A model generated the notes under the pieces. It was given only the letters and a program-made list of their open reading frames with translations. It searched no databases and was not told the origin of the DNA. This document shows positions 1-64,000 of a stretch of DNA of 64,000 nucleotides, piece by piece. The position numbers and the translations under genes were made by a program. Origin of the DNA: Phage NC-G; the sequence record MK310184. One strand, 5' to 3'. Positions within the stretch are counted from its first letter, which is position 1. Every line of letters begins with the position of its first letter.

Positions 1-57
1 CCTTCTTGAGTAGGTTCTGCACAACGACGAAGTTCATTAACAATATTCAGCTTGTTC
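1..57 (-). CDS. hypothetical protein, N-terminal fragment (continues beyond window start)
   Basis: ATG at 57-55 with GAGGAA RBS just after motA stop; open to position 1. Confidence 0.35.
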
Positions 58-77
58 ATAATAATTTCCTCAGTCAG

Positions 78-710
78 TTAAATTGCATTAGTTACGGTTT
101 TGATAACTTCAGATGATACGTTTTGGAAGTCAATATAAGTATTCTTACCACCAGTCTTAATCTTAACATCAAGATTCAAGGAAGTAAACACTTGTTTTTC
201 TTTATCAGTCATATTATAACCGAAGATACGCATCATTCCGTCACGACGGACTTCGATTTGGCGAATACCGTTGGTACGTTTAGCGAATCGAACTTCAAGA
301 TTGCTACGGTTTTCAGCAATTTCACGAATCTCGATACGGTCTTCTAACAAAGATTTAACTTCATCAGCCAATACCACCATTTCAGGAGTAACACCACGTG
401 AACTGCGAGTTTTACGTTTTTCCAACATCTCTGGAGCATTTTCAGAAGCGAACAGGTCGGCAGCTTTTTGAACTAGGTCCATTGCTTCACCCGTAGCCAC
501 CAGTCCATCACCGGATTTTTCGATGAATCCTTTCTTAATCAATACACCGATGTTAGAATTAACTACCGCAGCACTAAATTGCTCACTCAGGGCTTCACGG
601 ACTTCGCCTGAAGTGATGAAGTTATGCTTGATGATATGTACTAAGATAGAAGCCGTTTTTTCATTCAGGACGTCTTCAGAAGCTTTGATGATATAAGTAA
701 TTTTAGACAT
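78..710 (-). CDS. motA: MotA, activator of middle transcription
   Basis: 210 aa; N-terminus and NSNIGVLIKKG..EKSGDGL region match recalled T4 MotA; synteny beside gene 52. Confidence 0.88.
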   Translation of the reverse strand: MSKITYIIKASEDVLNEKTASILVHIIKHNFITSGEVREALSEQFSAAVVNSNIGVLIKKGFIEKSGDGLVATGEAMDLVQKAADLFASENAPEMLEKRKTRSSRGVTPEMVVLADEVKSLLEDRIEIREIAENRSNLEVRFAKRTNGIRQIEVRRDGMMRIFGYNMTDKEKQVFTSLNLDVKIKTGGKNTYIDFQNVSSEVIKTVTNAI

Positions 711-744
711 TTTAATCTCCGATAACCATTTATTTGATAGGTCT

Positions 745-773
745 ATAGTATCATGTTTAAAGCAGAAGTAAAC
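745..773 (-). promoter_or_regulatory. early sigma70-type promoter upstream of motA
   Basis: minus strand -35 GTTTAC (768-773), 17-bp spacer, extended -10 TGaTACTAT (745-750), upstream A-tract. Confidence 0.6.
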
Positions 774-780
774 ACCTTTT

Positions 781-817
781 TTGCACTAAACCAAAAAAGG
801 AACCCGAAGGTTCCTTA
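781..817 (-). repeat. terminator/UP-element module, near-identical copy at 55841-55880
   Basis: ttttgcactaaacc-aaaaaagg-aacccgaaggttcctt shared with 55841-55880 apart from 1-2 indels. Confidence 0.6.
791..817 (-). terminator. intrinsic terminator after gene 52 operon
   Basis: 8-bp stem AAGGAACC/GGUUCCUU with UUCG tetraloop (797-816) followed by U6 on minus-strand transcript. Confidence 0.7.
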
Positions 818-919
818 CTTTTTAAAGTGTGCCGCTATTAAACCAATAGCTAAGCCTGTTGCCAGGCCTAGGATAACAGCAAAGATACAGAGTAACAAGA
901 ACTCGACTCCAAGGCTCAT
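815..919 (-). CDS. small hydrophobic peptide (34 aa)
   Basis: ATG overlaps gene 52 stop (ATGA), GGAGG RBS, hydrophobic MSLGVEFLLLCIFAVILGLATGLAIGLIAAHFKK; below track size cut-off. Confidence 0.35.
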   Translation of the reverse strand: MSLGVEFLLLCIFAVILGLATGLAIGLIAAHFKK

Positions 920-2295
920 AGAGCCTCCAAATCTTTAACATACTCAGTTACAACATCAGTGGTTTTCCAGTATTGATGCTCTTCTTTCTTGGCCTTGGCT
1001 TCCAAAGCCAGTTTCTTAGCTTCATCGGACGTGATATGGAAAATGTTCATTGCTACGAGTTTATCGGCATATTCACCATAGACTTTATTGCTGGCCAATT
1101 CTTCGGTTAAAACCTTACGGGTCTTACCTTGGATAACCACTACACCATCAATAACATCTTTAATGAATGTAGCTTTGGCCAATGCCAGTTTGAAAGCTTC
1201 TTCGGTTTCGATGATTTTACCATCAATACGTTTTTGTACAAAGGTCTTACGGACCTCAACGAAATCACGAATCAGTTCAACTACATCTTCGTAAACCTTA
1301 AGTTTACCTTTTTCATTAATGACGGTCAGGTTTTGCGAACGACGTTCGATTAACCCAAAGTCCTTCATGATTTTTTCGTGCTTCTTATTTTCTTCAGTAG
1401 GCAATTCGTATTCTTTACGAATCTTAACCTTGAAGCCGAAACCATTCTCGTCACAGTCGTCATCATACGTGATATACCCTTTGTCTTCTAAAGGGTCCAG
1501 AACCTTAGCTACATACGTTTCACGGTCATATTTGTACGGGATTTCTGTGATATGCATTTGGGTTCGAGATGTGAATTTATACGTTCCACGAATCTCATAA
1601 CTACCCGGTTCAATCTCAACCACATCACCACGGAATTCCGGATAAGCCACCTTAGGCTTGGTTACGCGTTTTTCTTGAAGAACCTGCAATACAGCTTTCT
1701 TAACAGAATCAAAACTATGAGGAAGAATATTAGTTGCATAACCAGTTGCAATACCGGAAATACCATTAAGAAGAACAGTAGGAATAATAGGCAGATAAAA
1801 AGCTGGTGGCTTATGTTCAACATCCGCATGAACCGGAGCATATTCTGTATCCTTATAAACCTTTGCGAAATTAGTTCCAATACGTGCAAAAATATAACGA
1901 GAGGCTGCAGCCTTTTGAACCAAACGAGAACCAAAGTTACCTTGCCCATCCAACAGTGGGAAGTTGTTGTTCCATGTGTTAGCCATCAAAGCACCTGCTT
2001 CCTGAGCAGAGCCTTCACCATGGTGATATCCAAGGTCGGCTACACCGCCTGCAATAGAAGCTAGTTTGTGGAATTTTTCTTTATTACCACGAGCCATATC
2101 AAGACAACGAGCAACTACAAAACGTTGTACAGGTTTAAAACCGTCAATCATATTTGGAATGGCGCGGTTTTCGACAGTATACATTGCGTAAGCCAGCGCT
2201 TCGTTGTCGATAATGCTTTTTAAGTCACGACGAGTAAAAGCGTCATCGTAAACATCTAAGGATTGTTTAAAAAGGGTATCAATTACATCAGCCAT
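916..2295 (-). CDS. 52: DNA topoisomerase II medium subunit (GyrA-like) gp52
   Basis: 459 aa; DLKSIIDNEALAYAMYTVENRAIPNMIDGFKPVQRF and downstream blocks match recalled T4 gp52. Confidence 0.93.
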   Translation of the reverse strand: MADVIDTLFKQSLDVYDDAFTRRDLKSIIDNEALAYAMYTVENRAIPNMIDGFKPVQRFVVARCLDMARGNKEKFHKLASIAGGVADLGYHHGEGSAQEAGALMANTWNNNFPLLDGQGNFGSRLVQKAAASRYIFARIGTNFAKVYKDTEYAPVHADVEHKPPAFYLPIIPTVLLNGISGIATGYATNILPHSFDSVKKAVLQVLQEKRVTKPKVAYPEFRGDVVEIEPGSYEIRGTYKFTSRTQMHITEIPYKYDRETYVAKVLDPLEDKGYITYDDDCDENGFGFKVKIRKEYELPTEENKKHEKIMKDFGLIERRSQNLTVINEKGKLKVYEDVVELIRDFVEVRKTFVQKRIDGKIIETEEAFKLALAKATFIKDVIDGVVVIQGKTRKVLTEELASNKVYGEYADKLVAMNIFHITSDEAKKLALEAKAKKEEHQYWKTTDVVTEYVKDLEAL

Positions 2296-2299
2296 AATT

Positions 2300-2440
2300 T
2301 TACCATACTAGTGAATGAATAACCATAATAACATCGGAAATAAAAAGCACAACTTGGATAAGACCGAATATTACTCCATAATACAGTGCTACAAATAAAG
2401 CAGCAAGGGCTACAGAGTAGCCCAAGATTTTCTTAATCAT
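2300..2440 (-). CDS. small membrane protein (46 aa)
   Basis: ATG overlaps stop of upstream ORF (ATGATTAA); hydrophobic MIKKILGYSVALAALFVALYYGVIFGLIQVVLF...; ends 5 nt before gene 52 ATG. Confidence 0.35.
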   Translation of the reverse strand: MIKKILGYSVALAALFVALYYGVIFGLIQVVLFISDVIMVIHSLVW

Positions 2441-2594
2441 TTTTAATCATCTTAAGTAAGCCGACAGAAGTAGAAAGCACCCAGCCAATAAACAGAAAAC
2501 TTAAGAATACCGGACCAGGGGTCCACACACCTAAAAAGAAGCAAACTGAACAGACTATAGCCATAATAAGTTCAATAAAAACTAGGATAATCAT
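2433..2594 (-). CDS. small membrane protein (53 aa), ac-position
   Basis: track ORF 2433-2666 trimmed to ATG 2594 with GAGG RBS; two predicted TM segments. Confidence 0.4.
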   Translation of the reverse strand: MIILVFIELIMAIVCSVCFFLGVWTPGPVFLSFLFIGWVLSTSVGLLKMIKND

Positions 2595-2604
2595 ATTTTC
2601 CTCA

Positions 2605-2712
2605 TTAGCGTCCGAAGACGCCTTTAGTTTTAAGATTGATACGATAGAACTGCATCGCATGTTCATTATGGAAATTACTCCGTAATACAGTAGCCCAAGA
2701 TTTCTTAATCAT
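2605..2712 (-). CDS. stp: Stp-like peptide, N-terminally extended paralog (35 aa)
   Basis: ...[24 protein letters not shown] matches recalled T4 Stp; ATG overlaps upstream stop. Confidence 0.45.
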
Positions 2713-2858
2713 TTTTTGGTAAAGGCCTGTAGAATCAGAACAAATGCCAATATGAATTGTGGAATGGCCTGAGAAATGACCGAAGTTTCACCTGTTGTAA
2801 TAGTCCAAATACCTAGATAAGTCCAAATACCCGCAGCAAAACCTTGTAAAATATTCAT
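2709..2858 (-). CDS. small membrane protein (49 aa)
   Basis: ATG 2858 with GAGG RBS overlapping stp stop; hydrophobic; stop overlaps ATG of stp-like paralog. Confidence 0.4.
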
Positions 2859-2865
2859 ATTTTCC

Positions 2866-2946
2866 TCAAGGGCGTCCGAAGACGCCAGTTAATTTCAGAT
2901 TATGACGGTGCCATTGCATCACATGTTCATTATAGAAATTACTCAT
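2866..2946 (-). CDS. stp: Stp peptide (26 aa)
   Basis: [26 protein letters not shown] closely matches recalled T4 Stp [26 protein letters not shown]; ATG overlaps upstream stop. Confidence 0.65.
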
Positions 2947-3112
2947 AGATACCACACATTTTGCATAAACGTTCAAAACAAATATAACCACCACATAAAC
3001 ACATCATGACGGCAACTTTATCATTAAAGGGCATACCGAAAGCCATAAAGGCTCCGGTAACTACTAATGAAGCTAAAACAAATAGATAACCCATTACAAA
3101 GAACGTTCTCAT
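2939..3112 (-). CDS. small Cys-rich membrane protein (57 aa)
   Basis: ATG 1 nt after ndd stop (TAATATG); hydrophobic N-terminus, C-terminal [16 protein letters not shown]. Confidence 0.4.
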
Positions 3113-3113
3113 A

Positions 3114-3563
3114 TTAATAACTCTGTAGAACGAATTTAAAGTTATCAGCCAACATGCGGTTCATTTCTTCCAGGGTCTGAAGGTCGGAACTATGGTTGCG
3201 AGTGAAAGCCATTGCAATTTGACCCTTACCAAAACCTGTAGTCAGTGGTTTCATTTTAGAAGCAGGTACATAAAGAACTTCATACACTACACCGTTCACA
3301 GCCATAGTGCGAGCTGATTGAGAACGTTTCTTACGGATGTTAGCCACAATACCATCAAGACCTTGAGCTGAACGTTGGTTGCCGACATAAAAGCGAGCGG
3401 CTACGACACGAGAATCTGCTTCACCTTTAACAAAGAAGTAGAAGCCTGGCTGGGCAGCGATTTCTTTAGAAGGCTTACCATTTTGGTATTCGCCATTCTT
3501 AACATAAGCAACAGTAGTAGCACCAGCAGACAGAACGTCACGGCGAGTCATATAAGTATTCAT
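3114..3563 (-). CDS. ndd: Ndd nucleoid disruption protein
   Basis: 149 aa; [39 protein letters not shown] blocks match recalled T4 Ndd. Confidence 0.9.
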
Positions 3564-3612
3564 ATCAATTTCCTCAGTAGATTAATGTTTTGTTATCCAG
3601 TCAACGAGAACC

Positions 3613-3641
3613 ATTATAACATGATTCTCGAGGTTGTAAAC
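3613..3641 (-). promoter_or_regulatory. early sigma70-type promoter upstream of ndd
   Basis: -35 GTTTAC (3636-3641), 17-bp spacer, -10 TATAAT (3613-3618), upstream A-tract. Confidence 0.65.
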
Positions 3642-3985
3642 TATTTTTGTAGCTGTTCTAAAATAAATCCGCTCGTATAAAAAGAAGCATTATAAACCTT
3701 GTTCAGCGGGTTCAAAGCACGTCCGTAAGTATCACGTAATTCTTTGATAACGTTTTCATAACTCACGTAGTAAGCACTATGATAACCTGGGTCCATACTC
3801 ATACGAAATTTAATGAACCGATAAAAGCCTGTTTCCGGGTCTTGAACGAAAACGAAATCAGCACTCGTCATAATCTTTGAATGTACGCCGGGAATCATAC
3901 TTTGATTGAATGCCACCGATGCATCCTGAAGGCTGAGTTGTTTAAAGAACATTACCTTAGCATTACCAAAAAATACTTTAGACAT
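3641..3985 (-). CDS. hypothetical protein (114 aa)
   Basis: track ORF, co-oriented and tightly packed; no motif recognised. Confidence 0.55.
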   Translation of the reverse strand: MSKVFFGNAKVMFFKQLSLQDASVAFNQSMIPGVHSKIMTSADFVFVQDPETGFYRFIKFRMSMDPGYHSAYYVSYENVIKELRDTYGRALNPLNKVYNASFYTSGFILEQLQK

Positions 3986-3999
3986 AATAATTTCCTCAA

Positions 4000-4224
4000 T
4001 TATTCAGAGTCGACTTCTTCTGATAATTCCATCAGTTCATCAACCGTGAAACACTCGGTATTATTTTCAATAGCAAAACGCTTTTGATAAAAAGGATAAT
4101 CCAAACAGTTTTCAGTACGAATGGGTCGCTCGCTATTATCCATTAAAGGAGAAATACGAATCAATTGTTGACCATTACCTAAGACAAATTTTTCACCAAC
4201 TGCGATATCTTTAAAAAGTTTCAT
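4000..4224 (-). CDS. hypothetical protein (74 aa)
   Basis: track ORF trimmed to ATG 4224 with GAGG RBS right after upstream peptide stop. Confidence 0.5.
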   Translation of the reverse strand: MKLFKDIAVGEKFVLGNGQQLIRISPLMDNSERPIRTENCLDYPFYQKRFAIENNTECFTVDELMELSEEVDSE

Positions 4225-4234
4225 AATATTTTCC

Positions 4235-4345
4235 TCAGAAGTTAAAGAATACACGTACATGGTCAATCATAAAAACTATTGGGAAAATGCTCAATACAAC
4301 CAATAGCACAAACATGTTCCAAATTGCTTTAAGTAAGTTTTTCAT
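4235..4345 (-). CDS. small hydrophobic peptide (36 aa)
   Basis: first ORF after early promoter; GGAG RBS; MKNLLKAIWNMFVLLVVLSIFPIVFMIDHVRVFFNF. Confidence 0.35.
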   Translation of the reverse strand: MKNLLKAIWNMFVLLVVLSIFPIVFMIDHVRVFFNF

Positions 4346-4371
4346 AATCATCTCCATTAGTTGATAGGTCT

Positions 4372-4400
4372 ATAGTATCATGTCTAATGGAGATGTAAAC
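4372..4400 (-). promoter_or_regulatory. early promoter with RBS-complementary spacer
   Basis: -35 GTTTAC 4395-4400, 17-bp spacer, -10 TACTAT 4372-4377; inverted repeat 4351-4360/4384-4393. Confidence 0.6.
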
Positions 4401-4490
4401 TGATTTATGCCAATTTCCACAACAATAAACTAAAACATATACAAATAATTGGGATACAAGTCAACCAAATAAGGCACCAGGTTTTGCTAC

Positions 4491-4751
4491 TCATAATACT
4501 ATCTCTTTTATTTCCATAAACCCATCATTCAGTGCATGGCGGAGTTCATAATGGATATCTATACCATCGACATTATCTAATTTACCGTCGATAAGTTTTT
4601 GTAAATCTTTTTTTGACGCTATCAAAGGACGAAGAAATCTACAATTAGAAAGGGATAATTCCGTAATAACATCTTCACCTGATGCATCGTACATTGCGGC
4701 AACAACTTTACCCGTAACTTTGTGTTTAGCGTAATATAATTTGATATCCAT
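4491..4751 (-). CDS. hypothetical protein (86 aa)
   Basis: track ORF trimmed to ATG 4751 with GAGG RBS. Confidence 0.5.
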   Translation of the reverse strand: MDIKLYYAKHKVTGKVVAAMYDASGEDVITELSLSNCRFLRPLIASKKDLQKLIDGKLDNVDGIDIHYELRHALNDGFMEIKEIVL

Positions 4752-4781
4752 TTTGTTTCCTCTCATGTAGTTGATAGGAAG

Positions 4782-4811
4782 ATAGTAACACCATCCGTGG
4801 CGTATGTAAAC
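4782..4811 (-). promoter_or_regulatory. early promoter
   Basis: -35 GTTTAC 4806-4811, 18-bp spacer, -10 TACTAT 4782-4787, conserved ctatcaac box downstream. Confidence 0.5.
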
Positions 4812-4825
4812 ACTTATTTTAAAAA

Positions 4826-5302
4826 TTATAAGGCGAGATACCAGCCGTTGTAATTACTCTTACGGACTAGCTTTTTGATGGATTCTCTGTCACCAGAGAA
4901 CTTAGGAGTGAACAGGACGTCGCCTGCCTCATTTACTGAAGTGTCGAATATAATTATACAGTCTGCAACTTTATGATTCAAGAGCGGTCCCAGGTTAATC
5001 CCTTTTCCATAAGGGAAGTCACCCGAGTATCCTGTAGTGCAGGAAATCCACTTAGAATCGGATTGGTGGGTCTTGACCTCTACACGTAGCCCACAGTACA
5101 TAGGATGGGCTAAAACATCCCAGGCGTAGGTATAAGGGTCGTCATGGTCTTCCAGACCACTGTTGACATATCCTTTCAACCAATCAGCAACCATGTACTC
5201 TGCATACGTCGCAATAACACACCGAGTCAATACTTCTTTCTTATCTTGGGATGGGTCCTGGCTTAAGGAATACAATACGGTATCCTTAATCTTGACCTTC
5301 AT
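4826..5302 (-). CDS. hypothetical protein, possible nuclease (denB position)
   Basis: track ORF trimmed to ATG 5302 with AGGTGA RBS; D...EVK pattern; synteny between ndd and rIIB. Confidence 0.45.
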   Translation of the reverse strand: MKVKIKDTVLYSLSQDPSQDKKEVLTRCVIATYAEYMVADWLKGYVNSGLEDHDDPYTYAWDVLAHPMYCGLRVEVKTHQSDSKWISCTTGYSGDFPYGKGINLGPLLNHKVADCIIIFDTSVNEAGDVLFTPKFSGDRESIKKLVRKSNYNGWYLAL

Positions 5303-5315
5303 TTCACCTGTTAAA

Positions 5316-5642
5316 TCAGATGTCTTCAGGGTAAATGTCGGCATCTTCGACAGTCGAACTAGTCCCGGATTTGACGGATTCATAATCACCACCAATATAC
5401 AATTCTTCGACGTGAACATTACCAAAATAGATACGAGAGTTTTCACTCAATTTACTGTGGTCTAATTTTTTAAGGTTTTCAACTGAATCGAAAATCACAT
5501 CTGTTGCAAAAAGATGGCCTGTAGCTTTATCAGATTTGATTACATCTACACAATAAACCTTATCGGCCACATGATTACCCTGGAGATAACTATCTTTGAT
5601 ATCTTCGTCGCCGACGTTCATGAAATTAATCATTTTACTCAC
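5316..5642 (-). CDS. hypothetical protein (108 aa)
   Basis: track ORF, co-oriented and tightly packed; no motif recognised. Confidence 0.5.
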   Translation of the reverse strand: MSKMINFMNVGDEDIKDSYLQGNHVADKVYCVDVIKSDKATGHLFATDVIFDSVENLKKLDHSKLSENSRIYFGNVHVEELYIGGDYESVKSGTSSTVEDADIYPEDI

Positions 5643-5832
5643 CGAAATAAGAAATACGAACCTCTAAACAATGAGCATATGCACCCATCGCATCCAGTTG
5701 TGCAATAAGTAACCCTTGTTGACGGATATCAAGAGTTTCAAAAACACCACCTTTAATAAACTCTTCGAGAGCATTAATTTTCAGGACCAGTTGGTCATAT
5801 TCTTCAATTACACATGCTTGGAAACCTAACAT
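5635..5832 (-). CDS. hypothetical protein (65 aa)
   Basis: track ORF; GAGG RBS right after hairpin downstream of rIIB. Confidence 0.5.
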   Translation of the reverse strand: MLGFQACVIEEYDQLVLKINALEEFIKGGVFETLDIRQQGLLIAQLDAMGAYAHCLEVRISYFGE

Positions 5833-5844
5833 AATTCCTCATTA

Positions 5845-5860
5845 GGAGGCCGAAGCCTCC
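5845..5860 (-). other. RNA hairpin GGAGGC-UUCG-GCCUCC between rIIB and next gene
   Basis: perfect 6-bp palindrome with UUCG loop, no U-tract, immediately 5' of downstream RBS. Confidence 0.5.
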
Positions 5861-5870
5861 GTTTATTGAT

Positions 5871-6905
5871 TTAGTATTTGTATTCGTTTGCGAACTGTTC
5901 AGTGACGTCTTCCAGAACTTCATAATAACATACACGCATTTTAGCATCACCGTAATCGACCGGGATACTAACAACATCACGTGGGTTAACTTTGCATGAA
6001 ACTACTTTACAGTTAGAGTTACCAAAATGACCAATATAGCTACGAGAGCAAACGTGCAGACCACTTGAACAAGTTACTTCGTCGTCATCATTTACACGCG
6101 AACGAGGCATTTTAACTGGCTTACCTGGCGAGTTATCAAACGTACCGGTACGGCAGTCGGTGTAATCAGAGTTAACAACTTTCCATGCGATAAAGTGGCC
6201 GTCTTCAGTGATTTTGATATCGTTCGCGACCAGGAAGTCGAACAGACGCTGTACAGCTTTTTCGCTTGGGTTTTCTAACAGGTTTTCAAGGAACGGCAGG
6301 TAGAATTCAAAATCTTCGCCATTTTCCATTGAGGTGATAATACGGTCAATCAACCCTGAACGCAATTCGATACCTTGATAAACCAGACGTCCACCTTCAA
6401 TACGAACGTTACCTTTAACGAAAGCCTTAACAGCTTCTTTAATGGAAATCAGTTTAATCGCATCATCAAAACGGGATTCTTTAAGGGCCTGTACGATGGC
6501 ATCAAAATGTTTGTTCTTATTAGTAGTGTTCCATACTGTGCGACCTTCAGTGATGGATACGAATTTAGAACTCGCGTTCCAAATAATTTCCGGACGAGAA
6601 CCACCAATAGTAATATCAACCGGAACAACTCGCGGCTCATTAGGAACTGTTACTTTAATATTTCCGGTAATAGTCACTTCTGTTGGGGCATTAAGAGGTA
6701 CAGCAGGCGCTTTTTTAAGAGACTCTGCCATAGAATTAGCCACTTGAGAACGTTTAGCTTCTTCAGAATTTTTCAGGACTTTACGGACAGTATCAACAGA
6801 AACACTATGCCAATCGGCTAGTTCCTGCTGAGTATAATTACCTGTGGCATAAAGGTCAACGATGTCGGCTTGTTCGGATTTGGACAAACATTTAATATTG
6901 TACAT
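5871..6905 (-). CDS. rIIB: rIIB protein
   Basis: 344 aa; N-terminal region matches recalled T4 rIIB; directly downstream of rIIA. Confidence 0.88.
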   Translation of the reverse strand: MYNIKCLSKSEQADIVDLYATGNYTQQELADWHSVSVDTVRKVLKNSEEAKRSQVANSMAESLKKAPAVPLNAPTEVTITGNIKVTVPNEPRVVPVDITIGGSRPEIIWNASSKFVSITEGRTVWNTTNKNKHFDAIVQALKESRFDDAIKLISIKEAVKAFVKGNVRIEGGRLVYQGIELRSGLIDRIITSMENGEDFEFYLPFLENLLENPSEKAVQRLFDFLVANDIKITEDGHFIAWKVVNSDYTDCRTGTFDNSPGKPVKMPRSRVNDDDEVTCSSGLHVCSRSYIGHFGNSNCKVVSCKVNPRDVVSIPVDYGDAKMRVCYYEVLEDVTEQFANEYKY

Positions 6906-6919
6906 AATATTTCCTTAGA

Positions 6920-9130
6920 TTAAGCCGCTTCCACGGCTTTCATGAATTTAACAATTTGAGCTACAGAAGCCTCGGTAATGGATGTTCCACGACGATACAT
7001 GTAGTCCGAAACTAAATGGTAATCAGATTCAAACTGTACAGTCATTTTATCATTGTTGCTTGAAGCATTATTGGTTAACGTATTAAACGTGGTATTACAG
7101 ATTTTCTTGATAACGGAAAGCTTGTCATCAGTGATATAACCATGGAAATTCATGTAACGGAATATATCATAGAAATTACTCAGACGAGTATATGCTTCAG
7201 TTACCGGCTTGTCACTGAAATACTTGGTCATGAAATTAAGCTGAGGGAACTTAGCAATGATTTCAAGGTAATACCGAGCTCGAGTATTGCTACCAAGGTA
7301 GTCATCAATATCTACCGCATCCAGTGCTTCGGTATAAGCTTCTAATGTAGCTTCCATCAAGCATTCGCACTGGCCTAACTTTTTAATCTTTTTGGCAATC
7401 TGAGGACGGATGATATGGAATTCGGTAATACCTAACAAATTAGCCATACGAGTCATTGTAGTGGTGTTGATGTCAAAGATACCATAAGCTTCGTCCATCC
7501 CCATGATATCAGAACGACTGCCAAACAGAACATAACCTGTAATTTCTTCTGCTTCTGCGGCGGTCAAATACATTGTCTCTGTTTGCCAACGACCATCTTT
7601 AATGAACCAACGATAAGCACTTGGTGTTTTAGGACGAGGTTCTGATGAACGAACAGTGACCGGAATCCATGGCTTAACAATTTTATTCAGTTCAGAGACT
7701 TTATAAAAATGAATTGTATCACCTTTAAAAAGTTCTTTAACCTTTTCAAGCTGCTGCATTTGCAACATTGAATTCGGGTCGACAAAAATAAGGTCAGTTC
7801 CGTATTTAGGAATATTGTTCTCTTTAACAATTTTCTTAGCCGAAGCACTGTTGTCCATTGCCAGAGCCCAAAGTCCTCGAACCAGAGGTACGCGACCCTT
7901 TTCATCGTCATAAACAACATGGATTTCTTTCTTATTAATGCCTAATAAACCACTAAGTCCTGCTACCGAAGAAGTATTACTACTCGGCTTAATTCGTTTC
8001 AAACGTGGGTCCATACAAACTTCGTAAACCACACCTAAATTAATAAGGTCGTTTTGAAGGGTATAACGCTGGTATAATTTCTCGTATGACAATTTTTCTG
8101 TAGTAAACAGGCTAGTTCCACCTTTTTTGGTAAGATAGTCACGAGCACTGTAACCAAGGTTAGAAAGGTCGCGATAAACATGGCGTGGATTATCGGATTC
8201 CACCCATTCTTGGGTATCGTTTTTAAAGACCACTGCATCTAGTGCTTCAATACGAGTTGCAATATTTTCCATTGTGCGTTTATCAAGAGACAGCACTTCA
8301 CGAGACGGAGCAATATCCAGCGAACCCATAGGGAACTTAATATAAACTACATCATGGCGAGTACGCATCCATGTGCCTTTAATATAGGCAGAATCCAATG
8401 GATAGACAATACCACCATAAACTGCATAAAGTCCTGAACGTTCGAAGCTGCCATAATTTGTAGTGGTTACAGGATGGTAATCGTCAAATTCAGGGAAATA
8501 ATCAACTTCAACACCGTCTACATCACCAAGACCAATGAAAGGCCGCATGATATAACGAACTTCAGTTTCAAACTTACGGAAATCTTCTTCATCGACAGGA
8601 ACCGTGATTTCGATACCTGTTTTGTCACCGGGTTGCATCGGTTCAACGAATGTAGGTTTAATCTGCGGGCCATCGCCATCCATATAAGCTACATAACCAC
8701 GAACTTCACCGTTATGCCATGAGGTGATATTAAACGTTTCGGTATAACTGAACGGAGATTTTGAACCAAGGCCAAAGCCACCGATGAAATCGTTAGAAGC
8801 GGTTTTGGATGATGCGAAATAAGAGTTATACAAACCTGTTTCGTTTTCATCACCACGAATTTGGAAATCGCTCATACCCGGCCCGAAGTCACGGCATACA
8901 AAACGAGGGTCCAGTTTACCAGGAACCTGTACTTTCCAACGTTCTTTATTACCATTCAGAATATGGGCATCAATCATATTGGTAATTAGTTCACGTACTA
9001 CAGCACGTACTTTATTACTATAAAGGTCTGATGACAGAATTTTAAAGACCTTAGGCGAGGCCTGGATAGTAAAGCCTGTGGACTTGGCACCATTACCAAT
9101 GATTTGTTCTTTTTCGGTTTCAATAATCAT
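6920..9130 (-). CDS. rIIA: rIIA protein
   Basis: 736 aa; N-terminus (GNGAKS..FTIQASPKVFKILSSDLYSNKVRAVVRELITNMIDAH) matches recalled T4 rIIA. Confidence 0.93.
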   Translation of the reverse strand: MIIETEKEQIIGNGAKSTGFTIQASPKVFKILSSDLYSNKVRAVVRELITNMIDAHILNGNKERWKVQVPGKLDPRFVCRDFGPGMSDFQIRGDENETGLYNSYFASSKTASNDFIGGFGLGSKSPFSYTETFNITSWHNGEVRGYVAYMDGDGPQIKPTFVEPMQPGDKTGIEITVPVDEEDFRKFETEVRYIMRPFIGLGDVDGVEVDYFPEFDDYHPVTTTNYGSFERSGLYAVYGGIVYPLDSAYIKGTWMRTRHDVVYIKFPMGSLDIAPSREVLSLDKRTMENIATRIEALDAVVFKNDTQEWVESDNPRHVYRDLSNLGYSARDYLTKKGGTSLFTTEKLSYEKLYQRYTLQNDLINLGVVYEVCMDPRLKRIKPSSNTSSVAGLSGLLGINKKEIHVVYDDEKGRVPLVRGLWALAMDNSASAKKIVKENNIPKYGTDLIFVDPNSMLQMQQLEKVKELFKGDTIHFYKVSELNKIVKPWIPVTVRSSEPRPKTPSAYRWFIKDGRWQTETMYLTAAEAEEITGYVLFGSRSDIMGMDEAYGIFDINTTTMTRMANLLGITEFHIIRPQIAKKIKKLGQCECLMEATLEAYTEALDAVDIDDYLGSNTRARYYLEIIAKFPQLNFMTKYFSDKPVTEAYTRLSNFYDIFRYMNFHGYITDDKLSVIKKICNTTFNTLTNNASSNNDKMTVQFESDYHLVSDYMYRRGTSITEASVAQIVKFMKAVEAA

Positions 9131-9137
9131 ATTTTTC

Positions 9138-9341
9138 TCAATTCAGGTTACGTTTAAAAATATCTGCTACTTCAAGGAGCTCGTCCTTAGTAGCGATGTC
9201 GTTGAGTATTTTATATCTGATTTCTTTAAAGCGTTCTTTAAAATCCTCAGCCGCATTGATATCAAAAAAACGTTGGATTAACCGGAATTCTTTATGAACA
9301 GCTTTATCAAACAAATCAATATTGACTTTAAAGTTTGTCAT
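9138..9341 (-). CDS. hypothetical protein (rIIA.1 position)
   Basis: track ORF, co-oriented and tightly packed; no motif recognised. Confidence 0.5.
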   Translation of the reverse strand: MTNFKVNIDLFDKAVHKEFRLIQRFFDINAAEDFKERFKEIRYKILNDIATKDELLEVADIFKRNLN

Positions 9342-9651
9342 TTTTAACTACCTCATGTTGAACATATTCTCTGGTAGAACCTAGTTCAGCCAGAATTCTT
9401 CTCATAGAACCCATTGTACTTTTGTGCTCTCTGTGGCGATACAATATCTCTAAAACCTTTTCCTGGACAACAGGAGAGAGCGCCTGGTTATCTTTAATCT
9501 TTAAGGCAATAGATTTTACAGCCTTTAAGTATTCTAACCCCTTACCGCTTGTAATCACTACTCCTTCATCTTTACAGTTACGAATAGCCGTTTCCATAAA
9601 GGATAAAGCCAAGTTGTCAGTGTTCACTATACTATTATCTTGCATAATCAT
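9328..9651 (-). CDS. hypothetical protein (107 aa)
   Basis: track ORF; strong AAGAGGTGA RBS. Confidence 0.55.
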   Translation of the reverse strand: MIMQDNSIVNTDNLALSFMETAIRNCKDEGVVITSGKGLEYLKAVKSIALKIKDNQALSPVVQEKVLEILYRHREHKSTMGSMRRILAELGSTREYVQHEVVKNDKL

Positions 9652-9669
9652 ATTCTCACCTCTTAGAGA

Positions 9670-9699
9670 ATCGTATCACACTTTTAACCTGTTGTAAAC
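9670..9699 (-). promoter_or_regulatory. possible early promoter
   Basis: -35 GTTTAC 9694-9699, 18-bp spacer, weak -10 TACGAT with upstream TG. Confidence 0.35.
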
Positions 9700-9700
9700 C

Positions 9701-9724
9701 CCCGAAAAGGGCCTTGCGGCCCTT
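9701..9724 (-). terminator. intrinsic terminator (GNRA-loop hairpin)
   Basis: AAGGGCC-GCAA-GGCCCUU (9707-9724) followed by UUUUC on minus transcript, after the 53-aa ORF. Confidence 0.5.
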
Positions 9725-9726
9725 GA

Positions 9727-9888
9727 TTAGTTGCTTGAATCGACTCTATAAACTTGACCACGGGTTTGGTAAACTTCGCCGTCCCATGTTTCAACTGTGA
9801 TAGTAACGTACTCTGCAAAAAGAGGACGTGTATCTGTCCAGAGATAACCATATTCACCTGTGACGAGCGTAACCCAGTACTTTCTCAT
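9727..9888 (-). CDS. hypothetical protein (53 aa)
   Basis: ATG 9888 with AAGGAG RBS; not in track (below size cut-off). Confidence 0.4.
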   Translation of the reverse strand: MRKYWVTLVTGEYGYLWTDTRPLFAEYVTITVETWDGEVYQTRGQVYRVDSSN

Positions 9889-9902
9889 AAAGTCTCCTTT
9901 TA

Positions 9903-9922
9903 TACGGTACTCATGTACCGTA
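9903..9922 (-). other. RNA hairpin between gene 39 stop and downstream RBS
   Basis: 8-bp palindrome tacggtac/gtaccgta with 4-nt loop, immediately 5' of AAGGAG RBS. Confidence 0.45.
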
Positions 9923-9930
9923 CGTATTTA

Positions 9931-11748
9931 TTACGACATCCAAGCCTTACGGAGTTGAGGGTCGTTTCCAAGGAGCATTTCGAACTGTTCTTTCCAATCT
10001 TCAGGCAATTGAACCACATCAAATTTAGGGTCTTGAATCATTCGACGGTATTCGGCCTTCTCAAGAGAACCGAGCCCTTTAATATAACGAATAGAATGTT
10101 TAGGTAGAGAGTCCTTAGCTTTGGTATAACTAGGAACGTCATAAAACCATTCTTGTTCTTTACCAATCTGAGCAATAATTACAGGAGTCTTACAGAAACG
10201 AATTCGTCCTTGTTCGAATAATTCAGGCCATTGGCTAAAGAAGGCTAATAACGAAGGATAAATCGAACCAGTACCATCCACATCGGCGTCAGTCATGATA
10301 GCAATATTACGATAGTTGGTTTTATCTGCAGGTTCACCAATAACCAGTCCAGTGATTGCACAGATATCAAACAATTCTTTGTTCTTCATGATATCGGCAG
10401 CAGTCATACCCCAGGTATTCATAACCTTTCCGCGTAACGGATAACCGCCTTGGAGGTCTTTATTACGAACTTCAATGAAAGGACCCATTGCAGAATCACC
10501 TTCCGTAAGGAACAAAGTCGTATCAGCATCTTTGCCATACATATTGGCTTTAATATGCTTATGGACCTTGGCTTTCAAAGCTTTCTTAGCAGCTTTTGTT
10601 TCGGCGGCTTTTTCAGCAGCGAGTTTACGTGCTAAAGCTGCTTCGACAATAGGCATAATCAACCCATCAACTTTAAGAATAGCCGTTGCAATTTTCTTAG
10701 CATCAATTTGGATATGGTTACGAATCTCACCAAACGGAGAGGTTAATCGCTCTTTAGTCTGTGAATCAAAACGCATATTGCTCATATCACGAATGAACAT
10801 TACCATCGTAAGGCATTCTTTAACACGAGCCTTAGTTACTTCGATTCCTTTATATTTCTTTTTAATACCGGGTAGAAGGTGCTCACAGATATCATCGAAC
10901 ACACATTCAACGTGGTGGCCGCCATTCTTAGTATGGATATTGTTTACATACGTCAGTTGACGGAACCCGTCAGGAGAAGGAGTAAATGCCATCGAAACAT
11001 TATCAGTTTCCTGGATTACAAAGTCTTCACCAAATTGCTTAGCATACTTTTTAAAGTTGCCATCTACTTTTTTACCATTAAAAGTAAATTGGATATCTGG
11101 ATAAATTACAGCCAGTGTTTGAAGACGGTCTAGTGTAATATCCAGATAAATTTGAGACAGACTATTTTCTTCGAAATGGTTAAAGTCTGGGGTGAATATA
11201 ACCGAAGTACCCTTACCTTTAGATTTCTTAGTAGACCAACCTTTGTTTTCCATTCCATTGGAACAGTTAACAGTAATCTCATTCTCGCCATCAGAGGTGA
11301 TGCCTGTGAACAAAACAGAGAAGATATTAGTTAAACTACTACCAACACCGTTCATACCACCTGTCTTACGCTCAGCGTCATCTCCAAAGTTACCACCGGC
11401 CTTTGGAATAGTCCATGCAGCTACAGGACCTGGAATCTGTTCACCGTTTTGGTCAGTAACCATTGCTTGAGGAATACCACGCCCATTATCAGAAACCGAA
11501 ACCTGGTTATTCTTAATTTGAACATCAATTTTATTTGCGAATTTAAAATTGGTACGAATAGCTTCATCGACAGAGTTATCAATGATTTCGTCAATTAATT
11601 TAACCAGTCCAGGAACATAGTTCACCTGGGTAAAATTACCAAACAGGAATCGACCGTGAGCTTCATTAGCACTGGAGCCAATATACATCCCACTACGTTT
11701 TTTGATATGTTCAATGTCGGACAGTACTTTAATTTCATTCTTAATCAT
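9931..11748 (-). CDS. 39: DNA topoisomerase II large subunit (GyrB-like ATPase) gp39, contiguous 39+60
   Basis: 605 aa; GyrB ATPase and Toprim motifs (SDNGRGIP, EGDSA, IMTDADVDG); single uninterrupted ORF. Confidence 0.93.
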   Translation of the reverse strand: MIKNEIKVLSDIEHIKKRSGMYIGSSANEAHGRFLFGNFTQVNYVPGLVKLIDEIIDNSVDEAIRTNFKFANKIDVQIKNNQVSVSDNGRGIPQAMVTDQNGEQIPGPVAAWTIPKAGGNFGDDAERKTGGMNGVGSSLTNIFSVLFTGITSDGENEITVNCSNGMENKGWSTKKSKGKGTSVIFTPDFNHFEENSLSQIYLDITLDRLQTLAVIYPDIQFTFNGKKVDGNFKKYAKQFGEDFVIQETDNVSMAFTPSPDGFRQLTYVNNIHTKNGGHHVECVFDDICEHLLPGIKKKYKGIEVTKARVKECLTMVMFIRDMSNMRFDSQTKERLTSPFGEIRNHIQIDAKKIATAILKVDGLIMPIVEAALARKLAAEKAAETKAAKKALKAKVHKHIKANMYGKDADTTLFLTEGDSAMGPFIEVRNKDLQGGYPLRGKVMNTWGMTAADIMKNKELFDICAITGLVIGEPADKTNYRNIAIMTDADVDGTGSIYPSLLAFFSQWPELFEQGRIRFCKTPVIIAQIGKEQEWFYDVPSYTKAKDSLPKHSIRYIKGLGSLEKAEYRRMIQDPKFDVVQLPEDWKEQFEMLLGNDPQLRKAWMS

Positions 11749-11773
11749 GTTATTTCCTCATGTAGTAGGAGAA

Positions 11774-11799
11774 TATTATCCCATTTCACTTAAAGCATA
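11774..11799 (-). promoter_or_regulatory. MotA-dependent middle promoter for gene 39
   Basis: MotA box TTATGCTTTA (11791-11800) 11-12 bp upstream of -10 GATAATA (11774-11780). Confidence 0.5.
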
Positions 11800-11816
11800 A
11801 AAGGGCCGAAGCCCTT
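11795..11816 (-). terminator. terminator-like UUCG hairpin
   Basis: AAGGGC-UUCG-GCCCUU (11801-11816) followed by UUUAUGCUUU; overlaps stop of upstream ORF. Confidence 0.45.
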
Positions 11817-12075
11817 AATCAAATCGAATAGTAGACTTTTTAAAGAATAATCCAGAACAAACCGTTCCTTCAACCCTTTTACCTGTCGGCCCTACAGCAA
11901 TAAAGCCTGTACGTTGGAAATCATCTTCAGAACAACCGAATAGGTTATATCCTGTGATTTGGATTTGTTCGTAGCCATTTGCATCTAATACACGGGTAGC
12001 ATTATCGGCATCAGTACAACCAACCAACGAAACTGCTAGTACAAGAGCTGCAATAGAACGATTAACATATTTCAT
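11815..12075 (-). CDS. putative lipoprotein (86 aa)
   Basis: signal peptide with lipobox LVGC. Confidence 0.55.
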   Translation of the reverse strand: MKYVNRSIAALVLAVSLVGCTDADNATRVLDANGYEQIQITGYNLFGCSEDDFQRTGFIAVGPTGKRVEGTVCSGLFFKKSTIRFD

Positions 12076-12081
12076 AATTTC

Positions 12082-12258
12082 TCACTTAGTTAGTAGGTCG
12101 TAAAACCCGCCGTTAACATGTTTAGGAGCCGAGACTAACCGAACAGCCAGCCGATGGCAATCAGGGCAAATATCATTATCTCTTTCAGAGATTTTCTTGA
12201 TTTTTTCGTATTCTTTTGCACAGTCTTCAGATTGGCATTTGTAATCATAAAGTGGCAT
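12082..12258 (-). CDS. zinc-ribbon protein (58 aa)
   Basis: ATG 12258 with AAGGAA RBS; CQSEDC...CPDC motif; below track size cut-off. Confidence 0.4.
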   Translation of the reverse strand: MPLYDYKCQSEDCAKEYEKIKKISERDNDICPDCHRLAVRLVSAPKHVNGGFYDLLTK

Positions 12259-12264
12259 CTTCTA

Positions 12265-12636
12265 TTATTCCTTAAAGTGAGCTTTCAGCATCTGGTAAAC
12301 TGTCCAGGCTTCAGAATTATTAGAGATAGTGATTTTAGTCAAAGGGAAATCACTCGGTTCCGATGGGCCCACGTCTTCGCATTCATCTTCAGTATCGTCA
12401 TCTTTTTCTTCTTCAAAGAAACGACGCTCATCTTTCTTTATGAATAGGCTCGTAAATTCACCAGTTGATAATTCCATTTTATACACATCACCATCTTCAA
12501 TTCTGACTGGTCTAAATCCCTCGCCATTGATTATAGTATTGGCTATATTATCATTATCTGTACATAGCAAACGGAATTTGCTTTCAGCATCATTATCTTT
12601 AAAATAATACCACTTATCAGTTTCAAATTTGGTCAT
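12265..12636 (-). CDS. hypothetical protein (123 aa)
   Basis: track ORF trimmed to ATG 12636 (GGAAGGAAA RBS) to remove overlap with upstream gene. Confidence 0.5.
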   Translation of the reverse strand: MTKFETDKWYYFKDNDAESKFRLLCTDNDNIANTIINGEGFRPVRIEDGDVYKMELSTGEFTSLFIKKDERRFFEEEKDDDTEDECEDVGPSEPSDFPLTKITISNNSEAWTVYQMLKAHFKE

Positions 12637-12847
12637 TATAAGTTTCCTTCCAGAAGTCGGTGCCTTCAGCAGTGATTTCACGGAACACTGCATAGATAGG
12701 ATTTTTATCACCTTGATTTTTGTATACATAAACCGACGATAAATGAGAAAATGTATCAGAATGTTCCTTTTGAACCACGATTAAATCAGGGTTGAACAGA
12801 ACGTCTTCAAATTCTTCACGGGTCGAGTTCACGGTAACTTTAGCCAT
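12623..12847 (-). CDS. hypothetical protein (74 aa)
   Basis: track ORF; GAGAGGAAAA RBS. Confidence 0.5.
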   Translation of the reverse strand: MAKVTVNSTREEFEDVLFNPDLIVVQKEHSDTFSHLSSVYVYKNQGDKNPIYAVFREITAEGTDFWKETYNDQI

Positions 12848-12877
12848 TTTATTTTCCTCTCATTTGTTGATAGGGTA

Positions 12878-12907
12878 ATCTTATCACTACCCTATATTGT
12901 TGTACAC
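12878..12907 (-). promoter_or_regulatory. possible early promoter
   Basis: -35-like GTGTAC 12902-12907, 18-bp spacer, -10 TAAGAT 12878-12883, conserved ccctatcaac box. Confidence 0.35.
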
Positions 12908-12920
12908 TACTTTTTAAACT

Positions 12921-13424
12921 TTATGCACGATGAATATTGGCATACTCGACGATAAAGCTTTCAGGAACCACCTTAAAGGTTCCAAGGAACACGATGTTAT
13001 AGAGCTTAACGCCTTCTTCAACCCACTGGTCAGTGATGTACCCAGACATGCTAGTGGTTTCGTAAGTACCAAACTCTCCATCAATATATTCAAACGGTTT
13101 ATGTGAAACGAAAAAGACGCCTTGACCTAATTTCCATTTGAAATCAACACCAACATGAGACTGATCGATGGTTTCAACTTCTTCAACTACAGGAGCGACA
13201 CATCCAGTAAATTCAGTTGATTCCAGGAATTTAGAACGCACGTAGCCGAATTGTGTTTCCGTCTGGCCATTTTTAGGAATAATACGTACTTTTACTTCAG
13301 CGTTTTCAGGTCTGACACCTTCTTTAAGTTGAATACTAACAACTTCAACTAAACGGCCTGCAGCTTTTGAACGAGATTGTTTGGATACGCGAACGATACC
13401 ACCGATATCGGAAATAGTAATCAT
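12921..13424 (-). CDS. hypothetical protein with C-terminal domain shared with 13498-14244
   Basis: track ORF; C-terminal GY.TDQWVEEGV.L.N.VF.G.F.VVP.S motif. Confidence 0.6.
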   Translation of the reverse strand: MITISDIGGIVRVSKQSRSKAAGRLVEVVSIQLKEGVRPENAEVKVRIIPKNGQTETQFGYVRSKFLESTEFTGCVAPVVEEVETIDQSHVGVDFKWKLGQGVFFVSHKPFEYIDGEFGTYETTSMSGYITDQWVEEGVKLYNIVFLGTFKVVPESFIVEYANIHRA

Positions 13425-13466
13425 AATTTTTCTCTCTTGGTTAAAGGTTTATTCTCCATGAGAGCC

Positions 13467-13495
13467 ATTATAACATGGCTCTCGATAAAGTAAAC
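13467..13495 (-). promoter_or_regulatory. early promoter
   Basis: -35 GTTTAC 13490-13495, 17-bp spacer, -10 TATAAT 13467-13472 flanked by inverted repeat gagagccat/atggctctc. Confidence 0.6.
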
Positions 13496-13497
13496 TA

Positions 13498-14244
13498 TTA
13501 GTTCAAAACATTCACAACTGCACTACGAGGTACTACACTAAAATCACCTGCATGGACTACGTTCAGGAGCTCGACACCATCTTCAATCCATTGGTCTGTT
13601 ACCCACCCACAGATAGGATTATCAAAAGGACGACGGACGCTTACTGGCTTACACAACAAATCGGACGGGTCTTGTTCTTCAACTTCTTGGAACAGGATTA
13701 ACTCTGCTTCATAAACCAGGTTTTTCTCTACTTTGTTATTATCTAACCGGCGGCCGTGGATGACGTAAGATTTGGCAAACCAGTCACTTTTGGTAAATTC
13801 TTCAACAATAAATTCGCCTTCGCCAAAAACATCAGTCAGAGTTTTATGGCCGGAAATCAAGGCCTTAGTTTTAATTTCAGGTTCAACCAGTTTGTAGGTT
13901 TTGCCGATTTCAATAGTGGTAGTCATAGTAGGTTCCTTAATTTCCAGTGGTTTAACAGGGCATACATAAGTGCTTACAACATCAAAATCGATAAGCTGCT
14001 TTGGAGCTAAACGAATAAAGGCAGCCATTTCTCGTTGCGACAATCGAATAGTATGGATCCCGGGTCCGCCGCATTCTTGAACTGTTACAGATTTAATATT
14101 ATCAAGCTCATCAGGTCCAATAGAAAGAATACGAAATTCATTGCCTTTAGTCATCTTTTTAAGGATATCATAAGCTTGGTTGTAGAGCTTAAGTTCAGCG
14201 TACGGGGTAACGATGTATTTGGCATTCAGATCAAAAGTATTCAT
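13498..14244 (-). CDS. hypothetical protein (248 aa), paralogous C-terminal domain
   Basis: track ORF; C-terminus CGWVTDQWIEDGVELLNVVHAGDFSVVPRS resembles 12921-13424 C-terminus. Confidence 0.6.
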   Translation of the reverse strand: MNTFDLNAKYIVTPYAELKLYNQAYDILKKMTKGNEFRILSIGPDELDNIKSVTVQECGGPGIHTIRLSQREMAAFIRLAPKQLIDFDVVSTYVCPVKPLEIKEPTMTTTIEIGKTYKLVEPEIKTKALISGHKTLTDVFGEGEFIVEEFTKSDWFAKSYVIHGRRLDNNKVEKNLVYEAELILFQEVEEQDPSDLLCKPVSVRRPFDNPICGWVTDQWIEDGVELLNVVHAGDFSVVPRSAVVNVLN

Positions 14245-14750
14245 AATTGTCTCATTTCAATAAAATCTACGAGTTCAGCATGGGATTTGCGGAACATTAC
14301 TTGGTGGTCACCAATGACAACCTCATCTTCAGGTATTTCGTAAACAGCAAGATAGAATCCTTTAGAAGATAATTCTTCTCGCTCTTCATGACTGAACCAG
14401 CGCATCATATCATACTCACTGGCAAAAGCAAAATGATAGAGGTGAACAAACCAACTAGGTATATAGTTATCTACACCATTATAATCAGGGCGACCCCACT
14501 TAGTATTAATTGCTCTATTAGAATTCGCAACCAACAATTTATCTTGGGATGGTACCGGGATATTTTTAGTATTGCTATGATGGTGTCTAAAATCAGGTTT
14601 ATTATAACCCGCTTCTAATAACCATCCTTCACTCCACTCGTCGAATAATCCGCTATATGGTGTTAACTGACGACTCGCCTGTCTGGTGATTGCGATAGCG
14701 TTTCTGTCATCTAAAACACTGAATGATGATTCAACTCTATAAATTTTCAT
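14241..14750 (-). CDS. hypothetical protein (169 aa)
   Basis: track ORF; GAGGAG RBS; first gene after early promoter. Confidence 0.6.
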   Translation of the reverse strand: MKIYRVESSFSVLDDRNAIAITRQASRQLTPYSGLFDEWSEGWLLEAGYNKPDFRHHHSNTKNIPVPSQDKLLVANSNRAINTKWGRPDYNGVDNYIPSWFVHLYHFAFASEYDMMRWFSHEEREELSSKGFYLAVYEIPEDEVVIGDHQVMFRKSHAELVDFIEMRQL

Positions 14751-14776
14751 TTTGTTCTCCTCATGTTGATAGGGCT

Positions 14777-14805
14777 ATAGTATCATGTCATGAGGAGAAG
14801 TAAAC
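14777..14805 (-). promoter_or_regulatory. early promoter with RBS-complementary spacer
   Basis: -35 GTTTAC 14800-14805, 17-bp spacer, -10 TACTAT 14777-14782; inverted repeat ctcctcatg/catgaggag. Confidence 0.6.
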
Positions 14806-14809
14806 ACTT

Positions 14810-15484
14810 TTATCGATTTTTTACACTCAAAGGGTCTGGATTCTCAGGGACATCTTCCAGGCTTAAAGCGTATCGTTGGGCGTATTTAAGCATCAAGATA
14901 TCCTTAGCACAGTCATGAATAGAGTCATGAGCTACAAAGCCACTCAATGTTCCATTAGGCAGCGGACACATGCTTAACCCACGAGTCAACGAGTACGCTT
15001 CAATAGCAGTACGGATATCGCGTTGGTTCCAGAATTTAACAGGTTCTAACTTAGAGGTATCGATTTCATTCTCAGGAACACCTTCAGAACGGTATGCATC
15101 ACGGATTAGGTCGACCAAGATTGGAAAATCAAAGGACATTCCACGACACCACATCTGGGATTTCCATTGGTCTACTTCGTTTTTGCGACAGTATTCTAAG
15201 AAGTTACCAAGCCCAATAGAAGTAGACACATCAATTTCAGACGGGGCCAGGTTTTTACGTGCTTCAGGCCCTTGTTCTTTCCACCATTGGAGAGTGCTTT
15301 TAGAGAACAGACGTTTATCACGTTGAGAAGCCAAATCGAATTTAATACGAAGGCCTCGTTGAGTAAGCTCTTCAAACGATTCTACTACCTCTGGATTAGG
15401 GTCATAAGCAATTACGGCGAGGTCAATAACCGCCGCATTTTGGGTAGCGGCAAAGGTTTCGAAGTCAATAATTATATCTTTCAT
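14810..15484 (-). CDS. dexA: exonuclease A (DnaQ-like 3'-5' exonuclease) DexA
   Basis: 224 aa; DEDDh-type exonuclease motifs (IIIDFETF..., H..DC); synteny with dda. Confidence 0.85.
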   Translation of the reverse strand: MKDIIIDFETFAATQNAAVIDLAVIAYDPNPEVVESFEELTQRGLRIKFDLASQRDKRLFSKSTLQWWKEQGPEARKNLAPSEIDVSTSIGLGNFLEYCRKNEVDQWKSQMWCRGMSFDFPILVDLIRDAYRSEGVPENEIDTSKLEPVKFWNQRDIRTAIEAYSLTRGLSMCPLPNGTLSGFVAHDSIHDCAKDILMLKYAQRYALSLEDVPENPDPLSVKNR

Positions 15485-15720
15485 TTAACGTACCTCATAA
15501 GGTCTCGGATTTGGCCAATAGTGTAGTCTTCAATATAAACTGAAGAGATATTGTCGTCCATCAGATTTTGCACTGCAATAAAATCACTTTCAATCTCTTT
15601 AAGTGAATGCAAGACCTTATGAGCCTTGCCACGAATATTTGTATCGTCTTGGTTGACCTTAATAATATATTCTGTTTCAAATTTCAACTTATAAAACTGG
15701 TCTTTAGTTACTTTAATCAT
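15481..15720 (-). CDS. hypothetical protein (79 aa)
   Basis: track ORF trimmed to ATG 15720 with GAGGAA RBS just after dda stop. Confidence 0.5.
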   Translation of the reverse strand: MIKVTKDQFYKLKFETEYIIKVNQDDTNIRGKAHKVLHSLKEIESDFIAVQNLMDDNISSVYIEDYTIGQIRDLMRYVK

Positions 15721-15727
15721 ATTTTCC

Positions 15728-17059
15728 TCAAACGTAGTAGGCGTCAGTACGAGCACGAGTAATACTAACATAAGCCAGCTGTGAAGCTAAATTCACATCA
15801 GCCATATGCATGCATGGAGTATAGATAAAACTGTTCTGGACTGTAAGTCCTTGGGATTTATGAACAGTGCTCACAGGAAGAGCTCGAACCTTAGTAAACA
15901 TTCGCTTGGCTTTCCAGAAATCAGCCCACTTAGGTTTCTTACCGGTTCCACGCATAGCCTTATACTCAGTAGCAACCTTAGCCAAGAAATAATGGAACTT
16001 CTCAACTGAAGCCTCATCGATAACCTTTAAATGCTCTACATAGTACTCGTCGTCTTCATCAACAGATTCTACTTGTAGGTCCCAGTAGTTAATCATTTGT
16101 CGAGTGCCTACATCCTTAGCAGACAAGAACAATGAGGTGTGGTTCACATCTAGAATACGAACCATTTGACCGTTATTAAAAATGGTTTCAGAGAATTTCT
16201 TACCATCGTATTCAAGTTCCTTCATAAAAGGCTCTTGCATCACTAGGATTTCACCCTTAATATAAGGCGCATCGGTTTCATAAAGCTTTTTACGAATAAT
16301 GCTATTCAGCTTTTCAACCGATTTATTTGTATAAGCAAACATCCTATTCTCAAACAAGTCATCCGCGTCTTTTACAATGGAAAAATAATTCATCATAAAA
16401 TCTTTTAAAGCAGTTTGAGATTTAAAACCGTGGACACCATGTCCTTCGAATACACAATCTCTAAACCAACCACCATTACGGATTTCAGTAGCAACCTCAA
16501 TGATAGGAGCATTACTACGCATCACTTCAGTCAGATGTAGCTGTTTAATTTTAGGATGAGTAAAGAACGGAGATAACTGCGGACTTCCATCACTTCCGGG
16601 TTCTACCGGTTGTAGCTGAGCTCTGTCGCCAATCCCTAATACAGTGCACCATGGTGGCACGGAGGATTCAATAATCTTAAACAGCTTACCGTCAATCATC
16701 GAGCCTTCATCAACAACTAACACATTGCATTTGCTCAAGTCAGGAGCTTCGCGTTGTTCGAAGATATCCTGGTCTTCATATGTAGTAGGGTTAATTTTTA
16801 GAATTCTATGGATTGTTGATGCTTCTTGACCTGCGAGTTTCGACAACACCTTTTTGGCCGCATGAGTAGGTGCAGTCAAAATAACTCCGAGTTCACCGTT
16901 CTTGACTAAGTGGTCAAGGATAAATTTAGTAAGGGTTGTTTTACCTGTACCGGCTGGGCCGTTCAATGTAATCCATTCACCCTTACGTCGTTTAATAGCT
17001 TCAATGATTTCTTTAAAGGCCGTCCTCTGGCCGATGTTCAAGTCTTCAAATGTAATCAT
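15728..17059 (-). CDS. dda: Dda DNA helicase (SF1B)
   Basis: 443 aa; Walker A GPAGTGKTT and long blocks matching recalled T4 Dda. Confidence 0.93.
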   Translation of the reverse strand: MITFEDLNIGQRTAFKEIIEAIKRRKGEWITLNGPAGTGKTTLTKFILDHLVKNGELGVILTAPTHAAKKVLSKLAGQEASTIHRILKINPTTYEDQDIFEQREAPDLSKCNVLVVDEGSMIDGKLFKIIESSVPPWCTVLGIGDRAQLQPVEPGSDGSPQLSPFFTHPKIKQLHLTEVMRSNAPIIEVATEIRNGGWFRDCVFEGHGVHGFKSQTALKDFMMNYFSIVKDADDLFENRMFAYTNKSVEKLNSIIRKKLYETDAPYIKGEILVMQEPFMKELEYDGKKFSETIFNNGQMVRILDVNHTSLFLSAKDVGTRQMINYWDLQVESVDEDDEYYVEHLKVIDEASVEKFHYFLAKVATEYKAMRGTGKKPKWADFWKAKRMFTKVRALPVSTVHKSQGLTVQNSFIYTPCMHMADVNLASQLAYVSITRARTDAYYV

Positions 17060-17355
17060 GCCAATTTTACTCGCTTAACATATAAAGTGTCTAAAACTAA
17101 TTTAAGTTCTCGGGCTCGTTCTTCGGTAGGATATACTGTTTTAGTTTCCCACTTATCAAACCACCATTTTCTAGGTGTGCACACCGTTTCAAGGCGTCCA
17201 AGCCGAAGATATCTTTTTGTTGTCATTTCATAAACGGATAGAGCTGTGTCGGCTCCAATCTTTGTCGAATACAAAGTCACTTCACCGGCCTCTTCTAATG
17301 GAATTTCATACCCGTCTTTGTCCTTGTGAACTAATACGTATGCATAGTACATCAC
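17056..17355 (-). CDS. hypothetical protein (dda.1 position)
   Basis: track ORF, start overlaps upstream stop. Confidence 0.55.
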   Translation of the reverse strand: MMYYAYVLVHKDKDGYEIPLEEAGEVTLYSTKIGADTALSVYEMTTKRYLRLGRLETVCTPRKWWFDKWETKTVYPTEERARELKLVLDTLYVKRVKLA

Positions 17356-17356
17356 G

Positions 17357-18121
17357 TTAACCTCTAATCAATGAAAAAATTGAAGCATTCAGCGGAAGAC
17401 CTTTTTTCAACTTCATTTTGTCAATAAAAGAAAGGTGTTCTAAACGCTCCAGACCTTGAATAATTTTATCATACATATCGTAACGCGTTTCTGCTTCAGA
17501 CAATTTAAACTTAACCCGCCAATCAGGCCCACCAATTAAAGATTTAAGACCCTTTTCCATAGTACCGATTGAAGCATTAGAGCCATGGATACGGGCTTTA
17601 ATCGCGATGACAGAAGGGGTCTTATCGGTAGCTCCTGATTTAATAAGGTCCTTAAGACGTTTTTCACGCTTTTTAAGGCCTCTTTGGGTATCTTTAATAT
17701 TTTTAACTATTTTACGAATTTTATAATAATTATCGGGGGTTACTTTAAAACTATTAGGCATTTTAGAACTACCTGAAATACGAACTGCTAAACGAGTCTG
17801 GGCACGTTTCAGTTCATCAAGGGACAAATCGGCACGTAAGCTGTTATACTTAACTTTAACTGGGATTACATTACCCTCAATATAGCCGATATCGTTGTTA
17901 AAACGTTCAAATGAAATCTTGTCATTAACTGAATTTTCATCAAAGTACTCGCCTGAATAAGCACACACTTTTTGTTCGAGAAGTCTACGAACATACTTAC
18001 TAGACAGATTGAAGTCCTTACCGCGTTTATAAGCAGAAGCTTTGGTGTGTTTGCGGCGGTTGTAAACCTTTAACTCAAATTCATCGTTAGTTTTAATAGT
18101 AGGCATGATATTTTTTCTCAT
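17357..18121 (-). CDS. hypothetical protein (254 aa, srd position)
   Basis: track ORF; first gene after early promoter; basic C-terminal half. Confidence 0.55.
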   Translation of the reverse strand: MRKNIMPTIKTNDEFELKVYNRRKHTKASAYKRGKDFNLSSKYVRRLLEQKVCAYSGEYFDENSVNDKISFERFNNDIGYIEGNVIPVKVKYNSLRADLSLDELKRAQTRLAVRISGSSKMPNSFKVTPDNYYKIRKIVKNIKDTQRGLKKREKRLKDLIKSGATDKTPSVIAIKARIHGSNASIGTMEKGLKSLIGGPDWRVKFKLSEAETRYDMYDKIIQGLERLEHLSFIDKMKLKKGLPLNASIFSLIRG

Positions 18122-18147
18122 CTTACGGACGATTAGTTGATAGGTCT

Positions 18148-18176
18148 ATAGTATCATGTTGCTTAATAAAGTAAAC
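18148..18176 (-). promoter_or_regulatory. early promoter
   Basis: -35 GTTTAC 18171-18176, 17-bp spacer, -10 TACTAT 18148-18153, conserved agacctatcaac box. Confidence 0.6.
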
Positions 18177-18181
18177 ACTTT

Positions 18182-18208
18182 TTTGCTTTAAATTTTCGAC
18201 GGTATAAT
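18182..18208 (+). promoter_or_regulatory. candidate MotA-type middle promoter on plus strand (antisense to modA-like gene)
   Basis: consensus MotA box TTTGCTTTA (18182-18190), 12-bp spacer, -10 TATAAT (18203-18208). Confidence 0.35.
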
Positions 18209-18245
18209 GAATCAAGGACTTTGCCTTTCAATTAAACCGGGTGGT

Positions 18246-18860
18246 TCAGTAAGAAAGAACGGAAAGATTCCAAATGGTGTAATTATTCCATTTAGGATTT
18301 CTCTCAATAGAGTCTACGCGCAGCGTAGTTCCCGCAGGGAACATCATCTCATCTTCATCATTGATTAATTGTAAGTTTGCTACACGGGTAGATTCAGGAA
18401 ATGCGCCTGGGAACTCTTCAGGGGGCGCAGCACATAACATTTTAAAGATTTCTTCCTGATAATTGTACACAAATGGCGCATCATTAATACAAAAGATATT
18501 AAATGTGCCGTAGAAGTTATAAGATGCGAAATTCCTTGCCACGTTGAAGTCTTTAGAGAAGCTCATCACACGGTCGAATTCAATTACTGCACCTACACAC
18601 ATTGTGGACTCTAGATACTTCATAGTCTTTTTAGATATGCCGCGATAGAGCTTATCAGGCACTACAGAAGTCATATTCTTACGAATGATTTTGTTCAAAG
18701 TTTCTTGGATAGAATCCGGTTTATTTTCCATACACTGCCAGAGCGTGCTCTGTTCTAAATCAGAATACACCTCATCAATTTCTATCTGAGTATTCTCACG
18801 GAAATCATCGCATTTGGCATTGTTGATAAATTCTGCTAATTTATGGCTTGGGTATAACAT
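18246..18860 (-). CDS. modA: ADP-ribosyltransferase, Mod family
   Basis: 204 aa; R-S-E triad context (LYRG, SFS, EDEMMF); synteny after dda; A/B assignment by position only. Confidence 0.65.
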   Translation of the reverse strand: MLYPSHKLAEFINNAKCDDFRENTQIEIDEVYSDLEQSTLWQCMENKPDSIQETLNKIIRKNMTSVVPDKLYRGISKKTMKYLESTMCVGAVIEFDRVMSFSKDFNVARNFASYNFYGTFNIFCINDAPFVYNYQEEIFKMLCAAPPEEFPGAFPESTRVANLQLINDEDEMMFPAGTTLRVDSIERNPKWNNYTIWNLSVLSY

Positions 18861-18885
18861 ATTATTCTCCTCAGTTGATAGAAAG

Positions 18886-18915
18886 ATAGTACCACACGCT
18901 TCCTTGCCTGTAAAC
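18886..18915 (-). promoter_or_regulatory. early promoter
   Basis: -35 GTTTAC 18910-18915, 18-bp spacer, -10 TACTAT 18886-18891. Confidence 0.55.
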
Positions 18916-19484
18916 TAAAAATCCAACATTTTTAAATGAATTGTTTTATACTCGATTTCGTACGGGTCCCTTTTGACGGTTTCGATTGCAACAATCTCAA
19001 ATCGCGATAGACTAGAGACCATGAACTCACATTCGGTTTCAACCATATCATAGAGGTCAATACGGGTTTCATCTATTTCAAGCTCATCCACATTCCCTGC
19101 AAGAACAAGGTCGATAGCATGGTTGTAGTAGTCAAAAATGAAGGGTGCATTCCTGAGACTTAAAATGGTTTTTGTTCCATATTCCCAAGCCCCTGCGAAC
19201 TGTCGAGCCTGGGAGTATTGAGTACTAAAAGAAGTAACTCGACCAGGAGACCATTGACACCCTACTGAAAGGAGCTCTAATTGCTCAAGTTCTCTGGTGG
19301 TAATCCCACGATACAACTCTACCGGAACCGCTGAAGTAACATGCTTGCGAACCAGTTTGTCGAGGTCGTAATGGAAGTTAGGGTCTTTTTTGGCGTCCAG
19401 GCATTTTTCTAAAAGATTCTGTTCATGTTTTGAAAATTTGGAATTGATTCGGTCTTGATAAAGACATTTTTGTTCGATGTTCAT
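18915..19484 (-). CDS. modB: ADP-ribosyltransferase, Mod family
   Basis: 189 aa; R-S-E triad context (LYRG, TSFST, ETECEF); paralog of adjacent gene. Confidence 0.65.
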   Translation of the reverse strand: MNIEQKCLYQDRINSKFSKHEQNLLEKCLDAKKDPNFHYDLDKLVRKHVTSAVPVELYRGITTRELEQLELLSVGCQWSPGRVTSFSTQYSQARQFAGAWEYGTKTILSLRNAPFIFDYYNHAIDLVLAGNVDELEIDETRIDLYDMVETECEFMVSSLSRFEIVAIETVKRDPYEIEYKTIHLKMLDF

Positions 19485-19508
19485 ATGACCTCCAGTGATT
19501 TAGAGGTC

Positions 19509-19537
19509 ATTATAACATGAAGGGAGGAGGTGTAAAC
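19509..19537 (-). promoter_or_regulatory. early promoter embedded in RBS-sequestering hairpin
   Basis: -35 GTTTAC 19532-19537, 17-bp spacer, -10 TATAAT 19509-19514; 8-bp inverted repeat atgacctc/gaggtcat spans RBS and ATG. Confidence 0.6.
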
Positions 19538-19782
19538 TACTTAAACACACCAAGTGGGACGCCAAACACTGCAATGTCAGCAGCCATGCCTAATGAGGAT
19601 TGGGTATATAAAGTATAGGAGCTTTTTGATTCATAAGAGCTTTTTGTTTCTGGCTTCTCGACTTCAATCTTAGGAGCTTTCGCCTGAATATTTTTTTGCT
19701 CGATTTCCCTACGAGCCTGTTTACGGTCGATATCCAATGCCGATGTAGGTATATTAGTTAGCCAATTCATTATTTTACCCAA
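19537..19782 (-). CDS. hypothetical protein (81 aa)
   Basis: track ORF, co-oriented and tightly packed. Confidence 0.5.
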   Translation of the reverse strand: MGKIMNWLTNIPTSALDIDRKQARREIEQKNIQAKAPKIEVEKPETKSSYESKSSYTLYTQSSLGMAADIAVFGVPLGVFK

Positions 19783-19964
19783 GGGGCCCAGGGTGGAGGG
19801 TCTTGATAGTAAGAAGCAAGGTCGCTCAGGACCTCTTTAGGCAACTTAAAGCCGTGCTTCTGTATAATCATATCAAGTTCATTAACAAGGTCAATAGGCG
19901 GCTCCCGAGTTGTTTCAGGCTCAGGGTCCGGGTCCGGGATGACAAACATATCAAATAAATCCAT
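19770..19964 (-). CDS. hypothetical protein (64 aa)
   Basis: track ORF, co-oriented and tightly packed. Confidence 0.45.
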   Translation of the reverse strand: MDLFDMFVIPDPDPEPETTREPPIDLVNELDMIIQKHGFKLPKEVLSDLASYYQDPPPWAPWVK

Positions 19965-20455
19965 TAGTAACCACCGATAGGACCATAACCATACATACGA
20001 GCTCGTAGCTTAGCATCACGAATAGCTTCTTCAGTCGGGGTAAAGCGCAAACCTATATCAAAGTGTTTCCAAATCTGACATTCTACTTCCGTAAGGTCTT
20101 CGATGGTAGAAATCAGATATGTGCGACCTTTAAGTCGTTCAGTGGCCATTTTATCTCTATCTTTATAGAAAATATCCGCAGTACCTTCTGCATATGGGTC
20201 CGCCGGATAACGATAGCCTTTTATATGCAAGGCTTGAGCCACACTAAAAGGGCACCCATCAGCAACATCAACATTTTGATTATGACGTACTTTCATCATA
20301 ACATTTTCAGGAAGCTTGATATCTTTTAAGCGCGTTTCTAACTGGGTGATAGAATTCATACCGTTGTCAACAAAGATAAGACACGCCGTAGCATCATAAG
20401 GCCGTGTTTGGCCTGATGAATCACGCACATGGAATTCGAGTTCATAGACTTTCAT
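19964..20455 (-). CDS. hypothetical protein (163 aa)
   Basis: track ORF; AGAGGA RBS. Confidence 0.55.
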
Positions 20456-20609
20456 TATGTTTTCCTCTTTTTAGTTTACCTACTAAAGGACCATCCGGAA
20501 TTTTATTTTCCTGGATGTATTTCTCGTTTTCTTCCATCATTTTACTACCAATTTTAAGAAGCAAATCCAGTGCCTCTTTAGCATGTTTTTCAGCCTCTTC
20601 AGTAGTCAT
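20442..20609 (-). CDS. hypothetical protein (55 aa)
   Basis: ATG overlaps upstream stop (ATGA); fills gap between track ORFs; below size cut-off. Confidence 0.4.
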
Positions 20610-20806
20610 GATTTATCCCCATAGATGTCACACATAATCCTAAGGGCTTCGCGTTCTAATTTCTTTTCGCGTTCTTCACGGATACCTTTAAGAATCCATT
20701 CTTCGGAGTCGCGTTTCATTTCTGCATTGGCTTGGTCTAACCAACCATCATCAAGATAATCGCCAGGGCGGTCTAGCCAATCTTTAAGCCATGATAATGG
20801 TTTCAT
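20606..20806 (-). CDS. hypothetical protein (66 aa)
   Basis: track ORF, co-oriented and tightly packed. Confidence 0.5.
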
Positions 20807-21123
20807 TAATCACACGAGCTAGACGATGAGTCACAGCTTCCCGAGTCAGAATAAGACGAATCACCGGTCCATGAGCTAGCAACAACCGCTGTGGTCACAA
20901 TGGTAGAAGCATCTAAATTACTTCTGCTACGTTGCTCATCTAAACGCGATTGTGCCAGGCGTTTATTTACCTGTTCTATGCGTTGTTGAGCTTCAGGCGT
21001 TACTATAACTTCTTCCATCATGCCATCGCCCATGTAGGTGTATTCCTTTTTAGGAGGTGCTTCAATAGGAACCATTCCTTGGCCTGGGGTAGAAGCAAAC
21101 AACTCTTTAAGCCACTTAAACAT
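20806..21123 (-). CDS. hypothetical protein with Ser-rich C-terminus (105 aa)
   Basis: track ORF. Confidence 0.5.
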   Translation of the reverse strand: MFKWLKELFASTPGQGMVPIEAPPKKEYTYMGDGMMEEVIVTPEAQQRIEQVNKRLAQSRLDEQRSRSNLDASTIVTTAVVASSWTGDSSYSDSGSCDSSSSSCD

Positions 21124-21338
21124 TATAAGAACCCTCGTACAAATGAGACTTTAGGAAGTGGTTCGTCTTCGAAATCACTACGGATTTCAGCATTAAACTC
21201 AACAGAACCGTCTGCGTGCATCATGAAAGAATGCACAACAACTTCAGCATACCATAGTTGAAGATCGTATTTCTGTATAACCTGACGAGCAATAACTTCA
21301 TCTAAGGTTTGATTAGGTTTAATCCAACGATTTAACAT
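21123..21338 (-). CDS. hypothetical protein (71 aa)
   Basis: track ORF; first gene after early promoter. Confidence 0.5.
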   Translation of the reverse strand: MLNRWIKPNQTLDEVIARQVIQKYDLQLWYAEVVVHSFMMHADGSVEFNAEIRSDFEDEPLPKVSFVRGFL

Positions 21339-21366
21339 AGTGTTCTCCTCTTGTTTTGATAGGACT

Positions 21367-21396
21367 ACTATAACACTGTTTTACAAGGATGTAAAC
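21367..21396 (-). promoter_or_regulatory. early promoter
   Basis: -35 GTTTAC 21391-21396, 18-bp spacer, -10 TATAGT 21367-21372. Confidence 0.55.
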
Positions 21397-21400
21397 TGTA

Positions 21401-21432
21401 GAAACGAAAAAAGGAATCCCGAAGGATTCCTT
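21401..21432 (-). terminator. intrinsic terminator after soc
   Basis: 9-bp stem AAGGAAUCC/GGAUUCCUU with UUCG loop (21411-21432) followed by UUUUUCGUUU. Confidence 0.65.
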
Positions 21433-21441
21433 ATAATTAAC

Positions 21442-21693
21442 TTATGCTTCGGGTCCTGGAGGAACCGGTGCAGGTTCTGGGGTAAACATAGCTTCATTTG
21501 CTGTTGCCCAATCATCTGCGGTGTCAACCACAGTATCATAGGCTGGTTCTTCAGACGGGAAAGTCTGATAGTGCGCACCTGAGATTCGATGAGCATTAGA
21601 ATAAACTTCAAATGCAACAGAAACCTCGGTACCTTCTACTGTACCACCTTCTACTTCATGGTCGAACGTTTTGATATTTACATATCCACCCAT
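21442..21693 (-). CDS. soc: small outer capsid protein Soc
   Basis: 83 aa; GYVNIKTF...VSVAF..YS..H.ISGAHYQTFPSE matches recalled T4 Soc. Confidence 0.85.
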   Translation of the reverse strand: MGGYVNIKTFDHEVEGGTVEGTEVSVAFEVYSNAHRISGAHYQTFPSEEPAYDTVVDTADDWATANEAMFTPEPAPVPPGPEA

Positions 21694-21721
21694 AATTTAC
21701 TCCTTTAGTTAATTACAGGTG

Positions 21722-21729
21722 TATTTATA
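21722..21729 (-). promoter_or_regulatory. late promoter (TATAAATA) for soc
   Basis: minus-strand TATAAATA 28 nt upstream of soc ATG. Confidence 0.5.
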
Positions 21730-21731
21730 TC

Positions 21732-22253
21732 TTAATATCCATTATCCTGGCGTTCAAAATTATGTTTGTTCTTCAGGTAGTACAATTTAAAGATTTCTTC
21801 AGCAGTAAGACCAAGACCTTGGAACATATTCAGAACGAAATGGAGAATATCAATCATTTCAAATTTGATTTCAAGCTGGTCTTCAGGAGACAGTTCATCG
21901 ATACGACGATTTCGATATTCAGCATGTTGCGCCTTCCACGGCTTCCATACACTGCTGGCGGCTTTTTCACCATTGCTCATACCACCAAGTGAAGTCAGCA
22001 GTTCACGGAATTCATCATCAATATAATCTTTCTGATTACGTAGCCAATCAACAACATCACCAGCAGTGGCCAATTCATCAGGATGTTTGTTATGTTCAGG
22101 CTTGTCATTTGCCAGACGAACCTGTAAAGATTTCTGCATATCAAGCATTACCTGCAACGGGTCTTTATCTTCGTGAATAAGAGCATTAAAATAAGCTTCT
22201 TCAGCTTTATCAACACCAGCAATCAGTTGTGAACATTCGTTAAAGTGCGCCAT
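21732..22253 (-). CDS. 56: dCTPase/dUTPase (MazG-like) gp56
   Basis: track ORF trimmed to ATG 22253 (AAAGGA RBS); 173 aa; general resemblance to recalled T4 gp56. Confidence 0.8.
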   Translation of the reverse strand: MAHFNECSQLIAGVDKAEEAYFNALIHEDKDPLQVMLDMQKSLQVRLANDKPEHNKHPDELATAGDVVDWLRNQKDYIDDEFRELLTSLGGMSNGEKAASSVWKPWKAQHAEYRNRRIDELSPEDQLEIKFEMIDILHFVLNMFQGLGLTAEEIFKLYYLKNKHNFERQDNGY

Positions 22254-22288
22254 TTTATTTCCTTTCAATTCATGTTTAAGAGATGATA

Positions 22289-22315
22289 ATTATAACAAAC
22301 CCGATAGAAAGCATA
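22289..22315 (-). promoter_or_regulatory. candidate MotA-dependent middle promoter for gene 56
   Basis: MotA-like box TATGCTTTC (22307-22315), 12-bp spacer, -10 TATAAT (22289-22294). Confidence 0.4.
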
Positions 22316-22339
22316 AATAGTCCTAACGTAGGAGGATTT

Positions 22340-22417
22340 ATGGGAACTGTGTTCTATCAAATCTGGAAGTTAGTAGATAAAGAATCTCGTAAGTTGATAT
22401 TCTTTTTCTCACTATAG
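22340..22417 (+). CDS. small ORF (25 aa) on opposite strand
   Basis: AGGAGG RBS 6 nt upstream of ATG; lies in gene-free gap; very short. Confidence 0.2.
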   Translation: MGTVFYQIWKLVDKESRKLIFFFSL

Positions 22418-22534
22418 ACGTTTTAGTATGGAACCTGGTAATAGTTCCATTAGCGGCAACTCAAGCTATTATATTACTACAAGTAGAGTTGCAGCATATA
22501 CTCTCAATAATCAACGCAATTGGAGTTAATTTGC

Positions 22535-22732
22535 ATGCTTAAGTTACCTGCACTACTTATGGCCATTAAAGGCAATAAAAAGAAGACTATCCTGGCCTCT
22601 ATTATAGCAGGAGGTATTGTTTCTTGGAACTTTGTTTTTGCGCCGTTGTTAGTTGCCCATGGGCTCGCTGTTCCTGTAATCCCTTTAGATACAGTAGTAG
22701 ATTTAGCCTTTGCATTTGTGGGGTTAGTATAA
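22535..22732 (+). CDS. small membrane protein (65 aa) on opposite strand
   Basis: GGAG RBS; two predicted TM helices; ends at GNRA hairpin terminator; no overlap with minus genes. Confidence 0.4.
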   Translation: MLKLPALLMAIKGNKKKTILASIIAGGIVSWNFVFAPLLVAHGLAVPVIPLDTVVDLAFAFVGLV

Positions 22733-22735
22733 GAA

Positions 22736-22760
22736 TAGGGAGGAAACTCCCTATATTTTA
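22736..22760 (+). terminator. hairpin terminator between convergent genes
   Basis: UAGGGAG-GAAA-CUCCCUA (22736-22753) followed by UAUUUUA on plus strand; also at gene 61 stop. Confidence 0.5.
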
Positions 22761-23779
22761 GAATATTTACTTAAACGCATTTTTGCCATTAAACCTTGTG
22801 CGATATTCTCTTTCATATAAGAAAGGATATCGTTTATATTGGCTTTATCTTTCATAACCATATCATTTATATCTTTAGAAGGCCATGGGGCCTTGTCCCA
22901 GAACAGAACCCTTTCGCCTGCATCAACTAATCGTTGCATACGCTTAATTGTGTCAGGATGGCGGGGTTCATTGTCCATTACCCAGGCACGAGTTTCTTTA
23001 CATGGAACTATAGCCAAGTCCAACGACCCACCAGTAATTGCTATTGCATTCGGTACGAATAATGAATCGATAGGACCTTCCATTACCCACACCAATTGAC
23101 GTTCATCCACAGTATCCATTCCATATATTTTTGTGGCTTGGTCATGAGCTTTTATTGTAATATATTTTTGTGGAGCATCTTTACGTAAGGCTCGACCCTG
23201 AAAACTTTCTATTTGTTTATCCTTATTGAAAATAGGAATAACCAAACGTGGTTCAGGCATTTCTTTGGAATAGGTCCCTGGATTAACCGAGTTCACCAAT
23301 GCGGGCCATTCTTTAGTAAACCACAGCCGATTCCATTTGTTTTCAGGAATGCAACGTAGTGTCACATATTTGATAATAGGATGGTCCTTCGGCATTCTAT
23401 CTAATCGTTCACAGAAATTAAGCTTTTCGATGACAGGCATCTTAGCTTTAATTTTTTCAGATATCTCCACCTTAGGTGCAGCTTGTCTCCCGAACGATTG
23501 CTCTTTATGTTTCTCAAGAATATATTCGCGATATAAATCAGGCTCGTATTCGTATAGATACTTCTTAATTCCTGCTGAATAGTCACAGTTAAAACAGTGT
23601 AGCATTACAGAGCCGTCGTTAGCAGGATAGGCCCAAAAACGAGCTTTGTTCTCATCTTTTAGGGAGTCGCCACATACACGACAACGACAGTTTAATTTAA
23701 AATCACTACCAGTTACTTGTCTGAATTTAGGTTGGTAATTCAAGGCACGTACAGCAAATTCTCTATCGACATATGACAT
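22751..23779 (-). CDS. 61: DNA primase gp61
   Basis: 342 aa; N-terminal Cys4 zinc ribbon (CRCRVCGD...CFNCDY) and Toprim-type region; resembles recalled T4 gp61. Confidence 0.88.
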   Translation of the reverse strand: MSYVDREFAVRALNYQPKFRQVTGSDFKLNCRCRVCGDSLKDENKARFWAYPANDGSVMLHCFNCDYSAGIKKYLYEYEPDLYREYILEKHKEQSFGRQAAPKVEISEKIKAKMPVIEKLNFCERLDRMPKDHPIIKYVTLRCIPENKWNRLWFTKEWPALVNSVNPGTYSKEMPEPRLVIPIFNKDKQIESFQGRALRKDAPQKYITIKAHDQATKIYGMDTVDERQLVWVMEGPIDSLFVPNAIAITGGSLDLAIVPCKETRAWVMDNEPRHPDTIKRMQRLVDAGERVLFWDKAPWPSKDINDMVMKDKANINDILSYMKENIAQGLMAKMRLSKYSKI

Positions 23780-23817
23780 TATTTTTCCTTGGGCTCTAAA
23801 TTAATAGAGCCATTATA

Positions 23818-23979
23818 TCATTCGTTTTCGGATTTTTCTTTACGCTTTTTAGATGGGATTTGTTCAGGCCCTTTGTTGACGACTGCACCTGAGGTAGTTC
23901 CGGAGGCAATATTAGATGGGTTTCCACCTGCATCGCCTGCGACCATATCTTCGTTCATAACTTCTTTAAAAGATTTCAT
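23818..23979 (-). CDS. hypothetical protein (53 aa) with late promoter
   Basis: ATG 23979 with AGGAG RBS, TATAAATA 14 nt upstream; below track size cut-off. Confidence 0.4.
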   Translation of the reverse strand: MKSFKEVMNEDMVAGDAGGNPSNIASGTTSGAVVNKGPEQIPSKKRKEKSENE

Positions 23980-23992
23980 AGGCTCCTGGCCT

Positions 23993-24000
23993 TATTTATA
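23993..24000 (-). promoter_or_regulatory. late promoter (TATAAATA)
   Basis: exact TATAAATA on minus strand upstream of the 53-aa ORF. Confidence 0.45.
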
Positions 24001-24187
24001 TTACGAAAATAGCTTTGTCACCGTTGGCGTCAGTGACTTCGTACGTATCTTCGTGGTAAAGTGGGATAATCCAGGTCACACCATCATCAGCAATAACATG
24101 GATAGCTTCTTGGTCTTTTGATACGATTTCATATTCTTCGAATAATTCGAATACAGAAATCTTAGAGCCCGTACACATTGCAGTCAT
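23996..24187 (-). CDS. hypothetical protein (63 aa)
   Basis: track ORF, co-oriented and tightly packed. Confidence 0.45.
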   Translation of the reverse strand: MTAMCTGSKISVFELFEEYEIVSKDQEAIHVIADDGVTWIIPLYHEDTYEVTDANGDKAIFVI

Positions 24188-24188
24188 A

Positions 24189-24629
24189 TTAACCTCGGTT
24201 CATAAAGGCATTAAAAATCTGGTCGTCAATTGAATAAACTGGAGCTTCCAGAATTTTCAACAGGCTATTTTTGATATACTTGCTAGGGATATCCATATTA
24301 ACGCAGTCGTTCAATTCGTTGTCAGGGAGGATATCTTTAAATTCGAATCCTTCAAATTCAACCTTGTCGGGAAAACCATCAGCGAAAAAATAAACCAATT
24401 GGTGCATTGTATTGCGCGAAAATAATTTAGACTTAACTGCAATAAGTTCTTGCCATTGGTTTAATTCTTTGTTAAGAAGTTTATGGGCAAATACAATCCT
24501 ATCATCGCTATCAACAATAAAATAACCCAGGTATTTATGGTCGTCGCTCCAAAACATCCTGTATGCTTGTGCATTTGGATTTTTACAACGAAGTTTTTTG
24601 ATAACCAAATTTCTGTTAATCTTATTCAC
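24189..24629 (-). CDS. hypothetical protein (146 aa)
   Basis: track ORF, co-oriented and tightly packed. Confidence 0.55.
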   Translation of the reverse strand: MNKINRNLVIKKLRCKNPNAQAYRMFWSDDHKYLGYFIVDSDDRIVFAHKLLNKELNQWQELIAVKSKLFSRNTMHQLVYFFADGFPDKVEFEGFEFKDILPDNELNDCVNMDIPSKYIKNSLLKILEAPVYSIDDQIFNAFMNRG

Positions 24630-24915
24630 CTGTTACCTCTTTAACGATATTTTTGTTATCGAAATTGGCATCACAGTACAGAACATAGTTATACTGCATA
24701 ACACCGCTAGAAGCCAATTGGTCAGATACTTCTTTAACCATATCAGGACGGTCGCGTTTAGTGATGTTCATGATATCAGCATAAATCTGATGTTCAACTG
24801 ATTCTTGGTCTGCAGTCATTGACCATTCACAAAGGTCTTTATCCAGTCCGGCTGTAACTGGAGCTGTACCACATGATGCTACTATAAGGATTGCTGCGAT
24901 TAATAACTTTTTCAT
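24622..24915 (-). CDS. periplasmic lipoprotein (97 aa), possibly spackle (Sp)-like
   Basis: track ORF trimmed to ATG 24915 (GAGGAG RBS); signal peptide with lipobox VASC; Sp assignment is recollection only. Confidence 0.5.
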   Translation of the reverse strand: MKKLLIAAILIVASCGTAPVTAGLDKDLCEWSMTADQESVEHQIYADIMNITKRDRPDMVKEVSDQLASSGVMQYNYVLYCDANFDNKNIVKEVTGE

Positions 24916-24943
24916 TTTTAACTCCTCGTTAGTTGATAGGTCT

Positions 24944-24974
24944 ATAGTATCATTTACCATAGACCGTTGTAAAC
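24944..24974 (-). promoter_or_regulatory. possible early promoter (long spacer)
   Basis: -35 GTTTAC 24969-24974, extended -10 TGaTACTAT 24944-24949, but 19-bp spacer. Confidence 0.4.
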
Positions 24975-24976
24975 AC

Positions 24977-25273
24977 TTATTTTACTTTAGCGTAATCTAA
25001 AGTTACTAACTGTGATTCCATTATCAGACGACGTTGACGACGGAGAACCTCACCACCAACATAAGCACGAAAAGCTTTTTTGCACTGACGAATCTGGCGC
25101 TTAGTAGGACGAACAGTAAATTCGTAGAACTCTACAAAATCCATTTCGCCTTTAGTTTCCTGAGAAAGGACAAGTTCCCAGCGACTGTTAATACGATCTG
25201 CATAAATCTTATGCTTACCGAAAGACCTGTCCCAAAAGCCACTTTTAACAGGCTTCATAATTTGAATATTCAT
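24977..25273 (-). CDS. hypothetical protein (98 aa)
   Basis: track ORF trimmed to ATG 25273, 1 nt after upstream stop. Confidence 0.5.
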   Translation of the reverse strand: MNIQIMKPVKSGFWDRSFGKHKIYADRINSRWELVLSQETKGEMDFVEFYEFTVRPTKRQIRQCKKAFRAYVGGEVLRRQRRLIMESQLVTLDYAKVK

Positions 25274-25274
25274 T

Positions 25275-25415
25275 TTATTCCTCGTCTTCATGTTTATGAG
25301 CAATTTCTTCGAATTCACTGTCACAGTCTAAACAAGTCGCATTATCATACGCGTCAAAAACGGCTTCGTCTTCATAGACACTACAGCCGCACACTACACA
25401 TTCTACTTCTTCCAT
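25275..25415 (-). CDS. zinc-ribbon protein (46 aa)
   Basis: CVVCGC...CLDC motif; ATG abuts upstream stop; below track size cut-off. Confidence 0.4.
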   Translation of the reverse strand: MEEVECVVCGCSVYEDEAVFDAYDNATCLDCDSEFEEIAHKHEDEE

Positions 25416-25619
25416 TTAGATTTCCTCAATACGGGCATCATATTCAAAAACTTTATTGTCATTAACAAAGGCTTTCACCAGCGCATTATTCACTTCTGCA
25501 TACTGCACTGTAACCCATTCAATCATATTTTGGTCACTAACATCCAGCGCAGTTTCTTTGGTAAACATATTACCGTTTTCAAACCAACCAATAAATACTA
25601 CGATCTCTAATTTAAACAT
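25416..25619 (-). CDS. hypothetical protein (67 aa)
   Basis: track ORF, co-oriented and tightly packed. Confidence 0.5.
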   Translation of the reverse strand: MFKLEIVVFIGWFENGNMFTKETALDVSDQNMIEWVTVQYAEVNNALVKAFVNDNKVFEYDARIEEI

Positions 25620-25937
25620 TTAGATTTCCTCGCAGAAGGCCCATTCAGCATGATAAACCGTAGCGCCTTTAGTATCATTTAAACAAACCACATCCACCGG
25701 AGCAATTACGCGATAAAGACGAGGTTCTCCTCCCACTGAACGAGCAGCTCGTCCAGCATAAATCTTAGCCAAACCGATGTCCTCAGTAAAGAATACACGA
25801 TTCAGGTTTTTCTTACGACCAGTTTCAGACAGAACTCCTGTTTCCTCAGGAGGACAAAGCATATTACCAATATTAGCAACACTACAACTTCCGTGATAAT
25901 ACACTTTATATTCTGCTTTACAGTCGATGGTTTTCAT
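25620..25937 (-). CDS. hypothetical protein (105 aa)
   Basis: track ORF trimmed from TTG to ATG 25937 with GGAGAA RBS; first gene after promoter. Confidence 0.55.
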   Translation of the reverse strand: MKTIDCKAEYKVYYHGSCSVANIGNMLCPPEETGVLSETGRKKNLNRVFFTEDIGLAKIYAGRAARSVGGEPRLYRVIAPVDVVCLNDTKGATVYHAEWAFCEEI

Positions 25938-25961
25938 TTTGTTCTCCAAGTTGATAGGTCT

Positions 25962-25990
25962 ATAGTATCATGCCTACAGGAGAAGTAAAC
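25962..25990 (-). promoter_or_regulatory. early promoter
   Basis: -35 GTTTAC 25985-25990, 17-bp spacer, -10 TACTAT 25962-25967; inverted repeat ttctcc/ggagaa. Confidence 0.6.
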
Positions 25991-25997
25991 CCTTAAA

Positions 25998-26022
25998 ACA
26001 AAAAAAGGAGCCGAAGCTCCTT
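25998..26022 (-). terminator. intrinsic terminator after gene 41
   Basis: AAGGAGC-UUCG-GCUCCUU (26005-26022) followed by U7; overlaps gene 41 stop. Confidence 0.65.
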
Positions 26023-27460
26023 AAAATTTTATAGATGCTGCCAAATCGTCCAAATCGCTTCTATTAACACGCGACTGGCGATTGACTTCGGCTTGGCGAT
26101 TCATTTCACCTGTAGCCTCACGAACGGTGTTCACAGGGCCTTGGTTAGAATCGTCTTCAACTTCATACCAACGCTGGTTTCCTTTCTTAACACCAATCTT
26201 AAATTTGTTGTAGTAGCTCTTATCACCATAACGAGATTTAAGCTGCTTAATCATCTGCATACCCATCTGGGCAAACTCTTCTGTCTCGACCACACCTAAC
26301 ATGAAGTCTGCAGTATGTGCAATACCAAAAGATTCAGCGATATCAGCCATATCGATTTCGGCAGCAACGTTTGCACCACGAGTAGTCTGGGCCGCCGTCC
26401 ACAACAATAATTTCTTCTCTACTGCAAGGCCACGTAGTTCTTCGGCAACCATCTTAATCAATCCGTAACTGTTTTCAGAGAAAACTTTCGTACGGGATGA
26501 AGCACAGATAGCCAAGTAGTCGACGATAACGACCTGTGGAACAAAGTTTTGTTTGAGCTTGTATTCGTTTAATAATGCACGGAATGTATCGGCATTAGCA
26601 CCACCGGTAGGATACTGTTTAATCTTTAAACGACCTAAAGTAGCAGTTGAACGCCACTTATCCATCTTAGCTTTATATTCAGGCCATGAGACGTGACCAT
26701 CATCGATATCATCCAGCGATACATCCAGAAGGTTAGCATCGATACGCTTAGCACATACTTCTTCTGCCATCTCCATGGAGATATAAAGAACATCGTAACC
26801 GGATTGAAGGTAATCAGCAGCCAATGAACATAGTCCAAGAGACTTACCTACGTTTGTTCCTGCCAACAATACGTTTTCAGTACCAAACTCAGCGCCACCC
26901 TTAGTAATCTTATTCAGAATATTAAGACGGAATGGAACCTTACGTGCTTTATCAGAATAACTTTTGAATCGTTCTTCATAGTCATCCATCCAGTCATGGC
27001 CTAATTCAGAATCGAAACAAATCGATAATGCATCACGCATGATATCCGGAATAGCACCGATACCTGGGAGTTTTCTATTTTGTTGCTCAACCGGAAGGTC
27101 GGCATTAGTTTGAATTTCAATAATTTTTGAAGTGGCATTATACATCGCTGCCTTCTGAACATATTTCTCTGTCTCTTTAACCAACCATTCTTGGTCTTCA
27201 GGGCCTGCATTCAGAGAATTTAAAAGCTCTTTAGCTCCTTGGTGTTCGACTTCTGAAAGGGTGCTGTTATCTAATGCAATACTCAAAGCATTTTTAGAAG
27301 GCACCGCATTATATTCATTGACATGTTTTTTGATTTCTTTGAAAAGGGTCTTTGCCGGGCCCTGGTCAAAATAAGAATCATTCATATAAGGCCAGACCTT
27401 AGTGAAATAATCACTATTGCCTAGCAGTTGAGCCAAAATAGTTTCTACCACTTCCACCAC
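26021..27460 (-). CDS. 41: replicative DNA helicase (DnaB-like) gp41
   Basis: 479 aa; Walker A GTNVGKS and DnaB-family C-terminal domain; synteny with 61/uvsX. Confidence 0.92.
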   Translation of the reverse strand: MVEVVETILAQLLGNSDYFTKVWPYMNDSYFDQGPAKTLFKEIKKHVNEYNAVPSKNALSIALDNSTLSEVEHQGAKELLNSLNAGPEDQEWLVKETEKYVQKAAMYNATSKIIEIQTNADLPVEQQNRKLPGIGAIPDIMRDALSICFDSELGHDWMDDYEERFKSYSDKARKVPFRLNILNKITKGGAEFGTENVLLAGTNVGKSLGLCSLAADYLQSGYDVLYISMEMAEEVCAKRIDANLLDVSLDDIDDGHVSWPEYKAKMDKWRSTATLGRLKIKQYPTGGANADTFRALLNEYKLKQNFVPQVVIVDYLAICASSRTKVFSENSYGLIKMVAEELRGLAVEKKLLLWTAAQTTRGANVAAEIDMADIAESFGIAHTADFMLGVVETEEFAQMGMQMIKQLKSRYGDKSYYNKFKIGVKKGNQRWYEVEDDSNQGPVNTVREATGEMNRQAEVNRQSRVNRSDLDDLAASIKF

Positions 27461-27774
27461 CTCTTAGATTTAATTTTATCCAGTTCTTCTTGTATTTGCA
27501 TTGTAACACATTTTTCTACATGAAGCGCTAGCTCTTCTTTTCGGTCTTCGGAAGGCGTTCCGAAATCAACCGACACTTTTCCATCTTTCTCAATAACAAT
27601 ATTCATCACATAAACGATGTGAGCAGTGCCATCGGGTAATGTAAGCATAATTTCCTGCTTAACAGAACCCATTGACTTACGGATTATATCTAACGATTTC
27701 TCATAATAACGAGGGTCACTAGGACCCTCTTCAGTATCTTTAACAAAATTATCTAAATCAGATAAATCAGTCAT
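27445..27774 (-). CDS. hypothetical protein at gene 40 position
   Basis: 109-aa ORF overlapping uvsX stop and gene 41 start, as gene 40 does in T4. Confidence 0.55.
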   Translation of the reverse strand: MTDLSDLDNFVKDTEEGPSDPRYYEKSLDIIRKSMGSVKQEIMLTLPDGTAHIVYVMNIVIEKDGKVSVDFGTPSEDRKEELALHVEKCVTMQIQEELDKIKSKRWWKW

Positions 27775-28939
27775 CTAAATCCATCTCTTCTAAATCGTTT
27801 TCGATATCAGCAGCGCTTTGAGTGTCACCACCCAATTTAACTGCAACGTTTTTAGAGACACGAGAGTTAATAAGGTCGTTCACCGCATCATCGACTTCTT
27901 TAATAGAATTAATTGCACCGAGCTTATACTTATTCTCGATTGCTTCACGGAATGGAGCATGTTTAAACAGCGGTCCCCAGAACTCAACACAATCGGTAGC
28001 TTTAGCACGCCATGATTTTTCTTCTTGAACCATTTCACCTGTGGTTTCGTCAAGGAATGCACGATTATACCAACCAGCTTTAGGTTTCACGACAAAGCCA
28101 ATATCAGTAGCCATTTCGAGCAGACCACTAAATGGGTCAATACCACCTTCAAAGTTCACAGTAATTGGGAACGTTGATTTCTCTTTAACAGTACGAGATT
28201 TTTCGGCCTTCAGGGTGAAGTCATAACCAGTGAGCTCGGTTCCATCTTTAACCTGACGTTTGGAGATAAAGAACACGGTAGAAGCAGAGTACAGAATACC
28301 AGTACCACCACCCATAATCTCTTTAGGATACATTCCACCAATTTCCATAGCCGTATGGTTAATTGCTACACAAGGAATATCCTTGATAGTCAGATAAGGT
28401 GTTACGATACGGAACAGAGATTTCAAAGACTTAGCACGAGTCATATCACCTACAACTTTCTCGTTCAAAGCATCTTCGGTTTCTTTCTTAGAAGCAGTGT
28501 TACCGATGGAGTCGATAAAGATAATAACCTTTTCGCCACGAGTAATTTCTTCTAATTGGTTGGTCATGTCAACCTTCAGTTGTTCGACCGACTGGATTGG
28601 CGTATGAACCACACGTTCCAGGTCAACACCCATTGAACGGAAATAAGATTCTGAAGCACCAAACTCAGAGTCATAGAACAAACAAATTGCGTCTGGATAT
28701 TTCTTCATATATGCCGCAACCATAGTTAATCCAAACAACGTTTTAAAGTGTTTAGACGGCGCAGCAAAGATTGTCAAACCTGATTGTAAGCCTGCATTCA
28801 ATGCACCACCCAATGCAATATTAAGCATAGGAATACGAGTAGGAACTTCGTCACGACCATTAAACAATTTAGATTTGGTCAGGTCGGCAGTCATTTTAGA
28901 AGTAGAAGCTTTAATCAAACGGGATTTTAAATCAGACAT
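27767..28939 (-). CDS. uvsX: UvsX recombinase (RecA-like)
   Basis: 390 aa; RecA-fold Walker A (AAPSKHFKT) and long collinear resemblance to recalled T4 UvsX. Confidence 0.92.
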   Translation of the reverse strand: MSDLKSRLIKASTSKMTADLTKSKLFNGRDEVPTRIPMLNIALGGALNAGLQSGLTIFAAPSKHFKTLFGLTMVAAYMKKYPDAICLFYDSEFGASESYFRSMGVDLERVVHTPIQSVEQLKVDMTNQLEEITRGEKVIIFIDSIGNTASKKETEDALNEKVVGDMTRAKSLKSLFRIVTPYLTIKDIPCVAINHTAMEIGGMYPKEIMGGGTGILYSASTVFFISKRQVKDGTELTGYDFTLKAEKSRTVKEKSTFPITVNFEGGIDPFSGLLEMATDIGFVVKPKAGWYNRAFLDETTGEMVQEEKSWRAKATDCVEFWGPLFKHAPFREAIENKYKLGAINSIKEVDDAVNDLINSRVSKNVAVKLGGDTQSAADIENDLEEMDLDD

Positions 28940-28991
28940 TATATTTTTCCATAGGCATCATTATATTTTTCTCACGTTTTAAGATAGGGTA

Positions 28992-29018
28992 ATTATATCA
29001 CTTCACAGCTACAGCATT
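28992..29018 (-). promoter_or_regulatory. candidate MotA-dependent middle promoter for uvsX
   Basis: MotA-like box AATGCTGTA (29010-29018), 12-bp spacer, -10 TATAAT (28992-28997). Confidence 0.4.
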
Positions 29019-29148
29019 ACTTAATTCCTCGGTTGATAGCCTTATCGACTATCTTCCGAACTTCTCGTTTCTCGAGCCACACTAATAATAGCAAGGCTCC
29101 GAAAGAGAATAATAACAAACCTATAAAAAGCAATAGAGGACCTAGCAT
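29017..29148 (-). CDS. small membrane protein (43 aa)
   Basis: ATG overlaps upstream stop (ATGCTAG); hydrophobic MLGPLLLFIGLLLFSFGALLLLVW... Confidence 0.3.
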   Translation of the reverse strand: MLGPLLLFIGLLLFSFGALLLLVWLEKREVRKIVDKAINRGIK

Positions 29149-30035
29149 ACTACGTCCTCATAACGTGGCATTTCGTATTCAGAATGAATATTGGCACCGA
29201 AATAAATGAATTCAGCCAGACCAGGATGAAATACTAAACCTGGGTTCTCATGATAAATGATATGTGGTCTTGATTTCAGAATTTGATAATATTCAACCTT
29301 ACTCGGTTTGAATTTAATAATCTCTACATCAGGACGATAGTCTTCACGTTTAAATGAATCGTTAGGGTCGGTGATATAAAGACGAGCACCTTCAGCCGCA
29401 GCTTGGTCTACAACTCTTTCGAATTGATAACACTTATCTGAAATACGGAACGGATGGAAAATACCATCAATTTTAATAGGCGCTAGACCTTCAGAGTAAC
29501 GCTCAATTACTGCCGGATTAATTACCTTTTGGTCTACAAAAATTTTATCAGAGGATGCACCTCGTGACACCAGGACGTCTTTCTGGCATTGATTCAGCAC
29601 TGTAGTATAAAGTGAACGTTCAACTGAAGCCACATCAATATCAATGAACTCGTCGATATAATAACGAGGAACTTCAGGGTCCATTGTGATATTAAAGTTG
29701 AATTGTACAGTATGAGCGCCGTCATAACCGGTGATATCGGTTACTAGTCCTGAGCAATCATAGTATTCGATTAGAGAATCGACTACAAACTCGTTTTCAG
29801 ACCAGAAATGTTTACGGGTTTCATAAGCATTTTCTTTATACCAAAGTGGTACGAAATTCAGTTCTGGGAATAATTCAATGCATTCTTTGATATCGCTCGA
29901 ATTTCTAGGATAAGCCAGATAATCACCTGGACGAGCACGATTTAAATGGAGTTGAAAATTACCGTCCTTAAGGACGGCATATTCACCTGTTTCGTAACTA
30001 CGCATACTGAAAATAGGAACGATAAACAGACTCAT
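29142..30035 (-). CDS. hypothetical protein in beta-gt slot; candidate hmC sugar transferase
   Basis: 297-aa ORF; start overlaps stop of 42-like gene (ATGA); function inferred from position only. Confidence 0.55.
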   Translation of the reverse strand: MSLFIVPIFSMRSYETGEYAVLKDGNFQLHLNRARPGDYLAYPRNSSDIKECIELFPELNFVPLWYKENAYETRKHFWSENEFVVDSLIEYYDCSGLVTDITGYDGAHTVQFNFNITMDPEVPRYYIDEFIDIDVASVERSLYTTVLNQCQKDVLVSRGASSDKIFVDQKVINPAVIERYSEGLAPIKIDGIFHPFRISDKCYQFERVVDQAAAEGARLYITDPNDSFKREDYRPDVEIIKFKPSKVEYYQILKSRPHIIYHENPGLVFHPGLAEFIYFGANIHSEYEMPRYEDVVC

Positions 30036-30730
30036 TTCAGGAAACCTCGGACGTAGTCAAAATCACGTTCAAACACGTGTGCACTTACCATGGTGTGGGA
30101 ATACGTACCTAAACCGACACCACACTGTTCAGCAATAAATGCCATCAGTTTACCCTGCAGATAGAAATCCAGTTGCATAACAACAGCGCAGTTTTGTGAA
30201 CGCATATGGGTATGTGCATACAAACGTCCGTCACGGATATAATACGTCACCGAATCAGTGCATGGATATTCTAAGGATTCGTCAGAATCAAGGAGGGCTT
30301 GGTCTTGTTCTTGGAGAATCTGGAACACAACTCTTCGCGAGTTAGCCTTTTCTTTAAGCTCTTTAAGTAGGGCTGGGAGTTGGGCCACAATTCGAGGTCC
30401 ATAGAAAGTGTTGAAGTTTGCAGGCAATACGTCACTTTTCGGCTTATCAATGAACTTAGCAACATTAGGATATTCCTTAAATGCTTCGGCAGCGTCAGTA
30501 CCACCAGAAATCATAAATTTCCAAAAGGATTCGGCATATTCGTAACTAATACGATTGATACGTGGGTCGGTGAATTTATAGGTGCTGGCATCCAGTACTT
30601 CTATCGAAGCAGAACCAATTTCATAACAACGTCCGATACGAGAATCAACTGCAAACTGCGGAGCTTCCAGGATTTCTTCGTTCATTTGTTTAAATGCATT
30701 TTCAAAACTAACAGCGGTAATGTGTTTCAT
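30032..30730 (-). CDS. 42: dCMP hydroxymethylase-like (thymidylate synthase family), divergent gp42
   Basis: 232 aa; TS-family signature around catalytic Cys (SRR...YPCTDSV.YYIRDGR...MRSQN); ATGA coupling both sides. Confidence 0.65.
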   Translation of the reverse strand: MKHITAVSFENAFKQMNEEILEAPQFAVDSRIGRCYEIGSASIEVLDASTYKFTDPRINRISYEYAESFWKFMISGGTDAAEAFKEYPNVAKFIDKPKSDVLPANFNTFYGPRIVAQLPALLKELKEKANSRRVVFQILQEQDQALLDSDESLEYPCTDSVTYYIRDGRLYAHTHMRSQNCAVVMQLDFYLQGKLMAFIAEQCGVGLGTYSHTMVSAHVFERDFDYVRGFLK

Positions 30731-31263
30731 TTATTCACCTTATTTTCAATATATTCGTTCAGACGTTTTAATTCTACCATATCAACATTAAGCAAATTAT
30801 TATGGCCGTCATGATTTAAGATTTTAAACACGTTTTCAAAACATGTTTCGTATTGCCGGATAGTTAGGTTGAACTCATCTTTGGTTAATTTAATAAGGTC
30901 GTCTTCAAAGTCTTCATCTAATGGATTACGAGTTAAAATAACCTCGATAACATTAAATTCGGATTTAAACCCTTTCCAATCTTCCAGTTCTACATAAGGG
31001 TCCATTTCACCACGAAGGAATCCTGAGTAAACAATATTACTTGGATAACCGCGGTCAAGGATGTAGACGAAATTAGGGTCTAAAAACTTATACAGAGTTT
31101 CAACTAAGGCCTTATCGTTATCAGTTCCTAATGAAATACATTTACCATTAATCTTTTTAGGAAAATCAATAAGACGATATTTCTTATCGGATAACAGATT
31201 TTTAATTAAAGTAGACTTCCCGGAATTATCCGGGCCGTCTATAACAATGATTTTTGGATTCAT
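30727..31263 (-). CDS. P-loop kinase (nucleotide or sugar kinase family)
   Basis: 178 aa; Walker A IVIDGPDNSGKSTL; translationally coupled within cassette. Confidence 0.6.
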   Translation of the reverse strand: MNPKIIVIDGPDNSGKSTLIKNLLSDKKYRLIDFPKKINGKCISLGTDNDKALVETLYKFLDPNFVYILDRGYPSNIVYSGFLRGEMDPYVELEDWKGFKSEFNVIEVILTRNPLDEDFEDDLIKLTKDEFNLTIRQYETCFENVFKILNHDGHNNLLNVDMVELKRLNEYIENKVNK

Positions 31264-31643
31264 GGATGATAGGCCTTATAACTATCAAGAGTTCCTTCAC
31301 GAACCATTTCTTTAAAGTGGTCAGGACGGATTGCTCGGTCATCGATGATAAAAGTATAACTCGGCTTGTGTGTAAGCAAATTGTGGTATTTCAATCCAAT
31401 TTTTTCAAGGTTCTTAACCAATGCAGGAACTACTTCAACCAAGATTCGACCTGGGCCACATGAAGTCATGCCACGGGCGGTGAACAATGTAATCTCGTAC
31501 CCTTCATCATAAAGCTTATTAATCATGGACACCATTTCGGTGTCCGGTTTAAAGTTCTCATAATCACGGTCATGGTTCCAAATCGTGATTGTGTTATCGA
31601 TATCAAAACATAAATGTGGCTTATTTTCTACTCGATGCGACAT
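31260..31643 (-). CDS. HAD-superfamily phosphatase
   Basis: track ORF trimmed to ATG 31643 (TAATG coupling); motifs DIDNTIT, LFTARG, FIIDDR. Confidence 0.65.
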   Translation of the reverse strand: MSHRVENKPHLCFDIDNTITIWNHDRDYENFKPDTEMVSMINKLYDEGYEITLFTARGMTSCGPGRILVEVVPALVKNLEKIGLKYHNLLTHKPSYTFIIDDRAIRPDHFKEMVREGTLDSYKAYHP

Positions 31644-33316
31644 TAAATTTTCTTCCATTGTTTGTGGAGTTCAGTAGAACCTGTAGGTTTATATTTTACA
31701 CCAGTTTCCTGGTCAAGCAAAACCCACTTATCAGGACAACGAGTAATAATTTGAGCCGTAATAGGGTCACGAACTTCATCGACAAATTCACCAGTAATAA
31801 GCTTACGCTTACGAGGATGCCGCTTCAGCAGCACACTCAGTTGGTACAAACCGTTATAATAAGCACCTAGAGCTTTCAGAGGGTTATTCTTAAAGTAACC
31901 TGCCAGAGCCATCCAAATAACAGCAATCCAGAGCTTGTGCTTAAATGTGCACATAGGAATATCGTCTAAAGGCATAACCTTTTCAATATCAACGAACACA
32001 CGAGTCCCATTACGAGTTAAGCCACCCCATAGAGGGTCTGAGTTAAATTTGTCATAGCCATCGATAGAATAAAGCACCTTAGCTTCATCATAAATCGCAG
32101 GGCCTTTAGAACTATTACCGAAATAACCACGTGGGTCGATGATTTTAATATCACCTTCATCTGACAGCATAATATTACTGTAGTGTGGGTCGCCATGAAT
32201 AAGTTGGTACGGCTCTTTATGTTCAGACAGAATTTCTAATGCATGGCGGAGAAGTTTTTCAGGGTCGCCTACCTTGAAGTCATTAACGTGGGTAATGCCT
32301 TGTGGAGCAAAGCCTTCAATCAATCCGGCAATAGAAGCATTACGAATAAGGACCTTGTCCAATACTTCTTTCTTAACATCGGAATACCATTGCTCATCGG
32401 ACGGGTTATCGATAGTTCCACCGAATGAACGTAATGCACTAATGACCTTATAAACCATGAGGACTTTAGTTTCTTTAGACATAAACCGGTAGGCATCTGC
32501 CATGGTACGACCAAAGATACGTTCCATTTTAATGAATTCGCCTGGAGAAAAGTCTACAATGCTAGGAACGAATTCAGAATCAATAGAATTATACCAATTG
32601 ATTTCTTTAGATTGAATTTCTTTACCTAATTCGTTAGTTGGTACTTTAATGGCCAGATTCTCGGTGAACTCTAATTTATTAAATTCACGGTTAATTTCAG
32701 ATTCTTCATGGGCTTTAGCCAGTTTCAATTTGTCACCGACATCAACTACAAAGTCCAGTTTACGTTCAGTCAAATAGACCATTGAATCCAGGTTATCAGC
32801 AAGGTCTTCGCCATAATTAGAACGGTCGAAACCTGTCCAATTGGCTACCTGATACAAACCAACTACGCCACCACCCGTACCAATTTCACGTAAGTACGGT
32901 TCTTCAAATGTAAAGCGACAGTCAGTTCCATAGGTATAACAGTAGTCGTTACCCCATTCAACTTTATGACCAATAGGAATGATGTCACACCAGTTAAACA
33001 AGACATTATGGCCAATGATATCTTCGGCAATGCAATCAATAGCATGAGCTGAACCATTAGCAACGTCAACGTTACGAATAGTGAATTTAGGCTTATCACC
33101 AGTAATCATGTTAATGGATTTAATATAGCCTTTAACGAGGTCGTTAAATTTGCTGTGAATAACCAGAATAATTTCATCTGATTGGTTACTATACAAATCA
33201 TACAAATGCTTTAATACCGTATGTTGTTTGTAGTTAACCAATACCTTCGGGATTTCGTTAGTAATTGGATACAACCGTGAGCCAAGACCCGCGCCTAAAA
33301 TAACAACCTTTTTCAT
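31643..33316 (-). CDS. bifunctional sugar-1-phosphate nucleotidyltransferase / sugar kinase (APH-like)
   Basis: track ORF trimmed to ATG 33316 (GAGGAA RBS); N-terminal ILGAGLGSRL; C-terminal HGDPHYSN and IIDPRG. Confidence 0.7.
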   Translation of the reverse strand: MKKVVILGAGLGSRLYPITNEIPKVLVNYKQHTVLKHLYDLYSNQSDEIILVIHSKFNDLVKGYIKSINMITGDKPKFTIRNVDVANGSAHAIDCIAEDIIGHNVLFNWCDIIPIGHKVEWGNDYCYTYGTDCRFTFEEPYLREIGTGGGVVGLYQVANWTGFDRSNYGEDLADNLDSMVYLTERKLDFVVDVGDKLKLAKAHEESEINREFNKLEFTENLAIKVPTNELGKEIQSKEINWYNSIDSEFVPSIVDFSPGEFIKMERIFGRTMADAYRFMSKETKVLMVYKVISALRSFGGTIDNPSDEQWYSDVKKEVLDKVLIRNASIAGLIEGFAPQGITHVNDFKVGDPEKLLRHALEILSEHKEPYQLIHGDPHYSNIMLSDEGDIKIIDPRGYFGNSSKGPAIYDEAKVLYSIDGYDKFNSDPLWGGLTRNGTRVFVDIEKVMPLDDIPMCTFKHKLWIAVIWMALAGYFKNNPLKALGAYYNGLYQLSVLLKRHPRKRKLITGEFVDEVRDPITAQIITRCPDKWVLLDQETGVKYKPTGSTELHKQWKKI

Positions 33317-33375
33317 TATCTGTTCCTCAAGTGAATGTAGGTACATTATACACTATTTTTAATAAATTCTATTGC

Positions 33376-33876
33376 TTAAATCTTATCTTTACCGTATTCC
33401 ATACACTGTTCTACTGCAGCAGGCACTTTGGTCTTAAGCTTGTTGATTTGTTTCTTATAATCACGCGCCTTATCGAAGCTCTCGGTTTCGAGCATTTCGT
33501 AATAACGAGCCTCATGAATAGAAACCTGTAAATTGATATGGTTTACACACATCGCATACAGTTTCTGCTTTTTGTACAAATCATCTTGGCGCTTCATTTC
33601 TGCCTGGTGTTTGGCTAGTACCGCTTCACGCTTAGACTCTTGTTCACGTTGGAATTCGATTTCCCTTTGAGCATATTTTGCGCAGTTATTACCGCATTGA
33701 TTATTAGCTCGGGTATACACAAGTCCAGAACCGGCACGGAATTTCATTTCGCCATCGAATTGTTTCTGTTCGGCTGCAATACGAGCTTTACCAACTTCAT
33801 CAGCTGAAACTGCATCACCGTATTGGACCGCGCAACCTGATAGGAGCATACTCATTGCGATAATTAACTTTTTCAT
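33376..33876 (-). CDS. putative lipoprotein (166 aa)
   Basis: signal peptide with lipobox LSGC; GAGGA RBS; charged coiled-coil-like C-terminal half. Confidence 0.6.
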   Translation of the reverse strand: MKKLIIAMSMLLSGCAVQYGDAVSADEVGKARIAAEQKQFDGEMKFRAGSGLVYTRANNQCGNNCAKYAQREIEFQREQESKREAVLAKHQAEMKRQDDLYKKQKLYAMCVNHINLQVSIHEARYYEMLETESFDKARDYKKQINKLKTKVPAAVEQCMEYGKDKI

Positions 33877-33883
33877 AATATCC

Positions 33884-34021
33884 TCAATTAAAACAGTTAT
33901 ACTTAATTTGTGCTATAAGAATAATCCATCCCATGATTAATGTTGGAATCATTGGAGGAATTGCCACTGCCCAATAAATGGTAAAGGCAGCCATTATAAG
34001 AAATAAAATAATTATCTTCAT
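33884..34021 (-). CDS. small membrane protein (45 aa)
   Basis: ATG overlaps upstream stop (ATGA); hydrophobic; below track size cut-off. Confidence 0.35.
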   Translation of the reverse strand: MKIIILFLIMAAFTIYWAVAIPPMIPTLIMGWIILIAQIKYNCFN

Positions 34022-34254
34022 TGTTTAACGATAATGATTTGTGCGTTTGATTTACGTTCAGCGACGATAGCCCAGATTAAAGCCACTACCCAACCAATCA
34101 TCGTCCATCCTAACAGGAGATTAAGGAAGAAGATTCCGACATTGCTACGAGTGCCTCGCAGAAGAGCCAGAATCCATGGTAAAAAGTAACCAATGAACAT
34201 AATAACCAGAGAACCGAATCCTAAAACACCAGCACTAACGATTAAAGCTTCCAT
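34018..34254 (-). CDS. small membrane protein at imm position (78 aa)
   Basis: track ORF; two TM helices; first gene after early promoter; position matches T4 imm. Confidence 0.5.
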   Translation of the reverse strand: MEALIVSAGVLGFGSLVIMFIGYFLPWILALLRGTRSNVGIFFLNLLLGWTMIGWVVALIWAIVAERKSNAQIIIVKQ

Positions 34255-34284
34255 TATAATTTCCTCATGTAGTTGATAGGAAGG

Positions 34285-34314
34285 ATAATACCACGTTCCC
34301 TGTGGTATGTAAAC
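34285..34314 (-). promoter_or_regulatory. early promoter inside 3' end of gene 43
   Basis: -35 GTTTAC 34309-34314, 18-bp spacer, -10 TATTAT 34285-34290, conserved cctatcaac box. Confidence 0.5.
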
Positions 34315-34316
34315 AC

Positions 34317-37028
34317 TTAAAAGTCGAACATGTCAAATAATGTTGCTTTTTTCTCGTAGTCGATTTTAGCAGACTCGGTAAAACCGGTCAGAGGTTTGAT
34401 AAAGGTCTTTTGGAACAGTACGTTGTAGTCCATCCAACGGAGGACTTGGTCACGAATCTGAATCGGGAGTTCAATACCTGACGGCCATGCCATACAAGCT
34501 TCACCGAACGGGTTGCCTTCTTTAAGTGGCAGTACATATACCTTCTCACCATCAACGATACGAGGCATAGTCAAATCACCAGCAGAAGCACGCATGTAAG
34601 CTAAGCAACCTTTGATGTGGTACGGACATTTAGAACCAGGGAAACCACCTTCATTATATTTCTCAATGTTGTTAGCACTGGATACTGCAGCAATGCTTAC
34701 ATAGTCTAATTCGTTAAATTCCTTATTAAACTGTTTGAAATATTCTTGCAAAGAGGCCTCGCCTTCTTGAAGCATACGACGGATGCATTCTTTCAGTGCT
34801 TTCTGAACCGCTTTAGGTGTACTTGATTTCTGAGTTTCGAGACCCATGATTTTCAAGTGTGGTTCGGCATAACGAGTACCTTCCATGTCCCAAACGTTCA
34901 GTGCATAACGTTTCTTGCCTGTCCAGAATCCACCAAGACCTTTAGAACCAAGTGGAGGACCAGCGATAGCTTCTCGGTCCATGAACATCAAGTGCTGTTT
35001 ATTGTTCATGTATTCACACATCTCACGGAAGCCTGCATCAATAGCAGGTTCCATACGTTCACGTGCAAATTTATCTAAGAAGTCAACCCAGTGGTTAGTA
35101 TCACGGAATTTGTCTTCGCCTACTTTATTGATGATTGCGTCAGCCTTAACATAAATGGAGTCGGTATCACCATAGAGCACGAACTTCTGGTTTTCGGTCT
35201 TACATACGCTATTCAGATATTCGTTAACCTTACGTTCAATCCATTGGAGGGCCATTTGACCAAACAATGTGATTGCAGTTGCGTTCCTGAGGTCATAGTA
35301 ACGGAACCATACGTTACCAAGTGCACCATAAAGGGAGTTGATAAGCAACTTACGGTTAATCTGAGCAGTCATACCTGCGACTTCAGTACGTTCGGCTTTG
35401 AACAACATTTCTTTTAAAGAAGCTTCTGACAATTTTTTAATCTGGGCTTTGACTTCGTCAGAGAAGTCGAAACGATAATCAACATCCAGTGGACTATCAT
35501 CAGACGGATTAGGATTTTCTAATGCTTCTTTAATTAACTCGCCATTACGTTGAGCTGCAAGCATATAACCTTTATGTTCTTTACGTTGTAAGAACACCTT
35601 CGTGATTTCTGTAGGAATAACACCATCACGGTCTTTATAGTACATCATGCCGTTAGGAGAGCAACTGTAGGTGTCGCTAGGACGCGGAGCAGTTCCGGCA
35701 ATATATTCATGTATAGGTGCGTTGGCGAATGTGCCTGCGATGGTCTCTGGGCTTATATTCACTTGTCGAATGATACTCGGGTACAGAGATGTAAGGTCGA
35801 AACTCATTACATATTTGTACGCGTTAGGAATCGGTTCCTTAACGAAAGCACCTGGATAAGGTTGAACCGCGTGCGATTTGGCCTGAGGAATAACTTTACC
35901 CTGTTCTTTAAGGCTATTAAAGATAATAGCGTCCCAAGTCTTAATTGGGCTGAACACCGACTGAATCTGCATCTTGGCATAGTAACCCATGTCCAGACTA
36001 AGAAGAATGAACTGGCGCTTCATATCAATCTGCACAACACGATATACGTCGATAATGTTATAGGAAATATATCGTTGGTGGTTCGTCTCACGTAACTTGG
36101 AGATAGGACCATCATATTTCAACTTACCTACTTTCAATTCATATTCAGAAACATAATCCAGAGAATAAGAAGGCTGGTTGGTAAAGCTGAATTTTTTATA
36201 AAGGTCGATATAGTCCAGAACAGAAATACCGAACAGTGTAATAATTTCACGAGCACCGTACATGTTCTCGATAACTTTAACACGAGTCTTACGATGCGGG
36301 CTTAATCGCTTAGCAGTGTTCTCACCAAACAGATTTTTCAGACGGTTATAAACGTATGGCACGTCAAATGATTCAACGTTCCAGCCGGTCAAAATCACAG
36401 GAGTTTTCTGTTGCCAGAAATTCAGATACTCGAGCATCATTTCTTCTTCGGAATTAAACGGAAGATAAACGATTTTGTCAATGATTTCCTGTGGAACTTC
36501 GTCACCACCTTCGTCTTGGAGTTTCTCAGCGATTTTAATCGACCACTCTTCGACCGTACCATAAGGTGAAACTAAAAGGTCAAATACATAGAATTTATCA
36601 TCAATCGAGTCGTAGTGAGTAATGGCATCGATAGGATGTTTAGCCTGGGCAGGTTCAGGGAATCCATCAGGAGATGTTACCTCGATGTCGAAGTTAGCAA
36701 TACGAATCTTGGAAGAATCATACTTGATTTCTTTACGATAGGTATCAGACAAATAGGCTAATTTATAGTCGTCCATACCAAGGGCTTCAAGTCCCATATC
36801 GTCCATGCGCTTCATCCATTGAGAAGCATCACGCATTGAATCGAATTCTTTCTTAACACAACCCTTACCATAGATGTCAATGTATTTTACGGCTTGCTCT
36901 GGGTTAGCATGCATAAACATTGTAGGCTTGTAAGGAACTTCACGACTACGTTCGTTACCATTTTTATCGATGTAACGTTCGAGAATATTATCACCGATTT
37001 GTTCGACTGTCAAATAGAATTCTTGCAT
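34317..37028 (-). CDS. 43: DNA polymerase gp43 (family B)
   Basis: track ORF trimmed to ATG 37028 (AAAGGA RBS); 903 aa; exo and pol motifs (FDIE, YGDTDS); collinear with recalled RB69/T4 gp43. Confidence 0.95.
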   Translation of the reverse strand: MQEFYLTVEQIGDNILERYIDKNGNERSREVPYKPTMFMHANPEQAVKYIDIYGKGCVKKEFDSMRDASQWMKRMDDMGLEALGMDDYKLAYLSDTYRKEIKYDSSKIRIANFDIEVTSPDGFPEPAQAKHPIDAITHYDSIDDKFYVFDLLVSPYGTVEEWSIKIAEKLQDEGGDEVPQEIIDKIVYLPFNSEEEMMLEYLNFWQQKTPVILTGWNVESFDVPYVYNRLKNLFGENTAKRLSPHRKTRVKVIENMYGAREIITLFGISVLDYIDLYKKFSFTNQPSYSLDYVSEYELKVGKLKYDGPISKLRETNHQRYISYNIIDVYRVVQIDMKRQFILLSLDMGYYAKMQIQSVFSPIKTWDAIIFNSLKEQGKVIPQAKSHAVQPYPGAFVKEPIPNAYKYVMSFDLTSLYPSIIRQVNISPETIAGTFANAPIHEYIAGTAPRPSDTYSCSPNGMMYYKDRDGVIPTEITKVFLQRKEHKGYMLAAQRNGELIKEALENPNPSDDSPLDVDYRFDFSDEVKAQIKKLSEASLKEMLFKAERTEVAGMTAQINRKLLINSLYGALGNVWFRYYDLRNATAITLFGQMALQWIERKVNEYLNSVCKTENQKFVLYGDTDSIYVKADAIINKVGEDKFRDTNHWVDFLDKFARERMEPAIDAGFREMCEYMNNKQHLMFMDREAIAGPPLGSKGLGGFWTGKKRYALNVWDMEGTRYAEPHLKIMGLETQKSSTPKAVQKALKECIRRMLQEGEASLQEYFKQFNKEFNELDYVSIAAVSSANNIEKYNEGGFPGSKCPYHIKGCLAYMRASAGDLTMPRIVDGEKVYVLPLKEGNPFGEACMAWPSGIELPIQIRDQVLRWMDYNVLFQKTFIKPLTGFTESAKIDYEKKATLFDMFDF

Positions 37029-37085
37029 TTCATTTCCTTTATAGACGAGTGATTGTCTTTTGTTTGTTGATGAATCATTATACTC

Positions 37086-37106
37086 CAAAAAGGGACCGAA
37101 GTCCCT
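37086..37106 (-). terminator. terminator-like UUCG hairpin between regA and gene 43
   Basis: AGGGAC-UUCG-GUCCCU (37091-37106) followed by UUUUUGG; -10-like TATAAT directly downstream. Confidence 0.5.
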
Positions 37107-37116
37107 CTGCTTAAAC

Positions 37117-37479
37117 TTAATTACCAATCGTATACTTAGACAGCAGTTCCCAGTCATTTTTCTGTTTAAAGGAAATGACGCGGAAGTTGTTGGTGATTTC
37201 GAACAATTCGGAATCGTCTACAATATCAATAAGTCCCCAATCCTTAAGAAGCTGGGCGATAGAATCGCGACGTTGGTAGTCTTCACCATCGATATCTACC
37301 TGGCGTCCGTCCATACGCAACATTTCTTTAAAGTGGACAATATAATATCGTCCTTGCTTTTGCAAAATGTGACAGGACTGATATAGTTTCTTTTCTTTAT
37401 TATTAGCGATACCCATACGAGTCAGGGTCTCTTTCACTTTTAGGAAGTCTTCGGGTTGCTTCAGAGTAATTTCAATCAT
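37117..37479 (-). CDS. regA: RegA translational repressor
   Basis: 120 aa; near-identical blocks to recalled T4 RegA (MIEITLK.PEDFLKVKETLTRMGIAN...). Confidence 0.9.
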   Translation of the reverse strand: MIEITLKQPEDFLKVKETLTRMGIANNKEKKLYQSCHILQKQGRYYIVHFKEMLRMDGRQVDIDGEDYQRRDSIAQLLKDWGLIDIVDDSELFEITNNFRVISFKQKNDWELLSKYTIGN

Positions 37480-37485
37480 TTTAAT

Positions 37486-38058
37486 TTACCATTCCAATGC
37501 TTTCTTTTTCAAGTCTTTTTGTTCTTTCACATTTTTGGTTACGGATTTCAGGAACTCATCCGTAACCAACCCTTTCATCTTCTTAAGCATTGCCGGAAGA
37601 TGGCCTTTAATTTTATAAGTCTCGAGATAACGATAAGCGTCATCATTATTAATTGAATGGTATTTCATCAATAAACGAGTAATAAAAACTACACTAACTT
37701 CATCATCATGGGCCTTAGCCCATTTACCAAATCTCTTACCCTTAGGAACAGCATGTAAAAGATAGTTGAAGTGACTTTGGTCGTCAAGTTTAAGACAGTT
37801 AACCATTGCAGCTTGCATAATGCAATCTACGTGTTGGCTCAAACTATTATCGAGCCAGAATTGATTATAGTTTTCCGATTGAGCCAAGTTACGTTGTTTC
37901 TTACCGTATGTGATATCGTTCATAATGGCAAACAATTCGTTTTCAGCCTTTTCTTTAAATGAATCGGCCAAGGCTTGAATAGCAGCGTCGTTACGTTGTT
38001 TCCAAGCAACTTCATGTTCATTCAGTTCAACGTCATCATCAAAAAGACTTATAGCCAT
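37486..38058 (-). CDS. 62: clamp loader small subunit gp62
   Basis: 190 aa; position and overlap with gene 44 as in T4. Confidence 0.75.
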   Translation of the reverse strand: MAISLFDDDVELNEHEVAWKQRNDAAIQALADSFKEKAENELFAIMNDITYGKKQRNLAQSENYNQFWLDNSLSQHVDCIMQAAMVNCLKLDDQSHFNYLLHAVPKGKRFGKWAKAHDDEVSVVFITRLLMKYHSINNDDAYRYLETYKIKGHLPAMLKKMKGLVTDEFLKSVTKNVKEQKDLKKKALEW

Positions 38059-39008
38059 TGGAGCTCCAGAGCAAGTTGGATAAACAGATAGGTCAGGTGA
38101 ATTTCTGGGTTAGCAGCAATACCATGGTATTGGTTATTTTCACCGACGATTTCATACATTCTAACAATGCTTGGCCCAGGCAATTTACCATAGAGTTCGT
38201 TAGCCAATGTCATAATAAAGTTGGCATAATCATTGACATGGCGTGGAGCTAATGCACGGAGTTCTTTAAAGTTTTTATCTTTCAGTGCAGCCACTACTTC
38301 ATCAATAGGCGAATTGGTATTCATTACAATACTCAAAATGCCTGTATCGATTTTACCGCTTGAGGAATAACGGTCTAGTTGGTTAACTGTTTTACGGAAG
38401 TCAGGGAAGTTTTGTTTAACTAAAGCAGCAATAACTTTAAGGTCTTCGACTTCAACATTTTCATTTTTACAAATTGCTACTGCACGATGAATCATTTCTT
38501 TCATCATGGCTGTTTGGTCAGCTGGAGTGGCTTCACCAAATTTAATTACACGACAACGGGATTGAAGTGGACCAATGATACCATCAATATTGTTTGCTGT
38601 AATAATTACAGAACAGTTTGAGGAATAGGCCTCTAAGAATGAACGAAGGTGGCGTTGGGCTTCAGCAACACCAGCACGGTCGAATTCGTCAATAACAATT
38701 ACCTTACGTTTACCTTCGATAGATTTAGAAGATGCAAAACGAGTAAGTTCGTTACGAACGAAATCAATACGGCAGTCAGAACCGTTAACAAACAACATGT
38801 CTGAATTTGTATCAGCACACAATGCTTTAGCTACAGTAGTTTTACCTGTGCCTGGTGAAGCAGAGACTAGGATAATGTTAGGGATTAGGCCCTTATTAAC
38901 AATGGCTTGGAGAGTTTCTTTATCATGAGCAGGCAGAATACATTCGGATAAAGTACCTGGACGATATTTCTGTTCCCACATGAATTCATTATTATTTACT
39001 GTAAGCAT
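38049..39008 (-). CDS. 44: clamp loader large subunit gp44 (AAA+)
   Basis: 319 aa; Walker A SPGTGKTT, SRC-like motif; synteny 45-44-62. Confidence 0.9.
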   Translation of the reverse strand: MLTVNNNEFMWEQKYRPGTLSECILPAHDKETLQAIVNKGLIPNIILVSASPGTGKTTVAKALCADTNSDMLFVNGSDCRIDFVRNELTRFASSKSIEGKRKVIVIDEFDRAGVAEAQRHLRSFLEAYSSNCSVIITANNIDGIIGPLQSRCRVIKFGEATPADQTAMMKEMIHRAVAICKNENVEVEDLKVIAALVKQNFPDFRKTVNQLDRYSSSGKIDTGILSIVMNTNSPIDEVVAALKDKNFKELRALAPRHVNDYANFIMTLANELYGKLPGPSIVRMYEIVGENNQYHGIAANPEIHLTYLFIQLALELQWL

Positions 39009-39046
39009 ATTAATTTCCTCAGGTTTGTTTTTACATTATACTCCAA

Positions 39047-39063
39047 GGGAGGAATTTCCTCCC
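39047..39063 (-). other. RNA hairpin between genes 45 and 44
   Basis: 7-bp palindrome gggagga/tcctccc with 3-nt loop just after gene 45 stop. Confidence 0.4.
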
Positions 39064-39069
39064 TATGCT

Positions 39070-39768
39070 TTAGAACGAGTGGCTTGAGCCTGCTTCCATA
39101 GCTAATACGTAAGAAGCTTGTGTACCTTCAAACTTAGCTGCAAATCGAGCATCTTGACCTTCACCACGAGCCCATAACAATACATGATAATCGGCCGGCA
39201 TCATTTTCATATTAGTTTTGTTAATGATGAACTTAAAGTCAGGACCGTCATGGTCGGCCACGACCAGAGAATACAATGGACGAGTTAATTCTTTATCGTC
39301 GACTTGTTTATAACCGTTGATAACAATTTTACCATCGTCTACAGTGATTGCAAATGTATCAATACTCAGACCAGAGGACACACGCATCAACTGTTGATAA
39401 TCTTCGGCTTTCAGGTCGAAAATAACTTCAGCCACAGGGAACGGAATAGCTTTACTTGGGAATGCGATTGTGCTTGGGTCGGCAATAGGCCACTTAATTG
39501 TTGAACGTTGGTCTTTAATAATTAATGTGGTTTGGTCTTCACTTACCGAAACTTCAGCACTTTCTGATACCAAAGACAGAATACTTAAGAAGCCATTCAA
39601 ATCATAGATTGCTGCTTCGATATCGAAGGTATCACTTACAGTAGCTTCACCATAACTTGCGCCGGTAACAGATCGGGTCAGAATGGTGTTACCTGGTTTA
39701 AGCATAATGCCCGGGTTAATACCGGAGAAGTTTTTAAGAATGTTCAGGGTTTCTTTAGAGAATTTCAT
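39070..39768 (-). CDS. 45: sliding clamp gp45
   Basis: 232 aa; size and synteny between rpbA and 44. Confidence 0.8.
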   Translation of the reverse strand: MKFSKETLNILKNFSGINPGIMLKPGNTILTRSVTGASYGEATVSDTFDIEAAIYDLNGFLSILSLVSESAEVSVSEDQTTLIIKDQRSTIKWPIADPSTIAFPSKAIPFPVAEVIFDLKAEDYQQLMRVSSGLSIDTFAITVDDGKIVINGYKQVDDKELTRPLYSLVVADHDGPDFKFIINKTNMKMMPADYHVLLWARGEGQDARFAAKFEGTQASYVLAMEAGSSHSF

Positions 39769-39793
39769 AATGTTTCCTTATCAAGTCAAATTA

Positions 39794-40228
39794 TTAAGCA
39801 ATTACGATCATTTGTTTACGGATTGATTCAGGCAGAGATTCAATATACTCTGGAATCTTGGAAGCAACAATGGCACCGGCTTCAAGCAACTGCTCATCAG
39901 GGTCGACGCAATAATCATCTTCTAAACGTTCAGAACCGTCGCGGTCGATAACAAGTTTAGCACCTGCAGCCAAAGAATCTTTAAAGTGTTTACGCATGAT
40001 TTCAATCCACTTATCAGATACATCATTATCGATGATACTGTACAGCATAAACTTGGTTTCTTGTGGAAGAGACTGCAGACGACGTGCAGAGTCGGTATCA
40101 ATATTCAGTACCCATGATTTACGGATACGGTTCTGATTATGTGGGTTGGAATCAGTACGGATGGTTTTAACTTGGATATCTTTAACGGTAACGCCATTAG
40201 AAGTAGCAAACATAATATTTTCTCTCAT
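39794..40228 (-). CDS. rpbA: RNA polymerase-binding protein RpbA (by position)
   Basis: track ORF between 45 and 46 as rpbA in T4; start may be ATG 40213. Confidence 0.5.
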   Translation of the reverse strand: MRENIMFATSNGVTVKDIQVKTIRTDSNPHNQNRIRKSWVLNIDTDSARRLQSLPQETKFMLYSIIDNDVSDKWIEIMRKHFKDSLAAGAKLVIDRDGSERLEDDYCVDPDEQLLEAGAIVASKIPEYIESLPESIRKQMIVIA

Positions 40229-40269
40229 TTAGTTGGTAAATGTATTATAAATCAATATTTTAAAGCAAT

Positions 40270-40461
40270 TTAATCAAAATACTCATAGACAAACCATGCT
40301 GGATTTCTATTTGACATGATTGTAACATATTCTGACTTAAAAGCATTTTGGAGATATTCCTCAGTAACAAGATGTTCATCTCCAGAGAAGTTGTTAACTA
40401 AAACATATCTCTTTATTTCTGGAACGGCCAACAAATGCTGGCCTGTTATAAAATCACTCAT
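40270..40461 (-). CDS. hypothetical protein (63 aa, 45.2 position)
   Basis: track ORF. Confidence 0.5.
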   Translation of the reverse strand: MSDFITGQHLLAVPEIKRYVLVNNFSGDEHLVTEEYLQNAFKSEYVTIMSNRNPAWFVYEYFD

Positions 40462-42140
40462 TCCATCACCGTGAATCGTCCAACTTTCTTCATTTGAAGA
40501 TGTTGGCCATAAGCTTGTGGGTCATGGTCTCGGTGAGAGATAATGAACACGTTCGTATCCTCAAGGCTATTCAAGATGGTTGCAATGCTCTTAACGCCTT
40601 CAGCGTCGGTTGCACTGTCAAATACCTCATCAAGAATCAGTGTGGATATATTAACACCTGATACCCTAGAAGCAATATCACGCCATGTAAAAAGTAGTGC
40701 GATATCAATACGTGCTTTCTCACCCTGTGAAAATGAAGCATAACTAAAGTCTTCACGTCCACGTGATTTAATCGTCTCATTGAATTCTTCGTCTAGAGTA
40801 AAGACGTAGTCCGCCTCCATAATCTTCAAATAAGAATTAATCTGCTTATTAAAGATAGGAATGTATTTCTTAATAATAGAACCTTTAATACCAGTATCCT
40901 TCAACATTTCTGTCAGAATTCCACGATGATATTTTTCCATTACCAAGGACGATTTGGTAGAGACGATTTTATCAAGCTCTGCTTGAAGCGTAGCAATCTC
41001 TTCGGCATTACTTACGAACTCAGCTGCCGCTTGGTCAATTAATATCTTAACCTTTTTGGCTTTCTCTACAGCAGTAATAGCTTGCTGCTTATGAGTAGCT
41101 ATCTGAGATTTAATAGCCAACGCTTTATTGCGTTGTTCGGTTACTTGGTCTTTAATGAGCTTGAGTTCTTGGTATTGCTCATTAATCTTATCCAAAGATT
41201 TTTGAAGCTCAAAGTTTTTATCCTTAATTTTGGTAAGGATGTTTCCATGCTCTTCTAATCCTTGCATACATGTAGGGCAGTGACCACCTGTTTCGTATAA
41301 TTTAACCACCTTTGTAAAGGTCGCCATATCATTTTTGATTGCAAATCCTTTATTACTCAGGTCACTCATGGAGTCGCTAGGGTCATCATCTACGATAACA
41401 TTGAGTAATTCATCAGTCAGAGATTCTATGCTCGCCTTCGCAGTCCTGGCTTCTTTAACGAGCTCATCATACATTAATTGTAGACGGGCAGCGTTTTCGC
41501 CAGATAATTTACGTTGACGTTCTTCGTTGTCATTATAAATTTTAATTTGTTGGGTAATAGAATCTTGCTTAACATCTATTACTTGGATTTGGCTATTAGT
41601 CTCACGAATCAAAGATTTGTTTAACTTATCCATATCCGCTAATACAGAAACCTCTAAGAGGTCTTCGACGAGTTTTCTTCTTGCAGGAGTGGATAGGCCC
41701 ATAAAAGGGGTATATCCAGCTGTGCCGAGTACGACAATTTGTTTGAAGCTTGCATAGGACATTCCGATAAGCTGTTCAAATTCCGCTTGGAAGTCTTTAC
41801 TGCTGGCAGATTCATCAAGACGTTCACCGTCACAAGAGATTTCAAAAACGTTGGGTTTTTGCCCGCGTTTGATATAGTATTCTTTGCCATCATATTCCAT
41901 CCACAGTTCGACCAAAAGGTCTTTCTTGTTACTTGAGTTAATCAACTGCCCTTTCTTAACATCACGAAAAGGCTTACCAAACAGAGCAAATGTTACAGCT
42001 TCAAGGAATGTTGATTTCCCTGCACCATTTTTACCAGTGACTAAGGTCTTTTGGACCTTATCAAGTTGGATTGTAATGGGCTGCTGCCCTACCGACATAA
42101 TATTTTTATACGTTACTTTTTTTAACTTAAAAGTCTTCAT
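40458..42140 (-). CDS. 46: recombination nuclease subunit gp46 (SbcC/Rad50-like)
   Basis: track ORF trimmed to ATG 42140; 560 aa; Walker A GKNGAGKST, long coiled coil, Cys hook CPTC. Confidence 0.9.
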   Translation of the reverse strand: MKTFKLKKVTYKNIMSVGQQPITIQLDKVQKTLVTGKNGAGKSTFLEAVTFALFGKPFRDVKKGQLINSSNKKDLLVELWMEYDGKEYYIKRGQKPNVFEISCDGERLDESASSKDFQAEFEQLIGMSYASFKQIVVLGTAGYTPFMGLSTPARRKLVEDLLEVSVLADMDKLNKSLIRETNSQIQVIDVKQDSITQQIKIYNDNEERQRKLSGENAARLQLMYDELVKEARTAKASIESLTDELLNVIVDDDPSDSMSDLSNKGFAIKNDMATFTKVVKLYETGGHCPTCMQGLEEHGNILTKIKDKNFELQKSLDKINEQYQELKLIKDQVTEQRNKALAIKSQIATHKQQAITAVEKAKKVKILIDQAAAEFVSNAEEIATLQAELDKIVSTKSSLVMEKYHRGILTEMLKDTGIKGSIIKKYIPIFNKQINSYLKIMEADYVFTLDEEFNETIKSRGREDFSYASFSQGEKARIDIALLFTWRDIASRVSGVNISTLILDEVFDSATDAEGVKSIATILNSLEDTNVFIISHRDHDPQAYGQHLQMKKVGRFTVME

Positions 42141-42390
42141 CGTTATAAGCATCCTTGATGCATGATTCAGCCATATGAATTAATGTTTCTGGAGTATCAT
42201 CTACCATTACATTAAAGCTAAATTCCACAGCCCAATCGGTAGCAACATAAACTTTAATAAGCTCGCCGGTATCACGAGTGCTCACAGCTTCAAACCAGAA
42301 CTTAATTGTACTAGGTTGGCCATCATCGTCAATAACTATACAGTCGTGTTCCAGTTCAAGTCCCGATTTTTTGAATTCATCTAAAGTCAT
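42127..42390 (-). CDS. hypothetical protein (87 aa, 46.1 position)
   Basis: track ORF. Confidence 0.5.
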   Translation of the reverse strand: MTLDEFKKSGLELEHDCIVIDDDGQPSTIKFWFEAVSTRDTGELIKVYVATDWAVEFSFNVMVDDTPETLIHMAESCIKDAYNDEDF

Positions 42391-43409
42391 CGTGTAACCT
42401 CATTATAAAGTTGTGCGGCCATAGTCTTAAGGGCTTTAACATCGTCTTCAGTGTGGCCATCAGGAAGGGCATCGATATAATCATACATCATATCCAAGAG
42501 GGACTTAACTTCATCTTCCTCTTCAGAATCATCGATATCAACGCTGTTATCTACCTTAGACACAATACGTAAAGAGTGAACAACCTTTTCAAGCTCTGAT
42601 TCGAACTTAGTAAGCCCGTCATCGATTTTATCGACTATAACACGAACTGCGATATTTGTAAAATCTTTGTAATCGATGGTTGCATTAGGATAATGAATCT
42701 TACGGTGCCAACAGGTTTCATTAATTACGAAATCCATTTTATGCGTTTCGGTATCGAAAATCCAGAAGCCACGAGGGTCGTTCTCATCACCAGCAGTTAG
42801 AGTCCATGGGGTGCCAATGTACTTGACGTTTGCTGCATCAGAAATAGTGTGGAAGTGACCAGACCAAACTTGCTTATACTTTTTAAGGAAATCAGGTTCT
42901 AAACCGTGAGATTTCATTCCTTTATAGAAATAGAAACCATTTAATTCCCAGTGACCAATACAGAAATCTGCTGTAGTATTTTTGATATGTTCCATGATAT
43001 CAGTCGTGTTTTCTTCACACATCCATGGAATCAAATCAATTTCTGTGCCATCAAAGTTAACCGTAGTAGGTTTTTCAATAACCTTGATATGGTCATATTT
43101 ACCCAGAACTTCAGAAGCCGCGTTCGGCGTCAGGGTATTTTTGTAGTGGGCATCATGGTTACCAACGACCGTATACATGGTAATGCCACTTTCTTTAAGC
43201 AAATCCGAAATATGTCTAGCAAATTCCATGCACTTATGGGTAATTGCTTTACGGACGTCAAAGATATCACCATACTGAATCCAAACCGTGATACCGTTTG
43301 CTTTAGAATAATTGATGGCGTCTTTAATGCCGGCTAATTGAATATTCTGCACCCAAGGGTCATCGTTCTTCACTCCAAGGTGCCAGTCACCTGTATTAAG
43401 AATTTTCAT
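42387..43409 (-). CDS. 47: recombination nuclease subunit gp47 (SbcD/Mre11-like)
   Basis: track ORF trimmed to ATG 43409; calcineurin-like phosphoesterase motifs (GDWHLG, GNHD, GHWE). Confidence 0.9.
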   Translation of the reverse strand: MKILNTGDWHLGVKNDDPWVQNIQLAGIKDAINYSKANGITVWIQYGDIFDVRKAITHKCMEFARHISDLLKESGITMYTVVGNHDAHYKNTLTPNAASEVLGKYDHIKVIEKPTTVNFDGTEIDLIPWMCEENTTDIMEHIKNTTADFCIGHWELNGFYFYKGMKSHGLEPDFLKKYKQVWSGHFHTISDAANVKYIGTPWTLTAGDENDPRGFWIFDTETHKMDFVINETCWHRKIHYPNATIDYKDFTNIAVRVIVDKIDDGLTKFESELEKVVHSLRIVSKVDNSVDIDDSEEEDEVKSLLDMMYDYIDALPDGHTEDDVKALKTMAAQLYNEVTR

Positions 43410-44013
43410 TGCGTATTCGTTCCCACATTTTGGAGGCTGCTTTAGAAGCAGAGCCAGGAAGTTTACCTTTGACCCACCCATCAGGAATATTAGATGGATT
43501 AATCAGTTTATGTTCTATTCCGTTATTATACCACTTCCTGCCCTTATTATGACTAGATGCTTTATAATTAGGCGAACGGCCCTCTACATATCCTTCAGGA
43601 ACCGTGGGTGCAAAGGTTTGTTCTAATGTAGCAGGATTATAGGAATGGATATATCCCTTGGCATTATGAGAACCATAAAGAGGATGCTGTTCTTTAGGTA
43701 GCGAAAGCCCAAAGAACCCTTTAGGGGCTGCAATAGACCTATTAAAGAACAGAGGGTTTTGAGCTGCATCCATTCTTAATTGGTACGTTCTTTCAGCTTC
43801 TAAAGCCTCTTCTCTTGTAGGGTGTTCACTTACAATACACGAGTCAAATAATTCAGGATGCTCTAAAAGCTCCTTGTTATAGATTTCTTTATATGCTTTA
43901 GAAAGAACACTCCCATGGTATCCTTTTAAATGCTTCTCTAAAGTAGTGGACCCTATATAAAACGGTGGAAGCTTAGTCCCGGAATATATTGTCAGGTATG
44001 TGATGTATTTCAT
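43396..44013 (-). CDS. hypothetical protein, possible GIY-YIG endonuclease (alpha-gt slot)
   Basis: 205 aa; N-terminal TIYSG..(8)..YIGST resembles GIY-YIG; C-terminal KWYNNGIE-type motif. Confidence 0.45.
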   Translation of the reverse strand: MKYITYLTIYSGTKLPPFYIGSTTLEKHLKGYHGSVLSKAYKEIYNKELLEHPELFDSCIVSEHPTREEALEAERTYQLRMDAAQNPLFFNRSIAAPKGFFGLSLPKEQHPLYGSHNAKGYIHSYNPATLEQTFAPTVPEGYVEGRSPNYKASSHNKGRKWYNNGIEHKLINPSNIPDGWVKGKLPGSASKAASKMWERIRNENS

Positions 44014-44040
44014 AGATTTATTTTATCATCCGAATATAAA

Positions 44041-44064
44041 GCAAAAAAGGAGCCTAAGCTCCTT
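44041..44064 (-). terminator. intrinsic terminator
   Basis: AAGGAGC-UUAG-GCUCCUU (44047-44064) followed by UUUUUGCUUU. Confidence 0.55.
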
Positions 44065-44227
44065 TACCAACTAATACACCATACAGAGGTTCGCGATTAG
44101 ACGTGAACTTGATTTTCTTATACGTAATAGTACCTTCATTTTCTGCTTTAATACGAGTGGCTTCAAATTGAAGTATCATCTCATTTTTGTCAGATTTAAT
44201 CTTATCAAAATCCATCGAATTCGTCAT
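44054..44227 (-). CDS. hypothetical protein (57 aa)
   Basis: ATG 44227 with AAGAGG RBS; stop inside terminator stem; below track size cut-off. Confidence 0.35.
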   Translation of the reverse strand: MTNSMDFDKIKSDKNEMILQFEATRIKAENEGTITYKKIKFTSNREPLYGVLVGKGA

Positions 44228-44316
44228 TCATAAAACCTCTTAAACTTTTTCGTATTCGTCATTCATAAGCTTAAAAATCCGGGTGTTCGTCTTTCATTAG
44301 CCACCTGTCCACGTTA

Positions 44317-44517
44317 TCATCGTTGCCACCATTTTTTAAGTTGATGTGAATCCACCCAAACCTTGGCTACAGGCTCAATCTGAAAAATTCCATCAGAATA
44401 TTGGCCCATCATTTTATATTCGGTTTCGGACTGCTTAATACAGATATTACCGTATGAGCGAAGTCTAAAGGCGGCTCCAATAAGAAGCCGTTTAAAGGGT
44501 TTATTTACTAGAGCCAT
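44317..44517 (-). CDS. hypothetical protein (66 aa)
   Basis: track ORF. Confidence 0.45.
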   Translation of the reverse strand: MALVNKPFKRLLIGAAFRLRSYGNICIKQSETEYKMMGQYSDGIFQIEPVAKVWVDSHQLKKWWQR

Positions 44518-44812
44518 TGACGATTTCCCAAATTTGTTTGCGGGTAGATTCCCACATCAATTGAACAAGTTCATCAGTAACAGGTTGACGGTAAATACCG
44601 CGTAATTTAATTAAAGCGTACTTATATGCTTCAAAGTTGTTTTCAAGTACAGCGCCTTGGGCATGGAGATTTAAACGACGGATTTCACGAGCATTCTTCT
44701 TAAGAATCTTAGCCGCTTGCGAATTAGCTTCTTTAATATTGTGCTCTTCTAAACGTTGCTGGGCTTCTTCAATTTGCTCATCAGTCAATTGAGAAATGTC
44801 ATGGCTTTGCAT
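44501..44812 (-). CDS. hypothetical protein (103 aa)
   Basis: track ORF. Confidence 0.5.
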   Translation of the reverse strand: MQSHDISQLTDEQIEEAQQRLEEHNIKEANSQAAKILKKNAREIRRLNLHAQGAVLENNFEAYKYALIKLRGIYRQPVTDELVQLMWESTRKQIWEIVNGSSK

Positions 44813-44813
44813 A

Positions 44814-45065
44814 TTAATCCTTTGGAGTCAATTCAATAGTGAAGTAGAAATTAGCGTTCTCAACATGATAACGATAATCTACGTTATTGTCAGGAGAAGT
44901 GAATTCAATATTCCTGACGTTAAGTGGGTCAATATCAATAGGAAGGCCTTTAACATCTCGTAATATCAATTTAATAAAATAAGGGAGTGCTTCGAAGTCT
45001 TCCATTCCATCTAAAAGTGGAGTGATATTAATCTGATGTTCCATATAAAAAATCCAGTTCACCAA
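44814..45065 (-). CDS. hypothetical protein (83 aa)
   Basis: track ORF; start likely internal because it overlaps gene 55 end. Confidence 0.45.
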
Positions 45066-45585
45066 CTTTAGGTTCAGCGCTCTTATCAGACCCTGGTGCT
45101 TTAGTTAAAGAGGTTTCATACTGTGTCATTTTATCGTAGATATCTTGGATAAAGGTTTCATCTGCAATACCTACCATGTCGTCGTCATTAGCGTCATAAA
45201 CGTTATGGACGAAGTAGCTGTATTTCTTTGCCATTTCTTTACGTTCTTTTTTGATACGCTGAACGAAGGCATTAAAACAAGCCATAGTGATATATGCATG
45301 TGGGTTGTCGTATTTTGTTTCGTCGAAGTTGTGAAGACCTTTAATCGAAGCTTCGATTCCATCAGCAATCATTTCTTGCTTCCAGGATTGGGTATATCCT
45401 GAGAAGTTGAAACGCTTAGAAAGGCCTTCAGCAATGAGCATAATAGCCAAGCCGATAACGTCGTTCTGACGAACTATTTTATTAGGGTCGGTATTTTCTC
45501 GGAGCTCCGTTTTCCACTGGGTAATGGCTTTAAGAAGCTCCTTATTATTTACATAGTTATTTTTAGTCAGTTTAATTTCGGTCAT
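45028..45585 (-). CDS. 55: late sigma factor gp55
   Basis: 185 aa; long blocks matching recalled T4 gp55 ([52 protein letters not shown]). Confidence 0.92.
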
Positions 45586-45651
45586 TGTTACCTCAGATAA
45601 CTCAAATCATAGGTCTATTATATCATAGTATTTGGAGACCTGTTTAAAGCA

Positions 45652-45915
45652 TCAACGGAGTAAGCAATAAGCCTGAAATACCGTTTCAAGGATTTGTGTG
45701 AATTCAGGATAAGAAATTGTATCGGTACATCCATGTTCAGACATATATCCGCAAAATTCTTTAAAAAGTTCTGGATAATCTCGTTGGTTGTATTTAGAGA
45801 TATGAGACTTCCATACTAAAGAAGTCTCGCCACAAACAAACTCCACATCCATACAGTTATCTATTAAGAAAAATCCTAGACCTTCATAAGCGAGGGTGGT
45901 GGATATAGGTTTCAT
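45652..45915 (-). CDS. hypothetical protein (87 aa)
   Basis: track ORF. Confidence 0.5.
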   Translation of the reverse strand: MKPISTTLAYEGLGFFLIDNCMDVEFVCGETSLVWKSHISKYNQRDYPELFKEFCGYMSEHGCTDTISYPEFTQILETVFQAYCLLR

Positions 45916-46178
45916 TGTAGGAATCTGGCTCCTTCTAGTGCATCGTCAAGATTATCAAACTCATCAACGTAATCAATACCACCAACCTCGTCTTTAGCGT
46001 ATAGCCAGTACTGTTTAAATTCATATTCGATAATAAAGTGATCGCCTTCGATTTGAAGTACATTGGCGTCATTAATTTGGACCGTATATCCAACTAGGCG
46101 GACATCATTAAGGATTTCTTCTTTCATGGTAATCATTTCCAGGTTTTTATCGTAATTAGAGAGTTTTATTTTAATCAT
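45912..46178 (-). CDS. hypothetical protein (88 aa)
   Basis: track ORF. Confidence 0.5.
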   Translation of the reverse strand: MIKIKLSNYDKNLEMITMKEEILNDVRLVGYTVQINDANVLQIEGDHFIIEYEFKQYWLYAKDEVGGIDYVDEFDNLDDALEGARFLQ

Positions 46179-46504
46179 TTCGCAGCCTTAACAATTTTCA
46201 GGTCAACGAATTTTTTCTTACGTTGGTTTTTCATACGACGAATAGTTTTATCTGTGATTTCACCCGGGTGCCAAGCTTTAGATTCAACACCAAAGGCAGC
46301 AACGTCAAACTCATCAAGGATATATTGAACCAGGATTTCACGAATACCATTCTTACCAATTTTCTGGTCTTTAGAACGCATGATTGGTAACAGTTCGGCA
46401 ACCCATTGGTCGAGAATTTCAGGAGTCACAAAACCTGTATTCATCAGTTCGTTTACTTTATCGAAAGCGAAAGAGTTCAGCACGTTTTTGATTGCTTGTG
46501 ACAT
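46175..46504 (-). CDS. hypothetical protein (109 aa)
   Basis: track ORF; first gene after early promoter. Confidence 0.55.
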   Translation of the reverse strand: MSQAIKNVLNSFAFDKVNELMNTGFVTPEILDQWVAELLPIMRSKDQKIGKNGIREILVQYILDEFDVAAFGVESKAWHPGEITDKTIRRMKNQRKKKFVDLKIVKAAK

Positions 46505-46542
46505 AATAATTTCCTCAGTTTAAATTTATAATCCGTAGGACC

Positions 46543-46572
46543 ATTATACTCTGATCCCAAGAGTTTGTAAAC
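46543..46572 (-). promoter_or_regulatory. early promoter
   Basis: -35 GTTTAC 46567-46572, 18-bp spacer, -10 TATAAT 46543-46548; similar to ndd promoter. Confidence 0.55.
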
Positions 46573-46772
46573 TATTTTTGTTTTAGTGCGCCTTTCCAGC
46601 CTTCGTACATCATTGCAGCTGAAATTAATATTGCTCCTGAGCATTTTGAATATTTGTTATTCCAAAACCAGTTAAGAAATACTTCGTCATCAATACCTTG
46701 GGCTATCATATTTTCAAAGAATTGACGACGGGCTTCAGCAATACGTTGTGATAATTTAGATTCAGGATTCAT
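46572..46772 (-). CDS. hypothetical protein (66 aa)
   Basis: track ORF. Confidence 0.45.
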   Translation of the reverse strand: MNPESKLSQRIAEARRQFFENMIAQGIDDEVFLNWFWNNKYSKCSGAILISAAMMYEGWKGALKQK

Positions 46773-46904
46773 TTAAATTTTCCAGTTACCGTTTTCATCA
46801 ATAAATTTAATCCAGTCATTTACTGACCACTTAGTCGTATCGCCTTTTGGAGCAGAATTTAAAGTATACAACCCTTGCTTAAAAAGCATTCGTTTGATAT
46901 TCAT
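46773..46904 (-). CDS. hypothetical protein (43 aa)
   Basis: track ORF trimmed to ATG 46904 (GAGGAA RBS) to remove overlap. Confidence 0.35.
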   Translation of the reverse strand: MNIKRMLFKQGLYTLNSAPKGDTTKWSVNDWIKFIDENGNWKI

Positions 46905-46911
46905 ATTTTCC

Positions 46912-47205
46912 TCAGCTATAACGATAACATTCGTTTGATTTACGTTTTGCAACTCGATGAGAAGTATTGTAATCAGGTTCATCGTCACTGTAAACATCTT
47001 TTTTCAGCTTTCTCACTTCTTTACGAAGTTGGCGGTTCATTTCATTCTTAACTTCAGAATCAACACCACGCATACGTTTCCATTTGTCTGAACGGAAGAT
47101 ATTTTCTTCAACTCGTTCCTGACTTACACCGTCGGGTGCTTTACGACGTCCTGAATAACAAAAATCTTTTACAGACAATTCTTTACGACGGATAGTTTTA
47201 CCCAT
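46912..47205 (-). CDS. hypothetical basic protein (97 aa)
   Basis: track ORF trimmed to ATG 47205 with GAGGTAA RBS. Confidence 0.45.
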   Translation of the reverse strand: MGKTIRRKELSVKDFCYSGRRKAPDGVSQERVEENIFRSDKWKRMRGVDSEVKNEMNRQLRKEVRKLKKDVYSDDEPDYNTSHRVAKRKSNECYRYS

Positions 47206-47212
47206 AGTTACC

Positions 47213-47461
47213 TCAGCAGTTAGCATCAATAAGATTTTTAATGTATTGGATATCGCGAATTCCTAAATCCAATTTAATATCTTCAAGGCGGTCGCCTAAA
47301 GTAAGAAATGTTACGTGTTTCCAATTCTTAACAGGACAACAATAAGTTTTAGGGCCGTTAGCGATTTCAATATTTTTATCTGTGATAGTAATAAAAATCA
47401 AACGTTCGTCATCAAGATTCAGGGTAATAACATTTCTCTTTGCGTGTATTTTCAGGCTCAT
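47213..47461 (-). CDS. hypothetical protein (82 aa)
   Basis: track ORF. Confidence 0.45.
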   Translation of the reverse strand: MSLKIHAKRNVITLNLDDERLIFITITDKNIEIANGPKTYCCPVKNWKHVTFLTLGDRLEDIKLDLGIRDIQYIKNLIDANC

Positions 47462-47640
47462 GATTTAATTTCCTTTGCTACTGAACAAAACACAGAACGG
47501 TCACACACCATAAGTGGAGCTTCAGGCCGGCTCAAAGGTTGATACCATACATCAAGAACGGTCACCTTAGTTACCTGGACAGGGTAGCCATTTACTGAAT
47601 AATACTGGTCAACTTTAATTTCTTTATCTTGGATAGTCAT
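47458..47640 (-). CDS. hypothetical protein (60 aa)
   Basis: track ORF; GAGGAG RBS; first gene after early promoter. Confidence 0.45.
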   Translation of the reverse strand: MTIQDKEIKVDQYYSVNGYPVQVTKVTVLDVWYQPLSRPEAPLMVCDRSVFCSVAKEIKS

Positions 47641-47669
47641 AATGTTCTCCTCATGTGTTGATAGGATAG

Positions 47670-47698
47670 ACTATACCACGTGAGGAGAGGAAGTAAAC
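47670..47698 (-). promoter_or_regulatory. early promoter with RBS-complementary spacer
   Basis: -35 GTTTAC 47693-47698, 17-bp spacer, -10 TATAGT 47670-47675; inverted repeat ctcctcacgtg/cacatgaggag. Confidence 0.6.
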
Positions 47699-47699
47699 A

Positions 47700-48017
47700 C
47701 TAATCTTCAATTAAATCTCGGTCATAACCAAGTTCAATCAAAAGGGATTTGAAGGCAGGAATATTTTCTATTTTCTTATTATCGACAAATATGACAGGAT
47801 AGCGTATCGCTAAGCTCTTGAAGCCGCCGCGTTTGGCCAATGATACTATAAGAGGCTTGTCATATACTGCACCTGACGGCGCCTGGTTAATCACAGGATA
47901 GAAAGTATATTGAATGGAAAGGGAATTTAGGAGCGATAGAACTGCAATGCACCCTGGACAGCGCATGACTGTCTCAGGGATACCGTAGATTTCGATTTTA
48001 GTTGACTTTTGGTCCAC
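47700..48017 (-). CDS. glutaredoxin-like protein (NrdH/Grx fold)
   Basis: KIEIYGIPE..CPGC...YPVIFVDNKKI pattern; probable GTG start 48017 with GGAG RBS. Confidence 0.5.
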   Translation of the reverse strand: MDQKSTKIEIYGIPETVMRCPGCIAVLSLLNSLSIQYTFYPVINQAPSGAVYDKPLIVSLAKRGGFKSLAIRYPVIFVDNKKIENIPAFKSLLIELGYDRDLIED

Positions 48018-48294
48018 AGGAAATAACTCCTTGGTAGTCCCAAGTTTTGATAACTTCGTCGTCATTAGTTCCGTACGGAACGTAAATCTGGATAAGGAAC
48101 CCGGTATCATCAAAAGAGAAGTAGACCGTAGGTTTAATACCATGAATCTCTGATAAAGCGTAGATGTCCTTGAGGTCGTCTTCCTTACCTTTAAAGAATT
48201 CAGGGTTCAGGTCGCAGTCATGGAAGTACCAATCATCACCGAACTTGTCCCATGCGGTCCAATTCAAAGCTACATATTCTTCAAAACGTTTCAT
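47998..48294 (-). CDS. hypothetical protein (98 aa)
   Basis: track ORF. Confidence 0.5.
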   Translation of the reverse strand: MKRFEEYVALNWTAWDKFGDDWYFHDCDLNPEFFKGKEDDLKDIYALSEIHGIKPTVYFSFDDTGFLIQIYVPYGTNDDEVIKTWDYQGVISCGPKVN

Positions 48295-48518
48295 TCTTTC
48301 ACCTTCACCATTTTTGCTATAACACTATGAACAGCCTGGATTCGTTTGTTGAACTCAGACCCTTCAAGACCCTTTTCAGTACTCAGCGCACCAATCATCA
48401 CAAACAGCAATCCAAATGGGATAACCAGGATTAAAAGGCACACAATAAACAGGACAAATGTAATATTGGCCAAGATATCAGAGACAGCATTACGAAATTT
48501 ATTCATACGATAGTCCAT
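48291..48518 (-). CDS. small membrane protein (75 aa)
   Basis: track ORF; central hydrophobic helices. Confidence 0.45.
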   Translation of the reverse strand: MDYRMNKFRNAVSDILANITFVLFIVCLLILVIPFGLLFVMIGALSTEKGLEGSEFNKRIQAVHSVIAKMVKVKE

Positions 48519-48612
48519 GTATTAGTTACAACAAATAACCATTGAGCAGGATACTCAACACCCATGCGCCGGATAATATCATTCATAGATTCGGTTAAGG
48601 CATAAAAATTAA

Positions 48613-49086
48613 TCATTTAAGCGATTTCCTCAGTTGTTTTTTAAATGAATCAACCATTTGTTTCTTTGTGTCAGATTCATTATAAGTCATTCCGTGTGAA
48701 AGCATTTCAGCAATCATTTCTTCCTTACCTAATCTACTGAACTCTTTGGTTTTATCAGGAACGAAATTAGGATGGATATTGTTTTCGGTATAATCAGCTT
48801 TTAGATAGACCAGCAAATTCTCTAACCATTCGAGGTAGTCAACGTTTTGACCTTTAAGACCAGAACGGTTGAACTTATGCTTCATTTGTCCTTCTGCAGC
48901 ATTGCACAGGTTACATAGTAAACCACGAACCTTACCGGCTTTTGGCCCGTTCAATTCATGGTCGTGGTCAAGGTGGTTACTTTGAACATCAGGGTTTAAT
49001 TCACGTTTACAAATCAAACACTTACCATGTTGTGCATCATAAAGTTTTTGTTTTTCTTCTTTGTATAGTTTGCCAGTCAACAACAT
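48613..49086 (-). CDS. 49: endonuclease VII (Holliday junction resolvase) gp49
   Basis: 157 aa; near-identical blocks to recalled T4 endo VII (HLDHDHELNGPKAGKVRGLLCNLCNAAEGQ). Confidence 0.92.
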   Translation of the reverse strand: MLLTGKLYKEEKQKLYDAQHGKCLICKRELNPDVQSNHLDHDHELNGPKAGKVRGLLCNLCNAAEGQMKHKFNRSGLKGQNVDYLEWLENLLVYLKADYTENNIHPNFVPDKTKEFSRLGKEEMIAEMLSHGMTYNESDTKKQMVDSFKKQLRKSLK

Positions 49087-49297
49087 AATAAACCCTTACC
49101 ATTATTAGATAAGGGTATTTATTAAACATTATAAAATGAGCGATGCAACCGTTTAAATTGACGAATCATCTTTTTGGTAGGACGGGTGTATAATCCTACA
49201 CAGGTGGCCATAAACCGGTCGGTAGGACTTCCTTTGATAAGAAGTTTCCAGACCTTGTCACCATTTAACTTTTCAGTATAGACTAATTTAGTTTTCA

Positions 49298-49513
49298 TCA
49301 GAACGCCTTATCAGCAAAGCGAAGTTGAGCTTCAAGCCAATGAATATAATCGGCTGCAGCTTTAATCAAATCGGATTCTAGGTCAGGTAACTTACGGGAA
49401 TCCGATAACTCGTAAAGCGAATGTTCAATCAGACGGCCTTTATGTCGACCAATTTCAATTTTGGTACTCATATCCAAACTCCATATCGATGAAATCATTG
49501 TTTGAAGGTTCAT
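49298..49513 (-). CDS. hypothetical protein (71 aa)
   Basis: track ORF; overlaps neighbour, true start uncertain. Confidence 0.4.
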   Translation of the reverse strand: MNLQTMISSIWSLDMSTKIEIGRHKGRLIEHSLYELSDSRKLPDLESDLIKAAADYIHWLEAQLRFADKAF

Positions 49514-49688
49514 TATACTCTATTTCGGAATCGTTGTAAACCGGTTCCTCTGGCTCGGTAGTTTCCCACCGAGCGACATACCATGGCTTAACGGTCACAC
49601 CACCAACTTGATACTTCAAAATCAGGCTCGCCATTTTCCCAATACCAAGGGCCAACCGGATGCCAATCGCCATGCTCATCTTCTTCAA
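49455..49688 (-). CDS. hypothetical protein (77 aa)
   Basis: track ORF; overlaps both neighbours, true start uncertain. Confidence 0.35.
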   Translation of the reverse strand: MKKMSMAIGIRLALGIGKMASLILKYQVGGVTVKPWYVARWETTEPEEPVYNDSEIEYNEPSNNDFIDMEFGYEYQN

Positions 49689-49896
49689 ATTCTTCAGATT
49701 CTAGCCCAACGTATTGCCATTGGACTTCATAAGCAGTGCCACCGATTACAACAGTATTCTCGCCATATGGGTTAGCCACAACAAAATCAATACCTTCTGC
49801 TTTAGCCAACCAAACCATATATTCGTATAGTTTATATTCTAGGTCATCTTCGGTACCATCACCTAGAAAAATGGTTTGTTCGTTTAACCCAATCAT
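49588..49896 (-). CDS. hypothetical acidic protein (102 aa)
   Basis: track ORF. Confidence 0.4.
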   Translation of the reverse strand: MIGLNEQTIFLGDGTEDDLEYKLYEYMVWLAKAEGIDFVVANPYGENTVVIGGTAYEVQWQYVGLESEEFEEDEHGDWHPVGPWYWENGEPDFEVSSWWCDR

Positions 49897-50065
49897 AATT
49901 CCACCATAAATTCAAATAACTGGTCGCGTACACAAGTATCAGTCCAACCCCATTCGTTGGCTTCTTCTTTTAACCAATCCGGGAGATTTGCTAATACGGT
50001 TTCTTTACTAGGGACAGGAGTATCAAACTCTCCTGCACAGGTTTCATAAGCCGTATCAAATTCGG

Positions 50066-50329
50066 TCATTTGAAATATGCTCGCAGTTGGTCAAAGCCAC
50101 CAATAGAAGTTCCATCAGGGGCAAATACCTGAGGCATAGTCAAACCTACTTGAGATTCACGTCCAAGAGCAGCCAGGAGTTCATCAATCTTCTCATCATC
50201 AAATACACCTTTTTCCGGCATCACGTTAATGAATTCATAAGGTTGTTTCTTAACATCAAGCAGACGTTTGGCATTATCACAGAAAACACAACGGTGAATA
50301 TTTGAATCATAACCATAAACTTTAAACAT
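50066..50329 (-). CDS. nrdC: thioredoxin/glutaredoxin NrdC
   Basis: 87 aa; near-identical to recalled T4 NrdC (MFKVYGYDSNIH.CV.CDNAKRLL.VKKQP.EFIN.MPEKGVFDDEKI). Confidence 0.88.
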   Translation of the reverse strand: MFKVYGYDSNIHRCVFCDNAKRLLDVKKQPYEFINVMPEKGVFDDEKIDELLAALGRESQVGLTMPQVFAPDGTSIGGFDQLRAYFK

Positions 50330-50330
50330 T

Positions 50331-50582
50331 TTAAATTCCTAATACTTGTTTGAATGCTTCAGAACGGTCAAGTTCTGTTCCATATTTTTCGAGGTGTTCG
50401 TATTTTAAATCATACACATCAGATAGTATATTATTATACGAACGAGTTAAAGCAGATTTCAATACTGAATAACTGTCTGGGAATTTACCATGCTCTTTAT
50501 AATAAGCCAAAGTAAGTTCGCGAACCGCCTTATCGGCGGCCTCTACATATTCTTTACGCTTTGCCATTTTCGTCTCGCTCAA
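50331..50582 (-). CDS. hypothetical protein (83 aa)
   Basis: track ORF. Confidence 0.5.
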
Positions 50583-50775
50583 ATTTGTGCTTACAATGTC
50601 GGCATTTATACTGAAGCGGATTATGACGCCATTGAATCAACTGAACCTGTTCAGTTCCACATTCAGGACAGTTAGGAACATTCTTAGAAGCTCGTTCGCG
50701 ACGTTCGACAATTTTAATAATTTGATTCCAATCAGGAATAGTTTGGTCGATATCATCGGCTAATTGATATTTCAT
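50554..50775 (-). CDS. zinc-ribbon protein (73 aa)
   Basis: track ORF; CPEC...CRHC motif. Confidence 0.5.
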
Positions 50776-51782
50776 TTCAACAGCTCCAGAGCTTGTTCAA
50801 GACGGTCTAAACGATTGGTAGACTCTTCCCAAAGTTTCTTGGCAGCGGTATATTGGGCAGTCAGTTTTTTGTTAATAGCAAGGGCGTCTTTATACGCTTT
50901 TTCCAGAGCAACTACTTCTGGCGGCTTGGATTTAGTAATTGGCGTAGGGACCAGTAGCCTTGGGCTATTCAGCTCATCAATCAAGTCTTCTAATGTAGCA
51001 GGCTCTTTATCGGTGTTCACAATTTCCTCACATTTTTCTTGGTAAATTTCAGCATCGGTTTTTGGAACAGGGCATTTGATTTCGCGAACTGTTACTAAAG
51101 CTTCATATCCTTTCCAACCTAACGGGTGTTTGATTTCTTGAATCTCATATTTCTCTACCGTATGCATCAAAGCTAAAGCCTGTTCTACAGTATTCAAGGT
51201 ATTGTAGGAAATATCTTGGTATTTAGAAACTTCGGCTTCATCTTTAGGTTTCCAACTAGGTGACCAGATAATAGAAATATGTACTTTACCATTTTTAGCA
51301 CAGGCTTTAATCATCTGGGGTGCTATTGGGTGGTTAGTACGGCAAACGCCCTTTACAAAAGTTTTGGCTGCAGCTTTAAGGATTAAAGCACTATTTGTAT
51401 GAAATTCACCGGCCCAACGTAAAGGAAATAGTCCCTTAGGGTCGGCACCTTTAATTTTGATATAGCTTTTTAAAACATCACCAAACCACTGGTAGTTAAC
51501 ATGACTAGTGCCGCAATACTTACCTTTACCAAATCCGGAAAGGAGGTCCTTATTGACCAAGCGTGAAAGCAGTCGAGACCCTTTAAAAGTTTCAATGATA
51601 TCAGAAATAAACAAGCGGCCTGCAATCTTTTCGATTTCAGATTTAAAACACCGTGACAAATCTTCATCAATTTGGTCAACCCATTTACTGATATTAGAAA
51701 CTATTACCTCATACGGTGTTAATGGTGGTGTATTGGTAGTGATATACGCAGTAAAGGCTTTGATATATTCGTTACGTGTCAT
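50772..51782 (-). CDS. hypothetical protein (336 aa)
   Basis: track ORF trimmed from GTG to ATG 51782 with GAGGAG RBS; first gene after early promoter. Confidence 0.6.
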   Translation of the reverse strand: MTRNEYIKAFTAYITTNTPPLTPYEVIVSNISKWVDQIDEDLSRCFKSEIEKIAGRLFISDIIETFKGSRLLSRLVNKDLLSGFGKGKYCGTSHVNYQWFGDVLKSYIKIKGADPKGLFPLRWAGEFHTNSALILKAAAKTFVKGVCRTNHPIAPQMIKACAKNGKVHISIIWSPSWKPKDEAEVSKYQDISYNTLNTVEQALALMHTVEKYEIQEIKHPLGWKGYEALVTVREIKCPVPKTDAEIYQEKCEEIVNTDKEPATLEDLIDELNSPRLLVPTPITKSKPPEVVALEKAYKDALAINKKLTAQYTAAKKLWEESTNRLDRLEQALELLK

Positions 51783-51809
51783 GATATTCTCCTCAGTAGA
51801 TTTAGAAAG

Positions 51810-51839
51810 ATTATACTCCACCCGTCCTTGGATGTAAAC
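51810..51839 (-). promoter_or_regulatory. early promoter
   Basis: -35 GTTTAC 51834-51839, 18-bp spacer, -10 TATAAT 51810-51815. Confidence 0.55.
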
Positions 51840-51840
51840 A

Positions 51841-52755
51841 TTATTTTAGAGCTAATACTGCCGCGCGGAGTTTGTCACGCTGGATTTCCATATTCTTGAT
51901 GCGAATCAATACGTCTTGAATACTCTTTTTCTCATCTTCGATCTGACCGTTTAAACGGTGGATTGATTCCTGGATGTAGTCTTCATGATACTTCTCAATA
52001 GGTTTCATCGTAGGGTTAGTAACCACCATAGAATTATCAGGTGTAATTTTCCACTGATATGGATTAGAATTGAATGGAGAAGGCACAGCGGTAGTTTTGA
52101 ATTTGTCATAGGCTGCATACTGGCCTACACTGTCACATGATACTGCAGAGATACGACGTTCCATTTGTGGTTCCTTTTGTTGGGATTGATAAGGGGCATA
52201 AGACAAAAGATATTCTTTAGTCAATTTAATATCAATTGCTATAGTTTTAAGGAATTTTTCTGTTTGATGGATATAATTTGTATCTTCATCAAACGTGTAT
52301 GCTTCAACGGCATGACGCATATAAAACAGCGCAATACCCATAACCTCTTTAAAGGCATCACAAAGGGCAACATCGCCTTTAGTAGTTGGCTTGAACTTAA
52401 TCTGCACCCCATCATTCTTGATATTGATAATCAAGTTATTGGAGTTGAAATTATAGTTTTTGATGTTAACCGAAGCTTTACGAATACGAAGTCCGCCAGC
52501 CAGGATTTCCTTGATGCTCTTGCGAACTGTGGCACCAAACAAAAACGCCGGGCGGCGGCAGTAATCATTCAGAGAATTAATTCTTACAATACGTTGTCCA
52601 TACCCCTGGGTGGCAGAACCTGATTTAATTTTGCCAAAGTTAACCAGAGAATTCATCGCGATAAGACGAGTCACACGAACATCATGTGGTTCATAACTAC
52701 TAGTATATTCAGCACGAGTTTTAATTTTCATATCATAGTCCAAATAATTTTTCAT
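51841..52755 (-). CDS. hypothetical protein (304 aa)
   Basis: track ORF. Confidence 0.6.
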   Translation of the reverse strand: MKNYLDYDMKIKTRAEYTSSYEPHDVRVTRLIAMNSLVNFGKIKSGSATQGYGQRIVRINSLNDYCRRPAFLFGATVRKSIKEILAGGLRIRKASVNIKNYNFNSNNLIINIKNDGVQIKFKPTTKGDVALCDAFKEVMGIALFYMRHAVEAYTFDEDTNYIHQTEKFLKTIAIDIKLTKEYLLSYAPYQSQQKEPQMERRISAVSCDSVGQYAAYDKFKTTAVPSPFNSNPYQWKITPDNSMVVTNPTMKPIEKYHEDYIQESIHRLNGQIEDEKKSIQDVLIRIKNMEIQRDKLRAAVLALK

Positions 52756-52945
52756 AGAGTTTAGCGAAAGGCCAGGTCACACACATTATAACAGCGATTA
52801 TCCAAAACACAGGCCATACGAATGTTGTGAACACTGCATCATACTCGTCCCCACTTTCGTAGGGACTATCAAACTTGTGGAGCAACAGGGTAGTAATAAA
52901 TCCCGTCAAAAGATAGCCAAAAATAATACTGATAATCAAAATCAT
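52733..52945 (-). CDS. small membrane protein (70 aa)
   Basis: track ORF; two TM helices. Confidence 0.45.
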   Translation of the reverse strand: MILIISIIFGYLLTGFITTLLLHKFDSPYESGDEYDAVFTTFVWPVFWIIAVIMCVTWPFAKLYEKLFGL

Positions 52946-52946
52946 A

Positions 52947-53795
52947 TTAATCCTTAAGCAATTTAATAACGTTCATCAGTTTATGACGTTCAGCTTTCGC
53001 TGCATTGTTCAGTCCTGACAGGCGGAAAATTTCATCATCTTGTTGCTGGATGGTGATGTTAAGTTCTTCAATCTGTTTAGTGAAAAGCTCAATTTGCTCT
53101 GAATATTTTTCATTGCTTCGCACTGGAACAGGTTCCATTTTAGGAGCTTGTTCTGAAGGACTATCAGCTACAACTCGGTCTTTAATTTGGCATAATTTAA
53201 TACGCTGGACGCCTCCAGTTTTAACATCATAAAAGGTAAGAACCCCATGATGTCCGAGTTCAGACAATGCCAAACGAAGATGGAATTTCCAGTTTTCGTA
53301 TTGACATCCACTAAAAGAAGAAATACTGTATTCGCCTTCATTTTGACCTTTAATAACATTAAATAGTTTATAATCTAAAGAATTATTGGTTTTAAAGGTC
53401 ATTTGTTTATCTTGACCGCTTGCTAAACGAGCACCTAATGCCAATAAACGGCGCTGGTTAGTATGAAGGTCTTTGACCACTTCATCAAATGTCATGGTGC
53501 TAATCGCACGACCATAAAGGTCATAACCTTTATTATAATTTTTAAGTAAAATTTTGGCGTTAGCACGAGACAACATACCAGCCCTGTGAAGAGATTTCAT
53601 GACTCGGTCTTCTAACGTAAATAAACCTTTAGTCTTGTCAAAGATTTTAGTGAATTCATCTACAGCAATACAAACTTCGAACTTTTCCCACATCATGGCC
53701 AAAACCTTTTCAACCACTTCTTTATTCAGTGGAATACGACCAAATTTAATAACTTTTTTAACTTCAGAACGAATTTGATTAATTGCTTGTGACAT
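52947..53795 (-). CDS. hypothetical protein (282 aa)
   Basis: track ORF. Confidence 0.6.
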   Translation of the reverse strand: MSQAINQIRSEVKKVIKFGRIPLNKEVVEKVLAMMWEKFEVCIAVDEFTKIFDKTKGLFTLEDRVMKSLHRAGMLSRANAKILLKNYNKGYDLYGRAISTMTFDEVVKDLHTNQRRLLALGARLASGQDKQMTFKTNNSLDYKLFNVIKGQNEGEYSISSFSGCQYENWKFHLRLALSELGHHGVLTFYDVKTGGVQRIKLCQIKDRVVADSPSEQAPKMEPVPVRSNEKYSEQIELFTKQIEELNITIQQQDDEIFRLSGLNNAAKAERHKLMNVIKLLKD

Positions 53796-53858
53796 AATAA
53801 TTTCCTCAGTAAGTAATTAAGAACCTAGAACCATTATACCATCCTTGGTATAAAGCGT

Positions 53859-54383
53859 TTATGCGAGAACCGTCTTTAAACGCTCTTCAAATTTCTGAAG
53901 CAGAGCTTGGCGTTCAGCTCGTTGTGATTTGTACTGCTCGATACGACCTGAAGTGAGGGCGTATTGTTCGTTTACTGATTCCCGCATGAATTCAGGAATC
54001 TCTTTACAAGCTTTGATTTCATCAAACTTATCAATAACCGCTTGTTCCTCGGCAATCAGATTATCGAAATAAGCGATATCAGATTTAACATTTGCCAGGT
54101 CGGATTCAGTAGGCATTAAACGTTTGTTACGTTCAGCTTGATAAGCTTGATTGGTTTCACGACTCCAGTGAAGAGTACGTTTTTTGTTAGTGTTTTTATA
54201 GAGCTCTACAATACCAACTGAATCGATGATAACAATCCAGTTCCAACGGCTTTTGTAAATCTCTCCTCCAGATACGGTAATCTCATTACCACAAGCAACG
54301 TCATTAAAGAACTTGCTTTGTTTTTCAGATTTGAAATTACCGTTATTAAAATTAATCAGTGAAAAAATATCTTTAGCATTCAT
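53859..54383 (-). CDS. hypothetical protein (174 aa)
   Basis: track ORF; GGAGG RBS; first gene after early promoter. Confidence 0.6.
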   Translation of the reverse strand: MNAKDIFSLINFNNGNFKSEKQSKFFNDVACGNEITVSGGEIYKSRWNWIVIIDSVGIVELYKNTNKKRTLHWSRETNQAYQAERNKRLMPTESDLANVKSDIAYFDNLIAEEQAVIDKFDEIKACKEIPEFMRESVNEQYALTSGRIEQYKSQRAERQALLQKFEERLKTVLA

Positions 54384-54409
54384 GATAACCTCCAGTAGTT
54401 GATAGGTCT

Positions 54410-54438
54410 ATAGTATCATTTCTACTGGAGATGTAAAC
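54410..54438 (-). promoter_or_regulatory. early promoter with RBS-complementary spacer
   Basis: -35 GTTTAC 54433-54438, 17-bp spacer, -10 TACTAT 54410-54415; inverted repeat ctccagta/tactggag. Confidence 0.6.
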
Positions 54439-54440
54439 AA

Positions 54441-54782
54441 CTAATAGAAACTTTTTTCACCTGCTTGTCCACTAAACCACGCTGATTGGGTATTAGGTTT
54501 CCGTTGATGTTCAATACGAATGCGATATTCATTCCTGATGGCGCAGAGTTCACCTCGGAAGTCGCCTGCCAACTTTACCTGCTTACGGTCTAGATTTATT
54601 AAGGCCTGGGTCTTCGCGGCCAAGAGCAGTCTCTTGTAGTCTCCTTCTTCACAATCGGTTTTATAAACTCTATTAGTATATCCGTCGATAACTTCTTTAT
54701 CATAGTCCTCGACGGACTGTTTCATGGCATCACGATGGGCCAAACCTGCTTTATAAAGATTGTAAATAAATTGTTCAAACAT
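54441..54782 (-). CDS. hypothetical protein (113 aa)
   Basis: track ORF. Confidence 0.5.
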   Translation of the reverse strand: MFEQFIYNLYKAGLAHRDAMKQSVEDYDKEVIDGYTNRVYKTDCEEGDYKRLLLAAKTQALINLDRKQVKLAGDFRGELCAIRNEYRIRIEHQRKPNTQSAWFSGQAGEKSFY

Positions 54783-54791
54783 AATTCACCT

Positions 54792-55772
54792 TTATTTCAG
54801 AAGTGTAACTTCAGCGATTTCGTTCCAGTCATTTTTATCGGTGGCAATGAAGTCCGCCAGATAAAGAGCTGTACGTAATGATACGTTACGAAGACGAGAT
54901 ACATTAGCCTTCATCCATGCCAGTGCTTGATAAGTCTCAGCATCAGTCAGACCTCGATTTTGCATCATATCAGTGGACAGGATAACGTCTTCAACACGAA
55001 CCATAATCTCTTCGTTAGAGTGAACTCCGAGGTCTAAGTAAACTGAACGAGATACTAAAGCCTGGAGGTGTGGAGCAAGTTTAGTTCCACGCTCTAATTC
55101 ACGGTCAATATCAACGTTGGTGATGAACACGATGGTGCCTTCATACTCGAATTCTTTATCGATATTTTTATCATCGAGATAAGAACTTGAAGTGCTCCAG
55201 CATACCTTACGTTTTTCACCAGTATCCAATGCCGCTTTCAGAAGGTTCAGGATATCCATATCAGAGAATACATCAACATCATCAATAAGAAGAACACTAT
55301 TAGGGCCGCGGTTATTCCAAAGCTGCTCGTAAAGACCGATTCCACTAATCTTTCCGTTGATTGATTTATATTCGATAGTTTCATTTTCGTGGGCATTTTG
55401 TAATGCTTTATCCAAAGAGTACGTTTTACCAATACCTGCTGCACCAGAGATGATAAGGGAACGAATTTTACCATCGATGATTCCATTAGTCATCATATTC
55501 ATTACTTTAAAACGTTTGTTGATGCGGTGTTTCATTTCATCCTGGGATTCGGTTACGACTGCAGGGGTTTCAACACCTTCAGTCTCGATATCAGATTTGA
55601 ACACCCATACACCACGCTCTACGCCATCAATCTGAACAAAGACCTTACCATCGCCGAGGTGGGCTTCAGATTCATGAATTTTATTAGGGAACCAGGTTTT
55701 ACCTGAACTCATGAACGTACCAGAGATTTCGTTACCGCGGTAGATACCTTTGTTGATTTTGATAGTTAACAT
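54792..55772 (-). CDS. AAA+ ATPase
   Basis: track ORF trimmed from GTG to ATG 55772 (GAAGGA RBS); Walker A ISGAAGIGKT, Walker B VLLIDDVD. Confidence 0.65.
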   Translation of the reverse strand: MLTIKINKGIYRGNEISGTFMSSGKTWFPNKIHESEAHLGDGKVFVQIDGVERGVWVFKSDIETEGVETPAVVTESQDEMKHRINKRFKVMNMMTNGIIDGKIRSLIISGAAGIGKTYSLDKALQNAHENETIEYKSINGKISGIGLYEQLWNNRGPNSVLLIDDVDVFSDMDILNLLKAALDTGEKRKVCWSTSSSYLDDKNIDKEFEYEGTIVFITNVDIDRELERGTKLAPHLQALVSRSVYLDLGVHSNEEIMVRVEDVILSTDMMQNRGLTDAETYQALAWMKANVSRLRNVSLRTALYLADFIATDKNDWNEIAEVTLLK

Positions 55773-55807
55773 TTTATTATCCTTCACTCATTTGTTTTGA
55801 TAGGTCT

Positions 55808-55836
55808 ATCTTAACACGATTAATCAGGTTGTAAAC
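55808..55836 (-). promoter_or_regulatory. early promoter
   Basis: -35 GTTTAC 55831-55836, 17-bp spacer, -10 TAAGAT 55808-55813, conserved agacctatcaa box. Confidence 0.55.
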
Positions 55837-55840
55837 AATT

Positions 55841-55880
55841 TTTTGCACTAAACCCAAAAAAAGGAACCCGAAGGTTCCTT
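55841..55880 (-). repeat. terminator/UP-element module, near-identical copy at 781-817
   Basis: ttttgcactaaaccc-aaaaaaagg-aacccgaaggttcctt shared with 781-817. Confidence 0.6.
55851..55880 (-). terminator. intrinsic terminator
   Basis: AAGGAACC-UUCG-GGUUCCUU (55861-55880) followed by U7 on minus transcript. Confidence 0.7.
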
Positions 55881-55884
55881 AATA

Positions 55885-56895
55885 TTATCGATAATAGGCG
55901 TTGTGGTTTTCTAGATAAACCTCTTCAACAAATTTGTCCCAGAAGCTCATGTCTACCTTATCAGGCATACCGTTCTTGGCCGCCCAGACTGCATTGGTTT
56001 CGACTTCATCGACGATTGCTTCAAGTTCAGCTTGTACATCTTTAAAAGCGTGTAGGCCTTGTTTGATTTCAAGGATAAATGGAGCTGTACGTAAAGGATA
56101 TTGGAGATCGCCTGTTTGATAGATTTCTTTCAACTGGTATCCAGCACGATAAGCATGGCTCAGGGCTTTCCAGTCAATACCTTCATTGGCTTCGGCCTTA
56201 CGAGCACGTTCGCCGTATTCAGCATCAAGTTTATTCAGAGATTGCTTAAGCTCGATTAATGACAAAGTGGTCTGGTATTTACGTCCTAAGACAGTATAGA
56301 ACGTTTGTGGACCTGTTTTCTCGTGATTATGGAATACCCATTCACAGAACTCGTTTTCAGGGAGTCTGTGTTTGATATCTTCTACCTTAGTGCGACGTTG
56401 TTTAGTTGAACCATCTTCTTGATAATCGACCCATTGTTCAGGAATCTGGTTGACTATTGCCAGTACACCACGCAGAGCAGCCAGACGAGAACCTTTAACA
56501 CCATACTTAGAAGCTTGCTTACGGACGTACCCTAAATATGCTTTCATGTTAGTTGTATAGAACCGAGAACGGTTGTCTTGAATAAATTTCCACACATCTG
56601 GTAAATCAGATTTGACTACCAGGTCAGCCGGAGTATGAATCATGTCCAGGGCAACGGTTTCGCCTTCGGCAGCCAGTTTAAAGAAATATTTCAGGCTATA
56701 AAGCTCATGGTCAACATCATCTTTTGTGTTTTTGGTAGCCGTGTTATTCGTATTCAAGTTGGTATGGTTCATCGCGGTTCCGAGCAGGATATCACGCGGA
56801 TGTGGAACAAAGATTTCTTTAAAATCAACATCAGATTCTGGAGTACTTGTTCCATAAAGGTGGCTACCGAAGTAGCCTTTCATAACTGTTCTCAT
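55885..56895 (-). CDS. Pol-beta-superfamily nucleotidyltransferase
   Basis: 336 aa; N-terminal GS-x9-DVD motif (YFGSHLYGTSTPESDVDFKEIF). Confidence 0.55.
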   Translation of the reverse strand: MRTVMKGYFGSHLYGTSTPESDVDFKEIFVPHPRDILLGTAMNHTNLNTNNTATKNTKDDVDHELYSLKYFFKLAAEGETVALDMIHTPADLVVKSDLPDVWKFIQDNRSRFYTTNMKAYLGYVRKQASKYGVKGSRLAALRGVLAIVNQIPEQWVDYQEDGSTKQRRTKVEDIKHRLPENEFCEWVFHNHEKTGPQTFYTVLGRKYQTTLSLIELKQSLNKLDAEYGERARKAEANEGIDWKALSHAYRAGYQLKEIYQTGDLQYPLRTAPFILEIKQGLHAFKDVQAELEAIVDEVETNAVWAAKNGMPDKVDMSFWDKFVEEVYLENHNAYYR

Positions 56896-57344
56896 TCTTT
56901 GTCCTTGAAGTGGATTACCGGACAGACCTTAGATTTACGAGCTTTAATGTATTGGATAACGATGTTTTCTTTAATTTCCTTTCCTTCGCGTTTAGCTTTA
57001 ATTAGTTCCCATTCTTTTTCTTCTTTACGTAAATCATACCAGGCCCAGAAACTCATCATACAGTACACAATACCAACGGCTACTGCTAGAATAAGAGCCA
57101 GTGTAACCAGTCCTAAAATAAAACCTAAACTTAAACCAACAGGAGTACTCAATACAAAGAACTGCTCCAATATACCGGCGCCTGCAACAGTTAAGCCGAA
57201 AATAGTACTACCTGCAAGCACAGAACACATAAAGCACACCCAAACCATTTTCCAGAAGTACGCGCATAATGAGCGCGGACGCGAATAACTGGCATAAAAA
57301 CGGTCATGCAATTTAACGTGCCAAGAGTTTGTATTGATAATCAT
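56892..57344 (-). CDS. membrane protein (150 aa)
   Basis: track ORF; three or four TM helices; start overlaps upstream region. Confidence 0.5.
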   Translation of the reverse strand: MIINTNSWHVKLHDRFYASYSRPRSLCAYFWKMVWVCFMCSVLAGSTIFGLTVAGAGILEQFFVLSTPVGLSLGFILGLVTLALILAVAVGIVYCMMSFWAWYDLRKEEKEWELIKAKREGKEIKENIVIQYIKARKSKVCPVIHFKDKE

Positions 57345-57355
57345 AATATTTTTCC

Positions 57356-57916
57356 TTAAGAGTTCATAGTTGGGATAACAGAGTTCAAATAAGAGACTAA
57401 AGCCTTGAGCTCTTCTTTAGTAAATACCACTTCATTTTCACCGTCGTGTCTTTGGACTAAGGATAGCAAATCACGGCCCTGATGTTGATACACGGATAAT
57501 TCGGTATCATAATCCAGTTCTTCTTCGTCGCCTTCAAAGGTTTCACTAGAACGAATCACAGCATCTTGGCCTGGGACTTTCCATTCAACTTCGGGCTTAC
57601 ATTCTTCCTGGAACAGTTTAAAAATACATTTAAAGAAATTAGCAGAATCACTAATGCTTAGGCATTCTGCACCCGTTTCCAAATTAAACCCGTTGTCATG
57701 GTTATAAATCTGGGCCCATATATCGTCGTTAATATCAAATACACCTCTAAAACTACCATTAAGATATTCGTGTTTGTCCAAAACCTTTAAATCGTAAAGT
57801 GGTTTAATATCTTGGATAGTTAGTACGATTTTATCGTCTTCTTGTGAAAGCTCAATTGCGTTATTAACTACTTCAGCAGTCAGGTCACCAAACAGCCCAG
57901 ATGTTTCAATAATCAT
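57356..57916 (-). CDS. hypothetical acidic protein (186 aa)
   Basis: track ORF. Confidence 0.55.
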   Translation of the reverse strand: MIIETSGLFGDLTAEVVNNAIELSQEDDKIVLTIQDIKPLYDLKVLDKHEYLNGSFRGVFDINDDIWAQIYNHDNGFNLETGAECLSISDSANFFKCIFKLFQEECKPEVEWKVPGQDAVIRSSETFEGDEEELDYDTELSVYQHQGRDLLSLVQRHDGENEVVFTKEELKALVSYLNSVIPTMNS

Positions 57917-57926
57917 TTTCTGTTCC

Positions 57927-58109
57927 TCATTTCACATTTTGTTTAATAAAATTTAGCAATTCTTTAAGGGCCTTATCTTCTTCTTTAGAAAGCCTAGTAC
58001 AATCATCAACCGAGTATTGGTGACAAAATGCGGTTTCGAATCTAGCAACTGTACCTGCATAGGCCTCGATAAGCTCTTCAAGCTTTAAGTGCTTTTCTTT
58101 AGTTTTCAT
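57927..58109 (-). CDS. hypothetical protein (60 aa)
   Basis: track ORF. Confidence 0.45.
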   Translation of the reverse strand: MKTKEKHLKLEELIEAYAGTVARFETAFCHQYSVDDCTRLSKEEDKALKELLNFIKQNVK

Positions 58110-58112
58110 AAA

Positions 58113-58379
58113 TCACCGGTTGTGTTTTAAAATACTGTATAATTCTTCAACTTGGCTCGCGTCCAAACAAATCATATCATTTTCTTGTTGAAGCGTAATT
58201 CCACCATGACAGTCCCACTCTGTAACGAAAACATCGTCATCAGAGTCTTTGTTATCCGCAAAAAGGACAATGATACCATTTTCAGAACAACCATTTGGAT
58301 CGTATAACATTACAGTTTCCTCGCTAACCATGAAAAGAATAAACCAATTAAAACAGGACCTATAAGCATTGTTAACCAA
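58113..58379 (-). CDS. hypothetical protein (88 aa)
   Basis: track ORF. Confidence 0.45.
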   Translation of the reverse strand: MVNNAYRSCFNWFILFMVSEETVMLYDPNGCSENGIIVLFADNKDSDDDVFVTEWDCHGGITLQQENDMICLDASQVEELYSILKHNR

Positions 58380-58429
58380 GCCCAGGGTTCTAAGTAATAA
58401 ATCATCTCATACTCCTATGTCAACAGCCA

Positions 58430-58612
58430 TTATACAACCAGCCCATTCAGATACTCAACCAATGCCGCTTTAGAGTTAGCCAAATCTCGTTTACACTGCT
58501 CTATTCCGGAATATGAATATCCTTCACAATGTTCTACTGCACTATCATAAGAATCACGTTCAATAGAAGTAGCAAGTTTAAGGATTTGTTCAATCTGTTC
58601 AGTAGTTAACAT
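58430..58612 (-). CDS. hypothetical protein (60 aa)
   Basis: track ORF. Confidence 0.45.
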   Translation of the reverse strand: MLTTEQIEQILKLATSIERDSYDSAVEHCEGYSYSGIEQCKRDLANSKAALVEYLNGLVV

Positions 58613-58616
58613 ATTA

Positions 58617-58853
58617 TCACCAGTATTTGTTGATGGTAGAAATTAATTCTTGGGCCTGGGTGGTTTTCAGTTTACACCCACAACCCTTTAACGTATCTTT
58701 AAGAAGCCACGGCTCCTTGAGCTCGACCTTTTCTAGACGAATTCTGTATCCTCGATAATCGGCGAAGATACTTCGGTCGTCGAATATCTTAATCTCAAGG
58801 AGGCGGTTATTGATTTCATATTCTAATGAAACCGTAGTACTTGTAAGTTTCAT
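58617..58853 (-). CDS. hypothetical protein (78 aa)
   Basis: track ORF; GAGGAG RBS; first gene after early promoter. Confidence 0.5.
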   Translation of the reverse strand: MKLTSTTVSLEYEINNRLLEIKIFDDRSIFADYRGYRIRLEKVELKEPWLLKDTLKGCGCKLKTTQAQELISTINKYW

Positions 58854-58882
58854 AATATTCTCCTCATTAGTTGATAGGTCTA

Positions 58883-58911
58883 TAGTATCATGTTCCTAGA
58901 GGATGTAAACA
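58883..58911 (-). promoter_or_regulatory. early promoter
   Basis: -35 GTTTAC 58906-58911, 17-bp spacer, -10 TACTAT 58883-58888, conserved agacctatcaac box. Confidence 0.6.
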
Positions 58912-58920
58912 CTAAAATGA

Positions 58921-58948
58921 AAAAAAAAGGTCCCACCGAAGTGAGACC
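58921..58948 (-). terminator. intrinsic terminator
   Basis: 8-bp stem GGUCUCAC/GUGGGACC with UUCG loop (58929-58948) followed by U8-9. Confidence 0.7.
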
Positions 58949-58953
58949 TTTGA

Positions 58954-59337
58954 TTATTCTAACGTCAGCAAATACTTAGTCTGGTAAAAGACACCAGTGA
59001 TATCGTCCAAAGTCGACTGGATGGCCTTAGGAAGGGTGTCATAGATTTTATCAGATGCTTTAAGAAGCTCGTCAAGAAAATCTACCGGGTCCTTAGGCAA
59101 GTCTGAAGCAGACGGTAATGATGCTTTATATTCTTTGCCACTGAATCCAAGATATTGCTCACTAAATTGGTCCAGCGGTCCTTGAACTTCTACGTAATAG
59201 AAGTCATACGCTTTGTGTCTTGCATAGCTTTTGGTTTCTAAATGGGCTGACTTAAAATAGGCTAAAGAAACCAATAGCCAACCAATATAAGAATCCACTT
59301 CAGACCCTCGACCGGGTACGAAATCATTGAACTTCAT
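58954..59337 (-). CDS. hypothetical protein (127 aa)
   Basis: track ORF. Confidence 0.5.
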   Translation of the reverse strand: MKFNDFVPGRGSEVDSYIGWLLVSLAYFKSAHLETKSYARHKAYDFYYVEVQGPLDQFSEQYLGFSGKEYKASLPSASDLPKDPVDFLDELLKASDKIYDTLPKAIQSTLDDITGVFYQTKYLLTLE

Positions 59338-59617
59338 CTTCCACCTTCATTAGTTTTGCATAACGCTCTCCGATGGCACGACCTTCAATTGAGCATGCTT
59401 CTATAGTCCGACAACTTGAGTTCTTCCAAGAAGCCGTAACATAGGCCCAATAGTCTTCGGAGGCCATTACGCTGGGTCTACTCATTTGCGCATAAACAGG
59501 CATCGCACTACTAGCAAATGCATCCATCAATTTATCGTTGGTATCATTTGCTAGTGAAACTGTAGGGCTTAAACATCCCGCCATAAGGATACAAGCCGCT
59601 GTACGGAAAATATCCAT
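59324..59617 (-). CDS. rI: lysis inhibition regulator rI
   Basis: 97 aa; N-terminal signal anchor; C-terminal region resembles recalled T4 rI; synteny beside tk. Confidence 0.75.
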   Translation of the reverse strand: MDIFRTAACILMAGCLSPTVSLANDTNDKLMDAFASSAMPVYAQMSRPSVMASEDYWAYVTASWKNSSCRTIEACSIEGRAIGERYAKLMKVEDEVQ

Positions 59618-59709
59618 ACAAAAGTCCTTTGTTGTTTTATACTATTTGCCTTTCGGCCTTAACCGATAGCGATTACCAAAAGCTAAAGCTCTACGGTTAG
59701 TATTATTAT

Positions 59710-59988
59710 TTATAGCTTTTTAAGCTTACGACAATAAGAATAGAACACGTCGTTAAAATTATGCTCAACCCAATTCCTCTGTATAGGCGAGGTAATGGAA
59801 AGCATATAATGGGCTTTAATTAAATTCATCCCATTTTTATTAGGGCATTCTTTATTATTAGCATTATACGTCGCTGCTACAACCTCTATCTCTCTTTTGT
59901 AAGCCGTATCATCCATGATAGGCAAAAGAACAATATAAGAAATAGCCACAGCTACCGCTAGAATTAAAATCTTTGAATTTAGGTCCAT
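59710..59988 (-). CDS. membrane-anchored hypothetical protein (92 aa)
   Basis: track ORF; N-terminal TM helix. Confidence 0.5.
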   Translation of the reverse strand: MDLNSKILILAVAVAISYIVLLPIMDDTAYKREIEVVAATYNANNKECPNKNGMNLIKAHYMLSITSPIQRNWVEHNFNDVFYSYCRKLKKL

Positions 59989-59995
59989 AGTATCC

Positions 59996-60568
59996 TCAAC
60001 TCGTTATTTCTATCCAGTGCTTCCTGCACAATGACACGTAAGAATCGTTGCCACCCATAGAAACTTGGGCGCCGTCCTTAATTGCGATACCATCTTGGAC
60101 CCTAGCAGTCATAGTAGCTTTACGGCCACAATGGCACACACCTTTGTACTCAACGAGTTTATCTGCTGTAGCGAGTAATTCAGCAGAGCCAGGAAACAGT
60201 TTACCCTGAAAATCAGTTCTTAGTCCATAACACATAACCGGAACATTATAATTGTCTACTATCTTCGCCAGTTGTTTTATCTGTGCAGGTTCTAAGAACT
60301 GTGCTTCATCCACAAACACGCAGTGGATATCTTTTTGAGATTCAGCCCAACGATAGAACTCGTATAGGTCCATATCCGGAGTCACGGCATTAGCCTCTTG
60401 ACTAATCCCTATACGAGACGAAATGCTATGGCTTGATTCTCTATTGTCTATCGCAGGCTTTAAAAGGAGTACGCCCATACCACGTTCTTTGTAGTTATGA
60501 GCGGCCGTTAGCAATGAAGCAGTCTTCCCGGAATTCATCGCTGCATAGTGAAACATCAAACTTGCCAT
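59996..60568 (-). CDS. tk: thymidine kinase
   Basis: 190 aa; P-loop AAMNSGKT, catalytic FVDEAQF, C-terminal zinc site (CHCGRK...C). Confidence 0.9.
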   Translation of the reverse strand: MASLMFHYAAMNSGKTASLLTAAHNYKERGMGVLLLKPAIDNRESSHSISSRIGISQEANAVTPDMDLYEFYRWAESQKDIHCVFVDEAQFLEPAQIKQLAKIVDNYNVPVMCYGLRTDFQGKLFPGSAELLATADKLVEYKGVCHCGRKATMTARVQDGIAIKDGAQVSMGGNDSYVSLCRKHWIEITS

Positions 60569-60577
60569 ATTACCTTC

Positions 60578-60763
60578 TTAAAGACTATTTACATAAGCAA
60601 TTAATTCGTTTTCTTTCTCATCAAATCGATTAGCAAATTCTTCCTGATGGTCGGCATCTATCGGGCCGTATTCATCGTAAAAAGCGTTTGCTTCTGTATG
60701 TTCATCCAAAAGCTCATGGATAAGCTCAAACAATTTGTCTTTCTGTTCTTTACTCAAACTCAT
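60578..60763 (-). CDS. hypothetical acidic protein (61 aa)
   Basis: track ORF. Confidence 0.45.
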   Translation of the reverse strand: MSLSKEQKDKLFELIHELLDEHTEANAFYDEYGPIDADHQEEFANRFDEKENELIAYVNSL

Positions 60764-60966
60764 TTAGGTTCACCATATCGCACAAATTTAGGGTGTTCAC
60801 AATCACCAGAATGGAGACCTTCACCTTCATGGTTAGGACATCCTTTATTAGAACAGTACCACCAGTAATCAAATCCACATTCCATTTCATCGTTGCATAA
60901 AACTGCGATTACTGGCCATTCGCATTTTTCACATTTGGCCGTTTTAAGAATTCGGGCTTGGCTCAT
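60760..60966 (-). CDS. zinc-ribbon protein (68 aa)
   Basis: track ORF; CEKCEW...CSNKGC...C motif. Confidence 0.45.
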   Translation of the reverse strand: MSQARILKTAKCEKCEWPVIAVLCNDEMECGFDYWWYCSNKGCPNHEGEGLHSGDCEHPKFVRYGEPK

Positions 60967-61405
60967 AATCCACCACCACTAAATTAATATCAGGAGTAAA
61001 CAAATTAATCAATTGATAAACCTTGTCCCAATCACCACCAGCAATACCACAACCAATGCGAGGAATATAAATTCTCGGTTTAAACAAAAGACCCTTTGCA
61101 GTACGGTTTAATTCTATCATACAGTTTACTAAAGCACCGTAATCAAGATTAGGACCTGGTTCATATTGGGTGTAAAGATTGTAGCAAATTTGCCCGTTAT
61201 TACCCGTGGCTTGAGTAAATGTTCCGAGTTTTGCTGCATCACCTAAATAAGTGGTTTTATCAATAGCAAGAATAGGTGGATACGCTTTAGCCAATTGACC
61301 CGCTACACCTGAACCCATAGTATGAAAACAGTTGCACCCGTGTGCAACATTATTACCTTGAAGAAACAGGGCGACGATATCGCCCTTAATATAATCAATA
61401 ATCAT
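60944..61405 (-). CDS. macro-domain protein (ADP-ribose binding / hydrolase)
   Basis: 153 aa; macro-domain glycine-rich motifs (NVAHGCNC...MGSGVAGQL and IPRIGCGIAGGDW). Confidence 0.65.
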   Translation of the reverse strand: MIIDYIKGDIVALFLQGNNVAHGCNCFHTMGSGVAGQLAKAYPPILAIDKTTYLGDAAKLGTFTQATGNNGQICYNLYTQYEPGPNLDYGALVNCMIELNRTAKGLLFKPRIYIPRIGCGIAGGDWDKVYQLINLFTPDINLVVVDYEPSPNS

Positions 61406-61758
61406 TTAGAGTTTAATCCTCGATTGTATGAGTCAACGAGTCTGTCTACCATAGACGCGCACATTTCTTTGTACTTTTTATCGGATGGAACACATTCAGT
61501 AACGTTTAGACGTTGCTCGTATCTTTTAGAAAGAGTTTTCTCTTTCATTCGGCGATGCTCTACGTCGTTCTGACCATCTTTAAAAGCAGCTGTGATTTTT
61601 GAACTGAATTCGATAATGCATTCAGTATTACTTGGATGACAATAATCTTTTGCTGTACGGGTAGCATACTCAACAATTGAATTATTGCTATCATCAACTT
61701 GTGACGCTAATACTCCCGGAGCGATCAACATAAGCGCTATAGTCATCTGTTTAATCAT
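61402..61758 (-). CDS. secreted hypothetical protein (118 aa)
   Basis: track ORF; N-terminal signal peptide. Confidence 0.5.
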   Translation of the reverse strand: MIKQMTIALMLIAPGVLASQVDDSNNSIVEYATRTAKDYCHPSNTECIIEFSSKITAAFKDGQNDVEHRRMKEKTLSKRYEQRLNVTECVPSDKKYKEMCASMVDRLVDSYNRGLNSK

Positions 61759-62322
61759 TTAATATACCGCCTCAAACATCTTTTTAGATTTTAGGTAATT
61801 GGCCTTTTCTAGAACCTCAGAAGCATATTTACTGCCTGCTTTGACATTCCAGCCCGCATTATAAGAAGCAATCGCTTTTCTCAGGTCACCTTTGTGAACA
61901 TCAATCCAATAAGACAGTTCAATGTAGGCCCAAGAGGCACTGTTCTGTCGTTTTTGGACCATACGAATTATTTCTTTGTCTGACATCTTCCAACCCACCT
62001 GTTGAACACGACTTCTTAACGTAGGCAAGTAATTTTGGAACATGCCATAAGCATGGTGCTTATCTTTATTTAAACCTTGATTAATTCCGGCGGATGATTC
62101 CTGCCATAGTAATCCGGCCATAATATATCCTAATCCTTTTTGATTAGGGTTTTCTTTGAACTTTCCCGACTTTTGGTATTGTTCACCGAAAGCATACGCA
62201 TAATGTAAATTATCGAGCTGGGTTTCTGTAAATACGGGTTCTGCTGCACTTACAGAAAACGAACCACACATAATAGCCGCTATTAAAGAATATTTAAGTT
62301 TTTTTAGAAAAATCATAATCAA
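61759..62322 (-). CDS. lytic transglycosylase (SLT domain) with signal peptide
   Basis: 187 aa; SLT motifs (LLWQESS, YGMFQ, SYNAG). Confidence 0.6.
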   Translation of the reverse strand: MIMIFLKKLKYSLIAAIMCGSFSVSAAEPVFTETQLDNLHYAYAFGEQYQKSGKFKENPNQKGLGYIMAGLLWQESSAGINQGLNKDKHHAYGMFQNYLPTLRSRVQQVGWKMSDKEIIRMVQKRQNSASWAYIELSYWIDVHKGDLRKAIASYNAGWNVKAGSKYASEVLEKANYLKSKKMFEAVY

Positions 62323-63028
62323 TAAGTCCTCGGTAATCTACATTAGGGAAGCCGTTCTTAATTGCGATTTTACTAAATCTTCCACACTTGAGCTTATTAT
62401 TATCTACCCATAATTTATATAATTGTGAATACATCGGTTCATGCCATATAGGGGATTTACGCAAAGAGGCTTTTTTCCTTTCTATAGTTTCTTTAGAATT
62501 TTGTATGGCTTTAAATTTTTGTCTATTTTCAGGATTTTCAAAATACTTAACCCGTTTTTCAGACATTTTAGCTTTTACTTTTGGCGAATTTAAAATTTCT
62601 TTGAGCCGTTCTTTAGAGCCTTCCTTTTCAAAATACTTTATTAAAGCCATTGAATGAGCAGCCCTATTTTCCTTTTTAGAGAAAAATAAAATTTTATTAA
62701 TAGATTGCAATTTTGAAAATGATTCTTTAGCCAACTTATAATTTTCAGAATCTACAAAATAAGACCTTTGTTTTGAATTTGAAGTAGAGCTCATATTTAA
62801 CCAGGCAAAATTCAACCCATAGTGGTTTGGATTAGCTTTGGCTAGATACATATGGGCCAAATAATGTTCATCAGCATAAAGCTCAACTAAATTGTCTTGA
62901 GTGTCAGGACCACCAACACAACTCGGAATTATATGATGCTTTTCTGTATAGGCGTCATTAGGTGTATCCCTAGATAAGGCCGCATTTATTATTTTATAGT
63001 AGTCATATGGATATTTTATAGTTTCCAT
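62294..63028 (-). CDS. HNH homing endonuclease
   Basis: 244 aa; HNH motif EKHHIIPSCVGGPDTQDNLVELYADEHYLAHM; basic repeat-rich C-terminus. Confidence 0.7.
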   Translation of the reverse strand: METIKYPYDYYKIINAALSRDTPNDAYTEKHHIIPSCVGGPDTQDNLVELYADEHYLAHMYLAKANPNHYGLNFAWLNMSSTSNSKQRSYFVDSENYKLAKESFSKLQSINKILFFSKKENRAAHSMALIKYFEKEGSKERLKEILNSPKVKAKMSEKRVKYFENPENRQKFKAIQNSKETIERKKASLRKSPIWHEPMYSQLYKLWVDNNKLKCGRFSKIAIKNGFPNVDYRGLIDYDFSKKT

Positions 63029-63035
63029 ACTGTCC

Positions 63036-63494
63036 TCACAAGTAAATTACTTTCGTGCTGGTTTTACCTTCTAAACGTTTAGAGTTAACAAATGCCATAC
63101 GGCATTTAAGGGAATATCCTTTATCAGGGTGTTTACGGTCTACTGTCATACCTAACCATAAGGTTTTATCGGTAATCTCAAGACGCAGTGGGCGATACAC
63201 TTTACCTGGGACAATTTCAGATTCTACATCAGGCAGAGGTTCCTGGATTAAAAATTCATGGATTTCTTTAACATGGTTATGGAGTTGCTTGAATAAAGCA
63301 AAAACGTATTTTTCGTCAATTTCACGTTGGATAGCACGGTCCAATAGGTGATTAGAGTACTTAATAAAGAAAGCTGGGACTCCACTCTTAATGGCGGCTT
63401 TTTTGATGGATGTATTCAGTTCACGAAATTCGGTTTCGAACTGACGACGTAATTTGTTGCGGCGGATGAATACTTCTGAATTAATTTCTGACAT
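63036..63494 (-). CDS. regB: RegB site-specific endoribonuclease
   Basis: 152 aa; blocks matching recalled T4 RegB (EVFIRRNKLRR.FE.EFR, HLLDRAIQREIDE.YVF, RLEITD..LWLG). Confidence 0.85.
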   Translation of the reverse strand: MSEINSEVFIRRNKLRRQFETEFRELNTSIKKAAIKSGVPAFFIKYSNHLLDRAIQREIDEKYVFALFKQLHNHVKEIHEFLIQEPLPDVESEIVPGKVYRPLRLEITDKTLWLGMTVDRKHPDKGYSLKCRMAFVNSKRLEGKTSTKVIYL

Positions 63495-63521
63495 TTTGTT
63501 TCTCCTGTAGTTGATAGGTTT

Positions 63522-63550
63522 ATAGTATCACTTCTACAGGAGATGTAAAC
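63522..63550 (-). promoter_or_regulatory. early promoter for regB with RBS-complementary spacer
   Basis: -35 GTTTAC 63545-63550, 17-bp spacer, -10 TACTAT 63522-63527; inverted repeat ctcctgtag/ctacaggag. Confidence 0.6.
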
Positions 63551-63554
63551 TGCT

Positions 63555-63806
63555 TTATTCTTGGAATGGCGTGAGTTTTCCGGCTATCGAACAAATTTCT
63601 ACCATCGCAGGATAAAACTCTTTCACTTGTTCAAGGCGCTGGACAGCGTACCGCATTTCGCCTTCTTCAAGACAAGCCACCTGGTCATCGAGCAAATATT
63701 TGTGGTAACCGGTACAGGCTTCGCTAATGATACGTTGGAATTCTTGCAAACTTTCAATTTTCACTAGTATTTTTCCTCGGGTCGAAATACTGCACGACAT
63801 GCCCAC
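63555..63806 (-). CDS. hypothetical protein (83 aa)
   Basis: track ORF. Confidence 0.45.
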   Translation of the reverse strand: MGMSCSISTRGKILVKIESLQEFQRIISEACTGYHKYLLDDQVACLEEGEMRYAVQRLEQVKEFYPAMVEICSIAGKLTPFQE

Positions 63807-63973
63807 ATGCTGGCTTCTTTTAGATGTTGCTTAGCATACTTAAGAGCCTGCACTGCGTCCATATCTTCTTTGGTTTGTTGCTCTGTTTCATTTTCTTTCA
63901 AGATATACGCTTCTTCAATCAGAGCATCAAACATCAATCCAAGACGGACTTCTGCATCTTTAATAGCGTTCAC
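63764..63973 (-). CDS. hypothetical protein (69 aa)
   Basis: track ORF. Confidence 0.45.
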   Translation of the reverse strand: MNAIKDAEVRLGLMFDALIEEAYILKENETEQQTKEDMDAVQALKYAKQHLKEASMWACRAVFRPEEKY

Positions 63974-64000
63974 TTTACCGATTTTATCGTCGGTATGTGG

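Follow-up and report, generated by a model that had tools for sequence, protein, structure and literature searches.

Promoter-early stem-loops (PeSLs) are composite elements made up of a stop codon, an AT-rich region, an early promoter, a stem-loop terminator, and a Shine-Dalgarno/start region. They are repeated in hyperplastic regions, where they are contiguous with ORFans that differ between close relatives, and a model has been put forward in which excision and insertion take place via recombination between flanking copies; mini-circles have been detected experimentally (PMC2839356; PMC4122927). JS98 enters the 2010 PeSL paper only through PeSL-like sequences near gene 43 (PMC2839356), and the motA and nrdC.11/nrdC.10 loci of the JS98 group lie outside the 2014 analysis (PMC4122927). 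The Dhakavirus modules described here, one upstream of motA (site A) and one upstream of nrdC.10 (site B), would therefore represent a new instance rather than a new kind.

The PeSLs of RB49 and phi1 (Arbiol et al., 2010; PMC2839356) are the same composite, repeated around the genome and flanking variable ORFans, and in RB49, as here, an indel between two flanking copies leaves one chimeric copy. RB49 promoters have near-perfect TTGACA/TATAAT boxes, in contrast to the GTTTAC −35 found here, and the polyG/polyC stems of RB49 often lie between or over the −35 and −10, whereas the stem here (AAGGAACC, with a UUCG loop) is wholly upstream. Mini-circles and reporter activity have been shown for RB49 (PMC2839356); the Dhakavirus modules are described here from their sequence. 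In the PeSLs of T4/PST and nt-1/KVP40 (Comeau et al., 2014; PMC4122927), the stem-loop is located just upstream of TTTACW...TAYWAT, as here, and these PeSLs adjoin indels or exchanges, for example T4 ndd.4/.5 vs. PST ORF268/269. The T4/PST stems are variable (AGNA-loop-TCNT), whereas the Dhakavirus pair is exact over 25 + 16 nt. The degraded “half” PeSLs of those phages (PMC4122927) have a counterpart in the degraded remnant carried at site A by the relative IME341.

The motA region of T4 (163,600–163,730) has the same parts as site A, namely gene 52, a small membrane ORF, a hairpin with a T-run, an AT-rich stretch, a GTTTAC promoter, and motA. Its hairpin (GGGAGAGCC-GA-GGCTCTCCC) and UP sequence differ from those of Dhakavirus, and the region holds no duplicate of the Dhakavirus 16-mer described below. 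In T4-group phages, the module upstream of motA (T4, L196, 2104–2215, minus strand) is nearly identical to one in the nrdC.11-nrdC.10 gap of other T4-like contigs (L091, L093, and L094), with the common sequence CC-TTTTTTATTTTAAAAATTTTTTCACAAAACGGTTTAC...TACTATACAACTATCAACT. A second genus therefore also has a module of its own that is common to these two loci.

Genomic Setting and Anatomy of the Two Sites

The window, meaning the whole 64-kb stretch of DNA that was analysed, belongs to a JS98-like T4-type coliphage of the genus Dhakavirus. Identity to JS98 is 97% over its first 6 kb, and in the region of site B no record exceeds 92–96% identity. The gene run comprises motA, gene 52, ndd, denB, rIIB, rIIA, replication genes, and the nrdC region, all encoded on the minus strand. 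Local genes, U-tracts, and promoters all read leftwards in window coordinates, making minus the functional strand. Site A is found between the conserved genes 52 and motA, bounded by a 34-aa ORF 3' of gene 52 (815–919) and by motA (78–710), while site B falls in the plastic nrdC-tk region, between homologues of nrdC.11 (55885–56895) and nrdC.10. The 34-aa ORF (minus strand) is hydrophobic and overlaps the stop of gene 52 (ATGA). It matches phrog_16377, is kept across Dhakaviruses, is without annotation in JS98, and is the positional counterpart of the T4 small membrane gene motA.1. Elsewhere in this part of the window, a 94-nt direct repeat (2587–2680 and 2851–2944; 79% identity, 264 nt apart) contains a start region and a GCGTCCGAAGACGC hairpin, and has the appearance of small membrane-protein ORFs duplicated in tandem ahead of gene 52.1.

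The order of parts is the same at both sites: upstream stop, hairpin, U-tract, A-rich UP-like segment, −35, TGn, −10, 5'UTR, and downstream gene. Site A begins with the TAA stop codon of the 34-aa ORF (815–817), the last two bases of which are the first two of the hairpin stem. The putative terminator hairpin (797–816; AAGGAACC-UUCG-GGUUCCUU) has an 8-bp stem and a C(UUCG)G tetraloop, with an RNA fold centroid of −11.4 kcal/mol, and is followed by a U-tract of UUUU (U6 when the stem end is counted) and GG (791–796). Next come the segment TTTAGTGCAAAAAA (777–790), whose A6 run (about −45 to −40) lies where a proximal UP subsite would be expected, and a predicted early promoter (745–773) consisting of GTTTAC (−35), the spacer TTCTGCTTTAAACA, TGa, and TACTAT (−10). 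The leader AGACCTATCAAATAAATGGTTATCGGAGATTAAA together with the motA ATG occupies 708–744 (ATG at 708–710).

Site B repeats this arrangement. The stop codon of the nrdC.11 homologue (55885–55887) lies 4 nt before the hairpin (55861–55880; −11.4 kcal/mol), whose 20-mer is identical to that of site A, and the U-tract is UUUUU (U7 with the stem end), followed by GGG (55853–55860). The segment TTTAGTGCAAAAAA (55839–55852) has its UP-like A6 at about −44 to −39, and the predicted promoter (55808–55836) reads GTTTAC (−35), spacer, TGt, and TAAGAT (−10). The leader AGACCTATCAAAACAAATGAGTGAAGGATAATAAA and the ATG of the nrdC.10 homologue (55770–55772) complete the site (55770–55807). Both leaders consist of AGACCTATCAAA..., a Shine-Dalgarno sequence, and ATG, and at both sites the early promoter starts about 20 nt past the hairpin, with 14 nt from GTTTAC to TGn and 17 nt from GTTTAC to TACTAT or TAAGAT.

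Extent of the Repeat

The earlier note had claimed a near-identical module at 781–817 and 55841–55880, and this repeat is confirmed. There are exactly two occurrences of the 20-mer AAGGAACCCGAAGGTTCCTT in the 64-kb window, at 797–816 (site A) and 55861–55880 (site B), with no third match in the window when up to three mismatches are permitted, and the adjoining 16-mer (minus strand GGTTTAGTGCAAAAAA, plus strand TTTTTTGCACTAAACC) is exact at 777–792 and 55839–55854. The minus-strand order common to both sites is TAAGGAACCTTCGGGTTCCTTTTTT, GG(G)TTTAGTGCAAAAAA, and (GG/T)TGTTTAC. Aligned from the base 5' of the hairpin to the −35 hexamer, approximately 47 of 52 columns are identical, the differences being one extra T and one extra G, each within a homopolymer, and a minor change just ahead of the −35. 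None of 100 shuffled controls gave any match to AAGGAACCCGAAGGTTCCTT at three or fewer mismatches (0 expected). Because of these exact matches, the shuffles, and the alignment, we regard the repeat as far beyond chance. A coincidental repeat of a short AT-rich sequence, favored by nothing more than the general AT-richness of the genome, is exceedingly improbable given the shuffled controls and a likeness that keeps its order and orientation over about 50 nt.

The two copies are direct repeats 55 kb apart. Their likeness is not confined to the hairpin and UP element originally flagged; it runs beyond those coordinates through the −35, the TGn/−10, and the predicted start of the transcript (AGACCTATCAAA), as far as about 733 at site A and 55798 at site B, for a total of roughly 50 nt plus a −10/leader motif. 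They represent two of the six terminator-plus-early-promoter units in the window, and are the closest pair (93% vs. 70% for the next).

Predicted Terminator Hairpins

A consensus scan classified the hairpin as terminator-like on the minus strand, and its sequence has the features of an intrinsic terminator: four of eight stem pairs are G-C, the U-tract is U6 (site A) or U7 (site B), and it is positioned at a gene end. The hairpin is only moderately stable, with a z-score of about −2 relative to shuffled sequences, 5–9 of 200 of which fold as well. C(UUCG)G tetraloops are present in four of the six promoter-linked hairpins of the window. Such hairpins are reportedly unusually stable and common in T4 intercistronic regions, as Tuerk and colleagues are said to have described in PNAS in 1988. 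The C-G-closed UUCG is common to those hairpins and the present ones; the subject of that work was reportedly RNA stability and structure, and not promoter linkage or recombination, whereas here the hairpin is linked to a promoter. An Rfam scan of the whole window gave no family at threshold.

The four further units with a terminator hairpin and an early promoter are all on the minus strand, at approximately 58929–58948, 26005–26022, 21411–21432, and 9709–9722. Three have UUCG loops (GGTCTCAC-TTCG-GTGGGACC, AAGGAGC-TTCG-GCTCCTT, and AAGGAATCC-TTCG-GGATTCCTT) and one has GCAA, and the unit at 58909 also borders an indel relative to IME08.

The hairpin with its U-tract (a 24-mer) was found in 61 IMG/VR stretches, most of them unrelated metagenomic contigs with unrelated flanks. 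This exact terminator therefore arises repeatedly, so that identity of the hairpin can come about by convergence, and the hairpin alone is no marker of the module. The result bears on an explanation by purely functional convergence, according to which both loci need the same optimal terminator and promoter upstream region, and neighboring indels reflect ordinary hyperplastic turnover for which the module is not the substrate. Recurrence of the identical hairpin and U-tract in so many mostly unrelated viral contigs is as this explanation predicts; other parts of the module bear on it differently, as described in the following sections.

Hairpin sequences also vary between relatives at a given position. 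At site B the stem is of the GGAACC type or the GGCC type (AAAAGGCC-TTCG-GGCCTTTT) depending on the Dhakavirus, VR5 has only a loop change at site A, and at a third locus the window has AAGGAATCC/GGATTCCTT where relatives have AAGGAACC/GGTTCCTT, a paired change. Judging by these substitutions, it is structure, not sequence, that is kept at a given locus.

UP-Like Segment

The UP element consensus of Estrem et al. (1998/1999) comprises a proximal subsite, AAAAAARNR, at −46 to −38, and a distal A/T-rich subsite at −57 to −47. The proximal subsite is matched here by the A6 run plus GG or TT, and the distal part (TTGGTTTAGTG) shows no match to the distal subsite of the consensus. The designation “UP element” given in the earlier note is therefore only partly supported, holding for the A6 run and failing for the distal half. 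A reading of TTTAGTGC as a MotA box was rejected by eye, as it does not fit (a/t)(a/t)(a/t)TGCTTtA (consensus from PMC2988021).

An IMG/VR scan with the 15-mer GGTTTAGTGCAAAAA returned 100 hits, 91 of which are chance matches in coding sequence. The remaining nine have a terminator-promoter context and all come from the Dhakavirus 52/motA or nrdC.11/nrdC.10 loci; the full hairpin-plus-UP form, which in its exact version occurs at these two loci only, therefore characterizes the genus at two loci. The promoter family as a whole has A-rich −40s regions, as convergence would have it, but the 16-mer GGTTTAGTGCAAAAAA is non-consensus, is exact at both sites, and among the 100 IMG/VR hits is found in a terminator-promoter context only there, which argues against convergence.

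The constancy of this segment could also mean that GGTTTAGTGCAAAAAA is a specific operator, or an element responsive to an RNA polymerase modifier, through which motA and nrdC.10 are regulated together; candidates would include an Alt-stimulation determinant or the site of a phage or host factor. Conservation would then reflect regulation, not mobility. Consistent with this, GGTTTAGTGCAAAAAA hardly varies within the genus at either locus, relatives with a GGCC-type hairpin at site B still have TTTAGTGCAAAAAA there, and Alt acts selectively on T4 early promoters, stimulating some of them with no recognised sequence determinant (PMC2988021). Against it, JS98 has the variant TTTAGTG-AAAAAAG at site A, and IME08 has the more diverged TTTAGTGAAAATAAAGG. 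Moreover, a generic proximal UP subsite suffices to account for the A6 run, and the search for such an element returned neither protein or motif evidence nor an Rfam family match. We consider an operator of this kind, in any of its variants, very unlikely.

Predicted Early Promoter Family

The window contains 21 predicted intergenic early promoters on the minus strand with an A-rich region at −44 to −39, six of them with an upstream hairpin and T-run, and the promoter part of sites A and B recurs in at least 10 further members of this set. T4 early promoters have been described as UP/−35/TGn/−10 promoters (PMC2988021), a description that this A-rich family fits. The start following the −10, TAGACCTATCAAC/A, is almost invariant in at least 10 early promoters (e.g., at 733–744, 4362–4373, 54400–54411, and 55798–55807), and T4 has the related ACAACTATCAAC before motA.

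Many early promoters that are not associated with a terminator share another property, in that the spacer between −35 and −10 and the Shine-Dalgarno region of the gene just downstream are reverse complements. Examples on the minus strand are located at about 4399, 14804, 54437, 63549, 47697, 13494, and 3640, with complementary runs of 8–12 nt (e.g., CATCTCCATTAG ... CTAATGGAGATG at 4399). The complementarity is absent in all six terminator-hairpin promoters, where the longest run is 5–6. As predicted from pairing, a read-through transcript would hide the Shine-Dalgarno sequence in a hairpin spanning the −10, whereas a locally started transcript would not. These promoters may correspond to the subclass of RB49 PeSLs with a stem-loop between or over the boxes.

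Gene Gain and Loss at Sites A and B

To compare the two loci among relatives, their spans were surveyed in approximately 35–40 Dhakavirus genomes. Both module sites are points at which small ORFs are gained and lost, the outcome sought by the comparison with related phages that the earlier note had proposed. At site A, the states observed between the module and motA are no cassette, A, B, C, and A+B, the three ORFan cassettes being unrelated to one another; approximately 17 genomes have no insert, and approximately 21 have an additional 299, 325, ~345, 468, or 622 bp. Site B has at least five states, with spans of 0, +190, +308, +520–540, and +772 bp. The +190 state corresponds to a 62-aa ORF between nrdC.11 and the hairpin, the +308 state to a 76-aa ORF after the promoter, and the +520–540 states to combinations of inserts. 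Cassette ORFs fall into PHROG families of unknown function only, and one has no family.

Individual relatives illustrate the range of arrangements at site A: IME341 has one different ORFan, IME281 a third, and IME08 a tandem pair of ORFans, with the same promoter and leader ahead of each, while QL01 and phage 005 have no insert. More distant T4-like phages have a nrdC.11/nrdC.10 gap of about 380–1660 bp, filled with different cassettes.

The comparison with JS98 is the most detailed. JS98 is some 285–310 bases longer at each site, and when the window is chained to it by BLAST, the alignments on either side cover the same window bases for 41 nt at site A and 54 nt at site B, the longest such overlap repeats among all junctions between window and JS98. 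At site A of JS98, orf253 (71 aa) is enclosed by two identical 41-bp copies of GTTTACTTCTGCTTTAAACATGATACTATAGACCTATCAAA (GTTTAC...CTATCAAA), the second of which is preceded by a second hairpin, and at site B an unannotated 76-aa ORF is flanked by two promoter copies of 39 bp. In the window, each site has one promoter copy where JS98 has two, which, as far as the alignments go, is the topology expected from recombination between flanking cassettes. That the JS98 inserts are bounded by perfect promoter repeats of 39–41 bp is difficult to reconcile with convergence.

Parts of the module also appear at the other locus in other genomes. The JS98 site B promoter bears the site A spacer CTGCTTTAAACATG, and the site B leader of the window (CTATCAAAACAAATGAGTGAA) is similar to the one that cassette A has at site A in JS98. 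Promoter spacers and leaders thus appear to be shuffled between loci A and B across genomes, a second observation from relatives that counts against convergence.

The suggestion that the module mediates exchange is borne out to the extent that cassettes are swapped at both sites, and needs correction as to the part involved, since mappable junctions lie in the promoter/leader half and not in the hairpin/UP 40-mer that had been flagged. Flanking identity in six relatives showed no step at site A. At site B in the same six, identity is 85–91% in nrdC.11 and 93–95% in nrdC.10, a change that may fall inside nrdC.11 and not necessarily at the module.

Indels Across the Window

Relative to JS98 and IME08, we counted 29 distinct indel junctions over approximately 123 gene junctions. 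Three of the 29 are at the six terminator-promoter modules (three of six modules hit), compared to about 1.4 expected (binomial p ~ 0.15), and enrichment of indels at modules across the window is thus not significant in this small sample of two relatives. The majority of indels involve entire small ORFs at coupled ATGA or TAATG junctions, with 5–6 nt of microhomology.

Both the predominance of coupled stop/start junctions that have no module and the lack of significant window-wide enrichment are in keeping with convergence and ordinary turnover. Weighed with the promoter repeats bounding the JS98 inserts, the shuffled spacers and leaders, and the shared non-consensus 16-mer, convergence nevertheless seems an unlikely explanation of the two sites, and we favor the reading of both as PeSL-type cassettes.

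Small-ORF gain or loss at junctions without a promoter module is the commonest type of indel in the window. At several translationally coupled junctions (24185–24190, 37117–37118, 42136–42140, 46171–46179, 49294–49298, 58421–58426, and 60963–60968), the window lacks segments of approximately 190–295 bp relative to JS98 or IME08, and the repeats there are only 2–9 nt long. Two further indel or replacement junctions relative to JS98 (37050–37116 and 44017–44064) abut terminator hairpins with no recognisable early promoter: a GGGAC-TTCG-GTCCC hairpin lies just 3' of the junction at 37117, and an AAGGAGC-TTAG-GCTCCTT hairpin (44038–44064) lies just 5' of a replacement of 607 vs. 157 bp.

Discussion

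Set against the published description of PeSLs, both sites have an intergenic span from stop codon to Shine-Dalgarno/start (815–817 to 708–710 at site A; 55885–55887 to 55770–55772 at site B), and by sequence match both have a sigma-70-like early promoter with an AT-rich upstream region. The stable stem-loop beside the promoter, a candidate terminator or attenuator, is represented by the predicted fold and U6–7, and genomic repetition with conservation over up to ~100 bp by the 21 promoters and six hairpin units. ORFs present or absent in relatives, with junctions inside the repeat, are represented by the at least five states per site. Leaving aside location (site B lies in a plastic region, site A between conserved genes), all defining features of PeSLs that can be read from sequence are thus present at sites A and B.

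On this basis we think it likely that each copy is a PeSL-type regulatory cassette with two roles, terminator-restart and recombination patch. The hairpin would stop read-through from the upstream unit and the promoter would restart transcription, and motA and nrdC.10 would thereby be driven from their own immediate-early promoters. At the same time, a cassette of ~100 bp that is common to loci and phages could serve as a homology patch for the efficient T4 recombination machinery, and small ORFan cassettes bearing their own copy of the promoter and leader would be inserted or deleted at these points. The portable terminator-promoter cassette proposed in the earlier note is in this sense supported by the relatives, although as a concept it had already been published under the name of PeSL (PMC2839356; PMC4122927).

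A productive intragenomic crossover between sites A and B was considered and rejected, as it would delete genes 39 to nrdC.10, including replication genes. The likeness of the two copies would therefore stem from non-crossover exchange, cassette traffic, or selection; it is probably kept by exchanges of the kind just described (conversion without crossover) together with selection for function.

Integron gene cassettes offer an analogy, as they too are small, promoter-adjacent cassettes of unknown function that are gained and lost at a fixed site, and the tandem pair of IME08 is comparable. The differences are that here there is no integrase and no attC/attI, that each cassette has its own promoter, and that the presumed mechanism is homologous recombination over 40–70 bp. 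In a more speculative version, the modules next to motA and nrdC.10 would be dedicated, integron-like landing pads, where cassettes carrying a 40–70 bp promoter/leader “address” are preferentially captured, stacked, and swapped between the two loci and between co-infecting phages, and GGTTTAGTGCAAAAAA would have a role beyond that of a UP element, such as being recognised by a helper protein that stimulates the exchange. We rate this version as improbable, and keep to the PeSL-type cassette as the working interpretation.

No concept is changed by these results. They provide a clean example, from a genus outside both PeSL papers, of terminator-promoter cassettes located at points of ORFan gain and loss. 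The approximately 35–40 Dhakaviruses form a natural allelic series, with at least five states at each of two loci and including a tandem array, and the PeSL recombination model is therefore easy to test in this group. The ORFans directly before motA are candidates for host-adaptation or anti-defence functions.

Follow-up and report, generated by a model that had tools for sequence, protein, structure and literature searches.

The interval between ndd and gene 52 in Phage NC-G (record MK310184) is probably a recombination scar, where an unequal, microhomology-mediated event would have stacked two alternative small-gene cassettes in tandem. Our window is a 64,000-nt stretch of this genome, which is that of a JS98-like Dhakavirus, and the locus under study covers positions 2300-3112 on its minus strand. 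Stp is a textbook phage anti-restriction factor that is sensed by the host guard PrrC. Along the minus strand, the interval holds two Stp-like ORFs and four small hydrophobic ORFs, in the array order ndd-p57-Stp1-Ac49-[52.1'::stp2]-53aa-52.1-52 (Table 1). Single-cassette relatives follow the order ndd-[p57]-stp-(Ac or phrog_9347 protein)-52.1-52, and two such cassettes are stacked in the window. The original prediction had proposed a tandem stp duplication interleaved with four small membrane peptides. The ORFs are as it described them: both Stp-like ORFs pass the Pfam PF08133 and PHROG 6763 profiles, the four hydrophobic ORFs are present, and the T4 Stp sequence that it relied on agrees with NC_000866, with both ORFs homologous to it. 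The Stp homology and the tandem layout stand, while duplication in place followed by divergence does not, since the two alleles pre-date their joint.

Table 1. Features of the ndd-52 interval and its borders, in order of transcription
Feature	Positions	Strand	Evidence or remarks
Sigma-70/early-type promoter-like site	3613..3640	-	Upstream of ndd; TTTACA-16-TATAAT, 11/12 matches, extended TG
ndd, nucleoid disruption protein, 149 aa	3114..3563	-	Upstream locus border
p57, small Cys-rich membrane protein, phrog_5941	2939..3112	-	PHROG E 1e-21; hydrophobic
Stp1, intact 26-aa stp gene	2866..2946	-	PF08133, phrog_6763; Gaprivervirus allele with private H5Y
GGCGUC-UUCG-GACGCC hairpin, copy 1	2871..2886	-	Within the stp1 3' end; followed by Shine-Dalgarno GAGGAAAAU and the next gene's ATG
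Ac49, 49-aa membrane protein, T4 Ac homologue (acridine sensitivity/resistance gene)	2709..2858	-	phrog_2501 E 4e-20
35-aa ORF (52.1'-stp2 chimera)	2605..2712	-	PF08133 61.0 bits (cut-off 25); PHROG 6763 E 6e-17
52.1' relic, start codon and 5' fragment of gene 52.1	2681..2712	-	Alignment; supplies the ATG and first 10 codons of the 35-aa ORF
stp2 relic, Dhakavirus stp from codon 2 to stop, V9A and N15I	2605..2680	-	PF08133; without its own ATG
UUCG hairpin, copy 2	2608..2622	-	Precedes GAGGAAAAU and the 53-aa gene's ATG
53-aa membrane protein, phrog_9347	2433..2594	-	phrog_9347 E 1e-25; Shine-Dalgarno GAGGAAAAU before the ATG at 2594
Gene 52.1, 46-aa membrane protein, DUF7396	2300..2440	-	PF24129 77.3 bits (cut-off 27); phrog_3595
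Gene 52, topoisomerase II medium subunit	916..2295	-	Downstream locus border

A polycistronic transcript running from ndd to gene 52 likely starts at the promoter-like site upstream of ndd, and a scan of the minus strand of 2300-3112 found no promoter-like sites. The genes had been described as all chained by overlapping stop and start codons; overlap occurs at only 3 of the 7 junctions (p57/Stp1, Ac49/35-aa ORF and 53-aa/52.1), and the genes at the remaining junctions of the locus lie 1-10 nt apart. The junction sequence that was said to recur does so, as the 64 kb contain ATGATTAAGAAA at just two places, 2429-2440 and 2701-2712 (chance expectation 0.02). The hairpin within stp1 (local MFE -13.6 kcal/mol, z = -2.5) and the Shine-Dalgarno sequence behind it are also duplicated exactly, with a 15-mer found twice in the window against 0 expected. 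An Rfam search of positions 2000-3800 returned nothing above noise and matched no known RNA element.

We compared this layout with the corresponding region of T4, whose order is ndd-stp-ac-52.1-52. The original prediction rightly placed stp and ac there, and it omitted gene 52.1, which lies between ac and 52. The borders, the orientation and the translational coupling of the 'ac' slot to 52.1, through the ATGATTAA overlap, are the same in the window. The orders differ in that the window's 'ac' slot is filled twice, by an Ac homologue and by the unrelated phrog_9347 protein, with a 52.1'::stp hybrid between them, and in that an extra p57 follows ndd. The window's ndd is 97-99% identical to the ndd of JS98, Ec2-ASingh and dhaeg and 62% identical to that of T4, and its gp52.1, encoded directly upstream of gene 52, is 89% identical to T4 gp52.1; the start of gene 52.1 overlaps the stop of the 53-aa gene. 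p57 is an optional cassette between ndd and stp, found by tblastn just after ndd in 218 phage records and absent in IME281; its TAA stop is made from stp codons 2-3.

The two small membrane proteins that follow the stp copies are alternatives rather than relatives of each other. In a survey of more than 40 loci, Ac (phrog_2501) and the phrog_9347 protein alternate at one slot, with stacks of the two confined to the JS98 type and the TH40/EAWsc9 type. Ac49 shares phrog_2501 with T4 Ac (E 2e-25 for the latter), contains a hydrophobic segment and sits between stp and 52.1-type sequence. The phrog_9347 family includes proteins of JS10 (53 aa), VR7 (55 aa) and TH40 (52 aa), and the 53-aa gene is the resident 'ac'-slot cassette in Dhakavirus and Gaprivervirus. 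The companions of stp1 and stp2 belong to different families and are therefore not mutual duplicates. A 77-aa ORF at 2433-2666, an upstream extension of the 53-aa ORF that crosses stp2 in another frame, was rejected as a real gene, given the strong Shine-Dalgarno sequence at the 53-aa start and the stop that JS98 and IME281 carry upstream. Ac49 occurs at an identity of at least 99% only in five JS98-type phages; no single-cassette donor carrying it was found, and identity then falls to 49%, for Klebsiella T4-like Ac homologues. We infer the donor of Ac49 because, at that level of identity, Ac49 occurs only in stacked phages. The Ac49 cassette would have arrived together with Stp1.

Base-by-base alignments locate the joint between the two cassettes. 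A single cassette is present in JS10 and T4; in JS98, IME281 and the window there are two, and a 5' fragment of 52.1 enters stp at TATTAcGGAGTAAT. The 5' end of 52.1 is fused to stp at a 7-nt microhomology, GAGTAAT (2674-2680), and the ATG of stp2 is lost. The parents would have been two different T-even genomes, whose alternative 'stp + small membrane protein' cassettes were put in tandem: a donor with stp (Gaprivervirus allele)-Ac49-52.1, and a resident Dhakavirus with stp (T4-type allele)-53-aa protein-52.1-52. A crossover at GAGTAAT would have led from the first ~68 nt of the donor 52.1 into codon 2 of the resident stp. With its ATG and ribosome site gone at the joint, stp2 would then have drifted as a relic, while its 3' hairpin and Shine-Dalgarno sequence would still be needed for the translation of the downstream 53-aa gene. 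The relic is probably kept because its hairpin and Shine-Dalgarno sequence serve that gene. In this phage alone, a later 31-nt deletion would have reopened the stp2 frame as a 35-aa chimera.

The same slot has been stacked a second time. The Gapriverviruses TH40 and EAWsc9 have the opposite cassette order, a different 52.1'::stp joint and only a truncated, out-of-frame piece of stp. The opposite order and the different joint argue that their stacking was independent, for at least two independent occurrences at this slot, and because the event in TH40 and EAWsc9 left a mere truncated stp piece, the duplicated stp would be a by-product of cassette stacking.

JS98, IME281, EcWhh-1, UP19 and Esco_phi_B-01 (Dhakavirus) share the two-cassette array, the joint and an ancestral 1-nt deletion in 52.1', and their loci are 96-98% identical to the window in DNA. 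They differ from the window, which is in frame and carries V9A and N15I, by retaining 31 nt with a TAG, by an untranslatable stp2 and by F4S; the extra 31 nt are present in all 7 records, from these 5 phages, that span the joint. When JS98 and IME281 are read directly, the 52.1' frame stops at the TAG after MIKKSWVTR, and none of ATG, GTG and TTG occurs in the stp frame. We take stp2 to be untranslatable in all five database relatives that share the joint. Annotations of the JS98-type genomes leave this relic unmarked, and the literature searched contained no account of a second stp in phages of this type; the relic is flagged here for these reference genomes.

The two stp copies share a 94-nt direct repeat with 79% identity, their peptides match by BLASTP with an E-value of 4e-12, and about 20 of 75 nt differ between them. 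The original prediction had contrasted the copies as F/Y5 and as QFYRNN versus QWHRHN. At residue 5, copy 2 in fact shares H with T4, and copy 1 has Y. The two hexapeptides are real, as pre-existing alleles: QWHRHN belongs to the single-copy stp of Gaprivervirus VR7/SP18 and QFYRNN to that of Dhakavirus JS10 and of T4, while copy 2 itself reads QFYRIN. At the nucleotide level, stp1 is 3 nt from VR7 stp, and stp2 is 2 nt from the intact stp of Ec2-ASingh, with both changes being replacements. Each copy lies within 2-3 nt of a single-copy allele in another lineage, and the divergence therefore predates the joint.

Stp1 is the intact copy. It scores 51.3 bits against PF08133 (cut-off 25) and E 8e-18 against PHROG 6763, and is identical to T4 Stp at 19/26 residues overall and at 14/18 over the N-terminal 18. 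Like T4 Stp (PF08133 'anticodon nuclease activator', PHROG 6763), it is 26 aa long, follows ndd/p57 and precedes a small membrane-protein gene, and the UUCG hairpin encodes its preserved C-terminal GVFGR motif. Its own ATG, at 2946, overlaps the p57 stop, a layout shared with JS98, TH40 and Ec2-ASingh. Its differences from T4 include F12W, Y13H and N15H, fixed in the Gaprivervirus allele, together with the private H5Y; apart from H5Y, this form is the single-copy Stp of VR7, VR20, VR25, VR26 and SP18. Stp1 has its own start and is presumably a working anti-restriction peptide. Its homology predicts inhibition of type Ic restriction enzymes (EcoprrI and EcoR124I, for example) and, on prr+ hosts, release of the PrrC anticodon nuclease.

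Copy 2 is a hybrid. Its supposed N-terminal extension is a frame-shifted fragment of gene 52.1, and residues 12-35 of the 35-aa ORF align to positions 2-25 of the PF08133 profile, with a core identical to T4 Stp at 22 of 25 residues. Compared with T4 Stp, it lacks its own ATG, has 10 frame-shifted 52.1 codons fused to it and shows the changes V9A and N15I; a CGG codon of 52.1 origin puts Arg in the place of Met1. Two deletions mark the 52.1' relic: one of 1 nt, which is ancestral, and one of 31 nt, which is specific to the window. The latter has its joint near 2688/2689 and is flanked by ACT repeats; through it the blocking TAG is lost and the 52.1' ATG comes into frame with stp2. This start codon overlaps the end of Ac49 in the sequence ATGA, and 16 nt at the 52.1' start, AAAAATGATTAAGAAA, are identical to the start region of the real 52.1. 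The 35-aa chimera may therefore be translated: it could arise by translational coupling, because of the ATGA overlap and a start context identical to that of the real 52.1, and a functional product is possible because the ORF is intact, the start context is proven and 22/25 Stp residues are kept. Selection on it as an Stp would be speculative.

The substitutions in stp2 point to relaxed constraint. Intact stp alleles hold 21 synonymous and 3 replacement polymorphisms, and the stp2 relics hold 0 synonymous and 3 replacement changes (F4S in the five relatives, V9A and N15I in the window), a contrast with a one-sided Fisher p of ~0.007. Loss-of-function mutations of Stp cluster at residues 4-14 and its N-terminal 18 residues are nearly invariant (PMC3014915, section 31). 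With private changes that are all replacements, stp2 has no sign of the purifying selection on residues 1-18 that is seen in intact alleles. Neither A9 nor I15 occurs in any of 611 records. Residue 15 is variable in intact alleles too, being H in Gaprivervirus and in a Kagunavirus. Between the window and JS98, stp2 diverges overall by 5.3%, in line with the neighboring genes (0.7-5%), so that the case for relaxed constraint consists of three substitutions.

The leading alternative to a scar with a drifting relic is that the 31-nt deletion was selected, restoring as a second effector an Stp-like peptide that bears V9A/N15I and has 10 new residues at its N-terminus. Such a peptide could provide a second anti-restriction specificity, act as an inhibitor that does not trigger PrrC, or compete with Stp1 and dampen its activation of PrrC. 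A single deletion both removed the TAG and restored the frame. The resulting start, which overlaps the end of Ac49, matches that of the expressed gene 52.1 over all 16 nt of its context. The peptide preserves 22 of 25 Stp residues, and the private H5Y of Stp1 could mean altered selection once two copies were expressed. However, about one-third of TAG-removing deletions would restore the frame by chance. V9A falls inside the 4-14 segment of clustered loss-of-function mutations (PMC3014915), and the N-terminal part, which is the critical one, now has Arg for Met1 and 10 added residues in front of it. The in-frame joint is also known from a single genome: the 52.1'-stp2 fusion in this frame was found in none of 50,697 phage records, nor in IMG/VR, metagenome contigs or GTDB genome contigs. 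The ancestral 52.1'::stp joint is present in IMG/VR in JS98 and IME281 only, and no metagenome contig contains it. We consider selected re-activation unlikely, and find it somewhat more doubtful still that a deletion revived the relic and that the phage now makes both Stp1-H5Y and the 35-aa 52.1'-Stp chimera. If it did, the two Stp-type peptides could widen or retune type Ic inhibition or uncouple it from PrrC activation, and the locus would be a pseudogene resurrection in an anti-defense gene, seen at its origin.

Duplication of stp in place, with divergence in an arms race against type Ic restriction and PrrC, would have both peptides made with different specificities. It would account for two PF08133-positive ORFs in tandem, and for copy differences at residues 5-20, which include the functionally critical segment (PMC3014915). 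It conflicts with copies that are each 2-3 nt from single-copy alleles of other lineages, with companion cassettes from the unrelated families phrog_2501 and phrog_9347, and with a second copy that lost its ATG at the joint and is untranslatable in five relatives, making it very improbable. The arms-race reading put forward originally is unsupported, given the pre-existing alleles, the start-less copy 2, the replacement-only relics and the independent stacking in TH40/EAWsc9. It is equally hard to credit that errors in sequencing or assembly, or a mutation in the laboratory stock, produced the 31-nt deletion and the 35-aa ORF in a truly JS98-like phage: the deletion is confined to the window and lies between short direct repeats in an already repeat-containing region, but the sequence is without any sign of error, and the flanks differ from JS98 at many positions (1-5% per gene), which marks a distinct genome rather than a mis-assembled JS98.

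Stacking of cassettes resembles a known form of exchange in T4-type phages, in which small non-essential genes are swapped as cassettes at short conserved sequences that include a stem-loop (PMC2839356, PMC4122927). These PeSLs are intergenic and consist of a strong early promoter with a stem-loop terminator (Arbiol et al. 2010, PMC2839356; Comeau et al. 2014, PMC4122927). The plastic region of the window likewise exchanges small-gene cassettes between related phages, but its anchors are the coding sequences of stp and 52.1, and its crossover is a 7-nt microhomology of two unrelated genes. PeSL-type shuffling itself was rejected here; no promoter is joined to the hairpins, which lie inside stp and are followed by a Shine-Dalgarno sequence, not a U-run.

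The locus is thus best read as a case of phage gene shuffling, not as a proven arms-race duplication. It illustrates how T-even phages could gain accessory genes when unequal recombination between conserved neighbors stacks the alternatives for one slot and leaves a hybrid scar, and it cautions that tandem peptide repeats in phages are not always adaptive duplications. It also supplies natural Stp variants at reportedly critical residues (H5Y, V9A, F4S and N15I), which could separate restriction inhibition from PrrC triggering.

Two further observations concern Stp itself. Stp1 agrees at 25 of 26 residues with Stp in 40 phage records, and Y5 occurs in none of these; residue 5 is otherwise invariant and Y is absent from every other record, so that H5Y is not predicted by a simple picture in which Stp1 works and stp2 is junk. 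The same comparison gave putative second Stp places for DCP80 and KNP5.

The window comes from a JS98-like T-even phage of the genus Dhakavirus; JS98 is 97.6% identical to it over positions 2200-3650, across 94% of the region's length, and 406 phage records match this region. The minus strand carries every gene from ndd to gene 52. Alignment to T4 (NC_000866, whose Stp sequence agrees with the original prediction) and to other T-evens confirms both Stp-like ORFs as homologues. Each exceeds the Pfam PF08133 cut-off and matches the same PHROG; copy 1 (stp1, the intact ORF) shares 19/26 residues with T4 Stp, and the core of copy 2 (stp2, within the 35-aa ORF) shares 22/25. Their DNA forms a 94-nt direct repeat with 79% identity. 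Exactly two copies each of the recurring junction ATGATTAAGAAA and of a 15-mer, GGCGTCTTCGGACGC, are present in the 64 kb, where about zero are expected. The four further small ORFs are all hydrophobic, and the observation of two Stp-like ORFs with small membrane ORFs is confirmed. The proposed chain of overlapping stop and start codons holds at three of seven junctions and fails at the others, residue 5 is H or Y rather than F or Y, and copy 2 reads QFYRIN, not QFYRNN.

Genes and ORFs of the region from gene 52 to ndd
Feature	Position	Strand	Assignment
gene 52	916-2295	minus	
52.1, 46 aa	2300-2440	minus	gp52.1 by PF24129
53-aa hydrophobic ORF	2433-2594	minus	phrog_9347
35-aa Stp-like ORF (copy 2)	2605-2712	minus	PF08133, PHROG 6763
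Ac49, 49-aa hydrophobic ORF	2709-2858	minus	PHROG 2501, as T4 Ac
Stp1, 26-aa Stp-like ORF (copy 1)	2866-2946	minus	PF08133, PHROG 6763
p57, 57-aa Cys-rich hydrophobic membrane ORF	2939-3112	minus	phrog_5941
ndd	3114-3563	minus	

Stp, Ac, 52.1 and the T4 gene order are already known. Across more than 40 loci surveyed by local tblastn, the usual order is ndd, an optional p57, stp, either Ac or a phrog_9347 protein, 52.1 and 52. Since one or the other is present, the two families of membrane protein occupy a single slot as alternatives; phrog_9347, a family distinct from PHROG 2501, also includes the 'ac'-slot protein of JS10, VR7 and DCP80. In 218 records the p57 gene lies directly after ndd; many of these are Klebsiella T4-like phages, in which an Ac homologue comes directly after p57 with no stp between. 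It is present or absent among near-identical phages (IME281 lacks it), and its stop codon is built from stp codons 2-3. The JS98 annotation marks copy 1 and leaves stp2 unannotated, and we found no description in the literature of a second stp in JS98-type phages.

The joint was aligned in the window, JS98, IME281, JS10 and T4. JS10 is laid out like T4, with a single cassette of one stp and its membrane-protein gene. The window, JS98 and IME281 contain an extra block of stp1, Ac49 and the first ~68 nt of gene 52.1, and this 52.1 fragment (52.1') meets the resident stp between GTATTAcGGAGTAAT and TTCCATAA. Both 52.1 (TATTATGGAGTAAT) and stp (TAATGAGTAAT) contain the motif GAGTAAT; consequently, what looks like a change from ATG to CGG in the first codon of copy 2 is 52.1 sequence. 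The repeated ATGATTAAG of the original prediction comes from duplication of the 52.1 start. Within the fragment, every member has lost 1 nt (AAAA to AAA). The 52.1' frame of JS98 and IME281 then reads MIKKSWVTR followed by TAG, and their stp2 frame has no ATG, GTG or TTG past the preceding stop, so that conventional translation of copy 2 is not possible in these phages. In the window, 31 nt with ACT on either side are missing (CGGTAG...AACACT). With the shared 1-nt deletion the loss comes to 32 nt, which eliminates the TAG, places the 52.1' ATG in the stp2 frame and creates the 35-aa ORF. The extra 31 nt are present in 7/7 joint-spanning records from five phages (the query of 191 nt aligns with 222 nt), and no in-frame joint was found in IMG/VR, metagenome contigs or GTDB genome contigs. 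The locus is probably a recombination scar from cassette stacking, in which a start-less relic of stp was re-opened by deletion in one genome only. In JS98 (L001:904-1048) and IME281 (L002:996-1140), the Ac49 TGA is in frame with the relic with no intervening stop, and its read-through would yield an Ac-Stp fusion.

According to a review (PMC3014915, section 31), the N-terminal 18 residues of Stp are almost invariant, the last eight are largely dispensable, and loss-of-function mutations cluster in residues 4-14. Among 17 distinct intact alleles, polymorphisms counted without the window's own allele are 21 synonymous and three replacements (N15H, L17F, R25K), with none in residues 1-14. Relative to their closest intact alleles, the relics have replacements only: F4S in the JS98 group, V9A and N15I in the window. 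The excess gives a one-sided Fisher p of ~0.007, calculated from these counts with a relic sample of three substitutions, and none of 611 records has an Stp with A9 or I15. The pattern fits a relic that may be under relaxed constraint, within the limits of three substitutions and an N15 that varies elsewhere. Comparing the window with JS98, stp2 differs by 5.3% overall, no more than its neighbouring genes do. The window's Stp1 has a private H5Y (CAT to TAT, 2932-2934) at a residue inside the 4-14 segment, invariant in all other intact Stp examined, and this does not fit a simple picture of relic versus working copy.

Transcription would run from a promoter-like site of strong early type upstream of ndd (TTTACA-16-TATAAT, 3640-3613) through to gene 52; no promoter-like site was found on the coding strand inside the locus. 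Translation of Stp1 would begin at its own ATG, in overlap with the stop codon of p57. T4 Stp binds the type Ic restriction complex, blocks restriction and releases PrrC on prr+ hosts (PMC3014915), and by homology Stp1 would do the same. A GGCGUC-UUCG-GACGC hairpin closes each copy; next come GAGGAAAAU and the start codon (ATG) of the membrane-protein gene downstream. The 53-aa gene would therefore still need the 3′ end of the relic as its translation initiation region. Because the ATG of the 35-aa ORF overlaps the Ac49 stop (ATGA) and its surrounding 16 nt are identical to those of the genuine 52.1 start, its translation by coupling is plausible. Stp activity of the chimera is doubtful, because an Arg stands in place of Met1, with 10 extra residues ahead of it, and V9A falls within the critical segment. 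An expressed and active chimera is the most interesting reading left by the evidence, if true, and we consider it unlikely. On the plus strand, T-rich runs follow both stp hairpins (2608-2622 and 2871-2886) and score as terminator-like, the scan of the region finding six sites where 1.4 are expected; these hairpins might stop antisense transcription.

The proposal that the copies duplicated and then diverged in an arms race is not supported by their alleles. In a tblastn search of 50,697 phage records, copy 1 matches 40 at 25/26 identity, none with Y5, mostly Gapriverviruses (VR7, VR20, VR25, VR26, SP18) in which this peptide is the sole Stp. Its gene differs from VR7 stp at 3/81 positions; stp2 differs at 2/75 from the intact stp of Ec2-ASingh, the nearest single-cassette relative (ndd 99% identical). 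The two copies differ from each other at ~20/75. Each is close to a separate existing allele, so the divergence predates the joint, and we infer that it is inherited from two parental phages. No single-cassette donor of Ac49 was found; at 99% identity or more, Ac49 occurs only in five JS98-type phages (JS98, IME281, EcWhh-1, UP19, Esco_phi_B-01). PeSL elements shuffle cassettes in plastic regions of T4-type phages (PMC2839356, PMC4122927), and this locus was rejected as one: no promoter is joined to a stem-loop and its anchors are coding sequences.

The Gapriverviruses TH40 (L006:1289-1839) and EAWsc9 (L007:1289-1839) carry Stp, a phrog_9347 protein, a 52.1'::stp hybrid, Ac50 and 52.1. In their hybrid, 14 codons of 52.1 are fused to an out-of-frame stretch of stp that covers residues 10-26; compared with the JS98 type, the cassettes come in the opposite order and the joint is elsewhere. 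The second stp keeps its 3′ part, which includes the hairpin (one position now a G.U pair in TH40) and the Shine-Dalgarno that serves the following gene. This array is a second, independent stacking event. With two different joints, crossover between 52.1 and stp would have combined Ac-family and phrog_9347 genes twice. Such repetition fits a usefulness of having both membrane proteins; it also fits the survival of only dissimilar-cassette stacks under the phages' very active homologous recombination.

At the 5′ end of gene 52, 51 nt (2245-2295) present in the window and IME281 are missing from JS98, and give these two a longer N-terminus than that of T4 gp52. By tblastn, PQ671644.1 (DCP80) and KX452698.1/NC_055713.1 (KNP5) each have two Stp-like places; the second ones may stem from terminal redundancy or an artefact of assembly. 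At its ndd-52 locus, DCP80 has a single cassette. Weaker Stp matches occur in phage K1ind2 and some T1-like phages. A siphovirus of 42 kb that is not related to T4, the Kagunavirus vB_EcoS-Ro145c2YLVW, has a stp that its annotation lacks (NC_073322.1 3452-3529; L042:1201-1278). This stp has a GGAG ribosome site of its own and its product is 23/25 identical to T4 Stp, which indicates that stp has moved between very different coliphages.

Follow-up and report, generated by a model that had tools for sequence, protein, structure and literature searches.

A conserved, probable MotA-type middle promoter predicted to read antisense into the modA-like gene of a T4-like phage

Here we describe a sequence with the full layout of a T4 middle promoter, at positions 18182-18208 on the plus strand of a 64-kb window (the whole stretch of DNA that was analysed), which is aimed into the 3' end of a modA-like ADP-ribosyltransferase gene on the opposite strand. 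Comparison of homologous loci suggests that it is very probably a real and uncatalogued antisense promoter rather than a chance match. Such a promoter would apparently be a new addition to a well-known class, unusual in its antisense orientation. That it works as a MotA-type promoter we regard as highly probable; the entire proposition, namely a genuine MotA/AsiA-dependent promoter that reads rightward and has mod shut-off as its purpose, we hold to be somewhat on the probable side. Shut-off of the ADP-ribosyltransferase is thus offered as the best-fitting reading of the promoter, and not as a demonstrated one.

The window is that of a JS98-like Dhakavirus (best match over 17000-19500 at 95.7% identity), and the minus strand carries every open reading frame (ORF) that reaches 150 aa and is free of overlap with a larger gene. 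The features to which the argument refers are as follows.

78-710, minus strand: motA, 210 aa, with PF09114 (3.8e-39) and PF09158 (1.1e-13)
15728-17059, minus strand: dda
17056-17355, minus strand: dda.1
17357-18106, minus strand: srd, downstream of the early promoter, with an alternative upstream ATG at 18121
18148-18176, minus strand: srd early promoter, with -35 GTTTAC (18176-18171), 17 nt, -10 TACTAT (18153-18148) and a predicted start near 18141
18180-18184, minus strand: A-tract, seen as a T-run on the plus strand, which covers -39 to -43 relative to the srd early start and overlaps the first three bases of the MotA box
18182-18190, plus strand: MotA box TTTGCTTTA, at -33 to -25, its centre near -29/-30 of the predicted start
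18191-18202, plus strand: spacer aattttcgacgg, 12 nt, constrained in length and free in its letters
18203-18208, plus strand: -10 hexamer TATAAT, the next G (18209) being invariant among 28 homologous variants
18215, plus strand: predicted transcription start A18215, the 7th nt after the -10 hexamer, with a second A at -1; placed by sigma-70 geometry
18215-18860, plus strand: minimum predicted non-coding antisense transcript, across modA; may extend through modB
18246-18860, minus strand: modA-like ADP-ribosyltransferase gene, the antisense target, with 95-99% DNA identity to annotated JS98-like ModA regions
18915-19484, minus strand: modB-like ADP-ribosyltransferase gene, upstream of modA in the same leftward unit

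The coordinates and minus-strand orientation of the modA-like gene had been proposed in a first-pass annotation and hold, as does the early promoter that it placed back-to-back with the motif on the minus strand (-35 as the reverse complement of 18171-18176, -10 as that of 18148-18153, 17-nt spacer). From the predicted plus-strand start at 18215 to the stop codon of modA (18246-18248) is a distance of 31 nt, the promoter being aimed into the gene.

The published consensus of T4 middle promoters is (a/t)(a/t)(a/t)TGCTTtA, 12 +/- 1 bp and TAtaaT (PMC2988021). An exact match of this kind on the plus strand, as claimed from the first reading of the sequence, is found directly in the letters of 18182-18208, namely TTTGCTTTA, 12 bp and TATAAT, the last followed immediately by gaatcaA. 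The site has a box near -30, a gap within the range of 11-13 bp, a TAnnnT hexamer and no -35 element: the hexamers 16-18 bp upstream of 18203-18208 (TTTTGC, TTTTTG and TTTTTT) match TTGACA at no more than two of six positions, the TTTTTG found at 17-bp spacing being unusable as a -35, and the place of a TGn before the -10 is taken by GG. A sigma-70 promoter scan did not include the plus-strand site among its listed promoters. Given that both a -35 hexamer and a TGn are lacking, activity should need MotA, and sigma-70 polymerase alone should use the site poorly.

The exact pattern TTTGCTTTA-N11-13-TATAAT has one match in the 64-kb window and none in 100 dinucleotide-preserving shuffles of it (0 expected), while the looser consensus TGCTTYA-N11-13-TANNNT has 10 matches against 1.64 expected, six on the minus strand (sense) and four on the plus strand. 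On a 12-point consensus score, 12/12 is reached at two sites of the window only, 18182-18208 and 40244-40270 (sense), and the former is the sole intergenic plus-strand site in the window with a score of at least 10. The latter reads AATTGCTTTA-N11-TATAAT on the minus strand, in sense orientation and approximately 60 nt upstream of an ATG near 40185. A chance match at 18182-18208, made easier by the A/T-rich UP element of the early promoter next to it, might be argued from the overlap of the first three T of the box with the T-run 18180-18184, but the empty shuffles render it barely credible, as does the retention of the motif in at least eight genera with diverged spacers, at some loci with no early promoter adjacent.

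To describe this retention, we compared T4, the srd-upstream region of eleven further annotated phages, and 80 IMG/VR loci from an alignment of Srd. The antisense pattern wwwTGCTTyN-12-13 nt-TATAAT occurs in 32 of the 37 IMG/VR loci with full-length Srd, and the same pattern in sense orientation has no match in those 37. The genera that carry the antisense motif number at least eight (Tequatrovirus, Dhakavirus, Mosigvirus, Gaprivervirus, Jiaodavirus, Gelderlandvirus, Kanagawavirus and the Marfavirus type), and it is also present in Erwinia phage COW86c, Yersinia phage TG1, Enterobacter phage PG7 and Cronobacter phage Pet-CM3-4; individual phages with the motif include T4, JS98, RB69, APCEc01, VR25/SP18, 5N, EI, COW86c, SEA1 and PEi20. 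The homologous site of T4 reads AAATGCTTTA-aaactttcatgg-TATAAT-gaatctA (L001 3364-3398; motif 3364-3391), and the orthologous site of the Mosigvirus RB69 (L101 1082-1123) has a 13-nt spacer.

Across 28 unique variants, no change is seen in GCTT (2.0 bits), in the TATAAT hexamer or in the G that follows it, and the 7th base after the hexamer is a purine in every variant (24 with A, 4 with G). All 28 have a spacer of 12-13 nt, its positions mostly carrying approximately 0.1-0.6 bits, with the exception of the last two before the -10 hexamer (1.3-1.4 bits); within Dhakavirus, differences in the motif are confined to the spacer (cgacgg/caacgg/caatgg). The T4 middle architecture in antisense orientation that had been proposed for the site is therefore borne out by the relatives, in which the GCTT and TATAATG blocks are kept at a spacing of 12-13 nt. 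As judged from these alignments, the pattern of conservation is that of a promoter, and not that of a coding or structured-RNA element.

Presence of the motif also tracks MotA, being found in genera for which MotA homologues were identified or are reported, and not in Krischvirus loci. In addition to the motA of the window, JS98, with 95% identity to the window across dda-modB, is annotated with both asiA and motA, and by that comparison asiA would lie just outside the window, as it does in JS98. A tblastn search with the window MotA detected homologues in Dhakavirus, Mosigvirus, Tequatrovirus, Gaprivervirus and many Klebsiella phages, as well as in three of the motif-bearing phages, TG1, PG7 and Pet-CM3-4. 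The Krischvirus loci (Makalu, L051, L053 and L054) do not contain the motif despite a distant Mod-like gene directly upstream of srd, and RB49, the type phage of Krischvirus, is reported to have neither motA nor middle promoters (PMC1524935). The motif is likewise absent in L019, L045 and L055, where the mod gene is missing upstream of srd. In the Gaprivervirus phages VR25 and SP18 (L011 and L020), the box upstream of srd has CGCTTTT in place of TGCTTTA; MotA from the Gaprivervirus VR26 shares only approximately 40% identity with that of the window, and activator and site may co-vary.

The feature that is conserved among the loci is the place of the motif after a mod stop codon. In nearly all of them, the end of its -10 lies 3-46 nt past the stop of an ORF of the ModA/ModB family and the motif is aimed into that ORF, the exceptions being L032 and L039 (115 and 127 nt), apparently because the mod ORF was called short. 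In Marfavirus-type phages (Klebsiella phage EI, which is L014, together with L037, L038 and L056), dmd stands between mod and srd, and the motif stays with mod. The antisense promoter of these four loci abuts the dmd ribosome-binding site, and an early promoter is absent nearby (in L014, the stretch 859-926).

The arrangement with respect to the srd early promoter, by contrast, varies. T4, Dhakavirus, Kanagawavirus and L046 have the two back-to-back, at a distance of 5-21 nt between TGCTT and the early -35; they are face-to-face in SEA1, COW86c, L033, L039 and L049 (Gelderlandvirus type and COW86c); and the early promoter is not adjacent in the Marfavirus type (EI, L037, L056), the TG1-type L048, and 5N. 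At the face-to-face loci, the srd early promoter reads GTTTAC...TAGAAT and the opposed starts are 1-3 nt apart, so that each promoter sits inside the transcribed region of the other; the pair looks like a compact strand-flipping switch.

This variation bears on the main rival explanation, according to which the promoter is real and its selected role is local occlusion or insulation, blocking the srd early promoter and stopping read-through from mod into srd-dda, with the antisense RNA as a by-product. The distances are suggestive in several groups: the MotA box of the window spans -41 to -49 relative to the start of the srd early promoter, the early -35 is within 5-21 nt of the box core in the back-to-back phages, and the face-to-face loci have near-coincident starts. 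A role tied to the early promoter is nonetheless unlikely in view of the loci at which that promoter is not adjacent, the constant feature being the position after the mod stop codon. The same loci led us to reject the motif as solely a by-product of an UP element, since it occurs without an adjacent early promoter or with that promoter on its other side. We infer that the A-tract at 18180-18184 serves the srd early promoter as an UP element; the caution in the first-pass annotation that the T-run doubles as this A-tract and that the match may be partly fortuitous is accordingly right as to the overlap of the first three T and wrong as to fortuity, given that the motif persists where no early promoter is adjacent.

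Returning to the antisense promoter itself, its predicted transcript appears to be non-coding. The earlier statement that no plus-strand ORF follows is sustained: none exceeds 34 aa downstream of 18215, and none is conserved in relatives. A 53-aa plus-strand ORF (18207-18368) starts inside the -10 hexamer, upstream of the predicted start, and the ATG of TATAATG opens frames of 5-53 codons that differ among phages, which indicates that this ATG starts no gene. Overlap in cis with the modA mRNA would follow from geometry only, and the same arrangement recurs in the homologous loci. No convincing plus-strand intrinsic terminator was detected in 17300-19700 or in the following 7 kb or so, where the few stem-loops have no T-run tail. 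Rfam returned no match, and RNAalifold found no conserved pairs on either strand in 15 diverse variants. On the basis of these checks (Rfam, RNAalifold, terminator and ORF), a known RNA family, a structured RNA, a terminator-defined small RNA and a hidden ORF were all rejected. Synonymous identity in the 3' part of modA (0.47-0.51) is no higher than expected from the whole gene (0.47), so that extra constraint there was rejected; this result speaks neither for nor against simple antisense action, and nothing seems to be under selection beyond complementarity.

Two further explanations can be weighed against these results. In the first, the transcript does not act on mod but works in trans, either as a regulatory small RNA or through a very short peptide. 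Conservation of its first bases is moderate (A/G, then AGG-like), but the lack of a conserved ORF, structure or terminator and of excess synonymous conservation downstream makes this very improbable. In the second, the conserved blocks are a minus-strand signal, either in RNA (the mod 3'UTR or the srd 5'UTR, with a role in processing, stability or translation) or as the binding site of another protein. The reverse complement of the motif does fall in the predicted srd 5'UTR, beside the Shine-Dalgarno sequence, in 5N, COW86c and SEA1, and conserved letters run slightly past the -10 (TATAATGnnTY among the 28 variants). We nevertheless consider such a signal improbable, because conservation coincides precisely with the two elements of a promoter, set at the distance usual for one and with freely varying letters between them, because neither RNAalifold nor Rfam gave any indication of it, because the proximal srd transcript of T4-type phages would exclude the element, and because Krischvirus loci, from a genus whose type phage is reported to be without MotA, do not have the motif.

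An untranslated transcript from a MotA-type promoter might also stay hybridised to its template and prime the leading strand, as in an R-loop replication origin. The model for this reading is provided by T4 oriF(uvsY) and oriG(34), each of which consists of a MotA-dependent promoter and a downstream unwinding element and which resemble the present site in that the product of a MotA-type promoter serves as RNA and not as message; a MotA-dependent promoter close to oriA is likewise said to be used by that origin (PMC3016281). The absence of a coding role for the antisense transcript would fit such a use. Unlike oriF and oriG, however, the window site has no AT-rich unwinding element downstream: GC content is 0.42 over 50 nt and 0.37 over 100 nt from the start, the median of the window being 0.40, and 0.28 downstream of the T4 homologue against 0.32 for the locus. 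Furthermore, the mapped T4 origins (oriA, near soc, and C, E, F and G) have not been reported at the modA-srd junction (11.9 kb), although map resolution is limited (PMC3016281), and the sequence downstream is a freely diverging protein-coding gene. With neither AT-rich DNA downstream nor a mapped T4 origin at the junction, an origin of the oriF/oriG type is a weak reading, to which we attach very little probability.

We therefore return to mod shut-off, for which the following sequence of events can be proposed. Straight after infection, unmodified sigma-70 polymerase would read leftward from the modB, modA and srd early promoters. AsiA would then remodel sigma region 4 and thereby disable -35 recognition, and ModA would ADP-ribosylate both alpha C-terminal domains and thereby disable UP-element use; a block of -35 recognition by AsiA and a loss of UP-element use by alpha subunits modified by ModA/Alt are described in PMC2988021. 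With MotA on TTTGCTTTA and sigma region 2 on TATAAT, transcription would start near A18215, and an ORF-free RNA would enter modA from its 3' end 31 nt later; as no convincing intrinsic terminator follows for several kb, this RNA would probably end by Rho or by collision. Convergent transcription, together with pairing between the RNA and mod mRNA, would turn off synthesis of the toxic enzyme at the early-to-middle switch, and, since ModA contributes to driving that switch, would amount to negative feedback. Polymerase bound on the plus strand (approximately 18165-18235) would in addition sit over two elements of the srd early promoter, its -35 and its A-tract; the two promoters of this phage would then never be occupied together.

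Generalizing from this outline, we suggest tentatively, as a possibility to which we would not give even chances, that the mod gene of T-even phages travels with its own off-switch, in the form of a tail-to-tail MotA promoter that makes the locus a conserved, phage-timed feedback module resembling a toxin and its antisense RNA. It is part of the same reading, and put forward with the same reserve, that sigma appropriation turns polymerase around at this locus, away from leftward early and towards rightward antisense transcription. If true, the off-switch would be one concrete local mechanism for the shut-off of early promoters, and it would link the enzyme that disables UP-element use with its own shut-off; how T4 stops early transcription was still unknown according to Hinton 2010 (PMC2988021). 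ModA is reported to be highly toxic to E. coli (PMC2988021). Deletion of modA, however, leaves early shut-off in T4 unchanged (PMC2988021), and tight control of ModA may consequently not be critical.

Several known systems offer points of comparison. Opposed promoter pairs with transcriptional interference include pR/pL of coliphage 186, Pe/Pc of P2 and pIN/pOUT of Tn10, and type I toxin-antitoxin systems with a 3'-overlapping antisense RNA include txpA/RatA and bsrG/SR4 of Bacillus subtilis. By analogy with these three promoter pairs and with antisense transcription of T4 gene 32 (Belin 1987, as cited in PMC2988021), one flow of polymerase or one RNA may lower the other at the modA locus; the switch would here be set by MotA/AsiA sigma appropriation, and not by a repressor or by promoter strength. 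The likeness to txpA/RatA and bsrG/SR4 would consist of a convergent untranslated RNA over the 3' end of a toxic gene's mRNA, with the difference that the modA locus is not an addiction module and that its antisense RNA would follow the timetable of the phage. The closest relatives of the site are the T4 middle promoters themselves (for example PuvsX and PrIIB2), with which it has in common a MotA box near -30, a gap of 12 +/- 1 bp, a -10, no -35 and a phage-encoded MotA (PMC2988021); in contrast to them, it points against gene direction and has no gene to express. A conserved MotA-type promoter aimed into modA would present a testable case of a middle activator that silences rather than expresses.

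Transcription in T4 is among the best-charted of programmes, yet the T4 copy of the promoter, with a predicted start at about 11,897 at the modA-srd junction, is missing from the 58 identified middle promoters. The table of Hinton 2010 in which these are collected has no entry near 11,897, its neighbouring entries being Pdda.1 (start 11,138) and then P56/69 (16,813), and antisense transcription at modA is not mentioned in the review (PMC2988021). The T4 site may have escaped probing or lack activity in vivo; consensus-like T4 sites are sometimes inactive, the reported cases having GATT boxes (PMC2988021). The site has one earlier trace, in RB69: Additional file 4 of Nolan et al. 2006, an HMM scan, contains Pm:12081 (+ strand, '1 bp ins', score 7.9), which we found to be the exact RB69 orthologue (L101 1082-1123), as a line with a low HMM score in a computational list (PMC1524935). 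The orientation and conservation of Pm:12081 are left undiscussed by Nolan et al., and the word 'antisense' does not occur there (PMC1524935).

Other sources on T4 transcription were surveyed as well. A dRNA-seq preprint (2024-26; GSE255091) lists 150 transcription start sites, of which 22 are antisense, and its modA_modB assay primers aim at the 5' end of sense modB; the DksA and MotB RNA-seq papers give gene-level sense counts only. The T4 GenBank record carries no promoter features, and our literature search for an antisense RNA or promoter at modA found none. For annotation, the lesson is that promoter matches on the wrong strand of T4-like genomes should not be dropped automatically.

The DNA on the srd side of the motif has some features of its own. 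The start of srd is ambiguous: the ORF opens with ATG 18121, while the JS98 annotation and alignment to T4 favour ATG 18106, and the T4 counterpart of the upstream ATG is followed immediately by a stop codon. The blocks of the srd early promoter are kept in T4, JS98 and PEi20, with a variant -35, GTGTAC, in RB69 and APCEc01. A second TGTTGCTTAA lies at 18157-18166 on the plus strand, within the spacer of that early promoter; it has no -10 at the right distance and is absent in T4. Just 5' of the srd ribosome-binding site, at 18119-18131, is a 13-mer, CGUCCGUAAGAUG in the minus sense, which could form a 4-bp hairpin and is kept in T4, Dhakavirus, Gaprivervirus and Mosigvirus. This 13-mer recurs in the Jiaodavirus 5N as the spacer of the antisense promoter, a hint that the junction may have been rearranged or duplicated in the past.
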